A stretch of 64,000 bases of DNA, taken from positions 1,460,302-1,524,301 of the forward strand of contig NC_068993.1 in the NCBI RefSeq assembly GCF_001194135.2. Reading direction: 5' to 3'. A program made the position numbers and the translations under genes. Below the pieces are notes generated by a model, which saw only the letters and a program-made list of their open reading frames with translations, did no database searches and had not been told where the DNA came from. This document shows, piece by piece, positions 1 through 64,000 of this stretch. Every line of letters begins with the position of its first letter. Positions within the stretch are counted from its first letter, which is position 1. Origin of the DNA: Octopus bimaculoides. Its lineage: Eukaryota.

Positions 1-49
1 TATATATATATATATGGATAGATAGATATAGATAGGCAGATAGATAACT

Positions 50-683
50 TTCTTTATTAGCCACACAGGGCTGAACACAGATGGGATAAATACAATGTAA
101 AGTTTTTCTTTTCGATGGGGGCGGAAAAAAAAGTAAAAAAAACAAAAGTAGGGACAACGATCAAAAGGAATCGAAAACGTTTGGGGTATGTACAAGAAAG
201 ATAAATATATACAAAAAGTTCCCAAGAAATGGAGAGATTTATCCGTGGAAAGAAAAACCTACGAAAAGACCACGTAACCTCGGGCAATAATGTTACATGT
301 TAATAGATTTAATTACACAAGGTAAGTAACTCTCTGCTTTAATTATTTTCCGTTTCATAAGATCATGCTCAAGGTGGCTTTGTCATTTATATGTGCCGTC
401 CTTGCTACATTCACCCATCTTTTTTGGAAACATTCATTAGACAACACTTGCCTCTCTACTCTCAACTTCCTTTTCAAGTGATACTTGAAAAAGTTGAGAG
501 ATTGACCAGAGAGGAAAGTGTTTGTCTCTAATCCTTTCAGACGCGTCCACCAGATGCATTCTTTCGCCATAGCCACAAGTACAATAAATACAGCTCTTCC
601 TTCCCGTTTAAAGGAAGGAGGTGTGACAATATTGACGATAGACTCGGTTGATAGACCAACTCGTCCCACACGTGACAGCAGTC
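50..683 (-). mobile_element. 3' end of an L1/Tx1-clade non-LTR retrotransposon (ORF2 C-terminus plus 3' UTR); continues into the N gap
   Basis: ORF 669-355 (AVFIVLVAMAKECIWWTRLKG...FKYHLKRKLRVERQ...FQKRW) resembles the Tx1-type ORF2 C-terminal pattern (AK..IW..R ... F..RW). AATAAA lies on the minus strand at 58-53, followed by a (TA/TAGA)n tail at 1-47. Clade call is from motif recall. Confidence 0.6.
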
Positions 684-1054
684 NNNNNNNNNNNNNNNNN
701 NNNNNNNNNNNNNNNNNNNNNNNNNNNNNNNNNNNNNNNNNNNNNNNNNNNNNNNNNNNNNNNNNNNNNNNNNNNNNNNNNNNNNNNNNNNNNNNNNNNN
801 NNNNNNNNNNNNNNNNNNNNNNNNNNNNNNNNNNNNNNNNNNNNNNNNNNNNNNNNNNNNNNNNNNNNNNNNNNNNNNNNNNNNNNNNNNNNNNNNNNNN
901 NNNNNNNNNNNNNNNNNNNNNNNNNNNNNNNNNNNNNNNNNNNNNNNNNNNNNNNNNNNNNNNNNNNNNNNNNNNNNNNNNNNNNNNNNNNNNNNNNNNN
1001 NNNNNNNNNNNNNNNNNNNNNNNNNNNNNNNNNNNNNNNNNNNNNNNNNNNNNN

Positions 1055-1905
1055 ATCCCCTATAGAATGCGCTGACTTAAGCTGCTCAAGCTGCTTTGCA
1101 ATAGATCCCCTTTGTTGTCATTTGGTTTGGGTTTAAAAGTTCAAAGTGAACTAAACCTTTCATATCCACCAAACAGATAACAACACCTTATGTGGGTGAA
1201 GACCTTCTTTAGCCTGGGTTGCTGGTGTTTCTCCTTTCCCACTGTCTTTGGCACTTGACCTTTTTATAGAGAACTCATTTCTTGGCACCAGTCACCATTC
1301 AGTCCAAAAATATGACAGCGAAGAAGAGCACATGTTCGCTCTCTGCATGCGATTAGACTCGGAAATTTTACAAGGAACTCACTGACCCAATTTGCTGACT
1401 TTTCCAATGGCACACAGATGTCAGTGAATGGTTGAATGACCAAATCCAAGCTTCTCTGCTAGTTCTCCAATAGTTACAATGGGAGTTTGGTCCACCAAGG
1501 TTTGCAGGATGTCCACGTCGAGCTCTACAGATCTTCCAAGATAAGGTTCATCTTCTAAACTGTAGTTTCTGGCTCAGAATTTCTGGAACCACTGGCTTAC
1601 CCTTATTGTCCAATCCCCCTATACTGCATTAATATTCCTCACACTTTCTGTTGCATAGTTACCTTTATTGAACTCATAAAGCAAAATATGGCAAATATGC
1701 TCCTTTGTCACTTTCATTATAGCTTTGAAAAAATAACTGTTAAAATGAAACTGCACTCTTCAAAAATTTCACTAAGAGTAAGTACAAGGTAAAATTACTA
1801 CCTGCTTTTATAGCAAGTTGATGCAGGTAGTTTATCCTGTCCCCCTCTGACTTTTAGTTCATGCAATTGAAAAAAAAACCCCACATAATTTATGGGATGA
1901 CCCAA
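1055..1905 (-). mobile_element. Decayed mariner (Tc1/mariner) DNA transposon, 5' part
   Basis: Minus-strand ATG at 1717: MKVTKEHICHILLYEFNKG...SQWFQKF*...YSLEDEP..GR, then GQ*VP (WVPHEL-like), MVTGAKK*VLYK (TGDEKW-like) and LHPHKVLLSVWW. A terminal repeat TTGGGTCATCCCATAAATTATGTGG starts at 1905 next to TA. There are stops and frameshifts; the other end is lost in the gap 684-1054. Confidence 0.85.
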
Positions 1906-1965
1906 TATATATATAATGATCACTTCCATCCTTGTAATTGGAACTGCTAACCATTTCTTATTTTT

Positions 1966-1966
1966 T

Positions 1967-2008
<42 letters not shown>

Positions 2009-2070
2009 ACACACATACATACACGCACATATACACAAACACACGCACATATATATACACACACACACAC
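1966..2070. repeat. (CA)n/(TACA)n microsatellite
   Basis: Direct reading; it explains the HT/CV-repeat ORFs at 1798-2219. Confidence 0.95.
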
Positions 2071-3387
2071 AGCTGTGTTGCAATCAAAGTCAGGCAAACA
2101 GAGAAGGTAAATTTAACCATTTCGTTACAATATTTTTGTTGGAGATGCTCTGTGTTTCTTTCAATTACTTTAAATATAACAAACAATTTATTAAAATAAC
2201 CTTGTTATCATTAAGCTAGTGTTAGGAACATAAATTGTGACTAAGGTTTGGTGGAAGATTTTAATTCAAAACTTTGTATTCAAAGCCAGAGCCGGTTTCA
2301 GCCAGATTGGTAACGAAGAGGTGAGGCAGGACAGTAGGCCCTAAAAGTGCTTAACAAATGGATTCTTCCAAACGCCCCCAGATAGCTTCAATGAAGTTGA
2401 TAGCTTTTTACAACTTCAGGGACCAAATTAACAGTGTGGGGTTTGTTCTAACTAAAAATAGGGACACATTGGAAAAACTGTAGGATGCTATTATCTCTGC
2501 TGGCAACTTGAAGTGCATTGCTGCAATGCAGTGAGACATGCACCTTGAGTGCAAAAAGAAATGAGACAAGTGAGCTCCCCTGAACACACCCTGTCAGTGT
2601 GAATGAATTACAAAGAGTAAATGAAGGGAAAGAGAAATTGGGTAAAAGAGACATCAGATGTAGCGTGTAAGAGAGGGGGGGGTGCTGGTGTGGGTATGTG
2701 ATGAGGATGGAGGATGCTGAGTGTATAACAAATGTTGAGCACTCAAAGAGAATGGTCGAGAGACTGAGGAAGATTTGGGATGATGTGGTGAGACATGATG
2801 TCAAGATGTGACATCTGATGAAGCAAATGACTAAAGACCAAGTTAATTAGGGATATAAAGACCTGATCCCTTGCTCTTGCTTAGTGCACACACCTCTCTC
2901 TTGTTTATTGTTTTGTGCATGCGTTCCCCTTATCTGTTGCCCATTTTGTACCCCAACGTCTCCCCACCGGTTATTTTCCTAATCACTGTGCTTATTCCGT
3001 ACCCTTTCATCTTCTCTACTCACCAATACATGACACCCATAACTGAGAGGGAAGTACTCAATACGTGCACCTTGAATTCTTCTCTTCCTCATACCTCCAC
3101 CCACTCCTTCCTCTTTCCTTCCAAATCAGGATACTTGAGTGGAGAGGGATGGCACTTCTGTACCCTTTATCCACCATTTCTGGTTCTCCAGTCACCCTCT
3201 TGGACATGTTGCCTCAAGGATATAACCCTGGCCCTTCCTCATCATCTTATCTCTCCTCTGCATCACTCTACCCACTCCTATATAACAAACGGCAGAACTG
3301 CATCTCCTTAGTCCCCACCTTCCATCCTCCTCACCACCCTTATCACTCTGACACTCTTCTCCACTTTCCCTTCCATTATATTTGGCA

Positions 3388-3532
3388 TTAGGAATGACAT
3401 CCAGTCATAGAAACCATGTCAAAGCTGACACTTTGAACTTGATGTGGCCCTATGGCTCACCAGACCCTCTCAAAGCATCCAACCCATACCAGCATGGAAA
3501 ATGGACATTAAATGATTGTGATGATGATGATG
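3388..3532 (+). mobile_element. SINE 3' part, family ending CCAGCATGGAAAA.GGAC.TTAAA(TGA)n
   Basis: The same 3' motif with a (GAT)n tail recurs at about 24190-24230, 36095-36175, 39200-39350 (minus), 60540-60594 and 62050-62183. Confidence 0.7.
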
Positions 3533-4261
3533 TTACCTACATTCCTTAACACTGTCTTTCAACAAAAGCCTGCGTAACTCCAAGAAGAACTGTCTCAGAC
3601 CCTAATAAACTGTCCAACCCAAGCTGGCATATTTAATGATAGAGCCTGTTAGTGATAATACATTGTGATTCACAATTTCATATCCCAGCATGCTACATAA
3701 TCTTTGGAAAAAGGAAACAAAACCTCTTGTGTGAATATCAACAACATAATACATGAATTGTTATCTGTTTCCTGCAAAGTTTTCTAGTTTCATATTTTGG
3801 GTCTGAAAACACGGTGAGGAGCATAACGTTATTATAATCAGTTAATTCCTTTGGATTGGTTAAATTTAATGAACATTTTATAGAAGTTAATAAGTTGGAA
3901 TCCTAAAAGAATCAACGAGTGTATTATTACATAGTGATTTAGCAGCAAGGAGTGATGATAATTAGCTTCAATTAATTTAGTCAGTTAGTTAATAACTTTT
4001 TTTTATATTAGTGGCACAGCTGTAACCCAGTTTAATGTTATTTCTATTGAATAGTTTTCTACATCTGTGGATAATGGAAAGACACTTACTGAAGGTTTTA
4101 GTAATGTTAGATTAAATATTCAAGGAGGAGAGAAGTGAGAACCAGGTAATATTATCTCATCTCTTACTGTTGGATGATGAGGGTTATACAGAATAATAGT
4201 CTTCAATCTGCTATTCTATAATGCATTATTGTAGTATGGAATCTTATTGTCAATGATTTCT

Positions 4262-4770
4262 TTATTCAATGACAAAAGAGAGATTCTTCTTAATCAGATT
4301 TTTGAAAACTATGGATGATTGGCAGGTTTCTGTGTTAACATGTAAACTTTTTATTAGGTTTGTATTTGTTTGTGGTTGAGAGTAACATCTAAAAATATTT
4401 AGGATACTTAGGCGAGCGATGATAGTTATTTTTAAGCCAATGTTAATGAAGTCTTTTGCAAATGTATCTAAAGTGTGTCCATCACCATGCTGGGATATAG
4501 CTAAACCATCATCTCTATATGAACTGCCATCTACTATGGTGAATTTCTTTTTTAAGTTGTCTTGGATATACAGATCAAAATTGCATATCTCTGCACTATC
4601 AAATGACCCCATACTGACAGCTAATGAACCCAACTGAATGTAATGAGCTATGCTCTTTATGCTATCTACAAACACATAATGCAATACCAGAAACTTTACA
4701 TGGAACAAATAATATTTGTCAATGATATTCATGTATGATGTTTTTACCATCTGATGAATACCTAACATGC
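4262..4770 (-). mobile_element. Penelope-like retroelement reverse transcriptase fragment
   Basis: ORF contains VSMGSFDSAEIC...YRDDGLAI...GLKITI, matching the PLE RT pattern (MGSYDGAE.C ... YRDDGL ... GL.ITI). Degenerate. Confidence 0.8.
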
Positions 4771-5088
4771 TGAGATATGAAACATCAAATCACAATGTAT
4801 TATCATTAGCAGACTATATCATTAAAAGTGTGTGTGTGTTCGTTTGTATGTTGCCAACTTCAGATGAATGATTTATGGATATTGTCAGTATTTCATGGGT
4901 TAATGAGAAATGTTTATAAATGAATCAGCATAAAAGTCAAAATGAGATTTACATCTGAGAATCTCCAAAATAATATTATTATTATTAGTAGTAATACCAA
5001 ACTCTTAATCTGCCTATTTGCCATCATAAAATATTAGTCTCTTGTTAGTTTTCTAAATAAAACATTTAACAAAAACTGATTTACTTAC

Positions 5089-6314
5089 CGAATTTTCAGA
5101 ACGAGCTTTTTCAACAACTTTCAGGAATTCATCAACTTGTTGAAGAGTTGGAGGTGAGAAGTCTTTTATCTTAATTTGAGACCAAACTAATTTATCTGGA
5201 AAAGAATAATAAACACTAAAAATATCTGTGAACCAGTGCTTTTAAAAATTGATATGTTTGTTTTCCTCAGTAAAGTCTTTCAAATTATTCATGTTATTCT
5301 ATATTCCTTCATTCTATATTCCTTCATTGATTTCTAATGTTCTTTTGTGACTTTACAGAGGAAAGATCACGTTATTGGATTTGAATACTGCATTTCAATA
5401 TTTTAAAAATCAATCGATATGGGAATAATCTGAATTTCTAGGCAACCAATATTTTCCTTATTATTTCTGTCTACATGAATAAGACAGAGCGGTTGTGTGG
5501 TTAAAGGGATAGACTATTGACCGAATGGTCTTAAGTTGAGATTTGACTACAGCTGAGCAAGGGACATAAATCTGCTTGCTCCAGTTTGACTGCCCTGAAC
5601 AACTCGTACTAAATTCCTTGTTTCAAAGACGGTGAGAAGATGATGACAGAAAGGAGGAGGACAATCAACTGGCTGCATAAACAACTGAACCAACAAATAA
5701 ACCATTCCAGTTATGTTAAGAGTGGAATAATAGTTAAAAACAGGAGGAAAGATTGGATGTGAGGCAGAAAGAGGAGCAAAAACCCCTAAAATATGATATA
5801 CACCCATTATCCTTTTTTTCCATCTTCAATTACATTGTTTACATCAGTTGTATTCGGATACAAAACGATGTAACGAATCAGTGATGTGATTCCTATAGAA
5901 AATACCTGTAGAGATAACCTTGAAAAGGAAACAAACGAAGAAAGAGCGTAATGACGTTCCTATCTGAAGAGAAAACTTTTAAAAGACTCATTAGTAACCT
6001 ACCTTCGAATCCCTGTAAGGAAGGGGTAAGTTCCGCAGTTAAACTAATGAGGTATTTTATGCCATGTTTTACTAAATACATCATGTTGGCAGCTTCGTTA
6101 GGAAATCCAAGTGCTGCTAAAAACCCATCAACGACCCAGGAGAAGTTTTTTGGGATTTTTGGTGTAATCTGTCAAGAAATTTAAGAGAAATTTTTGAACA
6201 TGAAGCATAACAAATAAAATAATTTAAAATGAAAATTCAATTCTACAAAATGATAAGATGTTCATGATGTATATTTACATGATATAAGTATGTATATGTA
6301 TCTGTAACTGTTTG

Positions 6315-6354
<40 letters not shown>

Positions 6355-8915
6355 CATGCATTCCTGCATATCACAGCACACATGAATTTGTAGAATTTGA
6401 CTTCTGTACGTATGCATACGTTTANNNNNNNNNNATTTGTAGAATTTGACTTCTGTACGTATGCATACGTTTATATGTCTAAATGTGTGTATATGTACAT
6501 ATAGGTAGGGGGGGGGCTCCAAAAGGGGTCTCAGGGAGTAGCATCCCTACCTGGCTTTGGTCTTGGGACCACTCCTGCCTAGAAACTGAGGTTGGGGGTA
6601 AGCAAAGGCATGCTCCCCGTAGAAAATCCAGCTCCAAAAAAGCCTCATGATGGCGAAGGAGAATGGGCACCAGCCAGCCAGTCAGCCAGCCAGCCAGTCA
6701 GCCAGCCAGCCAGCCAGCCCAAAGGTTGGGGTGGGCTGCACCTGCCTACCTTGGTTGCTATGGCATTGAGGTAGATCCAGCCATTCCCGTTAACAGGGAC
6801 AAAACCTGGATTGAAAACACTGGATGATGATGATGATGATGATGATATGTATATTAGATTGAATGAGATAACAAATCCAAGACTGTGAGGAGTTTTCAGG
6901 ACATTTATAATGAAATTGTCTTACAACTGTTTCTGGAATATCAAGGATATCCCTTCATCAGAGACGGTGTGAGAAGATATTTGAGTTTGAACTATTGTGG
7001 AAAAGATAGGGAATATAGAGGGGAAATAAGAGAATGAAAGTAGAAATAAGATATATAAAGATATTGTAGTTGCAGTTCCATTATTCGAGGAAAATGGTGT
7101 ATAGAAGTGGTAAAAATGTTTCTTGTACATGATAAGTTCCAATAGCAGTTCATGTCTAGTGAGCCATGGAATCAGTGTTGCTCATTTGAAAGGGTTTTGT
7201 GGTGTGAATGAAAATTTGAGAATATACTGGTAGTATTTATGGATAGATGGCAGGAGAGATGTGTATGATTAGAAAGAGGAGAAAGGTCACATCTAAAAGA
7301 GGAAGAGAAAATGAGAGGAAGGAGAGAGAAAAAGGGAGAGAGACAAAATCAAAGAGTGAAAGAAAAAAAAAGGGAGAGAGACAAAATCAAAGAATGAAAA
7401 AAAATGAAGAAATGAAGAAAGTGAGAGAGGAAGTGTTAGTGGTCAAGATAAGTGATGGGAGGGTGGGAGAAGTGTGGGGGTAGGGAGGGAAAGGAAGAGA
7501 TTAGAAATCCAATCCTCAGCTTGGTAAACATTATCATCCAGGAACTAGGTTTAGGTTCAACAGATTTCTACAGATAAGATTTGAACCCAATTTTAATAAT
7601 GCCTTTGTTCCACTTCACAAGACATGATGATGATGATGATGATGATCATGATGATGATGGTAGTGGTGGTGGTGGTGGTGGTGATAATAATAAAGACAGA
7701 AGTGGTGATGACAGTAGTGGTAGTGGTGGCATTGATAATGTTAGTAGTGGTAGGGGTGGTGGTGGTGATGATGATGTTTGTAATGGTAGCAATGATAGGC
7801 ATGATGATGATGATGGTGGTGACTGGACCCCCACCCTCCAACCTTTGCAACAACGAGTACTCAGTTATTCCATCAACGGAACTCGTTGCTACATTAAGAT
7901 GTATGTGGCTGAGTAACCCATAAACAAGTTTACTCTTATTATAATTCACAGAATGAATCAATATGATCCAATATGCAGCAAGGCTGAACCAATGAATTAC
8001 AGTTACGGCTCATCAAACAGGCTTCGACACAGTCTCCTAGTTCCCTTCTATCTAATTTCATTCATAAGGATTGTATTGACCCAAGGCTATTTTAAAAGAC
8101 ACTCAAAATGCCAAGCAGTGGGATTGAACCTGGTACCTTGTGGTTTTGAAAAACTCTTCTGAACCAGTCAGCCATGCCTAAATGCAAACAGAAATGATAG
8201 ATGGAATTCTGGGTGTGGTACACAAAGTCTGAACCAGTCATAGAATATACAGACCTAGTTACGGTCTGATGGTCAGCAACTGTTTCATTGCATGGCCAGC
8301 TAGCAGTTAGTTTATAAGACTCTGCAGCTTTTTATCGTTAACATAAATGAGATATTTATTAATAATTCACACAAAGTACATTTCTATATGTCCCCAAAGT
8401 AGGTCATTAATGTAATTCAAGTAATTTCCTATTTCCAGTGAAGTTTCCTTCATTTCATTCACACATTTCTTCTTCTCCACATAATTAAACTTGTACAATA
8501 CTAATGCAAGAAGCCTTTACTTGGCACCCAAGCTGACAGAAACAGTAGCCAAATCTCCCTCAAATCCTCAAACTACACTTTAAAAGATGAAGGACACTAG
8601 AAGGACACAAGGATAATGTTGTTCCCGATACACAATAAGGGGGGAAGCTCATGGCTGGAATACATTTGTGCGTAGGACAAACAACATAGTTTGTAGAAAT
8701 AATAGAAAATAGTTAATAAATGGTCAAAAATCAAATGAATATGAACATCGTTTAATAAAGTGTTTCTTTGAAACATAATTTAAGACTATTTAATTAGTTA
8801 TTAGAATAATGTCTGTGAATAATTAGGATTAAAAATTTTTTTTTGCTTTGTTTACAAAATTTCGATTTGGAAACACTTACTTGTGTTGGATTCGCCTTTG
8901 TGTGTTGGTTGCTGT

Positions 8916-8946
<31 letters not shown>

Positions 8947-8949
8947 CAT
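5089..8949 (-). CDS. DUSP23: Dual specificity protein phosphatase 23-like, 3'-partial; exons 8949-8881, 6168-6003, 5195-5089
   Basis: Spliced translation: MNNNNNNNNNNDSNQHTKANPTQ|ITPKIPKNFSWVVDGFLAALGFPNEAANMMYLVKHGIKYLISLTAELTPSLQGFE|DKLVWSQIKIKDFSPPTLQQVDEFLKVVEKARSENS|. NFSWV, G+++L+SLT and DF.PP...Q+D.F match DUSP23. GT-AG sites with phases 0/1/0 are consistent. Exon 1 is less certain than exons 2-3. The HCxxGxGRTG exon was not found in the readable sequence. Confidence 0.85.
7624..7820. repeat. Compound (GAT)n/(GGT)n trinucleotide microsatellite
   Basis: Direct reading; it generates the poly-D/G/M/V/T ORFs in the track. Confidence 0.9.
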
Positions 8950-11900
8950 ACTGGACGGGAAGATGTCTGGGTTACTGGTACTTTTACTTACTTTATTACT
9001 GCCACTACGTTCTGGTATCTTCAATAAACGAACAGCTTGTTCAGAAGTTCAATATAGAGGCAGGAAAACAACAACAAAACAAAAAATACACAACAAACAA
9101 AATCGTAGGTTATATAACAACTGTAGCACTTTAAGTAAACCTGTTTCGAAGATGTCGGTTGTTCGGTTGGTTGGCTGGCTTATTCTGTTAATTAATTCCT
9201 ATTTGTAATTCATAAAAATGGTTTTATGACTGCGTACCATTAATTTAAACGAATATAATAAATCAGAATAAGCGAATATATAATAATATAATGTTGAAGA
9301 AAATAATTCTAACTTAAAAGTGTCTTTAGAATCAAGTCTGTTGGGGAAGTTAGTAATTACTATTATGTAATAATTAAGAGCCGGAAATTAAGTATTTCTT
9401 GGCAGTAAACTTTATGAAACTGAAGCTATTTCTTTATGAAAGGAGTGGAAGTTTTCTTTAATATATCAGAAGAAATGCACAAATTGTGGAGTTAATTTTA
9501 TATGTTACCAACCAACCAATCATTTGCTGCTATTTATCATTACACACATCTTCATAAAAATCGTTAAATTGAAATAACTTTACATTAATATGATCTTGTT
9601 ACAAGGTTTAAAATTTCATACAAACATAAATTTCTCTTGTAATAAATGTGAACATATTAAAAGCAAGCTTAAAACTATGGCAGAGTTAAATATAGCAGGA
9701 GAAGGATAAGTTTTAAGGAAAACTTAAAGCTAACAGAAGACGTATGAAATAAAGAGTTGTCGAATTTGCACAGATTTCTTGTGGAAGAAAAATATTTGGA
9801 GAAGTTGTAGATTATGTACAGATTTGCCTTGTCGAAGAAATATATTGGAAGATTATATATAAATGTACCAAAAATATGAAACAGATAAATTATTCAATAA
9901 AAAAGTATGAAATCTATTTATCAAAATTAAGAAAATATTTAATAACTTTTAATTTATTTAGTACTAAATTTATTTCATGTTATATTAAAACATCTATTTA
10001 AATGTTTACACAGAGTAAAGATTATTCATTCTAATTACTACTGTTAGTTAAATCTAAAATAATTAATAGACAGTATGCTTTTTAATTAAGCAGAATATTT
10101 GACAAAATAGTATCTAGAAATATTGCTGCTAAAAAAGTATTTTGAATCATCAGAATTTCATTGTCTTTTATACAACTAATTATTATACACTAATTATTAT
10201 ATACTAATTATTATACTTTTATACAACTAATTATTATATTTACATATGTGGTCAGTATTTCATGATATTTGTAATATTATTATATCGACATATGTGGATG
10301 TGTATTTAAATAGCTAAATCATATTGAAATTGTATTCAAATAATGAACCAAATATTCATTTGTTCTTTTCTTTTTGTTCAAAGAAGAAAAGAAATGACAC
10401 ATGACCATTGCTGCTGCTTCCAGACAATGATGAAAATTAACAAATGGGAAAAAGAAACCTATATTCTCTTCCATTCCCATCATAACCCACGTAACATTCC
10501 TCATTCCTTGACGGTTTGGTATTTCTTTTATTTGTCAGGTGGCCCTCCTCCCTCTGATTGTCTACTTCTACTAATGTAACTTTTATTATTTATAACACTT
10601 CATTCTAAACATTACAACTGTGGGATATTTCAAGAATTCTGAAATATAAAACAATGGTTATGTTTAGTCTTAATATTTGGCATCAATAACTGAACTTTTT
10701 CCGTGAAACTTAGCAATCTTACAAGGAAAGAATTTTTGTTTTAGTTAGAGTTTAAAGTAGTCAAAAATAAATAAATAAAATAGCCCACCTGACAGCATTT
10801 TAATCATGTTTCAGGAGGTAATTAGGTAATAAAATCATTCTACTACAGTAACCAGAAATCTTCCTCCTGGAACATTACAGAGCCAATGAGCAACATTCTA
10901 TAGGGTCACTCAACCTGCTAAAAATAGCAGCCATATCTCCCTCAAATAACAACTACTGTTTTATAAATGGCAATTAGAAATAGGTGAGTAATTTATCAAA
11001 GTATACAATGTTTCCAGAAATATTACAATCAAATATAAACTGGATTGGAAGTTTTAACATTAAAAAAGCACTCAACCACATTTAGGTAGGAATAAAACCA
11101 GGTTTGTTAGTAAAAACAAACAAAACAAAGATAAATATGTAAAAATAAAAGAAAATCTAAAATATTTCATCTTTACAACAACAAACAACAATGATCACTG
11201 TTAATTGTGTGCAAGAGATGCTTAACTCTTTGAATACCAATCTGCCCAAAGCCACCCCCTTTTTTTTATTTTAACTTCTAATGTTAAACTGTTCAGACAT
11301 AAGATTAAAATCTTCCATCATAACTCAATGTAATAACATTTTGTTATGTTCCAAAAACCAGATTAATATTGGGAAACTTCTTCTTGAAGGTGAAAGGTTC
11401 AAAGGAACACGGTTAGGCCACTCAGACCAAAGAACTCAAAGAAATCTGAGTGCCAGTATTTTCATCCATAACCACGATTCTGACAAAGTATATTTTGTCC
11501 GACTCACAGCTATGGATTAAACAAATAGAAAAGTTATTAATTCTACTAAATCCCTCCAAATCGTTATTTTCAAAATTAATTAAAACATGGCCAGAGAGTT
11601 CCACAAGAAATATGGCCACAAAAGAATTAAAGCAGACAGAATATACAATTCCCAGTTTGTCCCACAACATTGTTAAATTGATAAAACTGTTGAAATATTT
11701 TTGGATTAGACACATCTCAAAGATGTGTGACAACAGAGTGAATTCCAGGAGACAATAAAAGAGACAGAGAGAATGGTGAACTGGAAGTGGACAAAAATTG
11801 GGTGCCAGGAACTGAAAGCTGAGAGTTCTTCAAGAAAGAAAGGAAGGTTTTTACTAATTAGGGGTGGGGGAAATAATATCGATTTGATTCCTTGATGATA

Positions 11901-12753
11901 TCTCAGTAGCCATTCAGTTTGACAGAAATAGCAATCAAATGACCCTCAAATCACACCCTACTGTCTTCACAATGGAAGGACATGTTAGATAATTATGGTC
12001 ATACATATGTAGCTGAAATGGTCACGGATGCAACACCTTTGATCATAATTCTACTCAATCGGGGCTCTCCTGGGGCTAAAGAACATTACAGTTTTTATAC
12101 TGTGAGATATAACTGATCTTTATTGAACTTCATGCAATTGATTGATGTGTGTGTGTGTGTGGAAGAGAGAGAGAGATAAGATACAATTTGAGAAGGAATG
12201 GTTTTACACATAAATGGAGATGAATCATAGCCCAAACATCACAGTTTTAAAGATGCTATTAATGATGGTTGCGAGCTTCATGCTAATAATCAATGATTTT
12301 AAGGTATTGAACTTTCCAAAAGCAGGGTTTTGTTACAAATGATTCTATGAAAGGTTAATGGTATAATATTAATTGGAATTCATGTTTGTGAAATTAAAAT
12401 CTGTATAATTAATTGTAATTTGTTAGTAAATGTTAGTATTGTAATTTTGTTTTGAATTTCTTTTTTTTTGTAATGTGGCAGCACTTTCTGGTGATTGCAA
12501 TGTAGTGAGTAGAGAATCGGATATAATTTGTAGTTGCAGAATCATATTCTATGGAATATTTTTAATAGAAGAACCATGTTTATGTACAGACTAAACACAA
12601 CTAACATTGTTACTCGTTTACAACCAAAGCAACAGCGGCACTTCCTCTTCTTCACTCTCAGACACACATCAAGTGTTTGAAACATTAGATTCTTTATCAC
12701 TCATGGCAACTAGACTTACCAAACTTCTATGAACTCTACTGGACTAATTCTTA

Positions 12754-13436
12754 CTAACACAGACTATCACTAGATTCTTGGTTTTCTAGAATTGGTCTTA
12801 ATATTGGATAACTCTTATGAAATAGTGAGAGACAACAGCAAATGTTTACAATCCTGTTGAATCACAAACAGCTAAGCTTCTTTATTTAACAGTTCCATAT
12901 TATACAATACATCCATTTGTCTACATGAAGAATCTGTCAGAAATAGCAGGCAAATCTCCCTCAAATCACACTCTACCAGATTGAAAAAGAAAAAAGACTT
13001 ATGCATACAGTGGTAAAATATATCCTGGATGCATTTATACATCTTCAACAAAGACAGAATAGTCAAGGCTGGGATGTCTGCAATCTGAAGTTTGCTTAAT
13101 CATGAGCTGGAGCTAAACAACTACAAAGCCCCAATATATCACTGGTACCACCCCTACACACCACAAGCTTCAATGAACACTAAACAACACTTTCTTGTCT
13201 ATCCTGACTCACATCAAATATATCCTGTGGATGCAAAACTGTTCCAAAAGTCTTAGATAACACTGAGATAATTCTATAATCTGATAAAACACATGGGGGG
13301 GGGGGAGAAGCCAAACTAATTAATCCTTTAATTACATGTAATTGCTTCATTTTATAAATGATAATTTGAACATTTCACATTAATGAGAAATTTTGAGGGT
13401 TAAAATTAAATAACAATAATAATAATAATAAAAATA

Positions 13437-13500
<64 letters not shown>

Positions 13501-15422
13501 CGATAATAATAATAATCCTTTCTACTGAAGGCACAAGGCCTGAAATTTTGGGGAAGGGATTAAGTCGATTACATCAACCCCAATGTATAACTGGTACTTA
13601 TTTAATCAACCCCAAAAGGATGAAAGGCAAAGTCAACCTTGGCAGAATTGAATAATAATAATAATAATAATAATAACAACAGTCCATTGTACCATCGGCA
13701 GAAGGTTTGAAATTTTGGAAGCAGGGCTAAGTCAATTATGTTGATCTGAGTGCTCCACTTATTTTTATTGGCCTCAAAAGGGTGAAAAAGGTAAAGTCAA
13801 CCTTGGTAGATATTGAACCCAGAATGTAAAAACAGTTGGAATACTGCTACATGTTTTTGTCTAGCAAATAATTCTGCCAGTTTGCTGCCTCAAAAGCTGA
13901 CCTCAGTCAGATTTGAACTCAGGACATTCAAGTGCCAGAAGAAATAGAATTGCAAGAATGATTAATGTTTATAGATCTTTTTTTTNNNNNNNNNNNNNNN
14001 NNNNNNNNNNNNNNNNNNNNNNNNNNNNNNNNNNNNNNNNNNNNNNNNNNNNNNNNNNNNNNNNNNNNNNNNNNNNNNNNNNNNNNNNNNNNNNNNNNNN
14101 NNNNNNNNNNNNNNNNNNNNNNNNNNNNNNNNNNNNNNNNNNNNNNNNNNNNNNNNNNNNNNNNNNNNNNNNNNNNNNNNNNNNNNNNNNNNNNNNNNNN
14201 NNNNNNNNNNNNNNNNNNNNNNNNNNNNNNNNNNNNNNNNNNNNNNNNNNNNNNNNNNNNNNNNNNNNNNNNNNNNNNNNNNNNNNNNNNNNNNNNNNNN
14301 NNNNNNNNNNNNNNNNNNNNNNNNNNNNNNNNNNNNNNNNNNNNNNNNNNNNNNNNNNNNNNNNNNNNNNNNNNNNNNNNNNNNNNNNNNNNNNNNNNNN
14401 NNNNNNNNNNNNNNNNNNNNNNNNNNNNNNNNNNNNNNNNNNNNNNNNNNNNNNNNNNNNNNNNNNNNNNNNNNNNNNNNNNNNNNNNNNNNNNNNNNNN
14501 NNNNNNNNNNNNNNNNNNNNNNNNNNNNNNNNNNNNNNNNNNNNNNNNNNNNNNNNNNNNNNNNNNNNNNNNNNNNNNNNNNNNNNNNNNNNNNNNNNNN
14601 NNNNNNNNNNNNNNNNNNNNNNNNNNNNNNNNNNNNNNNNNNNNNNNNNNNNNNNNNNNNNNNNNNNNNNNNNNNNNNNNNNNNNNNNNNNNNNNNNNNN
14701 NNNNNNNNNNNNNNNNNNNNNNNNNNNNNNNNNNNNNNNNNNNNNNNNNNNNNNNNNNNNNNNNNNNNNNNNNNNNNNNNNNNNNNNNNNNNNNNNNNNN
14801 NNNNNNNNNNNNNNNNNNNNNNNNNNNNNNNNNNNNNNNNNNNNNNNNNNNNNNNNNNNNNNNNNNNCCCCACTTCCCAGAACCCACCCAGGCTTTTCTC
14901 CTCTGAACAGCAGATCTATATAATTCTCTGCTTGCCCACATATTTTCCTGAAGATGTTCAAAGTAAACCGTTAGTCACATCAATCTCATCAGTCTTAGTG
15001 GACCTTCAATAACCACAAGCACAGCCTCTCCCCACACCACTCCCCACACACCACATAATACATAACCATTATAAAAGTCCTTGAGCAAATTTAAATTCAT
15101 ATAATGTTAATTCTACAAATGGTAGAATTAATCTGTGTAAAGAAAAAAATGAAAGAATTTACTTCATATCTAAACAGATTTATTCTTGTGATTGTTAATA
15201 GTCAACATGTCCACCATCGTTACTTGTACAAACCATGATGCAATTCACAAGTTCTAAAAACATGGGAGAATAAGTTACTCACTACACAAGGTAGAGTATA
15301 GCTGAATTACAAAAATCTTCTGAGTGTGTGTGTGTGCATTCATTTTATTTCCACCTGGCAAGGATTGGATGGTTTACCATAATTTAATGAGTTGAAAAAT
15401 GGTATCATGCCCCCATGTCTGT

Positions 15423-15469
<47 letters not shown>

Positions 15470-16400
15470 ACCCTTTAGCATTTCAACTGACCATATCCGA
15501 CCCAAATATTCTACTTGTTCTATATTCAAACAAGTCAGATCTGGTCTCTCACACCAACCCTGCAACATCATTATAAAAATAAGCAATCTTGTGATGAAAA
15601 GTTTGAAACAACAAGATAATGTATTATAAACTTAAAACAATGAGAACAAATAATTATTACATTTACTCGAGTAATTTGAATGCTGCAGGGTTAAAGTCCT
15701 TCTTTGACCACAATTATGACCAACACAATGTATTCAACATTACACCTCAATCACAACAAAACTTACCCACCAACCAACCAACCAGGCAACCAACCAACTA
15801 ATTCTACTACCATTATATATTATCACATTCCTCACTGACCCTAAATGACCTTCAAACAAAAAAAGACTTAAGCCAAAAGAATTACAATTCTACTGCTCTC
15901 TATATTCCATCTTCCAAAATAAGTTGTTCTCTCTCTCTTCCTCTACACACCTCTCTCTCTCTCTCTCGCTTTCCCTCCTTTTAATAGCCAAATTAGCCAT
16001 TGTAGAGACCGATCATATCTTGTTCCAACTCTTTTCAGAACTATTGTCCAAACTAACAGGCATTCCCCTACACGCAAACAAATTCTACCGACATTAAAAG
16101 ATAAAAATCAGTGAAAGCAAAAATGAACAAAAACTGCACCGAGGAACCCAGGTGCTGCCAAACCAAACCTACAACATGTAAATACAACAAAGACTTCTCA
16201 AACCTTCACTACAGATTCCCAAACTCAGATGAAATGACTGGGAACTGTGGGAGATTGAAATCACCAATTCCCACAATAAATTACTACTCTCTTTGAAACA
16301 GTAGTACATACTACCACACACGATTATATATATATATACATACACATACACACATGCATACATACACAGACATAAATAGATATGATATATATATGTATAC

Positions 16401-16435
<35 letters not shown>

Positions 16436-16449
16436 GATAGACATAGATA

Positions 16450-16487
<38 letters not shown>

Positions 16488-16714
16488 NNNNNNNNNNNNN
16501 NNNNNNNNNNNNNNNNNNNNNNNNNNNNNNNNNNNNNNNNNNNNNNNNNNNNNNNNNNNNNNNNNNNNNNNNNNNNNNNNNNNNNNNNNNNNNNNNNNNN
16601 NNNNNNNNNNNNNNNNNNNNNNNNNNNNNNNNNNNNNNNNNNNNNNNNNNNNNNNNNNNNNNNNNNNNNNNNNNNNNNNNNNNNNNNNNNNNNNNNNNNN
16701 NNNNNNNNNNNNNN

Positions 16715-16761
<47 letters not shown>

Positions 16762-18946
16762 GCATATGCATATTTTGTATGCATGTGTATGTGTGTAAGA
16801 TTAACTTAGATATGTTTCAGCAAAAATTGTCAGTGCATTATTTAATGTACCATCCCCAGTTTTAAGATCGTGAGATTTGAGATTTAGCTGCTGTTTCTGG
16901 TCAGTCAAGCAAGAATGAAGAGACTCCCTCATCGATTGCTCATAATGGTGTCACAGCAGAACTGAGTGTGAGATAATTGTTGTTGTTGTTCTAAATGACG
17001 AGTGGAGTGGAGTGTGGAGTGGTGTGCTGGATGGCTCGATCTGTGGAGTGTGGAGTTGCAGAGCCGGAGAGGGGACAGTGTCAATCAGTTGAAACAAACA
17101 TGATACTTTGGTGAGCAGTTATTGGTGTTTAGTGCCAGGTCACTCCTGTTCAAGATAATCTATGACCAAAGATGTTCTAGCAATAACCATTTCATAATGC
17201 CTATTTCTGGCCCAGTGTATCTAGGGCTACATTATTCAATGTGTCCTCCTTTTTAAGAAGGCAAAGAATGATTTCAAGGAGATTTGGGTGTTATTTCTAG
17301 CAAGTAAAGCAACCATGTAAGCTTATTCATGAATTAATAAAAGAATTTCATAAAAACATATCTTCTTTATAGTCTTTGAACAATATATAAATTTATATAT
17401 AAATCTTGTTTAGAAATTGTAAAACCAATTAATGCTAACTCATTTCAAACATCTAAAATTACCATTAAATTAATTTAAAAAGATGCCACGACTAATCAGA
17501 ATTAATCTAAATTATTTATGACAAAAGGACATTAATGAAACAGAAAGCTGTGTGTCGAAAACCTACCCAAACTCAACAGAATGAATAACTGACACGATTT
17601 TTCTAAATTATTATTATTGTAGCATTGAAATAACATAACATTTTTTTAAATAGTTTACTGCTTAAGAATACTTACAGAATACAAAAGGGGTTTTCAAATT
17701 ATAAATTCTAAAATTCCAGAATAATTACAGTTTTCATATGTATATAGAAGCAATTAACAGCATCAATTAACAATTGTTGTTAATTCAGCAACAGTTGAAA
17801 GTGAGAATTACAACTCAGTCACATGATTCACCTCACAGTAGGGAAACAATAAACAACATGCATGAACAGTCGACACAAATCAATAGAGACATTATATAGA
17901 GCAGAGAACAGATGAATACATAAAGAAGAGTGTTGGGACGGATTAGAAAGTTGGATAAAATAAATAACATGTTGGCCAATATGCTGGTCATAATTCTGGC
18001 AGATCTTGGCAGCTTTTGGCATGGACTTCACTCTACAGCATCCAGATAAAGTCAATGAAACTGGTACCAGTAATATACTGGACAAACATCTCACTTGTAA
18101 ACAGATACAGACACTGGATATTAGTGAGCAGTGTATATGTACCATTAGTATTTGATACTATACACCATGTATGCATGCATGTGTATATACACACACACAC
18201 ATACTTATACACACAAACACATATATAGAGGTTGAGATAGATAGACACACACACACACACACACATTCATACATACATAATGAACTCCACTGCTACTGTA
18301 TGAATACTGACCTTTTTCCCAGACAAACTGAATCAATATTCCCACAAAATTATTTATACACAAACTGAGTAGGACAAGTGACCCACAAGTCTTTTACTCT
18401 TTTACTGGTTTCAATCAATAGACTACGGCCATGCTGGGGCACCATCTTAAAGTTTATTTAGTTGAATGAATCAACCCAAGTACTTGTTTTTTTAAATTTT
18501 TTTTAAGCCTGGTTCTTTTTCTATCAGACTCTTTTACTGAACTACTAAGTCACAGGGATGTAAACACACAGCTCCAGTCGTCAAGTGGTGGTGGGAGATT
18601 AACACAGACACACACACATGTATGTGTGTGAGTGTACGATGGGCTTCTTTTAGTTTCCATCTACCAAATCAGTTTCTTGACTTTATTTTATTGACTCAGA
18701 AAGGATGAAAAGCATATCTGACCTTGAAGGAGTTTGAATCCAGAATGTTAAGGACCAGAACAAGCACCACAAGGCATTTTGTCTGACACTCTAATGATTC
18801 AACCAATTTTTACACATATATATAAATGTATGCATGAAAATATATCGTTTAACATCCGCTTTCCATGCTAGCATGGGTTATATATATATATATATACATA
18901 CATATATATATATGTGCCTGTACACACACACACAGTCTCTCACTCA

Positions 18947-19006
<60 letters not shown>

Positions 19007-19583
19007 CATTAGAAATATTGGAACATTTAACAAATAATAGAAATTACAAATCTGTAGGAGTTAAAATATATTTCCAGTAAGAAATCAGTTAAAAACTATA
19101 AAAATATATAAATTATTTTAATGTTATGTAATTTAGAAATCAATAAAAATAATATGTTAATATTTGATAAGGAATTTTTTTGACTTGTTTTTTTATTACA
19201 TGATTTAAAATCAAATTATTATTAATATTACATATTGTAGTCGATAATTATATATTACAGATGATAATTAAATAAATATAATAATCAATTACATAAATAT
19301 GTTAATTACATATTACAATTGATTCGTTAAGCATGGTTCTATATTTATTTATTAGAAACAGTAAAAAAAACAAAAAACAAAAATTCTCAAATGATTTGAA
19401 CCTCTGCTCAGTGTGTAACAATATAAAAACTATACATACATGTGACACATTCTGAATAACGTAGTAGGGCCGAGAAGCTGCTGGCCCTGCCCATAATCTC
19501 TGTGTTTCAGTCTGCTCCTGGGCAGGGCCGGTGGACCAGGCCCCTTGAATACGGCAGCGGCGCTGGTTTCCATCATAACTCAT
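12754..19583 (-). CDS. Putative small uncharacterised gene; candidate exons 19583-19440, 15301-15283, 13280-13213, 12813-12754
   Basis: A GC-rich 150-bp island in very AT-rich DNA has acceptor tctctctttcag (19589) and donor gtatgt (19439). Downstream exons have canonical sites (tttttgtaattcag/gtgagt; gttttatcag/gtgagt). The splice chain stays open in two frames. No family recognised. Confidence 0.35.
13416..13515. repeat. (ATA)n microsatellite, tail of an adjacent minus-strand SINE
   Basis: Direct reading; abuts the SINE at 13505-13652. Confidence 0.9.
13505..13652 (-). mobile_element. SINE, family A (GTTCAAAT..GCCGAGGTCGACTTTGCCTTTCATCC...AGTAGAAAGGATTATT)
   Basis: Reverse complement of the family seen at 19786-20016 and 29601-29818. 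A more decayed second copy follows at about 13690-13920. Confidence 0.75.
15471..15694. mobile_element. Non-autonomous MITE with CCCTTTAGCATT...AATGCT..AGGG|TTAA ends (piggyBac-like termini)
   Basis: Short terminal inverted repeats and a right TTAA. The start of the same element recurs at about 20850-20900. Confidence 0.6.
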
Positions 19584-19785
19584 TCAAACTGAAAGAGAGA
19601 AAGAAATTTATATATATTATATATCTATACGTATAAGAGCATGTACAGAGTAAGGTAAAACAATAAGGTTATTGTAATTAATGAGATAACTGTGATTGTT
19701 GTGCTCCAGTATGGCCACACTTACTAGCTAGAACCAGTAAAAGTGTAACTGAATTAAAAACTTGAACAACATTTTATTATTATTA

Positions 19786-20016
19786 GAAAGGCGGTGAGCT
19801 GGCAGAAACATTAGCAAAGTGCTTAGAAGTATTTCTTCTGTTGCTATGTCCTGAGTTTAAATTCTACTGAGGTTGACTTTGCGTTTCATCCTTTTGGAGT
19901 TGATAAATTAAGCACCAGTGAAACACTGGGGTTGATGTAATCAACTAGTCCCCTCCCCACAAATTTCAGGCCTTGTGCCTTTAGTAGAAAGGATTATTAT
20001 TATTATTATTATTATT
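19786..20016 (+). mobile_element. SINE, family A, near full length, with (TTA)n on both sides
   Basis: GAAAGGCGGTGAGCTGGCAGAA head, GAGTTTAAATTC B-box-like motif, (ATT)n tail. Further copies at 21295-21429, 29601-29818, 42830-43080, 18680-18805 (minus) and 58150-58270 (minus). Confidence 0.8.
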
Positions 20017-21595
20017 AGACCTGTCTGAAAGGTTTGGAGACAGGCACTTTCCTATTTGACGAAGCCCTTATCAAATTCTTCAAATATCATTTGAAGAGGA
20101 AAATAGGATAGAGATGGTAGCGCTGCTTCCAAGTATCAAAAGGTGGATAAGTGTGTGTTCCAGTTGTTCCAGGCAAGATATATATGTTATCCCTATGGGA
20201 CTTAGAAGGTTGACAACAGGAAGAGCATCCAGCCATAAAATACCATCTAATAAAAGTAACCATCTAAATAAAAGTAATAATTAAAGATTGTCATGGCAAC
20301 AAGAAAGTTGTTTATCTCAGCTTCAGCAGGGAAAATGATCTTTAAATATTTGTAGTTGTCAAGGACAGACAACGAAAGCAAAGTAACAATTCCATTAACC
20401 ACTTTGGTTAATGAAGATAATTATCAATAAATAATTTCCTGACAACCGAAATAAATGCTGACATATTTATAAAATCTGCAAAAAGAACAAATGGAAAAAC
20501 AATGTCTGAATGATGAGAAAACATGAAGAAAATATAGAAATATCATCAAAAGAAGAGGAAATAATTATTTGCAGGAATTACTTTTCTGGAAAAGTACTTT
20601 CCATAACAATATTTGGTCTAATGTTATTTGATTGTTTAAGAAATTAAAGGTCTCATTAGTGGTGCTGTCTAATTTCTGCTCTCAAAACATTTTTATCAAT
20701 CACTTATCTTTATTCTAAATCACCATTAGACACTAACAGTTATGAGGGAATATCTGTTATTGTTGTCCTTGACAACAACAAATGTTTAAAGAACACTTTT
20801 TTGGCTTCTGAAGCAGAGGTCAACAACCTTGTGGTGTCCACGACTGTGTTTAAACCTTTAACATTCGAACCAACCATATCCGGCCAAAATATTCTACATA
20901 TTGAGTCATCCCATAAAAAATGCTGTTTTTTCAATTACATGAACTAAAAGTTGGAGGAGGACTCTACAATGTCACAAACAGCATCTGAAGAAATCCCAAA
21001 ACTTCTTTCCACCTGACAGATGTGGGGTAGGGGTGGAGGTGGGGGTAGGGTACAATCTCACCTTGAGGAACATAGTTCCAGGTATCAGATCATTTCAAAG
21101 ATTCTGCTGTTTCATCATCAGAGAAGGTCAATGTCTTGCATAGAATTCTGACCAAAAATACTTTGGATTCTTTTACATGAACACAAGGAGGAGGAGGAGG
21201 AGGAGAAGGAGAGATGGTGGCGGCAGGAATGGAGTGTAGCTGGCAGAATTGTTAGAATGTAGAAAGAAAGGCCTTGCAATATTCCTTCCAGCCAAGGCAG
21301 CGAGCTGGCAGAATCACTAGCATGCCGGGCGAAATGCTTTGTGGTATTTCGTCTGTCTTTACATTCTGAGTTCAAATTCTGCCGAGGTCGACTTTGCCTT
21401 GCATCCTTTTGGGGTTGATAAATTAAGTAAATTTTCCTTTTCCTCTTTTTGATTTGACCTGGAGAAAGAGCTGTGCCTATGGTCTTCAAAATCTCTCCAA
21501 GACTGATGGAATCGATTCCAATAACTGATGTCACTATTAGCAGCTGATGGAAGAGAACTAGTCCAAGAGGTGGATTAGAGGGAATACCAGAAGTC

Positions 21596-21795
21596 TTAAC
21601 CCTTTCATTACCATATTTCTAAGGATATACATGGCCTTTGTTTAAATTAATTTTGAAAATAATAAAGAATTTCCTAAAATAACTTTGTCATTATTGAGCT
21701 AGCATTTGAAACATAAATTCCCATGAAATTTTAATAGAAGGTTTGCATCACAGAATCAGGGATTATCTCAGACAAGTGGGATCAAAAAGGATTAA
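21596..21795. mobile_element. TTAA-flanked MITE (TTAA|CCCTTTCATTACC...GGGATCAAAAAGGA|TTAA), piggyBac-like
   Basis: TTAA at both ends (21596-21599 and 21792-21795), imperfect TIRs, about 200 bp, no ORF. Confidence 0.65.
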
Positions 21796-23258
21796 GAAAC
21801 AATTTACATTTATTTGGTTTAGGGTTCCTTGGACAAGTCTCTTCTACAATAGCTTTGTCAGTGAAATTTATTAGGAGGAAACAAAGTCAATATAAGAAAT
21901 ATTGTTAGAAAAAGACCTGGAGAAATTCTTTGTGTTTTAGTCAAATGTGAAAAAGAGTGAGAAACATAAAATACAACATTAAGATAGTAATTCTTAGAAA
22001 TTCTTACCGATTGGCCTTAACCAAATTTCTAGAAAATTGGAAAAAAAAAAAAAAAAGAACTCCTGAAACTGCAACATTGAAGCAGTGAGAAAATGGCCAG
22101 CATTCTAAGACAACAGTGGATGTATTAAAAAAAGATAATGTTCCACCCTCATCGTAACAGTATTGTAGAAGATATAAATAATAGAGGAAATATAGAGATC
22201 ACATGTGTGAAGCATGCCAAGAATTTTTCCTCTTCTATTTAGCAGTCACAACACATGGAGCTATTAATATAGGTTATTATTGACAAAATTGATTTTTGGG
22301 AAACATTTCTGTGAAATATTTTTTCACTGAAATTACAATGGACGTTGATAAAGTAATGTTTTCTTCCCCCTTTTTTTTTTTGCTTGTTTGTTTTTTTAAA
22401 ACAACAGCAGCGTTTTTATGATTTTTATGTTACGTAACAGCTTTGCTCAAACAAGCAAACGGTTAAAACTTTATAGAGATTGATCACATAATTAGATTAG
22501 TGAAAATTAAACAAAAAAAAAAACATCTACTCTATTGATAATCAGATTTCAAACTAACTGATTAGTTGCATAAAGCATTTCTGGATAATTCTGAATTCAC
22601 TAAATTTTACATTTATTCACATATTTTCATTAGGAACTTGAAGTCTGGGCTAAGCAAGGGTTTGACGTATATTTAATATCGACCATATGTAATGAGTCAG
22701 TTCAGAAGAGNNNNNNNNNNNNNNNNNNNNNNNNNNNNNNNNNNNNNNNNNNNNNNNNNNNNNNNNNNNNNNNNNNNNNNNNNNNNNNNNNNNNNNNNNN
22801 NNNNNNNNNNNNNNNNNNNNNNNNNNNNNNNNNNNNNNNNNNNNNNNNNNNNNNNNNNNNNNNNNNNNNNNNNNNNNNNNNNNNNNNNNNNNNNNNNNNN
22901 NNNNNNNNNNNNNNNNNNNNNNNNNNNNNNNNNNNNNNNNNNNNNNNNNNNNNNNNNNNNNNNNNNNNNNNNNNNNNNNNNNNNNNNNNNNNNNNNNNNN
23001 NNNNNNNNNNNNNNNNNNNNNNNNNNNNNNNNNNNNNNNNNNNNNNNNNNNNNNNNNNNNNNATATATATATATATATATATATACATATATATATACAC
23101 ACATATATATGCATAAAGATCAGAAACATGATGACGACAGTCAAAATGACAATCAATATTATGAATCCACTAAAATGTTTGAGGTGCCAGGGAAACAGTT
23201 ACATCAGTGAAAGTATTTTTAATGCTCAAACTATTCTTCTGGAATCAATAAGTTAAAC

Positions 23259-23490
23259 CAGTGGTTCCCAACCCTTTTTTACCTATGGATCCCTTTGATC
23301 CCTATATTACTCTACTGGACCCTCATAACCCTTTGATGTCTTAAAAAAATTTCATTATATTTTTATAATTAAATGCTATTAAGAATTATATTTAAAAAGT
23401 TAAATATTTTGTGCAATGTAAAAGTATAACCAACATTTTGAACAAAAAGTTTAACAACAAACTCTCATAAGGACCTCATCTGAGAACCAA
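23259..23490 (+). mobile_element. hAT-type MITE (CAGTGGTTCCCAACC terminus)
   Basis: The 5' ~80 bp align by eye with the reverse complement of 46200-46279. The 3' end is approximate. Confidence 0.55.
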
Positions 23491-24219
23491 ATATTGGGGT
23501 CAATTTAATCTCAAGTATATCCATACCCCAAAATATGAAGCATTGTGCCAATATCAGAACCCATTATGTTTTGTGGCAGACCCATCCAACCCACTCTGGC
23601 AAGAAAATATAGATATTAGATTATCAATGGTGATTAAAGAGGATTTCCAGACTTATATCAGGATCAGTAAAAGTGATAGAATTGTTTGAGCATCACACAA
23701 ATGCCTGATGGTATTTATTCAAATTTATTGTGTTCTGAATTTAAATCCTGCCAAGGTGAACTGCCCTTCATCCTTGGGTTGATAAAATAAAGTACCTGTC
23801 ACATACTAATGTCAATTCTCTCTCTCTCTCTTTCTCTCACTCTACGTGAGAAGAGATGTGGGAACAAGCCCCTCCCCTCCAACAGACTTTGACTCAGTTT
23901 CCATCTAACAAACTTTGTATGGTCAAAGGTGCTGCCTCAGTTCGCAGCCCTAATGCCATACATTAGTATTGAACCTGAAATCACCCAGATATAAAGCAAA
24001 CTTCTTGGACAAACAACCACGACTGGCAACAAGGCAAATGAATTACTAGCAAAATTTTGAGATCAAAATGTCACCAGGAACAGGAAGAGGTGGTGGTGGT
24101 CACTGTGGATTGAACCAGTCACATTTATTTAGCCATAAAATGATACTGAGTGATAAGATCTTAATACTATCACTCATATATTTACAACATATGCCAGCAT
24201 GGAAGATGAACGTTAAAAG

Positions 24220-24325
24220 ATGATGATGATGGTGGTGGTGGTGATGGTGGTGGTGGTGGTGATGGTGGTGGTGGTGGTGGTGATGATGGTGATGGTGGTG
24301 GTGGTGATGATGGTGGTGGTGGTTA
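24220..24325. repeat. (GAT)n/(GGT)n microsatellite
   Basis: Direct reading; follows a SINE 3' end. Confidence 0.9.
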
Positions 24326-27300
24326 TTGCAGAAACCTTATTTATTTTTACAACTGATGCAGTTTCAATTCCACAACTTCATTTACCTATTTTCTTCTAAA
24401 CCTGACAAATCACAGAACACTGTCTGCCTTGAAGGGCTGTAAAAGATCCTTATACCATAGAAATGTCATTGTTAGAAATTCGATTATTATTTTTTAAGGA
24501 TGATAAATGAATTAAATGAATAAAACGATATTCAAGACTGAAAAAGAAGTTGTTGTGAAGCTGTTTCTCGTTAATTATCAGAATTTCCTGGATTGGAACA
24601 AATCCACCAATACGTGAAAGAGTATATAGCCGGTAGAATTGAATATAATTCTTTAGAGCTAGCTTTCGGATTGATCCTGGTGAAATAAGGGACAAACGAT
24701 CGAACAAAAAAAGTCATATCGGAAAGAGAGGGGAACTAAATAGACTTCAGTATTCAGTCAACTACTCTGCCGTCTCTATCCTCCCACCACCACCACTTTA
24801 GTAATATGTCACCATGTTTCTGTTTACATAATGTTTGTATATATTTTGCATTTCTTTTGTGTTTGCAAGGTAGTCTATTGGTTACAGTTTGTTATCTAAG
24901 TTCACTAAGTAACACTGATGCTGTCTAGCTGCCTGCCCGCCGCTCTCTCACGCAAAACGCACAAGGCTAGCGAGGGAGCCTCTGCATGGTCTTCGACTTG
25001 CTAAAAGCAGTAGCCGAATATTCTCCAAACAATACACTGCCGTCAGAAGGGATCATTGGATAAAGTATGGTGACGTAGTAAGGGTTCTAAGCTCCCTAAA
25101 ATAAAGACACTTTTGACACCATGGCTTTAATTAACAGGACAGTGGAAATTTTGTGCTCCCCGATTAGAGAAGGGGTCGACTTCCCTTCCCTGATACCTTC
25201 TTCCGTTGCTATGCCCCTGACAATGTAAATTTTAACAAAAATGATGATGGCGAAAGGAACACCTGTTATAATACGTAGCTTCGATCACGGTTGGCCTGAG
25301 GCTAAGTAACAACACCAAAAAAAAACAAAACATCCAACATTACTCTGCATCTTACGTAACCTAATTGTCATTAGATTAATTAGATAATTTACAATTCATT
25401 AGCTGCTTACCCACACGTGTGTGAAGAAAAATTGACATCGCCTCAGTGTCTATATATATCAGGTGTCGCTTCTTAAATCTTATCAAACATTGTAGAGCAG
25501 CGTGCTAAACCCACCCGTCGTAAATAGAATTGCGGCACACATCACACTCTCTCCTTACAAGCACCATATTTCCCTTTGTTGGCGACTGCATGCATTAACG
25601 GAATTTTGGTCATTATTTCTCTCTTGCATTAGCAATTCTTTATTACAAATAATGGTTTTGTATTCTTTTGATGTCTTTTATTGACGGCTTTTAATAGATG
25701 ACATTTTAGAAAATAGTGTCTGGAGAAATATCCTTTTCTAAAAACCAGACATCAACAACACGTTGCACACTACAAAGATCAACCACCACCACCACCTTCT
25801 CTCTGTTTCTCTCTCTCTCTTTGTAATTCTGTGATGATTCATCCTTCTTACTTTGCTAGTGTTCTACTTTTTAACAATTTTGACGATTCATTCAAAAACT
25901 GCCAACAGAATCCAATTTAGTGCAATGTTCTACAGTTTTTTTTTTATCGAGGATGTAAGGTGCCACTCACTCGCATGCCTACACAGATTTAGTTTCAAGC
26001 AAGCACACAGCAGAACACATGAATAATCCGAAATACAGTGCCATATATATATATATATANNNNNNNNNNNNNNNNNNNNNNNNNNNNNNNNNNNNNNNNN
26101 NNNNNNNNNNNNNNNNNNNNNNNNNNNNNNNNNNNNNNNNNNNNNNNNNNNNNNNNNNNNNNNNNNNNNNNNNNNNNNNNNNNNNNNNNNNNNNNNNNNN
26201 NNNNNNNNNNNNNNNNNNNNNNNNNNNNNNNNNNNNNNNNNNNNNNNNNNNNNNNNNNNNNNNNNNNNNNNNNNNNNNNNNNNNNNNNNNNNNNNNNNNN
26301 NNNNNNNNNNNNNNNNNNNNNNNNNNNNNNNNNNNNNNNNNNNNNNNNNNNNNNNNNNNNNNNNNNNNNNNNNNNNNNNNNNNTATGCAAAATAAAATTA
26401 GCAAAAAGAGAGAAATTTAAACATAAATATGACATTGATTGTTCCCAAGACAGAGAAAAAAATACTGTTTAAACATTTTTTCAGAAAACGAAATAAAAGA
26501 AAATGTTAGCAATGATTAATCTAGGATTAAATTAATTAATTAAACCTACCGAAATAATTAAAACAGAAGTATTATTTCTTTGAATATTTCAACATAAAAC
26601 AAAATTAAATCCGTGTGTACTTTTGTATAGAAATTCCTTTTTTTTTTTTTTTAGTTGTTAATTAATTGTGAAGAAAGATAACAATAGAAGACAATTATTT
26701 AAGAGACTGTTGTTAATTAATCTGTAATCGAACATCAATTGCTGTGTGAAAACAATGATTGGAATATAAAATCTAAACGGGAGTGTAGACAATGAGCTTT
26801 CTAAAATGTTGTTCCCCATTGCAAATAGTAATTAGATTGACGTAAATGTTATTAGAGGAAGTGCGAAGGACTAGCATCGACATGAACACAAGATGAACTA
26901 TCGATCTGTTCGGCTGGGGATATTAATAAATGATTCACCAACTATTTTAAGTATTTGACTTCATTGAACAGAAACAACCAACAACTCATTAACCTTAAAG
27001 AAAAATAAAATAACAATATCATAATATATAACCAGATCTAAGACAAACGATGTTATTTTCTGTTTTAGATAAAATTTGATGTGTGTCAGAAATATATATC
27101 CAAGGTGAAAGCAAATTGTTGATAATATTTGAAATTAGTAAATATCAAAACGGACACAGAATTGTAGGAGATTTAAAAGAAAAATCTATGTTAATTTTTA
27201 ATATTTTAATGTGAATGGTATTAAATAACAAGTAGTTAGTATTATAGTTAGTTTTAATAAGGTATTATTGCTAAATTTTGCAAGGAATCCGTCCGAACCC

Positions 27301-27716
27301 GAAGCATCAGGAGAATGCGTTGAGAAAACAGTCTGGAGGAGATACAACACATATTTAATACAATAAACCTCGTTTAACTCCCAGATATATGAATACAACA
27401 ACGGAAATAGAGAACAAGGGAGCATTTTCGAATTATTTTCATTGTCGTGAAAAACTGTAAAGACTGGGTTAAATGTAGAAGAAATAAAAAAAGAAATAAT
27501 GTTGTTACCTTTAGAGAGAGATCCGCGCTGCTATGCGTCATATGATGGAGATGTAAGGGAGGCTGCAGACGGAAGCAGGGTGGATAACTCTCGTTGGAAT
27601 ACACACACATATACACACACACAAGAGATTTACTGATTACCAGTGGGTGGGTGGGTATGTATGTGTTTGTGTGGATGTGTGTTTGTGTATATATGTTCGA
27701 GTGTATGTTTGCATGT

Positions 27717-27767
<51 letters not shown>

Positions 27768-27869
27768 NNNNNNNNNNNNNNNNNNNNNNNNNNNNNNNNN
27801 NNNNNNNNNNNNNNNNNNNNNNNNNNNNNNNNNNNNNNNNNNNNNNNNNNNNNNNNNNNNNNNNNNNNA

Positions 27870-27905
<36 letters not shown>

Positions 27906-27959
27906 CTTTTCAACTAGCAATAGCCACGCCTCGGATAACCCTCATTGGCTATGGTACCG

Positions 27960-28270
27960 CCAATAATCAGAAATCTGACTTTGTTGTGGTGAATAGAAAA
28001 AGATAAAACATGCCTGATAATCTATAAAGCATGCACTTGTGACAACAGAATCGAATAGAAAGAAGAAAAATACCGAACAACTTTGAGGAGTTGAAGTGGG
28101 AAATACGCAGGTTGCGAGCAATGAAGAGAGTGGACGTGATACCAGTAGTGATTGACACGCTTGGAAGTATCAGTTCTCAACTGCCAACGTAGCTCAAAAA
28201 GACTGGTACAAATGTTATGATAGAACACCTGCAAAAATCCTCATTGTTTGGAACTGCAAGAGTTGCCAGC
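27960..28270 (+). mobile_element. Restriction-like endonuclease (REL) domain fragment of an R4/Dong-like non-LTR retrotransposon
   Basis: Frameshifted translation: KSDFVVVN.. DKTCLII...DNRIE*KEEK.. FEELKWEIRRL.AMKRVDVIPVVIDTLGSIS...IEHLQKSSLFGTAR. This matches the REL C-terminus pattern (KPDIVV..., IPVVIGALG, LQK..LLGTAR). Confidence 0.8.
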
Positions 28271-28564
28271 AGAGTCTGTTGGCTGTGGACAGCAGAGCCT
28301 TTCCATCCGTAATACCACCTACAACCTTTGACAAATTGAAAATATCCACAAAACAGTTGGACGAAGCATATACAAAATAGCGAATAAAGACAAATGAGGC
28401 GGCGTAGGTCTTGTCATCTAGAAATAAAAGTGATCACACTGGAATGATTCTGAAGTGGAATGTGTCAGAGTCTATGACTTTTGAAAGTATAGTACCAAAT
28501 ATCAAATAGTTAGGAGTAAGACACCCGATCTGGAATAGCGACTCGATGTTAGGGTTTACAAGAC

Positions 28565-28740
28565 ATTGCTTGACAACCGATGCTGGTGTGTTTACGTCCC
28601 CGTAACTTAGCGGTTCGGCAAAAGTGTCCGATAGAATAAGTACTAGGCTTACAAAGAATAAGTCCTGGGGTCGATTTGCTCGACTAAAGACGGTGCTCCA
28701 GCATGGCCGCAGTCAAGTGACTGAAACAAGTAAAAGAGTA
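28565..28740 (+). mobile_element. SINE, family ending GGCCGCAGTC..TGACTGAAACAAGTAAAAGAGT
   Basis: Related copies at about 18385-18680 (minus), 19690-19742 and 37240-37440. Confidence 0.7.
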
Positions 28741-29600
28741 ACTGAGATTGAAGTGAGAAGTTCATAGACACGAGAATGATAATACCAGTTCGTAGTCATT
28801 AGTACACGGTAGCTGAAGCACTACATGAAGAAGTCGCGGACATGATGCTGAGTCGGTTACATGTCATACGTGATGTCGTGGCTGTGATGCTGCTGCTTGG
28901 GTCGCTTGTACAGGAGTTCATGCAGGTTGTATATTCGTTGTTGATCCATGGTGAAGTAATTCACGAACAGTGAACTGTTGGAACCTGGGTGAATTGCTTG
29001 CTGAGCTGTGTACGAAGAGAGATGATGTTGACGACGTTAAGGATATGATAGTGGCGACGAAGAAGGAGGTTGCCGTAGTGCTGTTGGACGAAGTTGGTAA
29101 ATCTCAACGTGGCTGCTGGGGTGGTAGTGTCGTCTGGTGTTGTCGCTGGAATTGGCTGTGTCTATGTGGTCAGTGGTTAGACTTTAAAAGATCTAGAACC
29201 AAAGACTTCAAAACGAGGAAAAGCTGAGTTTTTATTAGGAGCTGTAGGATCAAAACAGGTTGGTAAACAGGCTGTCCCGCGTGATCCTGTTTAGGGCCTT
29301 CGACTGGTTATACCCGGCGAGTTGGCGCAATCAAATAAGAGACAAATTGTGCCAATACCAATCAATCAATAGCGCCAAGTGCTAGCTGTTCCCTGCTACG
29401 TTCGAATGCACGTTGATATAATAAATGGGAGAGAGAAATTTCACCTGAGTTTACGCTATAACGCAAAACACTCACAACACGCACACACATTCTTTTGTTT
29501 TGTCCTGTACTGTCCATGTTTTTCTAAATGTAAACCCTTGTGGTTAATAAAGAAATCATCATCATTATCATCTTCATCATCATCATCATCATCATCATCA

Positions 29601-29818
29601 TTTAGCACGCCGGGCGAAATGCTTAGCGGCATTTCGTCTACCACTACGTTCTGAGTTCAAATTCCGCTGAGGTCGACTTTGTCTTTCATCCTTTCGGAGT
29701 CGATAAAATTAGTACCAGTTACGCACTGGGGTCGATTTAATCGACTTAATCCCTTCCTCCAAATTTGAAGCCTTGTACTTCCAGTAAAAAGGATTTATTA
29801 TTATTATTATTATTATTA
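29601..29818 (+). mobile_element. SINE, family A, well-preserved copy
   Basis: GGGCGAAATGCTTAGCGGCATTTCG...GTTCAAATTCC...AAAGGATT(ATT)n, preceded by (CAT)n. Confidence 0.8.
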
Positions 29819-32394
29819 TACGAAACCCAATGCATTTTCATTATTTTCCAAAAATTTTCCTTGGCTGATATTATTGGAGTTATCTCCCTTAGTTTCTTTT
29901 TATATTTTAAAACCTTGAAGGAAGATTTTATCTACTAATTTGAAAAGTAATTTCAGATTTTCAGTTCTCTATATTACATAGCTGAGACCCTACTGTCTGT
30001 ATATTGGATCTTTTCTGTCTGGTTTCACTGTACATTTAATACACAGGAACCGTTTTGTCCTTCAATCCTGTTACTCGTTAACATGTGTCGACTTTGGGAA
30101 CTGTGCCAATTTCCGTCATAGCCAGATGGCTTTCTAACAGTTTAGCTTCATCTCTCTTGTACAACTGGAAACTCGATCTCTCTCTCTCTCTCACACACAC
30201 ACACAGAGTTTTTCTCCTCTCTCCGAAACTCGATGCCTTAATACGTGGGTTTATTTCGGAGCTGCTAAGAATATATTCCATACAACTTCGCAAAACAACG
30301 GAGATGAGGAAGTCAACACCGCGTAGCACCACTAAATATGTAAATTACCAATAGCAACGACGACGATGACGACGAAAATAACAACATCCAAAACAAGAAC
30401 CACAAAAGCAACAACAACAACAACAGACATCTGTTACGATCCAATGATAGAGCTGCTAATATGATCGACCGATTTACTAAAAATAGCAGCCAATAAATCT
30501 CCAACAAATCGCACCCAACAGCTTCAATAAAACGAAGAAAACACAGTAGTTAATAGAGTTCTAGATACCCTTAAAAAGATGGAGTGCTCACGGCTGGAGT
30601 GCGTTCGATAATGAGTCTATGCGATCATGTTTGACCTTCGATTAAACAACAATATCAACAATTAACATGTTTGTTTTACACTCAAATTCAGTAGCGTTCC
30701 TTGGGATGATGAGTGACAGCGCACCCCGGGTGGTGCTTTTTCTTTCGCTTTCACGCCGACTTCAAAAGATCCCCTTTCCCCACAACCCCATATGTAAAAA
30801 AAAAAAATTTTTAGATTTATGGAAACCGACGATCATCTTCACAAATGTAAATAAACGCACGTGGTTTATAAGTGACAGTCGTGTGACTTGTCTCGTAAGA
30901 TCACCAAATCATTTATACCCTGTATGTTTTCTTTACAACAAATAATGCCATTGTGTGGTATGATATCAACGAAGTCATATTTGGTATTAAAAATAATTTT
31001 TTTTTCGCATGCAAATTTCAGTTCTAATGAGTGCAAGATTTCATTGCACAGCTTCCAGAAATGTGCACCAAATATCTAACAGCATTACTAAAGGTGACTG
31101 TGAGGCTGTGGTGCTGGAACAGCCAAGCACTCTTATAAGCATCACCTGATATTTCTGTAACATGAAACACCAACGACAAAAAAAAAAAAAAAAATTCTCT
31201 CTCATCGGCTCCGTACCCACGACTGTCTCAAAATACAAGTGAAAAAAAAATAATTCACCACCAGATTTCGGTATTTCGAGGTCTTGTTCTGTTCAGTTAC
31301 AGACAATGTAGCCTTCACTTCCATCACAGCATGTATAGTAAAGTGAAAAAAAAATCTCTAACCCTATAATGAAGATTAACCTCACCGAAGCATTTCCCAT
31401 TATCTCACGAGTTCCATAACTGACGGAATATCTACGCTGGTTTGAGCTCGTTTTATAACTTTGTTTCTTCCCACGGTTGCAACCCTCATTCAGTCGATAT
31501 GCCCATCTCTGAAGACTCTTGAAATCAACAGGCCTATCACATTAACACAGAACTGTGGTGTCGAACAAAATGTTGACTGTTAAGTTACGTCGTGTGTTCA
31601 AAACCAACCATCAGTGCCGTTTTAAGGCACGGGCATACTAGGCAATTGCCCAGAAGCCTCGTGTGTTTAGGGGCCCAATTCTAATCTATGCATACTGTGA
31701 CTTGCAGTCAACAGGGGCCTATAATGCTATTAAAACGACTCTAACTATCAGGGTCGACTTGGATTTTCGAACTTTGAAATCAATGTATTAACTACGTTAA
31801 TAATGACCTCATGTAAATTTATCTGCTTATAGCATTTTTTCTTTCTTCGTTTTTAAATCGCAATTCCATACTTGGTATGAGACTGATGCAGTGCCTAACA
31901 ATGAAGCTTACCTCCATATACACGACCTTGTGTCAAAGGAAGAAATTTATTCTGGAAAAATCGAATCAAAGAGATGCAGGAATATTTTAATTACCTAAAT
32001 ATTCAAATCAATTTTACATAGTACAATCAGCAATAGCCACCGTTGCCCTAATTTATTAATGACAAAAATAGAAATAAATAATCTCATGAATTTGCTATAT
32101 TTTGGAGAAGTTGCTTTAAATTTGCTGAACGTCTTTAGTTGGTTCAAGAATGGTGCTTTAGTCAGAATAACTGGGTCCAAAGAATTCAGAAAACAGTTCA
32201 AGTTGAGTTTTATGAAAATACACAAAAAATATAGAGCTTGTGATTAAATTTATTCTTAGGAGTTTTTTTTTTTTTAATTTACAAGGAAAGCATGTTTCGT
32301 TTTTTTTTTTCCGAAATATTTTATTCATTTACATAATTACTTCATTTAAAATAAAGAAATGTTTGGTTAATGGGTTGTAAACATTAACCAAATG

Positions 32395-32425
<31 letters not shown>

Positions 32426-32824
32426 CAGAAAGTATTAGAAAACATCGCAGGTGATAATAAAAAAATGTGATTTCTAACAAATAACACAGCAACAAATTTG
32501 TGGGGAAGCTATAGAGAATTTATCGATTCAGTACTTGATCGATACTTATTTAATCGACCTGGAAGGAAGAAAGTTACATTTGATCTCGACTCTATTTGAA
32601 GTCGAAACCTAAACAACAGCAACTAAATACTGCTTTTATTCCGACACCTCAACCGATTCTAGATACTAATTTAACAACTTGAAATAAGATAGACAATGAC
32701 ATAAAATAAGTAGGGAAACATTTGCTGTTACACCGGTTCAGTGACTTTTACTTAACTTTCATGTGCGATTTGGACTTCGTAATTATAAAATAATTATTTA
32801 TATTAATATTAATTACAGTCGAAA

Positions 32825-36517
<3,693 letters not shown>

Positions 36518-38228
36518 AGGGGGATACCATCAGTGTTTGGTCTCTTGTATTTAATACTACCACAAATGGTGGATGGTTGGCGTTTTCCTAAAAATATCTG
36601 AAAGAAACTCTGGAGTATCTTTCTATCGCTGTCTTCAAGTTTGTCAGATTTCAGCCCAGTACTGCAATCTGTCGAAACGATCCATTTAAACAATGCTCTG
36701 ACACAAAGAAAGACTCGACCCAGGTGACATGTCAGATCCTAACAGTTCATCCAAACTGTGATTGACAACATTAACAAGTTGTGGTGGTAGAAATGATTGT
36801 TCATTGAAGTAAAAGACCTCACAAATACTTCAGTATTAAATTTTGTTTCATTGTTCTGAGGTTAGCCCTGTCTTTCATCCCACCTATGGTCTATAAATAA
36901 TAACAGTCATATACTGCTTGGAATTGGTCCAGTGAATTACACCAATTGAGGAATTGGTTTGGTGACCTTCTGCCAACTCAAGGAATCAATGTTGTTACCT
37001 TATTTTGTAGAATATATAATTTTTTTAAAGATATTGCCTTTTGTTTCTTCTTTGTTTCACTTCCATTTCTGAGATTGTGTTTTTCACAATTTTAGGGATT
37101 CTTGGAGATAAATGTTTACTGTAATTTCATGTTCAGTGAGAATTAAAATCCAACTTACTGCATTTTGGTGTTGATGTAGCTAAAGTAATCCACAACAGAT
37201 CCCCCTAATTGAAAGTTAAAAGAGCCAGTGACAGGCATAGCTATGCAATTAGCAGCATAAAGCCATCATGTATGTGTTGTGTCCTTCATCAATGTGTGAC
37301 TTAGCAGTTTGATAAGTAGAGATTAATAAAAATGTTCACCTGGCTGAAATAAGTGCTAGATTCATATGACTGGGCTAAAACCCTTGAAAATGATGCCTGA
37401 CCATCGCCCACAGTCCAGTGCTAAAACCCAGTAAAAAACTTCTTGGTTTATTATGGATGACTAAAAGTGTGGGTTGAATGGATAGTATTGTATGTTAACT
37501 AGATTGATTAAAGAGAAACAAAGAAACATGCAAGTTAACAAAAAAAAATAACATTGTTAAATATTAGATTTTAGAGTAGAACACTAATTATAAGTAAATG
37601 AGAAAGAAAGCAGCAGGTGATTCTCGGGTGTAAAGGGTGAATGAAGGCTCTGAAATACTTGACATTTAAAACCAATGTCATCACTAATCTTCTGACTGGT
37701 TTGACTTGTGAGAGATTAAAGTTGAACATTTCACTTTATATTCCACCAATCATCACAAAGTTTATCAAGCTTCTACAAGGTTACTTACCTTACTAGAAAT
37801 AGCAGCAAAATCTTCCTGCAAATTCCGATCCTACTTCTTAATAGCTAGCACATTCGATGATGTAGTCATAAATACACAGTATCTCAAAGACTGGATGGTC
37901 ACAGTTAAAACATGTTTGATTATAGGGTCTGCCAGATGAAGCTTGACCTAGGGTTAAACAACAACAGTTACAAGCACTACTTGCATGCTTGACCCCTGTA
38001 TTCTACGATTTATGTTCTTTTGTCCCCTCCACCTTGATATTGGTGACCCTTTCACAAGATTAAAACATGTTTCTGTATTATAAACTGCTTCAATTAAATG
38101 TCTGAGTATCTCATGGAAAATTTATTAAGAACATCTCTGAAGAAATATTTACAAGTTTATCAAATATTAAAAGAAAAAAAAATTAAATTTATTAGTTGGT
38201 GTCTCTGGAACGTTCTGTTATAAATACT

Positions 38229-41137
38229 TTAATCCAAGAATTCGGCAAGTTTTGATTGTCTATAAACCAAAACATCTTCCCGGCATTGGCTCAACAGTTC
38301 CAGTTCATGAGGATTCAATGTACAATAACTTACATTTATCCATTTCAAAGACTGTTTCTTCCGTAATAATTCTTCCAAACTTTTCCCACTCAACATCGTA
38401 CAATGAGCAACATTTACATTTTGTAACATGAGTAAGGAATTAGCGATATAATAGATTCCACTGTCGGTACAACTGACCTTTGAAAACTCAAATGTTTCCA
38501 AATGTGTCAGGTTATCACACACCGTTTTCAGACCGTTATCTGTCACGCGATAACAATAATTAATGTAAAGTTTTTTTAAGAATCGGAAAGCTGAGATGTC
38601 TTTCATATCTAAATCATCCACTCGTGTTGTCATTGACAAATTCAATGTTTGAAGATTAGGAATTTGATTCTGAAGTCCACAAAACCAATTTGGTGTCCAC
38701 ATACAACTTTTAATTGTTAAATGAATTAATGAAGGCATTAACTTGTTACCATCAATATGATGTATATTAACTGATTTTAAACTCAAATTATTGAGATTGG
38801 GACATTTGTTACGCAAATCTTCCAGAACTTTGTTAGAAATAACTTTACAATTCCATTTGATGGGACGTCCTGCAAGAAAAAAAAACAAAGAACATCATTA
38901 AAATATCAAAACATCATTTTCCTCTACTGACAGTATCACAAGAGAATCTAGGAATGGTCCTATCTTTGAAAGAAATCTATAATTGAATTCAGGAATGGCA
39001 TCTGGATGGAATACTGCCTCCAGAAATCTCATTCAACCAAAGTCAGCATGGGAAAAAAAATCTCATTCAACCAAAGTCAGCATGGGAAAAAAATATAGAC
39101 ATCAAAATGACGATGATATAATAATTTATCCAGGCACTGAGGAGGTTGCTTAACCCCAGCACACCTAAGATTAACCCTTTAACATTTAATCCAACCATTC
39201 TATTTTCCATGCTGGCATGGGTTAGACAGTTTGACAGGAGCTGTCCAGACTCCAATTGTCTGTTTTAGTTTGATTTCTACAGATGGATGCCCTTTCTAAC
39301 ACCAACCACTTTACAGAGTGTGCTGGGTGCTTTTTATGTGCCACCAGCAGGATTACAAAAATATATCAAATAAAAGTGACAAACTTACTAGAATTTCTTC
39401 GGAATCCTTGCAGTTTCAGGCATTGAAGTGAACTTTGAAAATGTGCTTTCATTAAGATTTTCAGAGCTTTTAAATCACAAGAATAACTTCTGATGTCAAC
39501 TGTTCGCCACAAAACAGGGTCGTTAGCAATTTTCTTCCATCTTCTGCACACACTTCAATAAAAGAACAGAAAATAACTATAGGGAAATGTCTTTTACAGT
39601 TTATATTCTAGGATACATCAACAATCTACAAGTAACATTTTTACAAAAAAAAAAAAAATATGAATATCTTTGTTTATGTATTGTTGACAAGAAAACTGTT
39701 AGAGGAACCCTTAGCAAAGAACAAACTAGAAGCATTTGTCAGCCAGGTATATCTCTTGACAAGGTCCAACTTATGGTTTGTATGAACTTCCAGAAAATGT
39801 ATGGTGTTAAATATAGTTTACATGAGTTCAATAAATATTTTAAAAAACATCTAGGCGACAGAAAGGTGTTCCAGCCATAAAACCCACAAATACAATGAAA
39901 GAAAATTGGCGATTTTCTCTGCTGTTGTGTTGAAGCAGTGAGACGCTGGGAGATCCATTTCAACGATGACAACCCATGGAAAAATAGACGTAAAATATTA
40001 ATGATGTGTGATGACGACGAGTTAAAAAAAAAAACAACCTGTAATTAACCTTCCGTTCTTCTTTTAGTCCGTGGGCTATGCGAATCTATATGTATAAGTG
40101 TGTGTTTTACAAATAGAATAAAATATATATTCAAAGAGTTACCATCCTGAGATAAACTTCGTAATAAGCAACACAGATTCTAAACAGTTTGACATAATCA
40201 TATTCACTCCATTTCTGACAACAAACATCAAAATATTTCCTATGGCAAATAAATTGGCCACGTAATAAGAATTTCTTCAGTAGTCGCCAAAGAAACTGTC
40301 CCCAACTCTGCTGAAAAAGATTTCTTTATTTGAAAGGGGAAGCCATATATGCCACAAATTCTCTAGACGTCGGAAGTGTCTGTTCAATGGAAGAAGCCAA
40401 TACTGCCGTTTATTGAATTAACAATTATTTGCAACTTGGGCAGAAGGCCAGACATTTTTGTAAGAGGAGTTTGCTTAATTTAACTGATTCTATCTATTTT
40501 ACTGACCCCACCACCCTCGCCCACAAAATGAAAGTAGTATCGACATTGCCAGGATTTGAACCCAAACTTGTAAAACGAACAACGTTACCAACAACATTCA
40601 AGCATGAACGGAAAATTTATCTGACGACGATAAATCTAATGCTGTAGTAATTACTTCACCACAACAAGTATATTTTAATAAATTAATTTTTAAAAAACCA
40701 CCTTGACATTTGGCACAGAAACGGATCGACAGGAGTCACTTCCCGGTTACTCGACCTGCAAGAAATAGCAGTCAACAATCCCTCAAATCACAACAAACTA
40801 TTTTAAATAAAATATAACCGATGGAACAGAGCGAGGGTCATTATTACAAAAGACGGATTCTGTGCAGTTTCTGAGAAATTCCGGCATTTAACTCGTAAAT
40901 GAACGATTCATTAGTGACAGCTATATTAAATCCCAAAATACTGACCATATTCAAGAAGTTCCATCCTTATTAAATATATTTTTTTATATACAATTATATT
41001 TTATATTTAATAAACGTTTTGTTTTTAGATATTTAATGATGTTCGTGTTTAGTTATTATGGTTTCTGTTTGGATTTTATTTTGAGTTTACAGTTGTAATA
41101 GGAAGNNNNNNNNNNCGCCAAATGTATGTGCTTGTAC

Positions 41138-41189
<52 letters not shown>

Positions 41190-41540
41190 AATAGATAGAT
41201 AGATAAACAGGTGTGTGTCTGTGGTCGTACTTTATGAGTGTGCTTTGTGTATACATGTGTGTTTTATATTTGTGTGGTTTCTATACGCGTGTGTGCATAG
41301 CTTTATATGATGTAAGAGTAAATGGCTAAGAAGAGTCTTTTGACACAACATGAAAGAAGACAGGGGACAAAAAAAGATGGTGAGAAATATAAAAAAAAAA
41401 CTGAGAAAGAAATAATTAACCCCAAAACAAACTCACGCTGCACAAATACACAGGGATTTGACGGGTAGATTCTGAAAGATCATGAGAATCAAGGAATCGG
41501 GAAGCCATGCAAAGAGACATGGTTCCGATGCCATGACCAT
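38229..41540 (-). CDS. F-box/leucine-rich repeat protein, FBXL12-like; exons 41540-41437, 39552-39389, 38869-38229; 302 aa
   Basis: F-box LPDSLILMIFQNLPVKSLCICA|AVCRRWKKIANDPVLWRTVDI, followed by cysteine-containing LRRs (CPNLNNLSL, L..L.LS.T.RVDD, CYRVTD.GL). GT-AG sites with phases 2/1 are consistent; total 909 nt. The FBXL12 subfamily call is by resemblance only. Confidence 0.92.
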
Positions 41541-43766
41541 TTAAAAGAAGTCAATCAGCTGAGAAAAATGGAATGTAAACAGTTTGGCAGAAGCTAAACA
41601 CCAACAACACATGGTCACACTTCCAACACGGTTTCCTCTTCTCTGCAAGAATTACGTCCAAACGAGAATTCATTTATCCATTCTATTATTCATATATTCC
41701 ATAAAATACTTTTTTTTATTTTTATTTTAATAATTTCGTTTTAAACTTTTGAAGCTAAATTATCTCTGTTTTTATTTCTTTAATTTAAATTTCTGCAATT
41801 AATAAAAGATAATAATAATTCGGTGTTAATTAACAACTTCCGGTTAACTTGTGTCATGGTAAATGTTGGCAAGAGTGTTTAATTATTCGTTATTGTTTCG
41901 TCCCCAGGTCAACTCTGAACGAACAGATCTATAATGGAAAGTGTCCCAGTACATCAAAGAGTTCGTCCATTGTCCAATATAACCTTTATTTAAAGACGGT
42001 AGCCTGCGATCTGTGGGAGATTGGGCTATTTTTTAGCAACCGTTTTATGGTTTAGCCCCTGGTAAACTCTTAACAGGGCTATGCTTAAAAGCAATACACC
42101 CACGACCATCCCTGCTTGTGCTTTTTTTTCAGTATTATATATAACCCAGACAACATAATCAATGCCTCCTTTCTTAATATGGTAGGATGTAATTTAAGAG
42201 AAATCTGGCTGCTATTTCTAACAGGTCGAACATCCGCGTAACATCATAGCAAGTGCTCACATCTTTACAAACCTTCTTCGACGTGGAGAAACGGATACAT
42301 TGCCTACACTCTCCTTTGTATACCTTTTCTTCTGCATCTCCAGAGCTCATTGGTGGCACTATACTTCCACCCATGCCTACCTCATACATTTGTTTCCTCA
42401 CTCCATCTCAGATTCCGTTCTAACCATTATACCAATGCTTCTTCTCTGGAATATCCTCTCACTGGCGGTCATCCTTCACCCGCACTGTCCCCTGCAGTCC
42501 GACCACACCAACCTCCCCACGTCTTCGATGTCCGACGGACGCAGTTCCTTTCCTCTGACGAAACTTATTAAGTAAATAAACCTTTGAAGAGAAGGGACAG
42601 GCATTGAATAATAGAGATAAACACCTTTAAGTTGACGATAGACTGGAACAAGACTCTGTATTATATAGGTTTCCCTACACACCAAGGTCGACTTTGCCAT
42701 TCATCCTTTTGGGTGGGTGGAGGGGTCGATGAAATAAGTACAAGTGGAACACAGGTCAATGCAATGAAACTCTTCCCATAGACAAAAATTGCTGGTCTTG
42801 TGCAGAAATTAGAAATCATTATTATGGTGTGGGGCTGGCAGAGTTGTTAGCTTGCCAGGCGAAATGTTTAGCGGCCTTTTTTCCGTCTTTACGTTCTGAG
42901 TTCGAATTCCGCCAAGGTCGATTTTTACCTTTCATTCTTTTGGGGATGGATAAATTAAGCACCAGTTCAAATTCTGCTGAGGTCGACTTTGCCTTTCATC
43001 CTTTTGGGGGTTGATAGATTAAGTACTAGTTGCATACTGAGGTTGATCTAATCGACTGGCCCCTTTTTATTTTTATTATTATTTGTAGTAGAAATAGAGT
43101 CACTAAAAGCTTGCATCTTCAGATTTATTAGTAAAACATCTTTGTTGGTTCAATAATTTCTATGTTAATGTACAATTTCCACACTAATGCAAAAAGTGTG
43201 TGGGTGTGTAGACACACACAGTCACGTTGGTTCAGGATTATGATGATCACCTTGCAACAACATTGATTTGGGTTCAATTCCATGGAATGGATTTGGTAGA
43301 CAAAAATAAAAGAAGTCTGTTGCTTGCACACACACACACACACACACAGAATTTGCAAATATGGCCTGATACCTTGTGTCATGTGTTTGCTAATTGCTTT
43401 AAATGCATAACATCATTGCACACAGTCAAGAGTTCAAGCCTTGGTTGTGCCCCTGAGTAAAGTATGTGTATATTCTGGTTTGGTGCCACTCCTGTTCTTT
43501 ATAGCTGAGCAGTTAAGTACAGACTCACCTGTAAGAAAAGAGAAGAAAAAAACTGTCCCAACAACTAAATGGACCCCAGCCCAACACAAACATGGAATAA
43601 TAAAGATAAAAATAGAATAAGATGACAAAATAAAGTAAACAGCAAATGTTTATTTATCAGAAGCATAAATATTATCAAACATTAATAAACTGACATCAGC
43701 AATAATATAAAACTACAACAAATAACGATTCATATAAAACTACAAAGTAAGACATTAGACAGCACA

Positions 43767-43805
<39 letters not shown>

Positions 43806-46078
43806 TATATATAAAGATATATCAACCAAGATGGGGAGTGAAAGACATAATGATATGTACAGTAAGACATAAGTATATAGACAAGATATAACTACACACA
43901 CACACACACATATATAATGACAATTACAAAGTAAATCATATACACAATATATCCAGAAAGACATAATGTGTGTGTTATACACACACACATAAATAGAGAG
44001 AGTTCCGAAACTGAAAAACCAACCATTATTCACGACTGAATTTCACATAACCAATCAGAAGACAGAAATGAACTGAAATATATTGGAACAAAACATTATA
44101 TTGCTCCAGAAGATCATTTATATGTTATGACTGGTTCCATGAAACTCAAAGTAATGGTTTTACAAAGTTTTCCAGTTTCAACAAGACTGCATTTTACTTT
44201 TGGGTCTTTAAGCATCATTTTCTCCATCTTGTTTTGCACTTATGAAACCCCCTATACTGCCTCCCCCTCTACTATATACACAAAAACACACACACACTTA
44301 TAATATATATATAAGTTATTTTCAACTTGCAAGCTGTTTCATTTGAAAATCAATACAACTAAATCTTGATTCTTGAGAGTATCCAAAACAACTGACAGTT
44401 CTTCAGAGTGGAAGAGATAGTGGTCAACTTCTGGTAATGCAGGGACATAAGTCTGGAGAGGAGGGGGAAAGAAGACCCATTCAGCTGAAGGGGAAGACTA
44501 TATACACCCTGTCGCACATTTATACATCTATACCCATAAACAAGTGTATAAAATTACAGAAACTGAAGACGGAGAAATAGATACACAGAGTTGAGGAGAA
44601 TCAAGGAATGGGCACACGTGCCTTGATATACACACATGCACTCACTCATCTACATATAAACAGACACCTGCACACACACTCACACTTCTACTCAGGCATG
44701 TATACACACACACACACACACTTGACAGACAGACAGACATGTATACACATACAAACACCTCTACAGACAGCCATGTATGTTATACACACAAATGCACAGA
44801 ATACAAAATGAAAATGATTGAAAACACACAGAAAGAACTCAATACAATAAATAAGGTGTTTAAGGAGAAAGGGAGGAAGAGAGAAAATAGGAAGCGTATT
44901 GTCAAAAATTGGAGAAGAGACAGGTAAAGATGAGAAGTTATGGGAGGTGAGGTGATTATCATGTGATGAAGATGAAAATAGGTGCTGAGATTAAACATGG
45001 AGGTACTTTTGTCATGGTGTGTAGCAGCCATGTGGCAAAATGCATGTGTGTAACTGGTTGCAGGGAAGGGTGTGTGTGATGTTGTATGAAGTGGTGTACA
45101 ATATGAATTGCACTGTGTGTGTATGCACGAGTGATTTTATAGCATATATGAATTGTATTGTCTGACTTGTTGCCAAGTTAGATGATTTTGAGATGTTTTC
45201 CAAATTTATTGGACAGTAAGCAGAAATTAAATTGCAGAGGAAAGAGTTAAGTGAATAGATAAAGGGTTTGTGGAAGTCTGTAATGTAGAAGATGAGGGGG
45301 TTAGGTATTGTGAGGGTGGTGGGGTTAGAAAAGAAAGGGAGCAGAGGGCAGAGAGTTTAGCTCAAGTGATCTCACACACACACGTAGACTGGTCTCAAAT
45401 AGGATAAAGGGACTGAATTGACCAGGGCTCAGTGTCCAGTAGCATGGTCAAGAGTCAAAGTCCCTAAAGCAATCAGGTTGATGGATAGTGGTCCATGGAG
45501 GGAGGATGGAAGAGGCATGAGTGGTGGTGATGGATGCAGGAAAAATAATCTATTATACAGATGGAAGGAGAACAGTGTTAGCAGGTCTGTGAGATGAGTG
45601 GAGACAGGTTGCAAGAGGCAGAAACCAGAGGATAGAGGGTGTCAAATATATAGAAAATAAAATAAAACATGAAAAAAAAATCTGTACAACCATAACATAC
45701 AGACAGAGAGCCATTCATACCTAAATGTATAGCAACAGATGCACACATGAACAGATATGCAATTACACACACACACAGACAAGATAGACAACAGACTTAA
45801 TGAAACTATTGGGTGTTTTAGAACAGAGTCCTGATGTGTAGATTCTAGTCTTGGTGGTTGTATGTGTGTATCTGTAGATGTGTGTGGGGGTATTTCTGAA
45901 TGAGATGATGGGTATGTGTGTGTATTGATGAATATGTTCATGTTTAAGTGAAGGGTGGCTGGGGCCCAAAGTAAAGACAAAAAAAAAAAAAAATGGAGCA
46001 ATATCTGCAGCATTTACCTGCCCTAAGGTTAATGAAGTTCAGATGTTAAGAAGTTGGAAGTACCTGTATGCTTTAAAG

Positions 46079-46279
46079 CAATGGGTTCACAAAATTTATC
46101 TGCAATAAATCGGTTTTACTTCTACAATACTCAAAATATTAAAATTTTGTTTTTATAAAATTCCAAATAATATTTAATCATAAAGATATAATAGGATTTT
46201 TTTTTACACAAGTGAGGGTCCAGGAGGGTCAAGTAGAAATCAAAAGGTTCCACGGGTTAAAAATTATTGGGAATCACTG
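46079..46279 (-). mobile_element. hAT-type MITE with 8-bp target site duplication
   Basis: CTTTAAAG at 46071-46078 and at 46280-46287 flanks imperfect TIRs (CAATGGGTTCACAA / TTGGGAATCACTG). Confidence 0.75.
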
Positions 46280-47610
46280 CTTTAAAGGTTTTGTGTGGAT
46301 AGCATATATTCTTTTCGGTGCTTATTTAATAGCTTGGGTCATTTGGTTTTTTCCCCTTGTGTACCCCAATGGTGCATAAATTACACGGACAGTGGTCACT
46401 AGAATAAGCTTTTGCATTAGCCATTTGTTCCCAATTTAATTTACATTAAAGTACCCAGATGTATTTTGACAGTTATTTCTACCAGTGTTGCAAAAGAGTG
46501 TGTGTGTGTGTGTGTTGTAAAGAGGTGGAAATTTGTCATATCATTCCCGTCCATACTGTGGGGAGGGGGCAATCCCTTGTTAATGCTATCATTGCAGTAT
46601 GGATAGACAGATATCAAGATGAAGGTAAGTGAGTGCATATTTGTATGTTGATGTGTGTGTTCTTTGGTTCTCCTTAATTCTGGGCATCGATTTGTCTTCA
46701 GCTTCTGCAATACATATACACGTGTATATGGGTGTATATAATAAATGCTTGGCAAGGTGTAAATAGTCAGCCCCTTTTGCTGGATGGAACTCCTTCCTCA
46801 CTCCTCCGAAGACCTTCTGCCCAAGCATTACCAAAAACTGACCAGTACTCTTTCCCCTTAACACGAATTAAGGCCAGAAGGAGCACCATCAGTTACATCT
46901 GATACTCTGAAGAATTTGGATACAGCCGTTACTGGTCTCCAGATGAAACCATGAAACCCCTGGCAAATGGTAACGATGTGTGTGCGCATTTCTATGTATG
47001 TATGCATAAATATATATTTAATGATAAGAGCCTGTTGTTTCAAGTTTCATATCTACTTAAAAGGGAAAAAAAAGTCATCTTCACCCAACCGACAAACCCA
47101 TGTTCTGAAAAGGGAAAAAACAAACAACAAAGGCCATACGTGACATCCACGAAGACACTTTGTAGTTCTTCCTTCCAACATACAACAAAAGGAAATACAA
47201 CAATATTATGTCGTACAGTGTTATACTCCTTACAACATTTCTAAAGCTAGACATTCTTTTAGATATGTTCTTGAAATCAGACTCAAAGTTTGAAGTAACA
47301 ATGCAGTAATTTTAAATGACTAAATTGTATGTATAAATACATACACACATTCAGACATATATATAGACACACACACACATGTATATACACATTTACACAT
47401 ACACACACAAATATTTATACATACAAATATATACACACACACATTTAGACATACATAAAGGCATATGTATATACAGACATACACATATATAGATTATTAT
47501 AGACATATATTAACACATACAGATACATATATATACGTACACACAGACACACACAAATTGAAATTAAAGCAATGTTATATGAAATCTTGTAGAAAAATTT
47601 ACAAAGTTGT

Positions 47611-47643
<33 letters not shown>

Positions 47644-50187
47644 TAGAGAGAGAGAGCAGAATAAACATGAGGACATTGAGAGTATTTTGAGAATACCACA
47701 TACACACACACAGAAAGAATAAGTGTAAGAAACATAAGGCGAAAGAACACACACATACAAATACAGTCACATATAAATGCACAAACAGTGGAATAGAGAG
47801 AGAGAGAGAGAGAGAAAAGAGAGGAAAAAGGAAGACTTCACAATTATAGAGATGTACAAGCAACAGAATGAATTTAGGAGACACAGTAAGATGCAATATG
47901 CACATACATTAAAACAGAGAAAGAGAGAAAAAGAGAGAGAGAAACAGAAAGAGTGGGGAGAGAGGAATCTACAGACACTCAGGTAGGAGACCAGAGGTGG
48001 CCTCACAAAATAGATATAGAAAGAAGAAAACATGCCTTGAATGTGGAAGGACAAGTGAAATGTGAGAACCATGTGTGGTGAGGTGCAGATGTAGAGGATG
48101 AGGTAACATTAATGGAAGTTGTGGAGTAGAATCACTCCTTTCCCAGACTGAAGATAAAACACTCTTCCTTGTGTCCGTAGCATCGGGATGTACTTTTGTG
48201 TAGGGTAACCCTACAGAGTGAGAGGCAACCCATGGAGGGATTAGTTCAATTTAAAAGGGACAGGATATGAGTTTCAAGGGTGCAACTAAAAGGGTCAGTC
48301 AAGGAGAATGTGGACTTTGGACTCAGTATGGTTTGGTAAATGAAGAACCAAGAATGGTACCACGGGTGTGTGTGTGTTGGGGTGGATGTTCAAGGTTGGA
48401 TGTGGCTTGGAATAAGGGTCCTCCTGAATAGAAGGTCACAGATTCTTATTCCATTTGAAGGTAAGAGGTGGAAGAAGGCTCAGGAAAGAGCAACACATTT
48501 AGGGGATTTGATTTCAGAAAAAGACAAACTGCTGAGGAGAATGTACTGAAGCAGTTGGATTGAGGATTTGCAGAATGCCTCGTCTCTGAAATACTAAGGA
48601 ATTCTGAGATAAGTGACACTTTGGTGTTACTGGGAAAGAATTGTAGTAGTTTTAAGGACAAAGTCTGAGTTCTGAAGGAGGAGAAATACAGAGTTACTCA
48701 GCTGGCAGAAATAGCAAAATATTTCATTTTTTCCCTCCATTAATAATAATATTTTTTTTTTTTTTGTATAATGCCAGGGGTACAAATTTTTTTTTGTATA
48801 ATGCCAGGGGTACAAATATATGATGTATGGGTGTGCAGGTCTGCTGGTTCTGTTTGTAGGAGAAAGAATCAGAAAGAAGATTTAGAGCTGAAAACAGGAG
48901 AACATACAAAAAAAAAATGCAATGAAACAAGAAAAATAAATAAAAAGGAAAATTCAAGCAATAAAACAGTCTTTGTTGTATCGAGATGNNNNNNNNNNNN
49001 NNNNNNNNNNNNNNNNNNNNNNNNNNNNNNNNNNNNNNNNNNNNNNNNNNNNNNNNNNNNNNNNNNNNNNNNNNNNNNNNNNNNNNNNNNNNNNNNNNNN
49101 NNNNNNNNNNNNNNNNNNNNNNNNNNNNNNNNNNNNNNNNNNNNNNNNNNNNNNNNNNNNNNNNNNNNNNNNNNNNNNNNNNNNNNNNNNNNNNNNNNNN
49201 NNNNNNNNNNNNNNNNNNNNNNNNNNNNNNNNNNNNNNNNNNNNNNNNNNNNNNNNNNNNNNNNNNNNNNNNNNNNNNNNNNNNNNNNNNNNNNNNNNNN
49301 NNNNNNNNNNNNNNNNNNNNNNNNNNNNNNNNNNNNNNNNNNNNNNNNNNNNNNNNNNNNNNNNNNNNNNNNNNNNNNNNNNNNNNNNNNNNNNNNNNNN
49401 NNNNNNNNNNNNNNNNNNNNNNNNNNNNNNNNNNNNNNNNNNNNNNNNNNNNNNNNNNNNNNNNNNNNNNNNNNNNNNNNNNNNNNNNNNNNNNNNNNNN
49501 NNNNNNNNNNNNNNNNNNNNNNNNNNNNNNNNNNNNNNNNNNNNNNNNNNNNNNNNNNNNNNNNNNNNNNNNNNNNNNNNNNNNNNNNNNNNNNNNNNNN
49601 NNNNNNNNNNNNAAATATTCAGCCTCTGACAATACAAAGTAATTATGAGAAGACACTCTTTTATATGTTCACTGATTGCTGCCAGTTGCTACATTTATGA
49701 GGGATATCTGTCCACTTTAAAGGAATAAAATAATTTCATAAATGGTGGCACCAAGCTGAAGCCAGAGAAAATATTAGAGCTAAACTGTGATTAGTCTCCT
49801 TGCCCCAGTCAGCCCTCATTCAGTCGTACAATGGCATGGAGACCAGAAATACCAAAGTTTGGCATTCAATGAAAACATTTATCCATCTTTATTGTGGGTA
49901 GACCGACGTAACATTTAAGGTTTTCAAAAACTTTAAATCTTAAGACTAGAGATGCCCATTATAAGGATGGCAGATGATTAAATGAGGAAACAGGTGAGAT
50001 GACTTTGTAAGAAATGCCTTAGATGGTTTGCATGAAACAGGTTTTGGTGATTAAGGAAAAGAAAAAAAAAACATGAAGTTGATAATGGTTAAAAGATTGC
50101 TTTTGCTAGATATTTCATGGAAGCTTTTATGACAAATTACAAAATGAAACGTCTTTGACAAGCATGACCGGTTCATTATCATTTCAG

Positions 50188-51623
50188 TGTGTTATTAGAC
50201 CCTTAATTAAATACTTCTAAGGTTTTCAGGTAAGTCAAGAGTGTCAACTTTCTAATTAAAGGGTTGTATTTCACATCCAACATTACCAGACCCTGTCATT
50301 GGTGCCATGCTGTGTTTATGGTCAACATAATAAACTCGGTTAATGGCTAAGTCCACTAAATATAAACAGGTATCAAAAAAGAAGGCTAAGTTCATTAACT
50401 GAAAGCAATAGGGCCACTGTTAATTGACTAATGTTTTTGTTAGCTTGCAGTGCTGAGTTCAAATTATTCCTCGGTCTTCATCATACTGACACCTCCTCCA
50501 CTAACTTCTGGATACAAGAAGAAAATGGTGAATCGCTTTATAATTATTCCTATGCCATAAAGTTTGCAAATCAATCATTTTATTCATGTGATACAGAACA
50601 AATAGTCTGGCACCCCCATCATTCCCTTCTGTCTTGGAATTCTTATGGTTCAATTCCACTGCAAGCACCTTCTAAGTTTTGGGTGAACCAAACACTTGTG
50701 GGTGGAAATCAATAAACAAAAGTTGTATGGAAGTCCATCAGTGGACCATTCCTGTTCTTGGGTGATGGGCTTAATCTGAATACCATCGCCTCGTTCTTTG
50801 GATAGTTGCTTTCAGCAGACTCCACCGCCATTTAGTGAAGCCTATTCTGTCATCACCTACTTTGATGCTACTCTTTGGCCATTAGTTGAATTCATTGTTA
50901 TCCCCTACTGCCATCACTTAGCCATTAGTTGAGCCCATTCTGTTGCCATGTTGAGGATAACTTCCTGTCCCAAGTCTTGGAGGCCTTGAAAAAGGTCCAC
51001 AGGAATTCCCCTTGCAACTGAGACTCAGCCATTCAGAGAGCAGTTCAGCACCTTGACTCTGACACAAAAAAGGGAAATGAATGAAGATCACAACCACTTC
51101 ACCCAGAGGCTGACACTTTACCCACGACATGAAGATTACAGCAATTGGTCAGTACTGAAATGGAATTCTCAAACGGTCACTCCATCTCTGTAGCAACCAT
51201 GTCTTATGATGCACAACTTTGCAGTCAGAGACTGAGATTTCTGGTAGGAAAGGAATGACACAAGAATTAGGCAAAGACTTCAAAAGAAACAAACAATGTT
51301 TAGTTTGTACAATATATAGCATTTCTATTTTGTAGAAGGGCCAAAAAATTATTTCATTAAAATGTTTGAATTGTGAATGATTATTCTACTGCTAGAGGAA
51401 GCAAAATTAATGGTAATCGTGTAGAAGAGATGAAAAGATGATGATAAAGATAATATTGTAAGACGTAGCACTGAATATCAAATGAAATGTAGGGGTTTCT
51501 AGGTATATCGATTGATTGCATCTATAGTGAGACATCATCATCATCGTTTATGTGGCAAAATCCTGAAACAGATGTTACAAATGAATTAAAGAACACCAAG
51601 TCAATGGCCATGTTCTTTTTCTC

Positions 51624-51655
<32 letters not shown>

Positions 51656-53481
51656 TGTGTGTATGCAAGACCTGTTACTGTTATTTTTGGAACTATAATG
51701 TACTACAAAATAAATTCACAGATTTCAGTAAACACTGTGTAAATAATTTAAACATAATTACACTGGACAGTCAAAAATGACTGTCTTTTTTTTTATACAA
51801 TCTCATCTGGACAGAAAAGAAGAATCAACTGAACTCCTTTCAATATTTGAGATTTCATCAGCAACTGACTACCCGCATCCAACTGAAATCTATAGATTTA
51901 TTTTGCAGTACACGAGAGTGGGGGGGGGGGAGATGATCAGCATTCATGCAATCAAGGAAAAGGGTTGCTAGAAAATGTGATGATAGTAAAAAAGACCACA
52001 TTTGGAACATTTGAATGCTTTTGTTTTAGTATTTACACAGTGATATTTACAAACAAAAAAGAGCAACCATTTCAAGGTTTTCATTTAAAACATTAGAAAT
52101 GTCCTGAAACATTATTCCAAGTATTGGGAAATGATAAATTGAGCATCTTCTGTTAGGGAGAGTATTAGAAGAAAAGGTATGACTGTTCTGTTTAGTAACA
52201 GTGATATGTTTATTGCAGTAATGGTAAAAGTCCTGCTTAGAAGCTATACCATGGCTAATAGTAGTAGTAGTAGTACTAACTGATACTAAGGCGTACTATG
52301 TCTAATAACAGCAGCATTTATAGAATATTTACGGAACAGCATTTTGGTAAGCAGAGAGCGACAAATTTTGAAGGAAGGAATAACAACATGATTGACCCCA
52401 GTTCATGACCGGTACTGATTTTATTGACCAGAGGCAAATTTAAGACATTGGCAGCCTCTAAATCATCACTCTTCTGATTTTACTATTAGTTGTATGAAGT
52501 GACAGGGATTATTGGAACATAACTTTTAAGTAACTAAGTCGCTTGTGTAACAAAGCTCTTTGTAACATTGTTACTTGTGTAACAGAATACTTAGTAATGA
52601 TGTTACTAATATAAAAGAGGTCTTGATAATGGTCTTGGTACTGTAATACTTCTTTGTAGTATTTTTGGTAGAGTTAAAATTGTGTTATTTTAAGCTCCAG
52701 GTTAATAATCATCAAGTAGAGTCATGGTCAAACTTATTCCTGGCATGACCATCCCAACGTTTCAGTAGTATTTAAGACTACATTATCTAATGTCCATCCT
52801 TCTATTTATAAGACAGTGGATTGTGATTCAAGACAGATTTAGTTGCTATTTCTAGCAGATCAAAAGACCACATGTGATACTTTTTTTTCTTTTTAAGTGT
52901 TTTAGTGCTTGTTCTTAATTAGAATTATTATTAGTAGTTTCAATATAGTAATTAATAATTGTGTTAATTGTAATATGTTTACTATTGTTAACAATGGTTT
53001 GTTAATTGTCATATCAATTAAGAGACAGACAACCATTACTCTGAAATCTATCCATATTTATAATCATATAATTAATTGCTGGTCAGGATACCATATTTTG
53101 TTACGCAACCATAACATACTACAAAGTATATTAAAGGCTTTTTAAGCCAATACTGCATCCTTCCTGTGTTAGCAGTGCTATTCAGTCAGTTTCAGGGCTG
53201 GCTTTAATTTCTAAAGAAAACCTGTAGAGATAACTTTAAAAGAAGGTAATTAAACAATTGTTAGCACAACTTTCTTAAATATAAATCTAAACAATGTTAT
53301 CTTCTCAGAATTATTAATAAAGCTGATAATATTTTTACAAGAACAAAATAATGAATCACATACATACAACATGTGTGTATGTGTAAAATATATATAAAAC
53401 ACAACCAGGACTAGAATTTGAAAAAAAGATTAAGGTTTCCTGTATTTTGTGAGAAACAAAATACTTCGTGTTTATCAAACA

Positions 53482-53558
<77 letters not shown>

Positions 53559-54604
53559 ATATATATATATGAATGGATGTATACAAACTCTGAGAATTAG
53601 AAAACTAATAGAAAGCCACACATTTTGGCTATCATGGAATTAATGTTTTCTTTTCTCCAATTATAATTTTTGTATTTAAGTGTGAAAGAAAAATGGTGTT
53701 GTATGTGTTAGAATTAAAATGTGTAGAGACACACACAGACTTTTTTTTGTTCATTTTGCGATCCAGAAGCCTGAAGTGCCCAGACCAAGACCCCTTTCTT
53801 TGTGTTCCGAGTATGTAATGTTTGTGATATGTAAGGTAAAACTGTTTTTACATACCTGGATCTAAGATTTTATTCAAGCAACTTTATGACTCTCTTCTGC
53901 TTATGAACAGCTTCAGAAAAAAACAAAAAGCAGCGTGTGTGTGTGTGTGTGTGTCTGTGCATGCACTTGGGATATTGTGCAAAAAATAAAAACTTTTTAA
54001 TGGGTTTTTCAAACATGTTTAAAGAACACTTTTCTATGATTACTGGGATTTGAATGGAAATGGTTAACCAAACTATTAGAATTAATCCCAGACTCATGGA
54101 TTTAAAGCTGAAACTTTCACTGTGATTCCTGTAGACATCATTAGTTGATTAATAATGTCACTATCAACAAATATAAAACTTTTTAAAACAAAAAGAAAAT
54201 ATAAAATATTTTCCCCAAAACATAAAAATAGTAAAATAGTCTGTGACCTACATAACTAAACTAATTTCAATCCAATATTATATAAGAATCAGAGCTGCAA
54301 CCACGGGCTCAGTCCAACTAGCTGTGGAATAGGTTCCATGGACAAGGAAGCTAAGAACAAAACAAGAAGAACTGCGTATGGACTGCTGACTATTTTGTTT
54401 TGTTTTATCTAACAGTGCAATGTCTGAATCTGTTCATAAAGAGGATCTACAAATTAGAACAAGAGGTGGGTGACTCAGTTTTGCTCAATGACTTGAAAAC
54501 AGAAATCAAACTCCAGTCTATTGAATTATTTTCAATAACAATCCTGGATAATTAATAACAAATAATTAGTCCTTTCAGCGACAGTTGCTGCAGCAATGTA
54601 TTAA
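50188..54604 (+). CDS. Putative small spliced gene of unknown function; best-supported exons 53767-53810, 54416-54465, 54579-54604; upstream candidates 50188-50229 and 50451-50527
   Basis: Phase-consistent chain KPEVPRPRPLSLCS|DAMSESVHKEDLQIRTR|ATVAAAMY* with canonical sites (ttttgcgatccag/gtatgt; ttttgttttatctaacag/gtgggt; cctttcag). No family recognised. Confidence 0.35.
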
Positions 54605-55330
54605 CATGAATTGGTTATTGAACGCCTGAGTCACAGTAAAACTTCGTTTTTGCAGCCTTCATTTATTTAAGATATTTAATAACTTTCCAGCTAAGCTATA
54701 GCTGAGCTCTTGTTATCTCAGAAGCTCATCATAAAACAATTTTAATTGAACTATTCATTAATTCCACTAATTGCTGAAATATTTATAATTGTGAACTGTT
54801 TTTTTGAAGAGACTCAAACTAGAATTATATTTCTATATTAGAGGCAAATAAAAAGTCCCTACCAAGTTTGGAGAGAGAGAGAGATATGGTCAGTATAAAA
54901 CAGAAAATATACACAGATTATACAATAAGCTGTCATTGATCTTGTGTAGTCCAAGGTGGACCTTGACTGAGCTGACCTATACCCAACCATTTTAGGAAAG
55001 AAGAGTTTAAGTGTAAATTGAGAGATCTGACTGCTATTACTAGCCAGTTGAATGACCATAGAGAAGCCTCTTCATGCACTCACAAAAATAGTAGGTTTGA
55101 AAACAAAACTGAGATAGAAATAAAAATTTTGAAAAAGCTAAGCTGAAAATAATGCAATAAGCTAAAAACCCGAGTAAATATGACATTTAGGTATTTAAAG
55201 GGATCAAATAAAAATTTATAAACATGCAGCAATCAGAAGATACAAACACACAACAATCACCCTCATTCCAACAACCAAGGAAACATTAATGGTAAATTCT
55301 TCACAAAGTTTGCAGATTTTGAATTACAAG

Positions 55331-58300
55331 TTATTTCCTTGACTTTACTTGCTGACCACCTCTAACACAAAGTGGTTTGTTGGTTAGGTTAGAACTCAAG
55401 GCAGGGCTTTTAGCAGTTCTTGCTGAATTCTTTTTAGTTTCATTTTTCTTTGGTGGAACCGTCTTAATATTTTTGTCTTTTCCTAAAGATAATTTTGGTG
55501 CCTTTTGACCAAAATTTCTCTGGTTTGTATTATTGGGTTTTAGGGAATTCTCTTTATCCTGTATTTTCAATTGAGGACAGATTTTCTCTGTTTGGTCTTT
55601 ACTCTTTTCAATGGACAATTTTGGTGGCGCTTTGCTAACTCGAGCCTGGTTTGTGTTACGAGGTTTCAACACAGCTTTCGATAATCTGCTGATAAAATTT
55701 CCAAACGAAGACCTTCGGTCAGATTTCTTTGGTTTGTTATCTGGGCTTAACTGGAAAAGAACTGGCATTTCTGGAACAGTGCTCACTTCTTTTTTGGTAA
55801 GGGTATTACTCGGTGTTTCAAGATTAAGACTTTCAAGGGTAAATAAGCTTTCTGGCCGTGCAAGTGGTGCCTTCAGTATCTCACCATTTTTTATTTCACA
55901 TATTTCTTTATATTTGTGCCACTGGTTTTCACCAGAGACAATACTGTCCGTGAAATCGCTTTGGCTTCGCACATGGGTTTTCTTAAAAGGCTTCGATGAA
56001 CTTTCTGAACATGTAGCTTGACTTACTTTGGTAAAAGGTGCTGTGTGAATTTTAAATAGCATTGTCTTGGCTAAATTGGTAAATTAACAAATAATAATAA
56101 TAATAAATAAAATCTTGGAATATTATATAAATTCAATGAACAGATGAAATTCAGACATGAAAATTAACAATTCTAACTATACCTCAACATTAACTGTTAT
56201 AGTAAGATTGAAATCTATTTATAGTATAACCAGGGACCAACCTCATTTCACAGCTACAGTAGCTGCTGCATTAAAACAGAATGGTTGTGGTATAAACCAT
56301 TGGCATGGAGAAGAGGGAAACGAGGGTTGTGATGCTCAAATCTTTTACAAGAACATTAATAATATCAAACATGTGAAATAGCCACAAACAAGGATGTAAA
56401 TCTTAGTCTTGGTTAATTAACTGTTTGTTTTATGTTCATTTTTCTATGCTGACATGGGTCAGATGAATACAAATTACTGAAGTATTGTTTTAAGGCCAGA
56501 TATCCTTCCTGCCTGTCACTACATCATACCTGTTTTACAAGGAAAGAATTAAAAAAAATTCCTTGCATCTTTGAAAGTGGTGAGCTTGCAAACAATTTAT
56601 TGACAGGGGATGCCAACAAACTTTGCTATTTGGAGCTTTGCAGAGAATGTAAACATTCACACACACAAGCTTCTGTACAGATTCCATCTAACAGATTCAC
56701 TCACAAGGAATTAACTAGGCCTAGGACTACAGTAGATGTCACTTGCCCAAGGTGCTGTGCAGTGGATTAGAACCTGCTACCATATGGTCGGAGAAGTGAA
56801 CTTCTTGACCACGCCATATAATTGAAATAAAAATGTTTTACATACCAGAAGAAATTTTGTTTTTCTGTGTAATGCGGAAATCAGTCAATGTTTCGTCAAA
56901 GTCATCTTCGTCTTCTGGGAGTTTTATTTGACTTCCAGCAAAACTGATTCGACTAAAATTCAGATGATGTTTAGAAGCATCACTTCGAGCTGGAGTACTA
57001 ATCAAATTATTAGGTTTTCCAGCAAATTTCTCAAAGTTACCACCATGAACCTCTTGAAGGATTCGATCCATTGGACCTTTCTTGTTCTCCAAAGCAGATG
57101 AACATGCATCTGTGAGTAAACAGAAAGAAATTCAGACAGAAATTCATAGTTTTATAATTTACAAAAATAAAGAGAAAAATCCACGAAAATGGCTAGTTTA
57201 ATTGAGAAACATTTTATCATCATCATCATCATCATTTAACGTCTGTTGTTCCTTCAAGAGAAAACAGGGAATCAATAAATATTTCAAATAGTTATCAGCC
57301 TATAGATTCGAACCTCTTCATAAAATAATTTTGATGCCGACACCGTCTAAATGAAATATTGTATCTTACAAAGAAAACTTTACAGAAATATTATTGCTGT
57401 TAAGCAAAATATCAACAGGAATATCAACTGATGCCAGAATTGAGTGAANNNNNNNNNNNNNNNNNNNNNNNNNNNNNNNNNNNNNNNNNNNNNNNNNNNN
57501 NNNNNNNNNNNNNNNNNNNNNNNNNNNNNNNNNNNNNNNNNNNNNNNNNNNNNNNNNNNNNNNNNNNNNNNNNNNNNNNNNNNNNNNNNNNNNNNNNNNN
57601 NNNNNNNNNNNNNNNNNNNNNNNNNNNNNNNNNNNNNNNNNNNNNNNNNNNNNNNNNNNNNNNNNNNNNNNNNNNNNNNNNNNNNNNNNNNNNNNNNNNN
57701 NNNNNNNNNNNNNNNNNNNNNNNNNNNNNNNNNNNNNNNNNNNNNNNNNNNNNNNNNNNNNNNNNNNNNNNNNNNNNNNNNNNNNNNNNNNNNNNNNNNN
57801 NNNNNNNNNNNNNNNNNNNNNNNNNNNNNNNNNNNNNNNNNNNNNNNNNNNNNNNNNNNNNNNNNNNNNNNNNNNNNNNNNNNNNNNNNNNNNATTTTAT
57901 ATAGAGCTGTTGTTATATTTATGATGTAGGTGTGGACTCTTCAAACTGAAATGAAACCAACACACACAAGGAGAGCAATAGCTGTGAATAAATACTGATA
58001 TGATGTACAGGATACTCTTTATAGACCTGACAAACTCTCCAGTGCTGGTGGCACAATAAACTGCATCCAGTCTCTGCCATAGAATAGTCGGTGATATGAA
58101 GGGCAGCCAATCTACCTCTGACACAACAGAAAATATTGGTTTCAAATTTTGACACAAGGCCAGCAATTTTGTGGGGAGGAGGCAAGTTGATTACATTGAC
58201 CCCAGTGCTCAACTGGTCCTTATTTTATCAACCCCAAGAGGATGAAAGGCCAAGTCAACCTCAGAACATAAAGACAGACAAAATGTCACAAAGTATCTTG

Positions 58301-61300
58301 TCTGGCATGCTAATGATTCTGCCAGCTCACCACCTTTGCAATGGGAAATATTGACAGTTTTTTTCCTATGCTGTACGTCAGATGGTGAAGGAGAACAACA
58401 AATAGCAGAATGCTGTCACACCTGTCCAACCCTTGGCAACAGAGAAAAGTGAATATTAAACGAAGATCAATGCGGATAAATATGTTATAAAAGAAGAATT
58501 GCATTAGAAATCAGAACCCAAGTTGGCCCTGAATGAGTGGATCTATGATCAAAAGCTCTCCACACATGACAATCCCTGTACTACGTTAGCTTATGTGGCC
58601 TTCCTTCCCTTTTAAGATGGTACAGGTGTAATCTTAAGGAGATGTGACTATTATTTCTACAACATGAAATGATCACACAGCTCCAGGAGTCAATCAGAAT
58701 AAATGACAAAGAAAGTTTCACTGAATTGTCAGTTAAATTAAACCCTGAACACCATCTGATGGTATCAAGAGAAATAAGTCAACTTACTCTACCAAATTCA
58801 TTGAAGAACCAGAAAATTGCTACCATTACTTACTGTACGACATTTCTTTACTGCTTCATAGAATTCATGGAGATCTTGGAAGCACTTCTGAAGGCTGAAA
58901 TCATCGACGTTTTCACAGAAGTAACCAGCTACCTTATGAGCCAATGTTCGTAAAAGTCTCAACCGTGTTTGGAGTTCACCAAATAATAATTTCACATCCT
59001 GAAAAATATTCAGGAATTTTTTTTTCTTTTTGATTGAAAAAACATTTTTAGATCAACATAATTAATAGTGGAAAGACAGTGTGTAGCTAAACTGTTTGTT
59101 ATACAAAACTAATTATAATAATAATTACTTGCTTAGGAATAAAGTTAGATTTAATGAGAGGAGGAAGGACAGGACTGATGACCCTTTTTCAGTGTCTGCT
59201 GAGGATGGTGGCAGGAAAGAAGTCAGTTAGTTTGGTCCAAATGCTTGCTCTACTAAAGATACCCAAGTGTCAGATGGTGGTGCTAAATTTGGCTGACAAA
59301 TTAAATGACTTAAAGCAAAACAGCTCCTTGGACAAACGTCCACACAATTTCCATCTACCAAATTTCACTCAGCGACAAGAAAAAAAATTCAATGAAACCT
59401 CAAAACCTCACCTTGATAAAAATACTAAATAAATTGTTCACTTCCTGGTCAGCTTGACTGAGTTCTTTCAGAAACTGCTTTAAACTGTTACTCAATGCCG
59501 TTACTTCATTTCGCGTCTCATCCAAACAACATCTTTACAGGAAAATAAAAATAAAAACATTGGTTGCAATTATTCATTTTTATGGAAATGAAAACAGTTT
59601 GATTTTGAAGTAGAAAAAGAAAAAGATTGCTTACGCTGCAGCTTTCTCCAGAATGTCTGCATCAGCAGTGAACATGAGAACCTGTTCATCGTTTTCTTCA
59701 GCCAATTCCACTAAATGATGAAGTAAGTTGAAATAGCTGAATTCGGTAGCTTTTATTTTGGACACTTCAAGCAGACTTGATAACTTGAAACCATACGCAC
59801 AGCCATAACAGCTTTCCTATAAACCAGAGAACATATAGAAATATGCATCACACATATATAATAGATAAACATACATATACATACACACAGAGGTGAGGTG
59901 TACAAATTTACCCTGTAAACCATATATGTGAGTCGGGGGTCGGATTAATGTTGGATTTTATGTTCAGTTATGATAAAATCAATTTTGCATAAATCTAAAG
60001 GGCTTACTCCACAAATATATCCGACAAGTCAAGTGAGACCAGCCCATTTATGAATACCCCTCATTCATTGGACAATAAACCTTGCTTGTGAAGACCTATT
60101 GAGGCAAGTGAAATCAAAATTCCTGACATGGCTGACGACAATACCGCCTGACTAGCACTCGTACCAGTAAAAGCACATCCGAGCATGATCGTTGCCAGGA
60201 CTACAGATTGGCTCCCGTGCTGGTGACACATGAAAAGCACCATTTGAGCATGATCGTTGCTAGCGTCGCCTTACCAGCACATGTGCCGGTGACATGTGAA
60301 AAACATTTGAGCATGGTCATTGCCAGTGCTGTCAGACTGGCTCCCGTGCAGGTAGCACATAAAAACACCTTTTGAGCATGATCGTTGCCAGAATCGCCTG
60401 ACTGGCCCTTGTGTTGGTGGCACGTAAAAAGCACCCACTACACTCTCGGAGTGGTTGGCGTTAAGGGCATCCAGCTGTAGAAACTTTGCCAGACTAGATT
60501 GGAGCCTGGTACAGCCTTCTGGCTCACCAGTCCTCAGTCAAACCGTCCAACCCATGCCAGCATGGAAAGCGGACGTTAAACAATGATGATGATGACACAT
60601 ATATGTATTCAGAAAATAGAGAAATCAGAAATAGAAAATAAGGAATAAACAAAATATAAAAAGAAAAAATTTGGAAATTATTTACCTGGTTAAGGTAATT
60701 ACCAGCTCCCAAAATTAAATGAAGGAAATCTCTCAAGCCTGCATCTTCTAAGACAGTTTTGCAGGCATCTACCATGCTACGAATACTGGTTCGCAGTTTG
60801 ACAAATTTGATAAGGAATTCTGATTGAAGGAAATGACCTCTCAGTATCAAATGGAAATCGTTGACATCAGATAATTCAACAAGGAACTGTTCAGTTGGGT
60901 GAAGAAGCAATCTTTCACCTTGGTAAGAACGAAGTGCTGCCACCTACAGGAAATACAGTTTAGAATATTTTAAGAACACTGTTTTTTTTTATCTTTGGTC
61001 GACTAATACTTACGATTGTTCTAAATGATTATTTTAATAGAGTAAAATAACTCATTAAGCACAAGACATGGGATTCTAAAAGCAAAAATATATTTGAGAG
61101 CCAATGCTGTTGATAGAAGAATTAGGAAGTTAAGCATAAGTTTTCTCTAAAGTTTTAATTTAAAGAATACGTTATTTCATACTCACTTCTTCTTTAGTTG
61201 GAAGAATCTTGATAAGACTCGACAGAGTGGTCTGAGGTATGCTAGCAACATTGTTCTCTTGTAAAGCTCTGACTAAATCCTCAGCATCATATTCACTTCG

Positions 61301-63773
61301 TGTAAGAAACAGTGTGACATTCATCAAAGTCTGCATTCCGACCAGCTGCCTCGACGAAGATTGATAAAAGAAGAAATGAAGAGATAAATGGGAAACATTT
61401 AACAACAAAAACAAATTGTGTAACTCAAGTGGACACATTAAAGGACTCCAGAAATATTTCTGAGTGGATTATTGAATAACAATTGGTGAACAAGTGTGTG
61501 ATTGATTATTAGTTTCTAATGGATCATCACTGGCTTAATGCATTTCTGATAAGAATGACAAGGGGAGTATCTGTAAGTTGGCACAGAACAAATATCACAA
61601 TGGACTTTATATCAAATGTACCAATCTTTATAGATGTGCATCAGCAAAATGTAAACACACAACTACACACTAACACACATCTGCATACATGACAGGCATC
61701 CGCACCAAACTCTACATGTATGGTATCAATCAGCATACCATTATGAGAGGCAACACTGGCACCAAATACCAGACAGTGAGATCAAAGAGAGAACAATGTT
61801 GTTGCAAAACTTCTAAACCTCACAGATTCACCTGCACTTTATAACGTAATGGAGAGATTTAGTTTAGTCTTACTTACATGGGTATTTTCAACAGGAATAT
61901 TAGAATAAAACAGGTCTTCCATTTTACTAAAATTTGGTATAATTGGTAGAAAGTCATTACTGGATCTCCAGATGCAATTATCTGATTTCTCTGTAAAAAA
62001 GAAAAAGAAAAAAAAATCAATAATAAATTATAATATTTGTATAAACCATAGGAAGGTCATGTAGCCATAGAAACCATGCCAAATCAGACTGGAGTCTGGG
62101 ACAGACCTTCAGCTTACCAGTGCTAGACAAACTATCAAATCCATACCAGCATGGACAATGGACGTTAAATGATGATGATGATGACTTTAGAAATTTATAT
62201 AATAGTCTAAATCCTCAACTGGATGAAGTATATTACTTAAGTATGATAGAGAGGCCAGGAGCCAAGTGTCTTTACTGAAGAAGTGAATACATAGAGAAGC
62301 CAAAGTGCAAGGTGAATATGAAAGAAAACAGGAAGAAAATGGGTGGGTAAGTTAGTAAGAAATAATAATTTTGTACCGATTTCTTTTGGTGTTATTTTCG
62401 ACCAATGGATTTTCTTCAATTTCTTTGATGGTGTGAAACACATCCATAATAAAAGTTTGTCACAATTAGTGTCAAACAGATTCTTTTCAGTTCCAAATGG
62501 GTATTTAATTACAGGGGCAGCATTTCCTTCTTGACTATCACTGCTTCCTTCACAAAGAGAATTAATAAAATTATCTTCCTTCAGAATGTCAAGATCTTTG
62601 TCGTACACTTTCTTACACTTCTGACCGTCTGTCCAGACTGGTTTCTCTCCCGATTGAATTTTGGGAATAAGGTTTTCAATCAGCTGCCATTTCTCTGAAC
62701 TAAAGACAACAAAATAATAATAATTAATAAAGATATTTTAATGAACAAAAGGTTTACCTATAAATAACTTCTAAAGAAAAACAAGAAACTAAAAGTATTT
62801 ATTTAGAAAAAACCTTTTGTGAGGGGTGGGGGGAGGGCAGGCAGTACCCATGATTTTTTACATGGTTCCCAGGATTGGCTTTGGTGGGAGGTTGAGAAGG
62901 AGGTATCCTTAAACTGGAAACCTGCCTCAAATGCTTGCAACAAAATGGGGTCCACTAAAGGAACCTCCAAGGTGCCTGGTGGTGATGGTGTTAACCTGAC
63001 AATGGTGTCTACGACTGATGGAAAGTAGTTCTTTGTGGATATTTATCAAAACTGCCATTCTTTTACTTGTTACAGTCCTAACAGTGTGGCTAAACTGCAG
63101 CACTTCTTTCAAGAATCTATTTGGTTACATAAACACCTTGGTACATCACTAATATTACCAACTTTAGCATGTAAATAAATATTAGCTAATACTCAAGATA
63201 TTTTGTCCAAGACAATACCAATTCTAACAGCCACCCAAGAGAATAAACAACATTTAACCTAAGATGGAATAATTCTAAACCATTAACAGCTCATCTTACA
63301 GAAATGGAAGGAAATGGTTTGTGGTTATCTCCCTTCAATGACACGAAATATATAAATGCAAACCAGAGGGAGTCTGGTTCTCTGCATTCTGGGTTCAAAT
63401 TCTGTCATGGCTTACTTTGGCGGTAGACTTCATCTCCAGCCCAGTTTAACATTACCATTTCCTAACTCTTTGGTGCCTCCAGCAGAGTTCATTTCATCTC
63501 CTAACTATTTAGTACCTCTAGCAAGAATTCATTCTGTTGCAAGTATTCAGACCAGGTCTCCCTTCCTCTCACCAATCTCAGGGACCCAGAAGGGAGCAAT
63601 GGGCAGGGCCCTTCATTCTAATTGAGCAATAAATAAAAGAATATTCAATGAATTAACACATGGGGCAAAGTAAAAAATTTTCTTTACTTTTCTTCGTTTT
63701 CACTGTTGTATTCAAGGGAGAGTAAATCTTGTAAAATGTGCAGAAACGATACATATTTCGGTGTTCCCAGAGT
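55331..63773 (-). CDS. Formin, INF2/FHDC1-like (FH3-FH2-long C-tail), 5'-partial; exons 63773-63688, 62699-62377, 61990-61878, 61345-61187, 60943-60686, 59816-59635, 59532-59412, 58998-58834, [one exon unseen], 57109-56846, 56040-55331
   Basis: FH3-like SFLHILQDLLSL...KWQLIENL. FH2 lasso KKLKKIHWSKI...CIW...MEDLF, NVTLFL, LILGAGNYLN, AYGFKLSSL, NLLHHLVE, YFCEN...F. After FH2, a DAD/WH2-like MDRILQEVHGGNF. All visible junctions are GT-AG and phase-consistent except across the N gap 57449-57893. Confidence 0.92.
60030..60594 (+). mobile_element. Composite SINE with four internal ~63-66 bp tandem units, in a formin intron
   Basis: GAGCATGATCGTTGCCAG...GGCTCCCGTGC.GGTG.CAC...AAAAGCACC units start at about 60180, 60246, 60309 and 60374. 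The 3' end is CCAGCATGGAAAGCGGACGTTAAAC(AATG/GATG)n. The 5' boundary is approximate. Confidence 0.75.
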
Positions 63774-64000
63774 CTGGAAAATGAAAACAAACATCAGAGA
63801 AAGTATTTAATTTCTTCAATATATCATTCAGCAATGAAGCTAACAAACTAAATTCATTACTTCAGTAACATTAAAAGAGTTAATGAGCAGAGAGAGAGAG
63901 AGTGTGTGTATGTGCATGTGTGTTTCCATTTGTGCTTCTCTGAAAACCACTCAGATACAGAGAATGGTAATGTTACTTTTGTTTTTTTCTTTTCAATAGG

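What the first reader, a model, noticed from the sequence alone, without database searches (positions are those of the whole stretch)
62377..62699. Formin with no FH1 polyproline domain: FH3 tail and FH2 start share one exon
Seen: exon 62699-62377 encodes the end of the FH3/DID-like region (SEKWQLIENLIPKI), an approximately 75-aa linker with only a few isolated prolines, and the FH2 lasso start (TPSKKLKKIHWSKI). Because all three are in one exon, an FH1 cannot be supplied by an alternative exon. Established: nearly all metazoan formins carry a polyproline FH1 immediately before FH2 that recruits profilin-actin for elongation. Inference: this could be a capping, bundling or microtubule-directed INF2-like paralogue uncoupled from profilin. 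This is the strongest candidate for something undescribed in the window.
Basis: partly seen in the sequence, partly recalled or inferred. Interest (0 to 1): 0.7.

Follow-up and report, generated by a model that had tools for sequence, protein, structure and literature searches.

The report
Octopus INF2-like formin without FH1
This octopus gene encodes a real, expressed-looking relative of the actin regulator INF2 that has lost the proline-rich FH1 segment formins normally use to feed actin to growing filaments. The loss is shared by a whole group of mollusc (and probably annelid) genes that nobody seems to have described.

Summary
Window 62699-62377 (minus strand) is exon 7 of Octopus bimaculoides "inverted formin-2" (XP_052828524.1). 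It encodes the end of Pfam Drf_FH3 (to residue 309), a 71-aa linker with 3 isolated prolines, and the FH2 start (residue 381).

No proline-rich reading window exists anywhere in the gene, introns included, in three octopods. Spliced RNA-seq contigs from a cuttlefish carry the same FH3-linker-FH2 sequence. dN/dS is 0.03-0.3, so this is not a pseudogene.

It is not an octopus oddity. Sixteen proteins from cephalopods, bivalves, gastropods and the annelid Owenia lack FH1. The nine that entered my FH2 tree form one clade (bootstrap 87), separate from canonical mollusc INF2, which keeps FH1. In canonical INF2 the FH1 lies inside the homologous exon, so FH1 was lost within that exon.

The clade also lacks the basic WH2/DAD motif, has Leu (Val in Owenia) for the conserved knob Ile, and in molluscs has its own C-terminal motifs.

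The likely function, inferred and not shown, is a profilin-independent barbed-end-binding, bundling or regulatory formin. The closest analogue is Dictyostelium ForC. I rate it a new variant of a known kind, of moderate interest.

The parts
63688..63773 (-). Exon 6: late part of the FH3 domain (TLGTPKYVSFLHILQDLLSLEYNSENEE). Exons 1-5 lie beyond the window end.
   Evidence: P0004 mapping; matches the cuttlefish orthologue.
62377..62699 (-). Exon 7 (323 bp), the finding: FH3 tail + proline-poor linker + FH2 lasso start in one exon.
   Evidence: Same exon in O. vulgaris (323 bp), Argonauta (326 bp) and cuttlefish (L001:40419-40751).
62648..62698 (-). FH3 tail, residues 293-309 (SEKWQLIENLIPKIQSG). 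AlphaFold2 predicts a helix at residues 292-307.
   Evidence: Pfam Drf_FH3 143-309; AF2 helix H292-307.
62435..62647 (-). Linker, residues 310-380: 3 isolated prolines, no PP. Residues 316-372 are predicted disordered.
   Evidence: dN/dS 0.034 against O. vulgaris and 0.20 against Argonauta.
62377..62434 (-). FH2 start, residues 381-399 (TPSKKLKKIHWSKITPKEI), including the first lasso Trp.
   Evidence: Pfam FH2 381-728; alignment.
61878..61990 (-). Exon 8: FH2 lasso with the second Trp (NCIWRSS...MEDLF).
61187..61345 (-). Exon 9: FH2 knob. It carries NVTLFL, where Leu replaces the conserved Ile of canonical INF2 (NVNIFL).
60686..60943 (-). Exon 10: FH2 core ending in GNYLNQ.
59635..59816 (-). 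Exon 11: FH2 post region (GFKLSSLLEVSKIKA...); the basic residue of the D(T/V)K motif is kept.
59412..59532 (-). Exon 12: FH2.
58834..58998 (-). Exon 13: end of FH2 (...EAVKKCRT). The true donor GTAAGT is at 58833-58828. The RefSeq model reads on to 58810.
   Evidence: This exon is 165 bp in O. vulgaris and Argonauta.
57449..57893 (.). Assembly gap (N run) that probably hides exon 14 (109 bp in the relatives, encoding ENRLFKKQH...KKKLS in Argonauta).
56846..57109 (-). Exon 15: degenerate DAD/WH2-like helix (MDRILQEVHGGNFEKF) without the basic LRK part.
55334..56070 (-). Exon 16: C-terminal tail with clade-specific motifs RSQSDF, PLARPE...LNLE and SFGNFISRLSKAVLKPRN. Stop codon at 55331-55333.

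Best explanation
The exon belongs to a genuine gene under purifying selection. The gene is a spiralian paralogue of the formin INF2 with the architecture GBD/DID-FH3, short disordered linker, FH2, degenerate DAD-like helix and a conserved tail. It has no FH1.

It arose by duplication of an INF2-type gene, probably before molluscs and annelids split. The proline-rich FH1 was then lost from inside the homologous exon 7. The same lineage lost the basic WH2/DAD 'LRK' motif and changed the FH2 knob Ile to Leu.

With no polyproline tract it cannot recruit profilin-actin through an FH1. I therefore infer that its FH2 dimer binds barbed ends or filament sides without speeding elongation from the profilin-actin pool. 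It would then act as a slow or leaky capper, a bundler or scaffold, or possibly a partner or antagonist of canonical INF2. The retained DID and DAD-like helix may still provide autoinhibition.

Shown here: gene structure, absence of FH1, conservation, selection, paralogy, and transcription in cuttlefish. Inferred: everything about biochemical activity.
For: Exon and domain borders.

The same exon holds FH3 tail, linker and FH2 start in O. vulgaris, Argonauta and a cuttlefish genome.

Four independent Logan RNA-seq contigs (3.4-3.5 kb, uninterrupted 1056-aa ORF) align to the cuttlefish genome in 16 blocks. They carry the FH1-less junction.

No window with 6 or more prolines in 12 residues exists in any sense frame of the whole gene, introns included, in three octopods.

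dN/dS against O. vulgaris is 0.10 (GBD-FH3), 0.034 (linker), 0.15 (FH2) and 0.32 (tail). The linker gives 0.20 against Argonauta.

All 16 relatives examined have linkers of 56-305 aa with 3-8% proline and proline runs of at most 3. Most canonical INF2 proteins have 14-41% proline.

In the FH2 NJ tree the nine FH1-less proteins with a complete FH2 form one clade with bootstrap 87. Canonical mollusc INF2 forms a separate clade, also 87.

Biomphalaria, Ylistrum, Dreissena and Owenia each have both paralogues; Pinctada has the FH1-less gene plus a second FH1-bearing INF2-like gene.

Exon sizes are shared between paralogues. Canonical Owenia exon 7 (983 bp) holds FH3 tail, FH1 and FH2 start.

The best solved-structure matches for both the N-terminus and the FH2 are human INF2.

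Pfam finds no Drf_FH1 or WH2 hit in the clade. Canonical controls give weak, below-threshold hits: Drf_FH1 and WH2 in the sea star, WH2 only in Lottia.

The canonical DAD motif is found in 0 of 14 clade members and 94 of 283 other proteins.

AlphaFold2 gives a confident DID and FH2, with residues 316-372 disordered.
Against: No octopus transcript was inspected directly. The octopus exon structure rests on gene models from three genomes plus cuttlefish RNA-seq.

The tree is neighbour-joining on 48 sequences that are almost all INF-type. The FH1-less proteins sit on long branches, so placing Owenia with the molluscs could be long-branch attraction. Owenia also lacks the mollusc C-terminal motifs.

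Ile to Leu is a conservative change, and the lasso Trp residues, GNxLN and the post-region basic residue are kept. The FH2 may therefore be fully competent to nucleate.

FH1-independent delivery of actin, or heterodimerisation with an FH1-bearing formin, would restore profilin coupling. No biochemical data exist.
Confidence: 0.75

Rival explanations
1. Assembly or annotation artefact: a repetitive, GC-rich FH1-coding stretch was collapsed, lost in a gap or skipped by the gene predictor, and the real protein has an FH1.
For: The window has many N gaps. The RefSeq model is demonstrably wrong at exons 13-14, next to a gap. The cuttlefish annotation splits the gene in two and skips an exon.
Against: Exon 7 and both flanking introns are gap-free. 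The exon is the same in three octopod assemblies and one cuttlefish assembly. Assembled mRNA contigs from four RNA-seq runs read straight through FH3-linker-FH2. No proline-rich frame exists anywhere in the locus.
Confidence: 0.02
2. Decaying duplicate: a pseudogene or non-functional relic of INF2 that happened to lose its FH1.
For: The branches are long. The knob Ile is changed and the LDxKR motif is lost. The WH2/DAD motif is degenerate.
Against: The 16-exon ORFs are intact in three octopods. dN/dS is 0.03-0.3 in every region, including the linker. Clade-specific C-terminal motifs are conserved from cephalopods to bivalves and gastropods. The gene is transcribed and correctly spliced in cuttlefish.
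Confidence: 0.03
3. The protein is still coupled to profilin-actin indirectly. It could heterodimerise through FH2 or DID/DD with an FH1-bearing INF2 paralogue, as was proposed for Dictyostelium ForC. Alternatively, the conserved linker motif (DTGVEL in bivalves, GTE in cephalopods) could recruit another actin-delivery factor. The gene would then be a modulator of canonical INF2 rather than an autonomous capper or bundler.
For: The lasso and post elements needed for FH2 dimerisation are kept. Canonical and FH1-less genes coexist in several species and lie about 55 kb apart, head to head, in the scallop. The heterodimer idea for ForC is in PMC555941. A short motif is conserved within the linker.
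Against: FH2 identity to canonical INF2 is only about 25-30%. No canonical INF2 from any cephalopod appeared among the best 120 matches to a mollusc INF2 profile, so a partner may be missing in octopus. Nothing was tested directly.
Confidence: 0.15

Closest known systems
Canonical INF2 (inverted formin-2; human structures 9azp, 9az4; mollusc orthologues such as Lottia LOTGIDRAFT_224207)
   Same: The best sequence matches for both the DID/FH3 and the FH2 are INF2. Both have the truncated GBD + FH3 N-terminus. Exon-intron structure is shared, with the 116-, 160-, 258- and 165-bp exons and a homologous exon 7.
   Different: It has no FH1 and no basic WH2/DAD 'LRK' motif. Leu replaces the knob Ile and the LDxKR motif is lost. 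It has its own C-terminal motifs. It forms a separate clade.
Dictyostelium ForC (GBD/FH3-FH2 formin lacking FH1; Kitayama & Uyeda 2003, cited in PMC555941)
   Same: The architecture matches: a GBD/FH3 joined directly to an FH2 with no FH1. ForC is reported not to bind profilins. It is the closest functional analogue.
   Different: The two arose independently. ForC is amoebozoan and clusters with other groups in the PMC555941 tree, whereas this protein is an INF2 duplicate within spiralian animals. That purified ForC bundles filaments and lacks nucleation activity is my recollection of later literature. I did not check it here.
FHDC1 / INF1
   Same: It is an INF-subtype FH2 protein.
   Different: From general knowledge, FHDC1 lacks DID/FH3 and has an FH1. 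This protein has GBD and FH3 and no FH1, so it is not an FHDC1 orthologue.
Other animal formin-family proteins without a proline-rich region: opossum PHCF (Pruyne 2016, PMC5047451) and, without FH1 or FH2, Drosophila MWH
   Same: These are precedents that FH1 can be lost in animal formin-family proteins.
   Different: They belong to different subtypes. The opossum case is a single species. Here the loss is fixed in a whole clade spanning at least three mollusc classes.

Membership tests
Formin (FH2-containing protein) | FH2 domain | tested here: met
   Pfam PF02181 at residues 381-728, E 1.3e-52, covering profile positions 6-372 of 372. The window exons alone give E 3.9e-56.
Formin (FH2-containing protein) | FH2 dimerisation and actin-contact residues (two lasso Trp, knob Ile, GNxMN, post-region Lys) | tested here: inconclusive
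   Both Trp residues, GNYLN and the basic residue are kept. The knob Ile is Leu in all mollusc members and Val in Owenia, and LDxKR is lost. The effect on activity is unknown.
INF subtype (INF2-like) | DID/FH3 and FH2 both closest to INF2 | tested here: met
   The PDB search puts INF2 first for both the N-terminus (E 9e-78) and the FH2 (E 2e-28), ahead of DAAM1, mDia1 and FMNL. The nearest library proteins are named INF2 or INF2-like. Gene structure is shared with canonical INF2. A tree with all nine subtypes was not built.
Conventional Diaphanous-related architecture (GBD/FH3-FH1-FH2-DAD) | GBD/FH3 N-terminus | tested here: met
   Drf_GBD at 30-134 and Drf_FH3 at 143-309. The AlphaFold2 DID model has pLDDT above 90.
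Conventional Diaphanous-related architecture (GBD/FH3-FH1-FH2-DAD) | Proline-rich FH1 immediately before FH2 | tested here: not met
   The linker has 3 prolines in 72 residues and no PP. There is no Pfam Drf_FH1 hit. No proline-rich frame exists in the whole locus in three octopods.
Conventional Diaphanous-related architecture (GBD/FH3-FH1-FH2-DAD) | C-terminal DAD/WH2 motif (LLxxIxxGxxLRK) | tested here: not met
   The regex for the basic motif hits 0 of 14 clade members and 94 of 283 other proteins. There is no Pfam WH2 hit. A degenerate helix, LxxLHxGNF, remains.
ForC-type FH1-less formin (Dictyostelium) | GBD/FH3 joined to FH2 without FH1 | tested here: met
   The architecture matches (PMC555941). 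This is an analogy of design, not shared descent.
ForC-type FH1-less formin (Dictyostelium) | No profilin binding; filament bundling instead of nucleation | not testable with these tools
   This needs purified protein.
FHDC1 / INF1 | FH1-FH2 at the N-terminus with no DID/FH3 | tested here: not met
   GBD and FH3 are present and FH1 is absent.

The most novel reading that the evidence does not exclude
Cephalopods may have lost the canonical, FH1-bearing INF2 altogether. They would then keep only this FH1-less, WH2-less paralogue as their DID-containing INF formin. In that case INF2-type functions in octopus, such as ER and mitochondria-associated actin, are either carried out without profilin coupling or were handed to other formins. 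More generally, spiralians would possess a tenth, functionally distinct 'capper or scaffold' formin type that has been hidden under the INF2 label.
Probability: 0.2. Interest if true: 0.7.

Novelty: new variant of a known kind. Interest (0 to 1): 0.5.

Why it matters
FH1-mediated delivery of profilin-actin is regarded as the core of how formins elongate filaments. A natural animal lineage has kept an FH2 under purifying selection across at least three mollusc classes, a span of hundreds of millions of years by general knowledge, after discarding both FH1 and the WH2-like motif. That makes it a ready-made experiment on what an FH2 does on its own in vivo: capping, bundling, microtubule binding, or regulating a sister formin.

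It also shows that the database label 'inverted formin-2-like' in molluscs covers at least two architecturally different proteins. This matters for transferring INF2 functions by annotation.

The interest is moderate, not high. FH1-less formins have a precedent in ForC, the proteins are already in public databases, and no function is demonstrated.

Tried and rejected
1. The first word-indexed homologue search with the concatenated window exons returned only three proteins and missed the octopus protein itself. The exhaustive HMMER search was needed.

2. The 107-aa exon alone gives no Pfam hit. The FH3 border only shows in the full-length protein.

3. I looked for a second formin gene in the window. 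I found none. A weak tblastn match at 8489-8415 ('LEIGNYLN', E 0.28) looks like chance.

4. I tried to find a canonical cephalopod INF2:
- None appeared among the top 120 hits of a mollusc INF2 profile.
- The unnamed Logan transcripts P0188, P0193 and P0194 turned out closest to gastropod or Mytilus sequences.
- The divergent representative P0018 is from the brachiopod Lingula.
The question stays open, because I could not search cephalopod genomes directly.

5. Other FH1-poor hits are scattered fish, insect and DAAM models or predicted isoforms, not members of this clade.

6. Hamster mDia1 (P0003) was unusable as a residue reference because the model is partial. I used canonical INF2 instead.

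7. Literature searches for an FH1-less INF or mollusc formin found nothing specific. Pruyne 2016 lists several oyster and limpet INF genes without, as far as I found, commenting on FH1.
Full report
**1. What is at the coordinates**

The minus strand of window 62699-62377 has an acceptor AG at 62701-62700 and is followed by a GT donor. From 62698 it reads without a stop as SEKWQLIENLIPKIQSGEKPVWTDGQ...NAAPVIKYPFGTEKNLFDTNCDKLLLWMCFTPSKKLKKIHWSKITPKEI.

An exhaustive HMMER search recovered a 1099-aa protein, P0004, that is identical to the window's exons. It is XP_052828524.1, 'inverted formin-2' of Octopus bimaculoides, so the window comes from that species.

The same stretch is exon 7 of 16 in the chromosome-level record (L007). 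The window holds exons 6 to 16. Exons 1-5, which encode GBD and most of FH3, lie beyond position 64000.

**2. Domain borders**

Pfam on P0004 gives Drf_GBD at 30-134, Drf_FH3 at 143-309 (E 7e-26) and FH2 at 381-728 (E 1e-52). There is no Drf_FH1 and no WH2.

Exon 7 encodes residues 292-399. It therefore contains the last 17 residues of FH3, a 71-residue linker and the first 19 residues of FH2.

AlphaFold2, run on a 25-sequence alignment, models the DID with pLDDT above 90. It puts a helix at residues 292-307, leaves 316-372 disordered (pLDDT below 50) and models the FH2 at 70-90.

**3. Is FH1 really absent?**

- The linker has 3 prolines in 72 residues and no PP dipeptide. Most canonical INF2 relatives from echinoderms, vertebrates, Lottia and Biomphalaria have 14-41% proline and up to 19 runs of three or more prolines in the same interval.
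- I scanned every sense-strand frame of the whole gene, introns included, in O. bimaculoides, O. vulgaris and Argonauta hians. There is not one stop-free window with 6 or more prolines in 12 residues. No hidden FH1 exon exists.
- All three octopods have 16 exons, with exon 7 at 323, 323 and 326 bp.
- In the cuttlefish Acanthosepion pharaonis, one contiguous genomic block (L001:40421-40750) encodes FH3 tail, linker and FH2 start.

**4. Transcript evidence**

A search with a profile of the clade found a 1056-aa protein, P0291, from Logan assemblies of four sequencing runs (SRR29271463, SRR29271467, SRR29271469 and SRR29271481). It sits on contigs of 3.4-3.5 kb with an uninterrupted ORF.

These contigs align to the A. 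pharaonis genomic locus in 16 blocks at 94-100% identity. They are therefore spliced mRNAs of a closely related cuttlefish. Block 7 (L001:40419-40751) is the FH1-less exon.

I could not inspect octopus RNA-seq.

**5. Not a pseudogene**

Nei-Gojobori dN/dS between O. bimaculoides and O. vulgaris:

| Region | dN/dS |
|---|---|
| GBD-FH3 | 0.10 |
| Linker | 0.034 (1 change in 72 codons, dS 0.17) |
| FH2 | 0.15 |
| C-terminal tail | 0.32 |

Against Argonauta the linker gives 0.20.

**6. It is a clade, not an octopus oddity**

The closest relatives after the cephalopods are 'INF2-like' proteins from:
- scallop (Ylistrum), pearl oyster (Pinctada) and zebra mussel (Dreissena);
- Mytilus, Sinanodonta, Mya and Tegillarca;
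- the gastropods Biomphalaria, Lymnaea and Elysia;
- the annelid Owenia.

All 16 members examined have FH3-FH2 linkers of 56-305 residues, with 3-8% proline and proline runs of at most 3.

I built a neighbour-joining tree of 48 FH2 domains. The nine FH1-less proteins with a complete FH2 form one clade with bootstrap 87. The mollusc members without Owenia get 61, and bivalves plus gastropods get 92. Canonical mollusc INF2 (Lottia, Lymnaea, Biomphalaria, Argopecten, Potamilus) forms a separate clade, also at 87.

Several species have both genes: Biomphalaria, Ylistrum, Dreissena and Owenia. Pinctada has the FH1-less gene plus a second, FH1-bearing INF2-like gene. In the scallop the two genes lie about 55 kb apart, head to head, on one contig. 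In Owenia they are 7 Mb apart on one chromosome.

**7. How FH1 was lost**

Exon maps show a shared gene structure, with exons of 116, 160, 258 and 165 bp in both paralogues. In canonical Owenia INF2, exon 7 is 983 bp and encodes FH3 tail, the whole FH1 and the FH2 start.

The homologous exon is 542 bp in the scallop FH1-less gene and 323 bp in octopus. The one-exon layout is therefore ancestral for INF2-type genes, and the proline-rich middle was lost inside that exon.

**8. Other clade-wide changes**

- Canonical INF2 has N-V-N-I-F-L-K-Q-F at the FH2 knob. Every mollusc FH1-less member has Leu at the Ile position, Owenia has Val, and the preceding LDxKR is gone. This Ile is the residue whose mutation abolishes actin assembly in other formins. 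That point is my own knowledge; mDia2 I704A appears in the abstract of PMC2364705.
- The lasso Trp residues, GN(F/Y)LN and the basic residue of the D(T/V)K motif are retained.
- The canonical DAD/WH2 motif ([DE][IL]x.G..L[RK]K) is found in 0 of 14 clade members against 94 of 283 other proteins. A degenerate helix, LxxLHxGNF, remains.
- The mollusc members share tail motifs found in no other protein of the set: RS(R/Q)SD, PLAxPE...LNLE and (K/R)AVLKP(K/R)N.

**9. Mechanism (inferred)**

The protein keeps the elements for FH2 dimerisation and most actin contacts. It lacks the two INF2 elements that handle actin monomers, FH1 and WH2.

In a cytoplasm where most monomer is bound to profilin, such an FH2 should nucleate poorly. 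It should also slow or block barbed-end growth instead of accelerating it.

I therefore favour a profilin-independent role as a barbed-end binder, a bundler or a scaffold. The DID and the DAD-like helix may still provide regulation.

A second possibility is that it modulates canonical INF2 by hetero-oligomerisation. This idea was raised for ForC in PMC555941. None of this was tested.

**10. Comparison with what is known**

The best solved-structure matches for both halves of the protein are human INF2, so it belongs to the INF subtype. It fails the FH1 and DAD/WH2 features of the conventional GBD/FH3-FH1-FH2-DAD architecture.

The nearest analogue of design is Dictyostelium ForC, which lacks FH1 and does not bind profilins (PMC555941). 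ForC has an independent origin.

Pruyne 2016 catalogued several oyster and two limpet INF genes. It noted an opossum PHCF without a proline-rich region. I found no remark there on FH1-less INFs. Full-text searches found no description of such a clade.

**11. Open point**

A profile of canonical mollusc INF2 retrieved bivalves, gastropods, a chiton, a nemertean, an annelid, echinoderms, vertebrates and cnidarians in its top 120. It retrieved no cephalopod. Unnamed candidates turned out closest to gastropod or Mytilus sequences, or to be from the brachiopod Lingula.

Cephalopods may therefore lack a canonical INF2. I could not search their genomes, so this is only a lead.

**12. Verdict**

It is a new variant of a known kind, and I score its interest at about 0.5.

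Noticed in passing
window 58810-58833, 58036-58111 and N gap 57449-57893: The RefSeq model XP_052828524.1 is wrong here. It reads through a consensus donor (GTAAGT at 58833-58828) and adds a 76-bp exon (58111-58036). The result is 'TVSNGSNFLIGCPSYHRLFYGRDWMQFIVPPALEN'. O. vulgaris and Argonauta instead have a 165-bp exon 13 and a 109-bp exon 14 (ENRLFKKQH...KKKLS in Argonauta). That sequence is not found in the window and probably lies in the assembly gap.
   Followed up: yes
L001 (Acanthosepion pharaonis CAHIKZ030000701.1), 10001-72860: The cuttlefish genome annotation splits this gene into two models (651 aa and 661 aa) and skips the exon at L001:47727-47893. The RNA-seq contigs L002-L005 show one 16-exon, 1056-aa gene.
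   Followed up: yes
P0154 (O. sinensis XP_036363977.1), region aligned to window ~62480-62420: The O. sinensis model diverges in the 3' part of exon 7 (…IKYHLELKESI…RLKKIHW) and is 16 residues shorter. This looks like a local frameshift or assembly error, not biology.
   Followed up: partly
window 55334-56070 (exon 16) and 56846-57109 (exon 15): Tail motifs RS(R/Q)SD, PLAxPE...LNLE and SFGNFISRLSKAVLKPRN are conserved from octopus to bivalves and gastropods. The last is a predicted helix at residues 976-987. They occur in no other protein of the 297 collected. Their function is unknown; they may be binding or targeting sites.
   Followed up: partly
window 61187-61345 (exon 9): The conserved FH2 knob Ile (NVNIFL in canonical INF2) is Leu in every mollusc FH1-less member and Val in Owenia. 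The LDxKR motif before it is lost.
   Followed up: partly
one search hit list (no locus): No cephalopod protein appears among the best 120 matches to a canonical mollusc INF2 profile, although more than 40 other molluscs do. Canonical INF2 may have been lost in cephalopods.
   Followed up: partly
L006 and L012 (Ylistrum balloti JAUZWB010001139.1): The canonical INF2 gene (147.6-196.2 kb, reverse strand) and the FH1-less paralogue (251.4-266.2 kb, forward strand) lie about 55 kb apart, head to head, on one contig. This is consistent with a local duplication.
   Followed up: partly
P0042 (Myxine isoform X7), P0043 (Mobula isoform X2), P0031, P0056 (teleosts): Some vertebrate INF2 predicted isoforms or models also show no proline runs between FH3 and FH2. 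These are probably exon-skipping predictions or model errors, but FH1-skipping isoforms of vertebrate INF2 might be worth a look.
   Followed up: no
window 8415-8489 (minus strand): A weak tblastn match of a ciliate FH2 to 'FNYVEKKKCVNEMKETSLEIGNYLN' (E 0.28). No other formin-like exon lies nearby, so it is probably chance.
   Followed up: partly
window 62802-62970 (intron 6, minus strand): Short open frames with scattered prolines (…LPALPPPLTKGFF, …IPPSQPPTKANP…) lie in the intron upstream of exon 7. They fall below the proline-rich threshold and are absent from the cuttlefish mRNA. They are not an FH1 exon and may be repeat-derived.
   Followed up: partly
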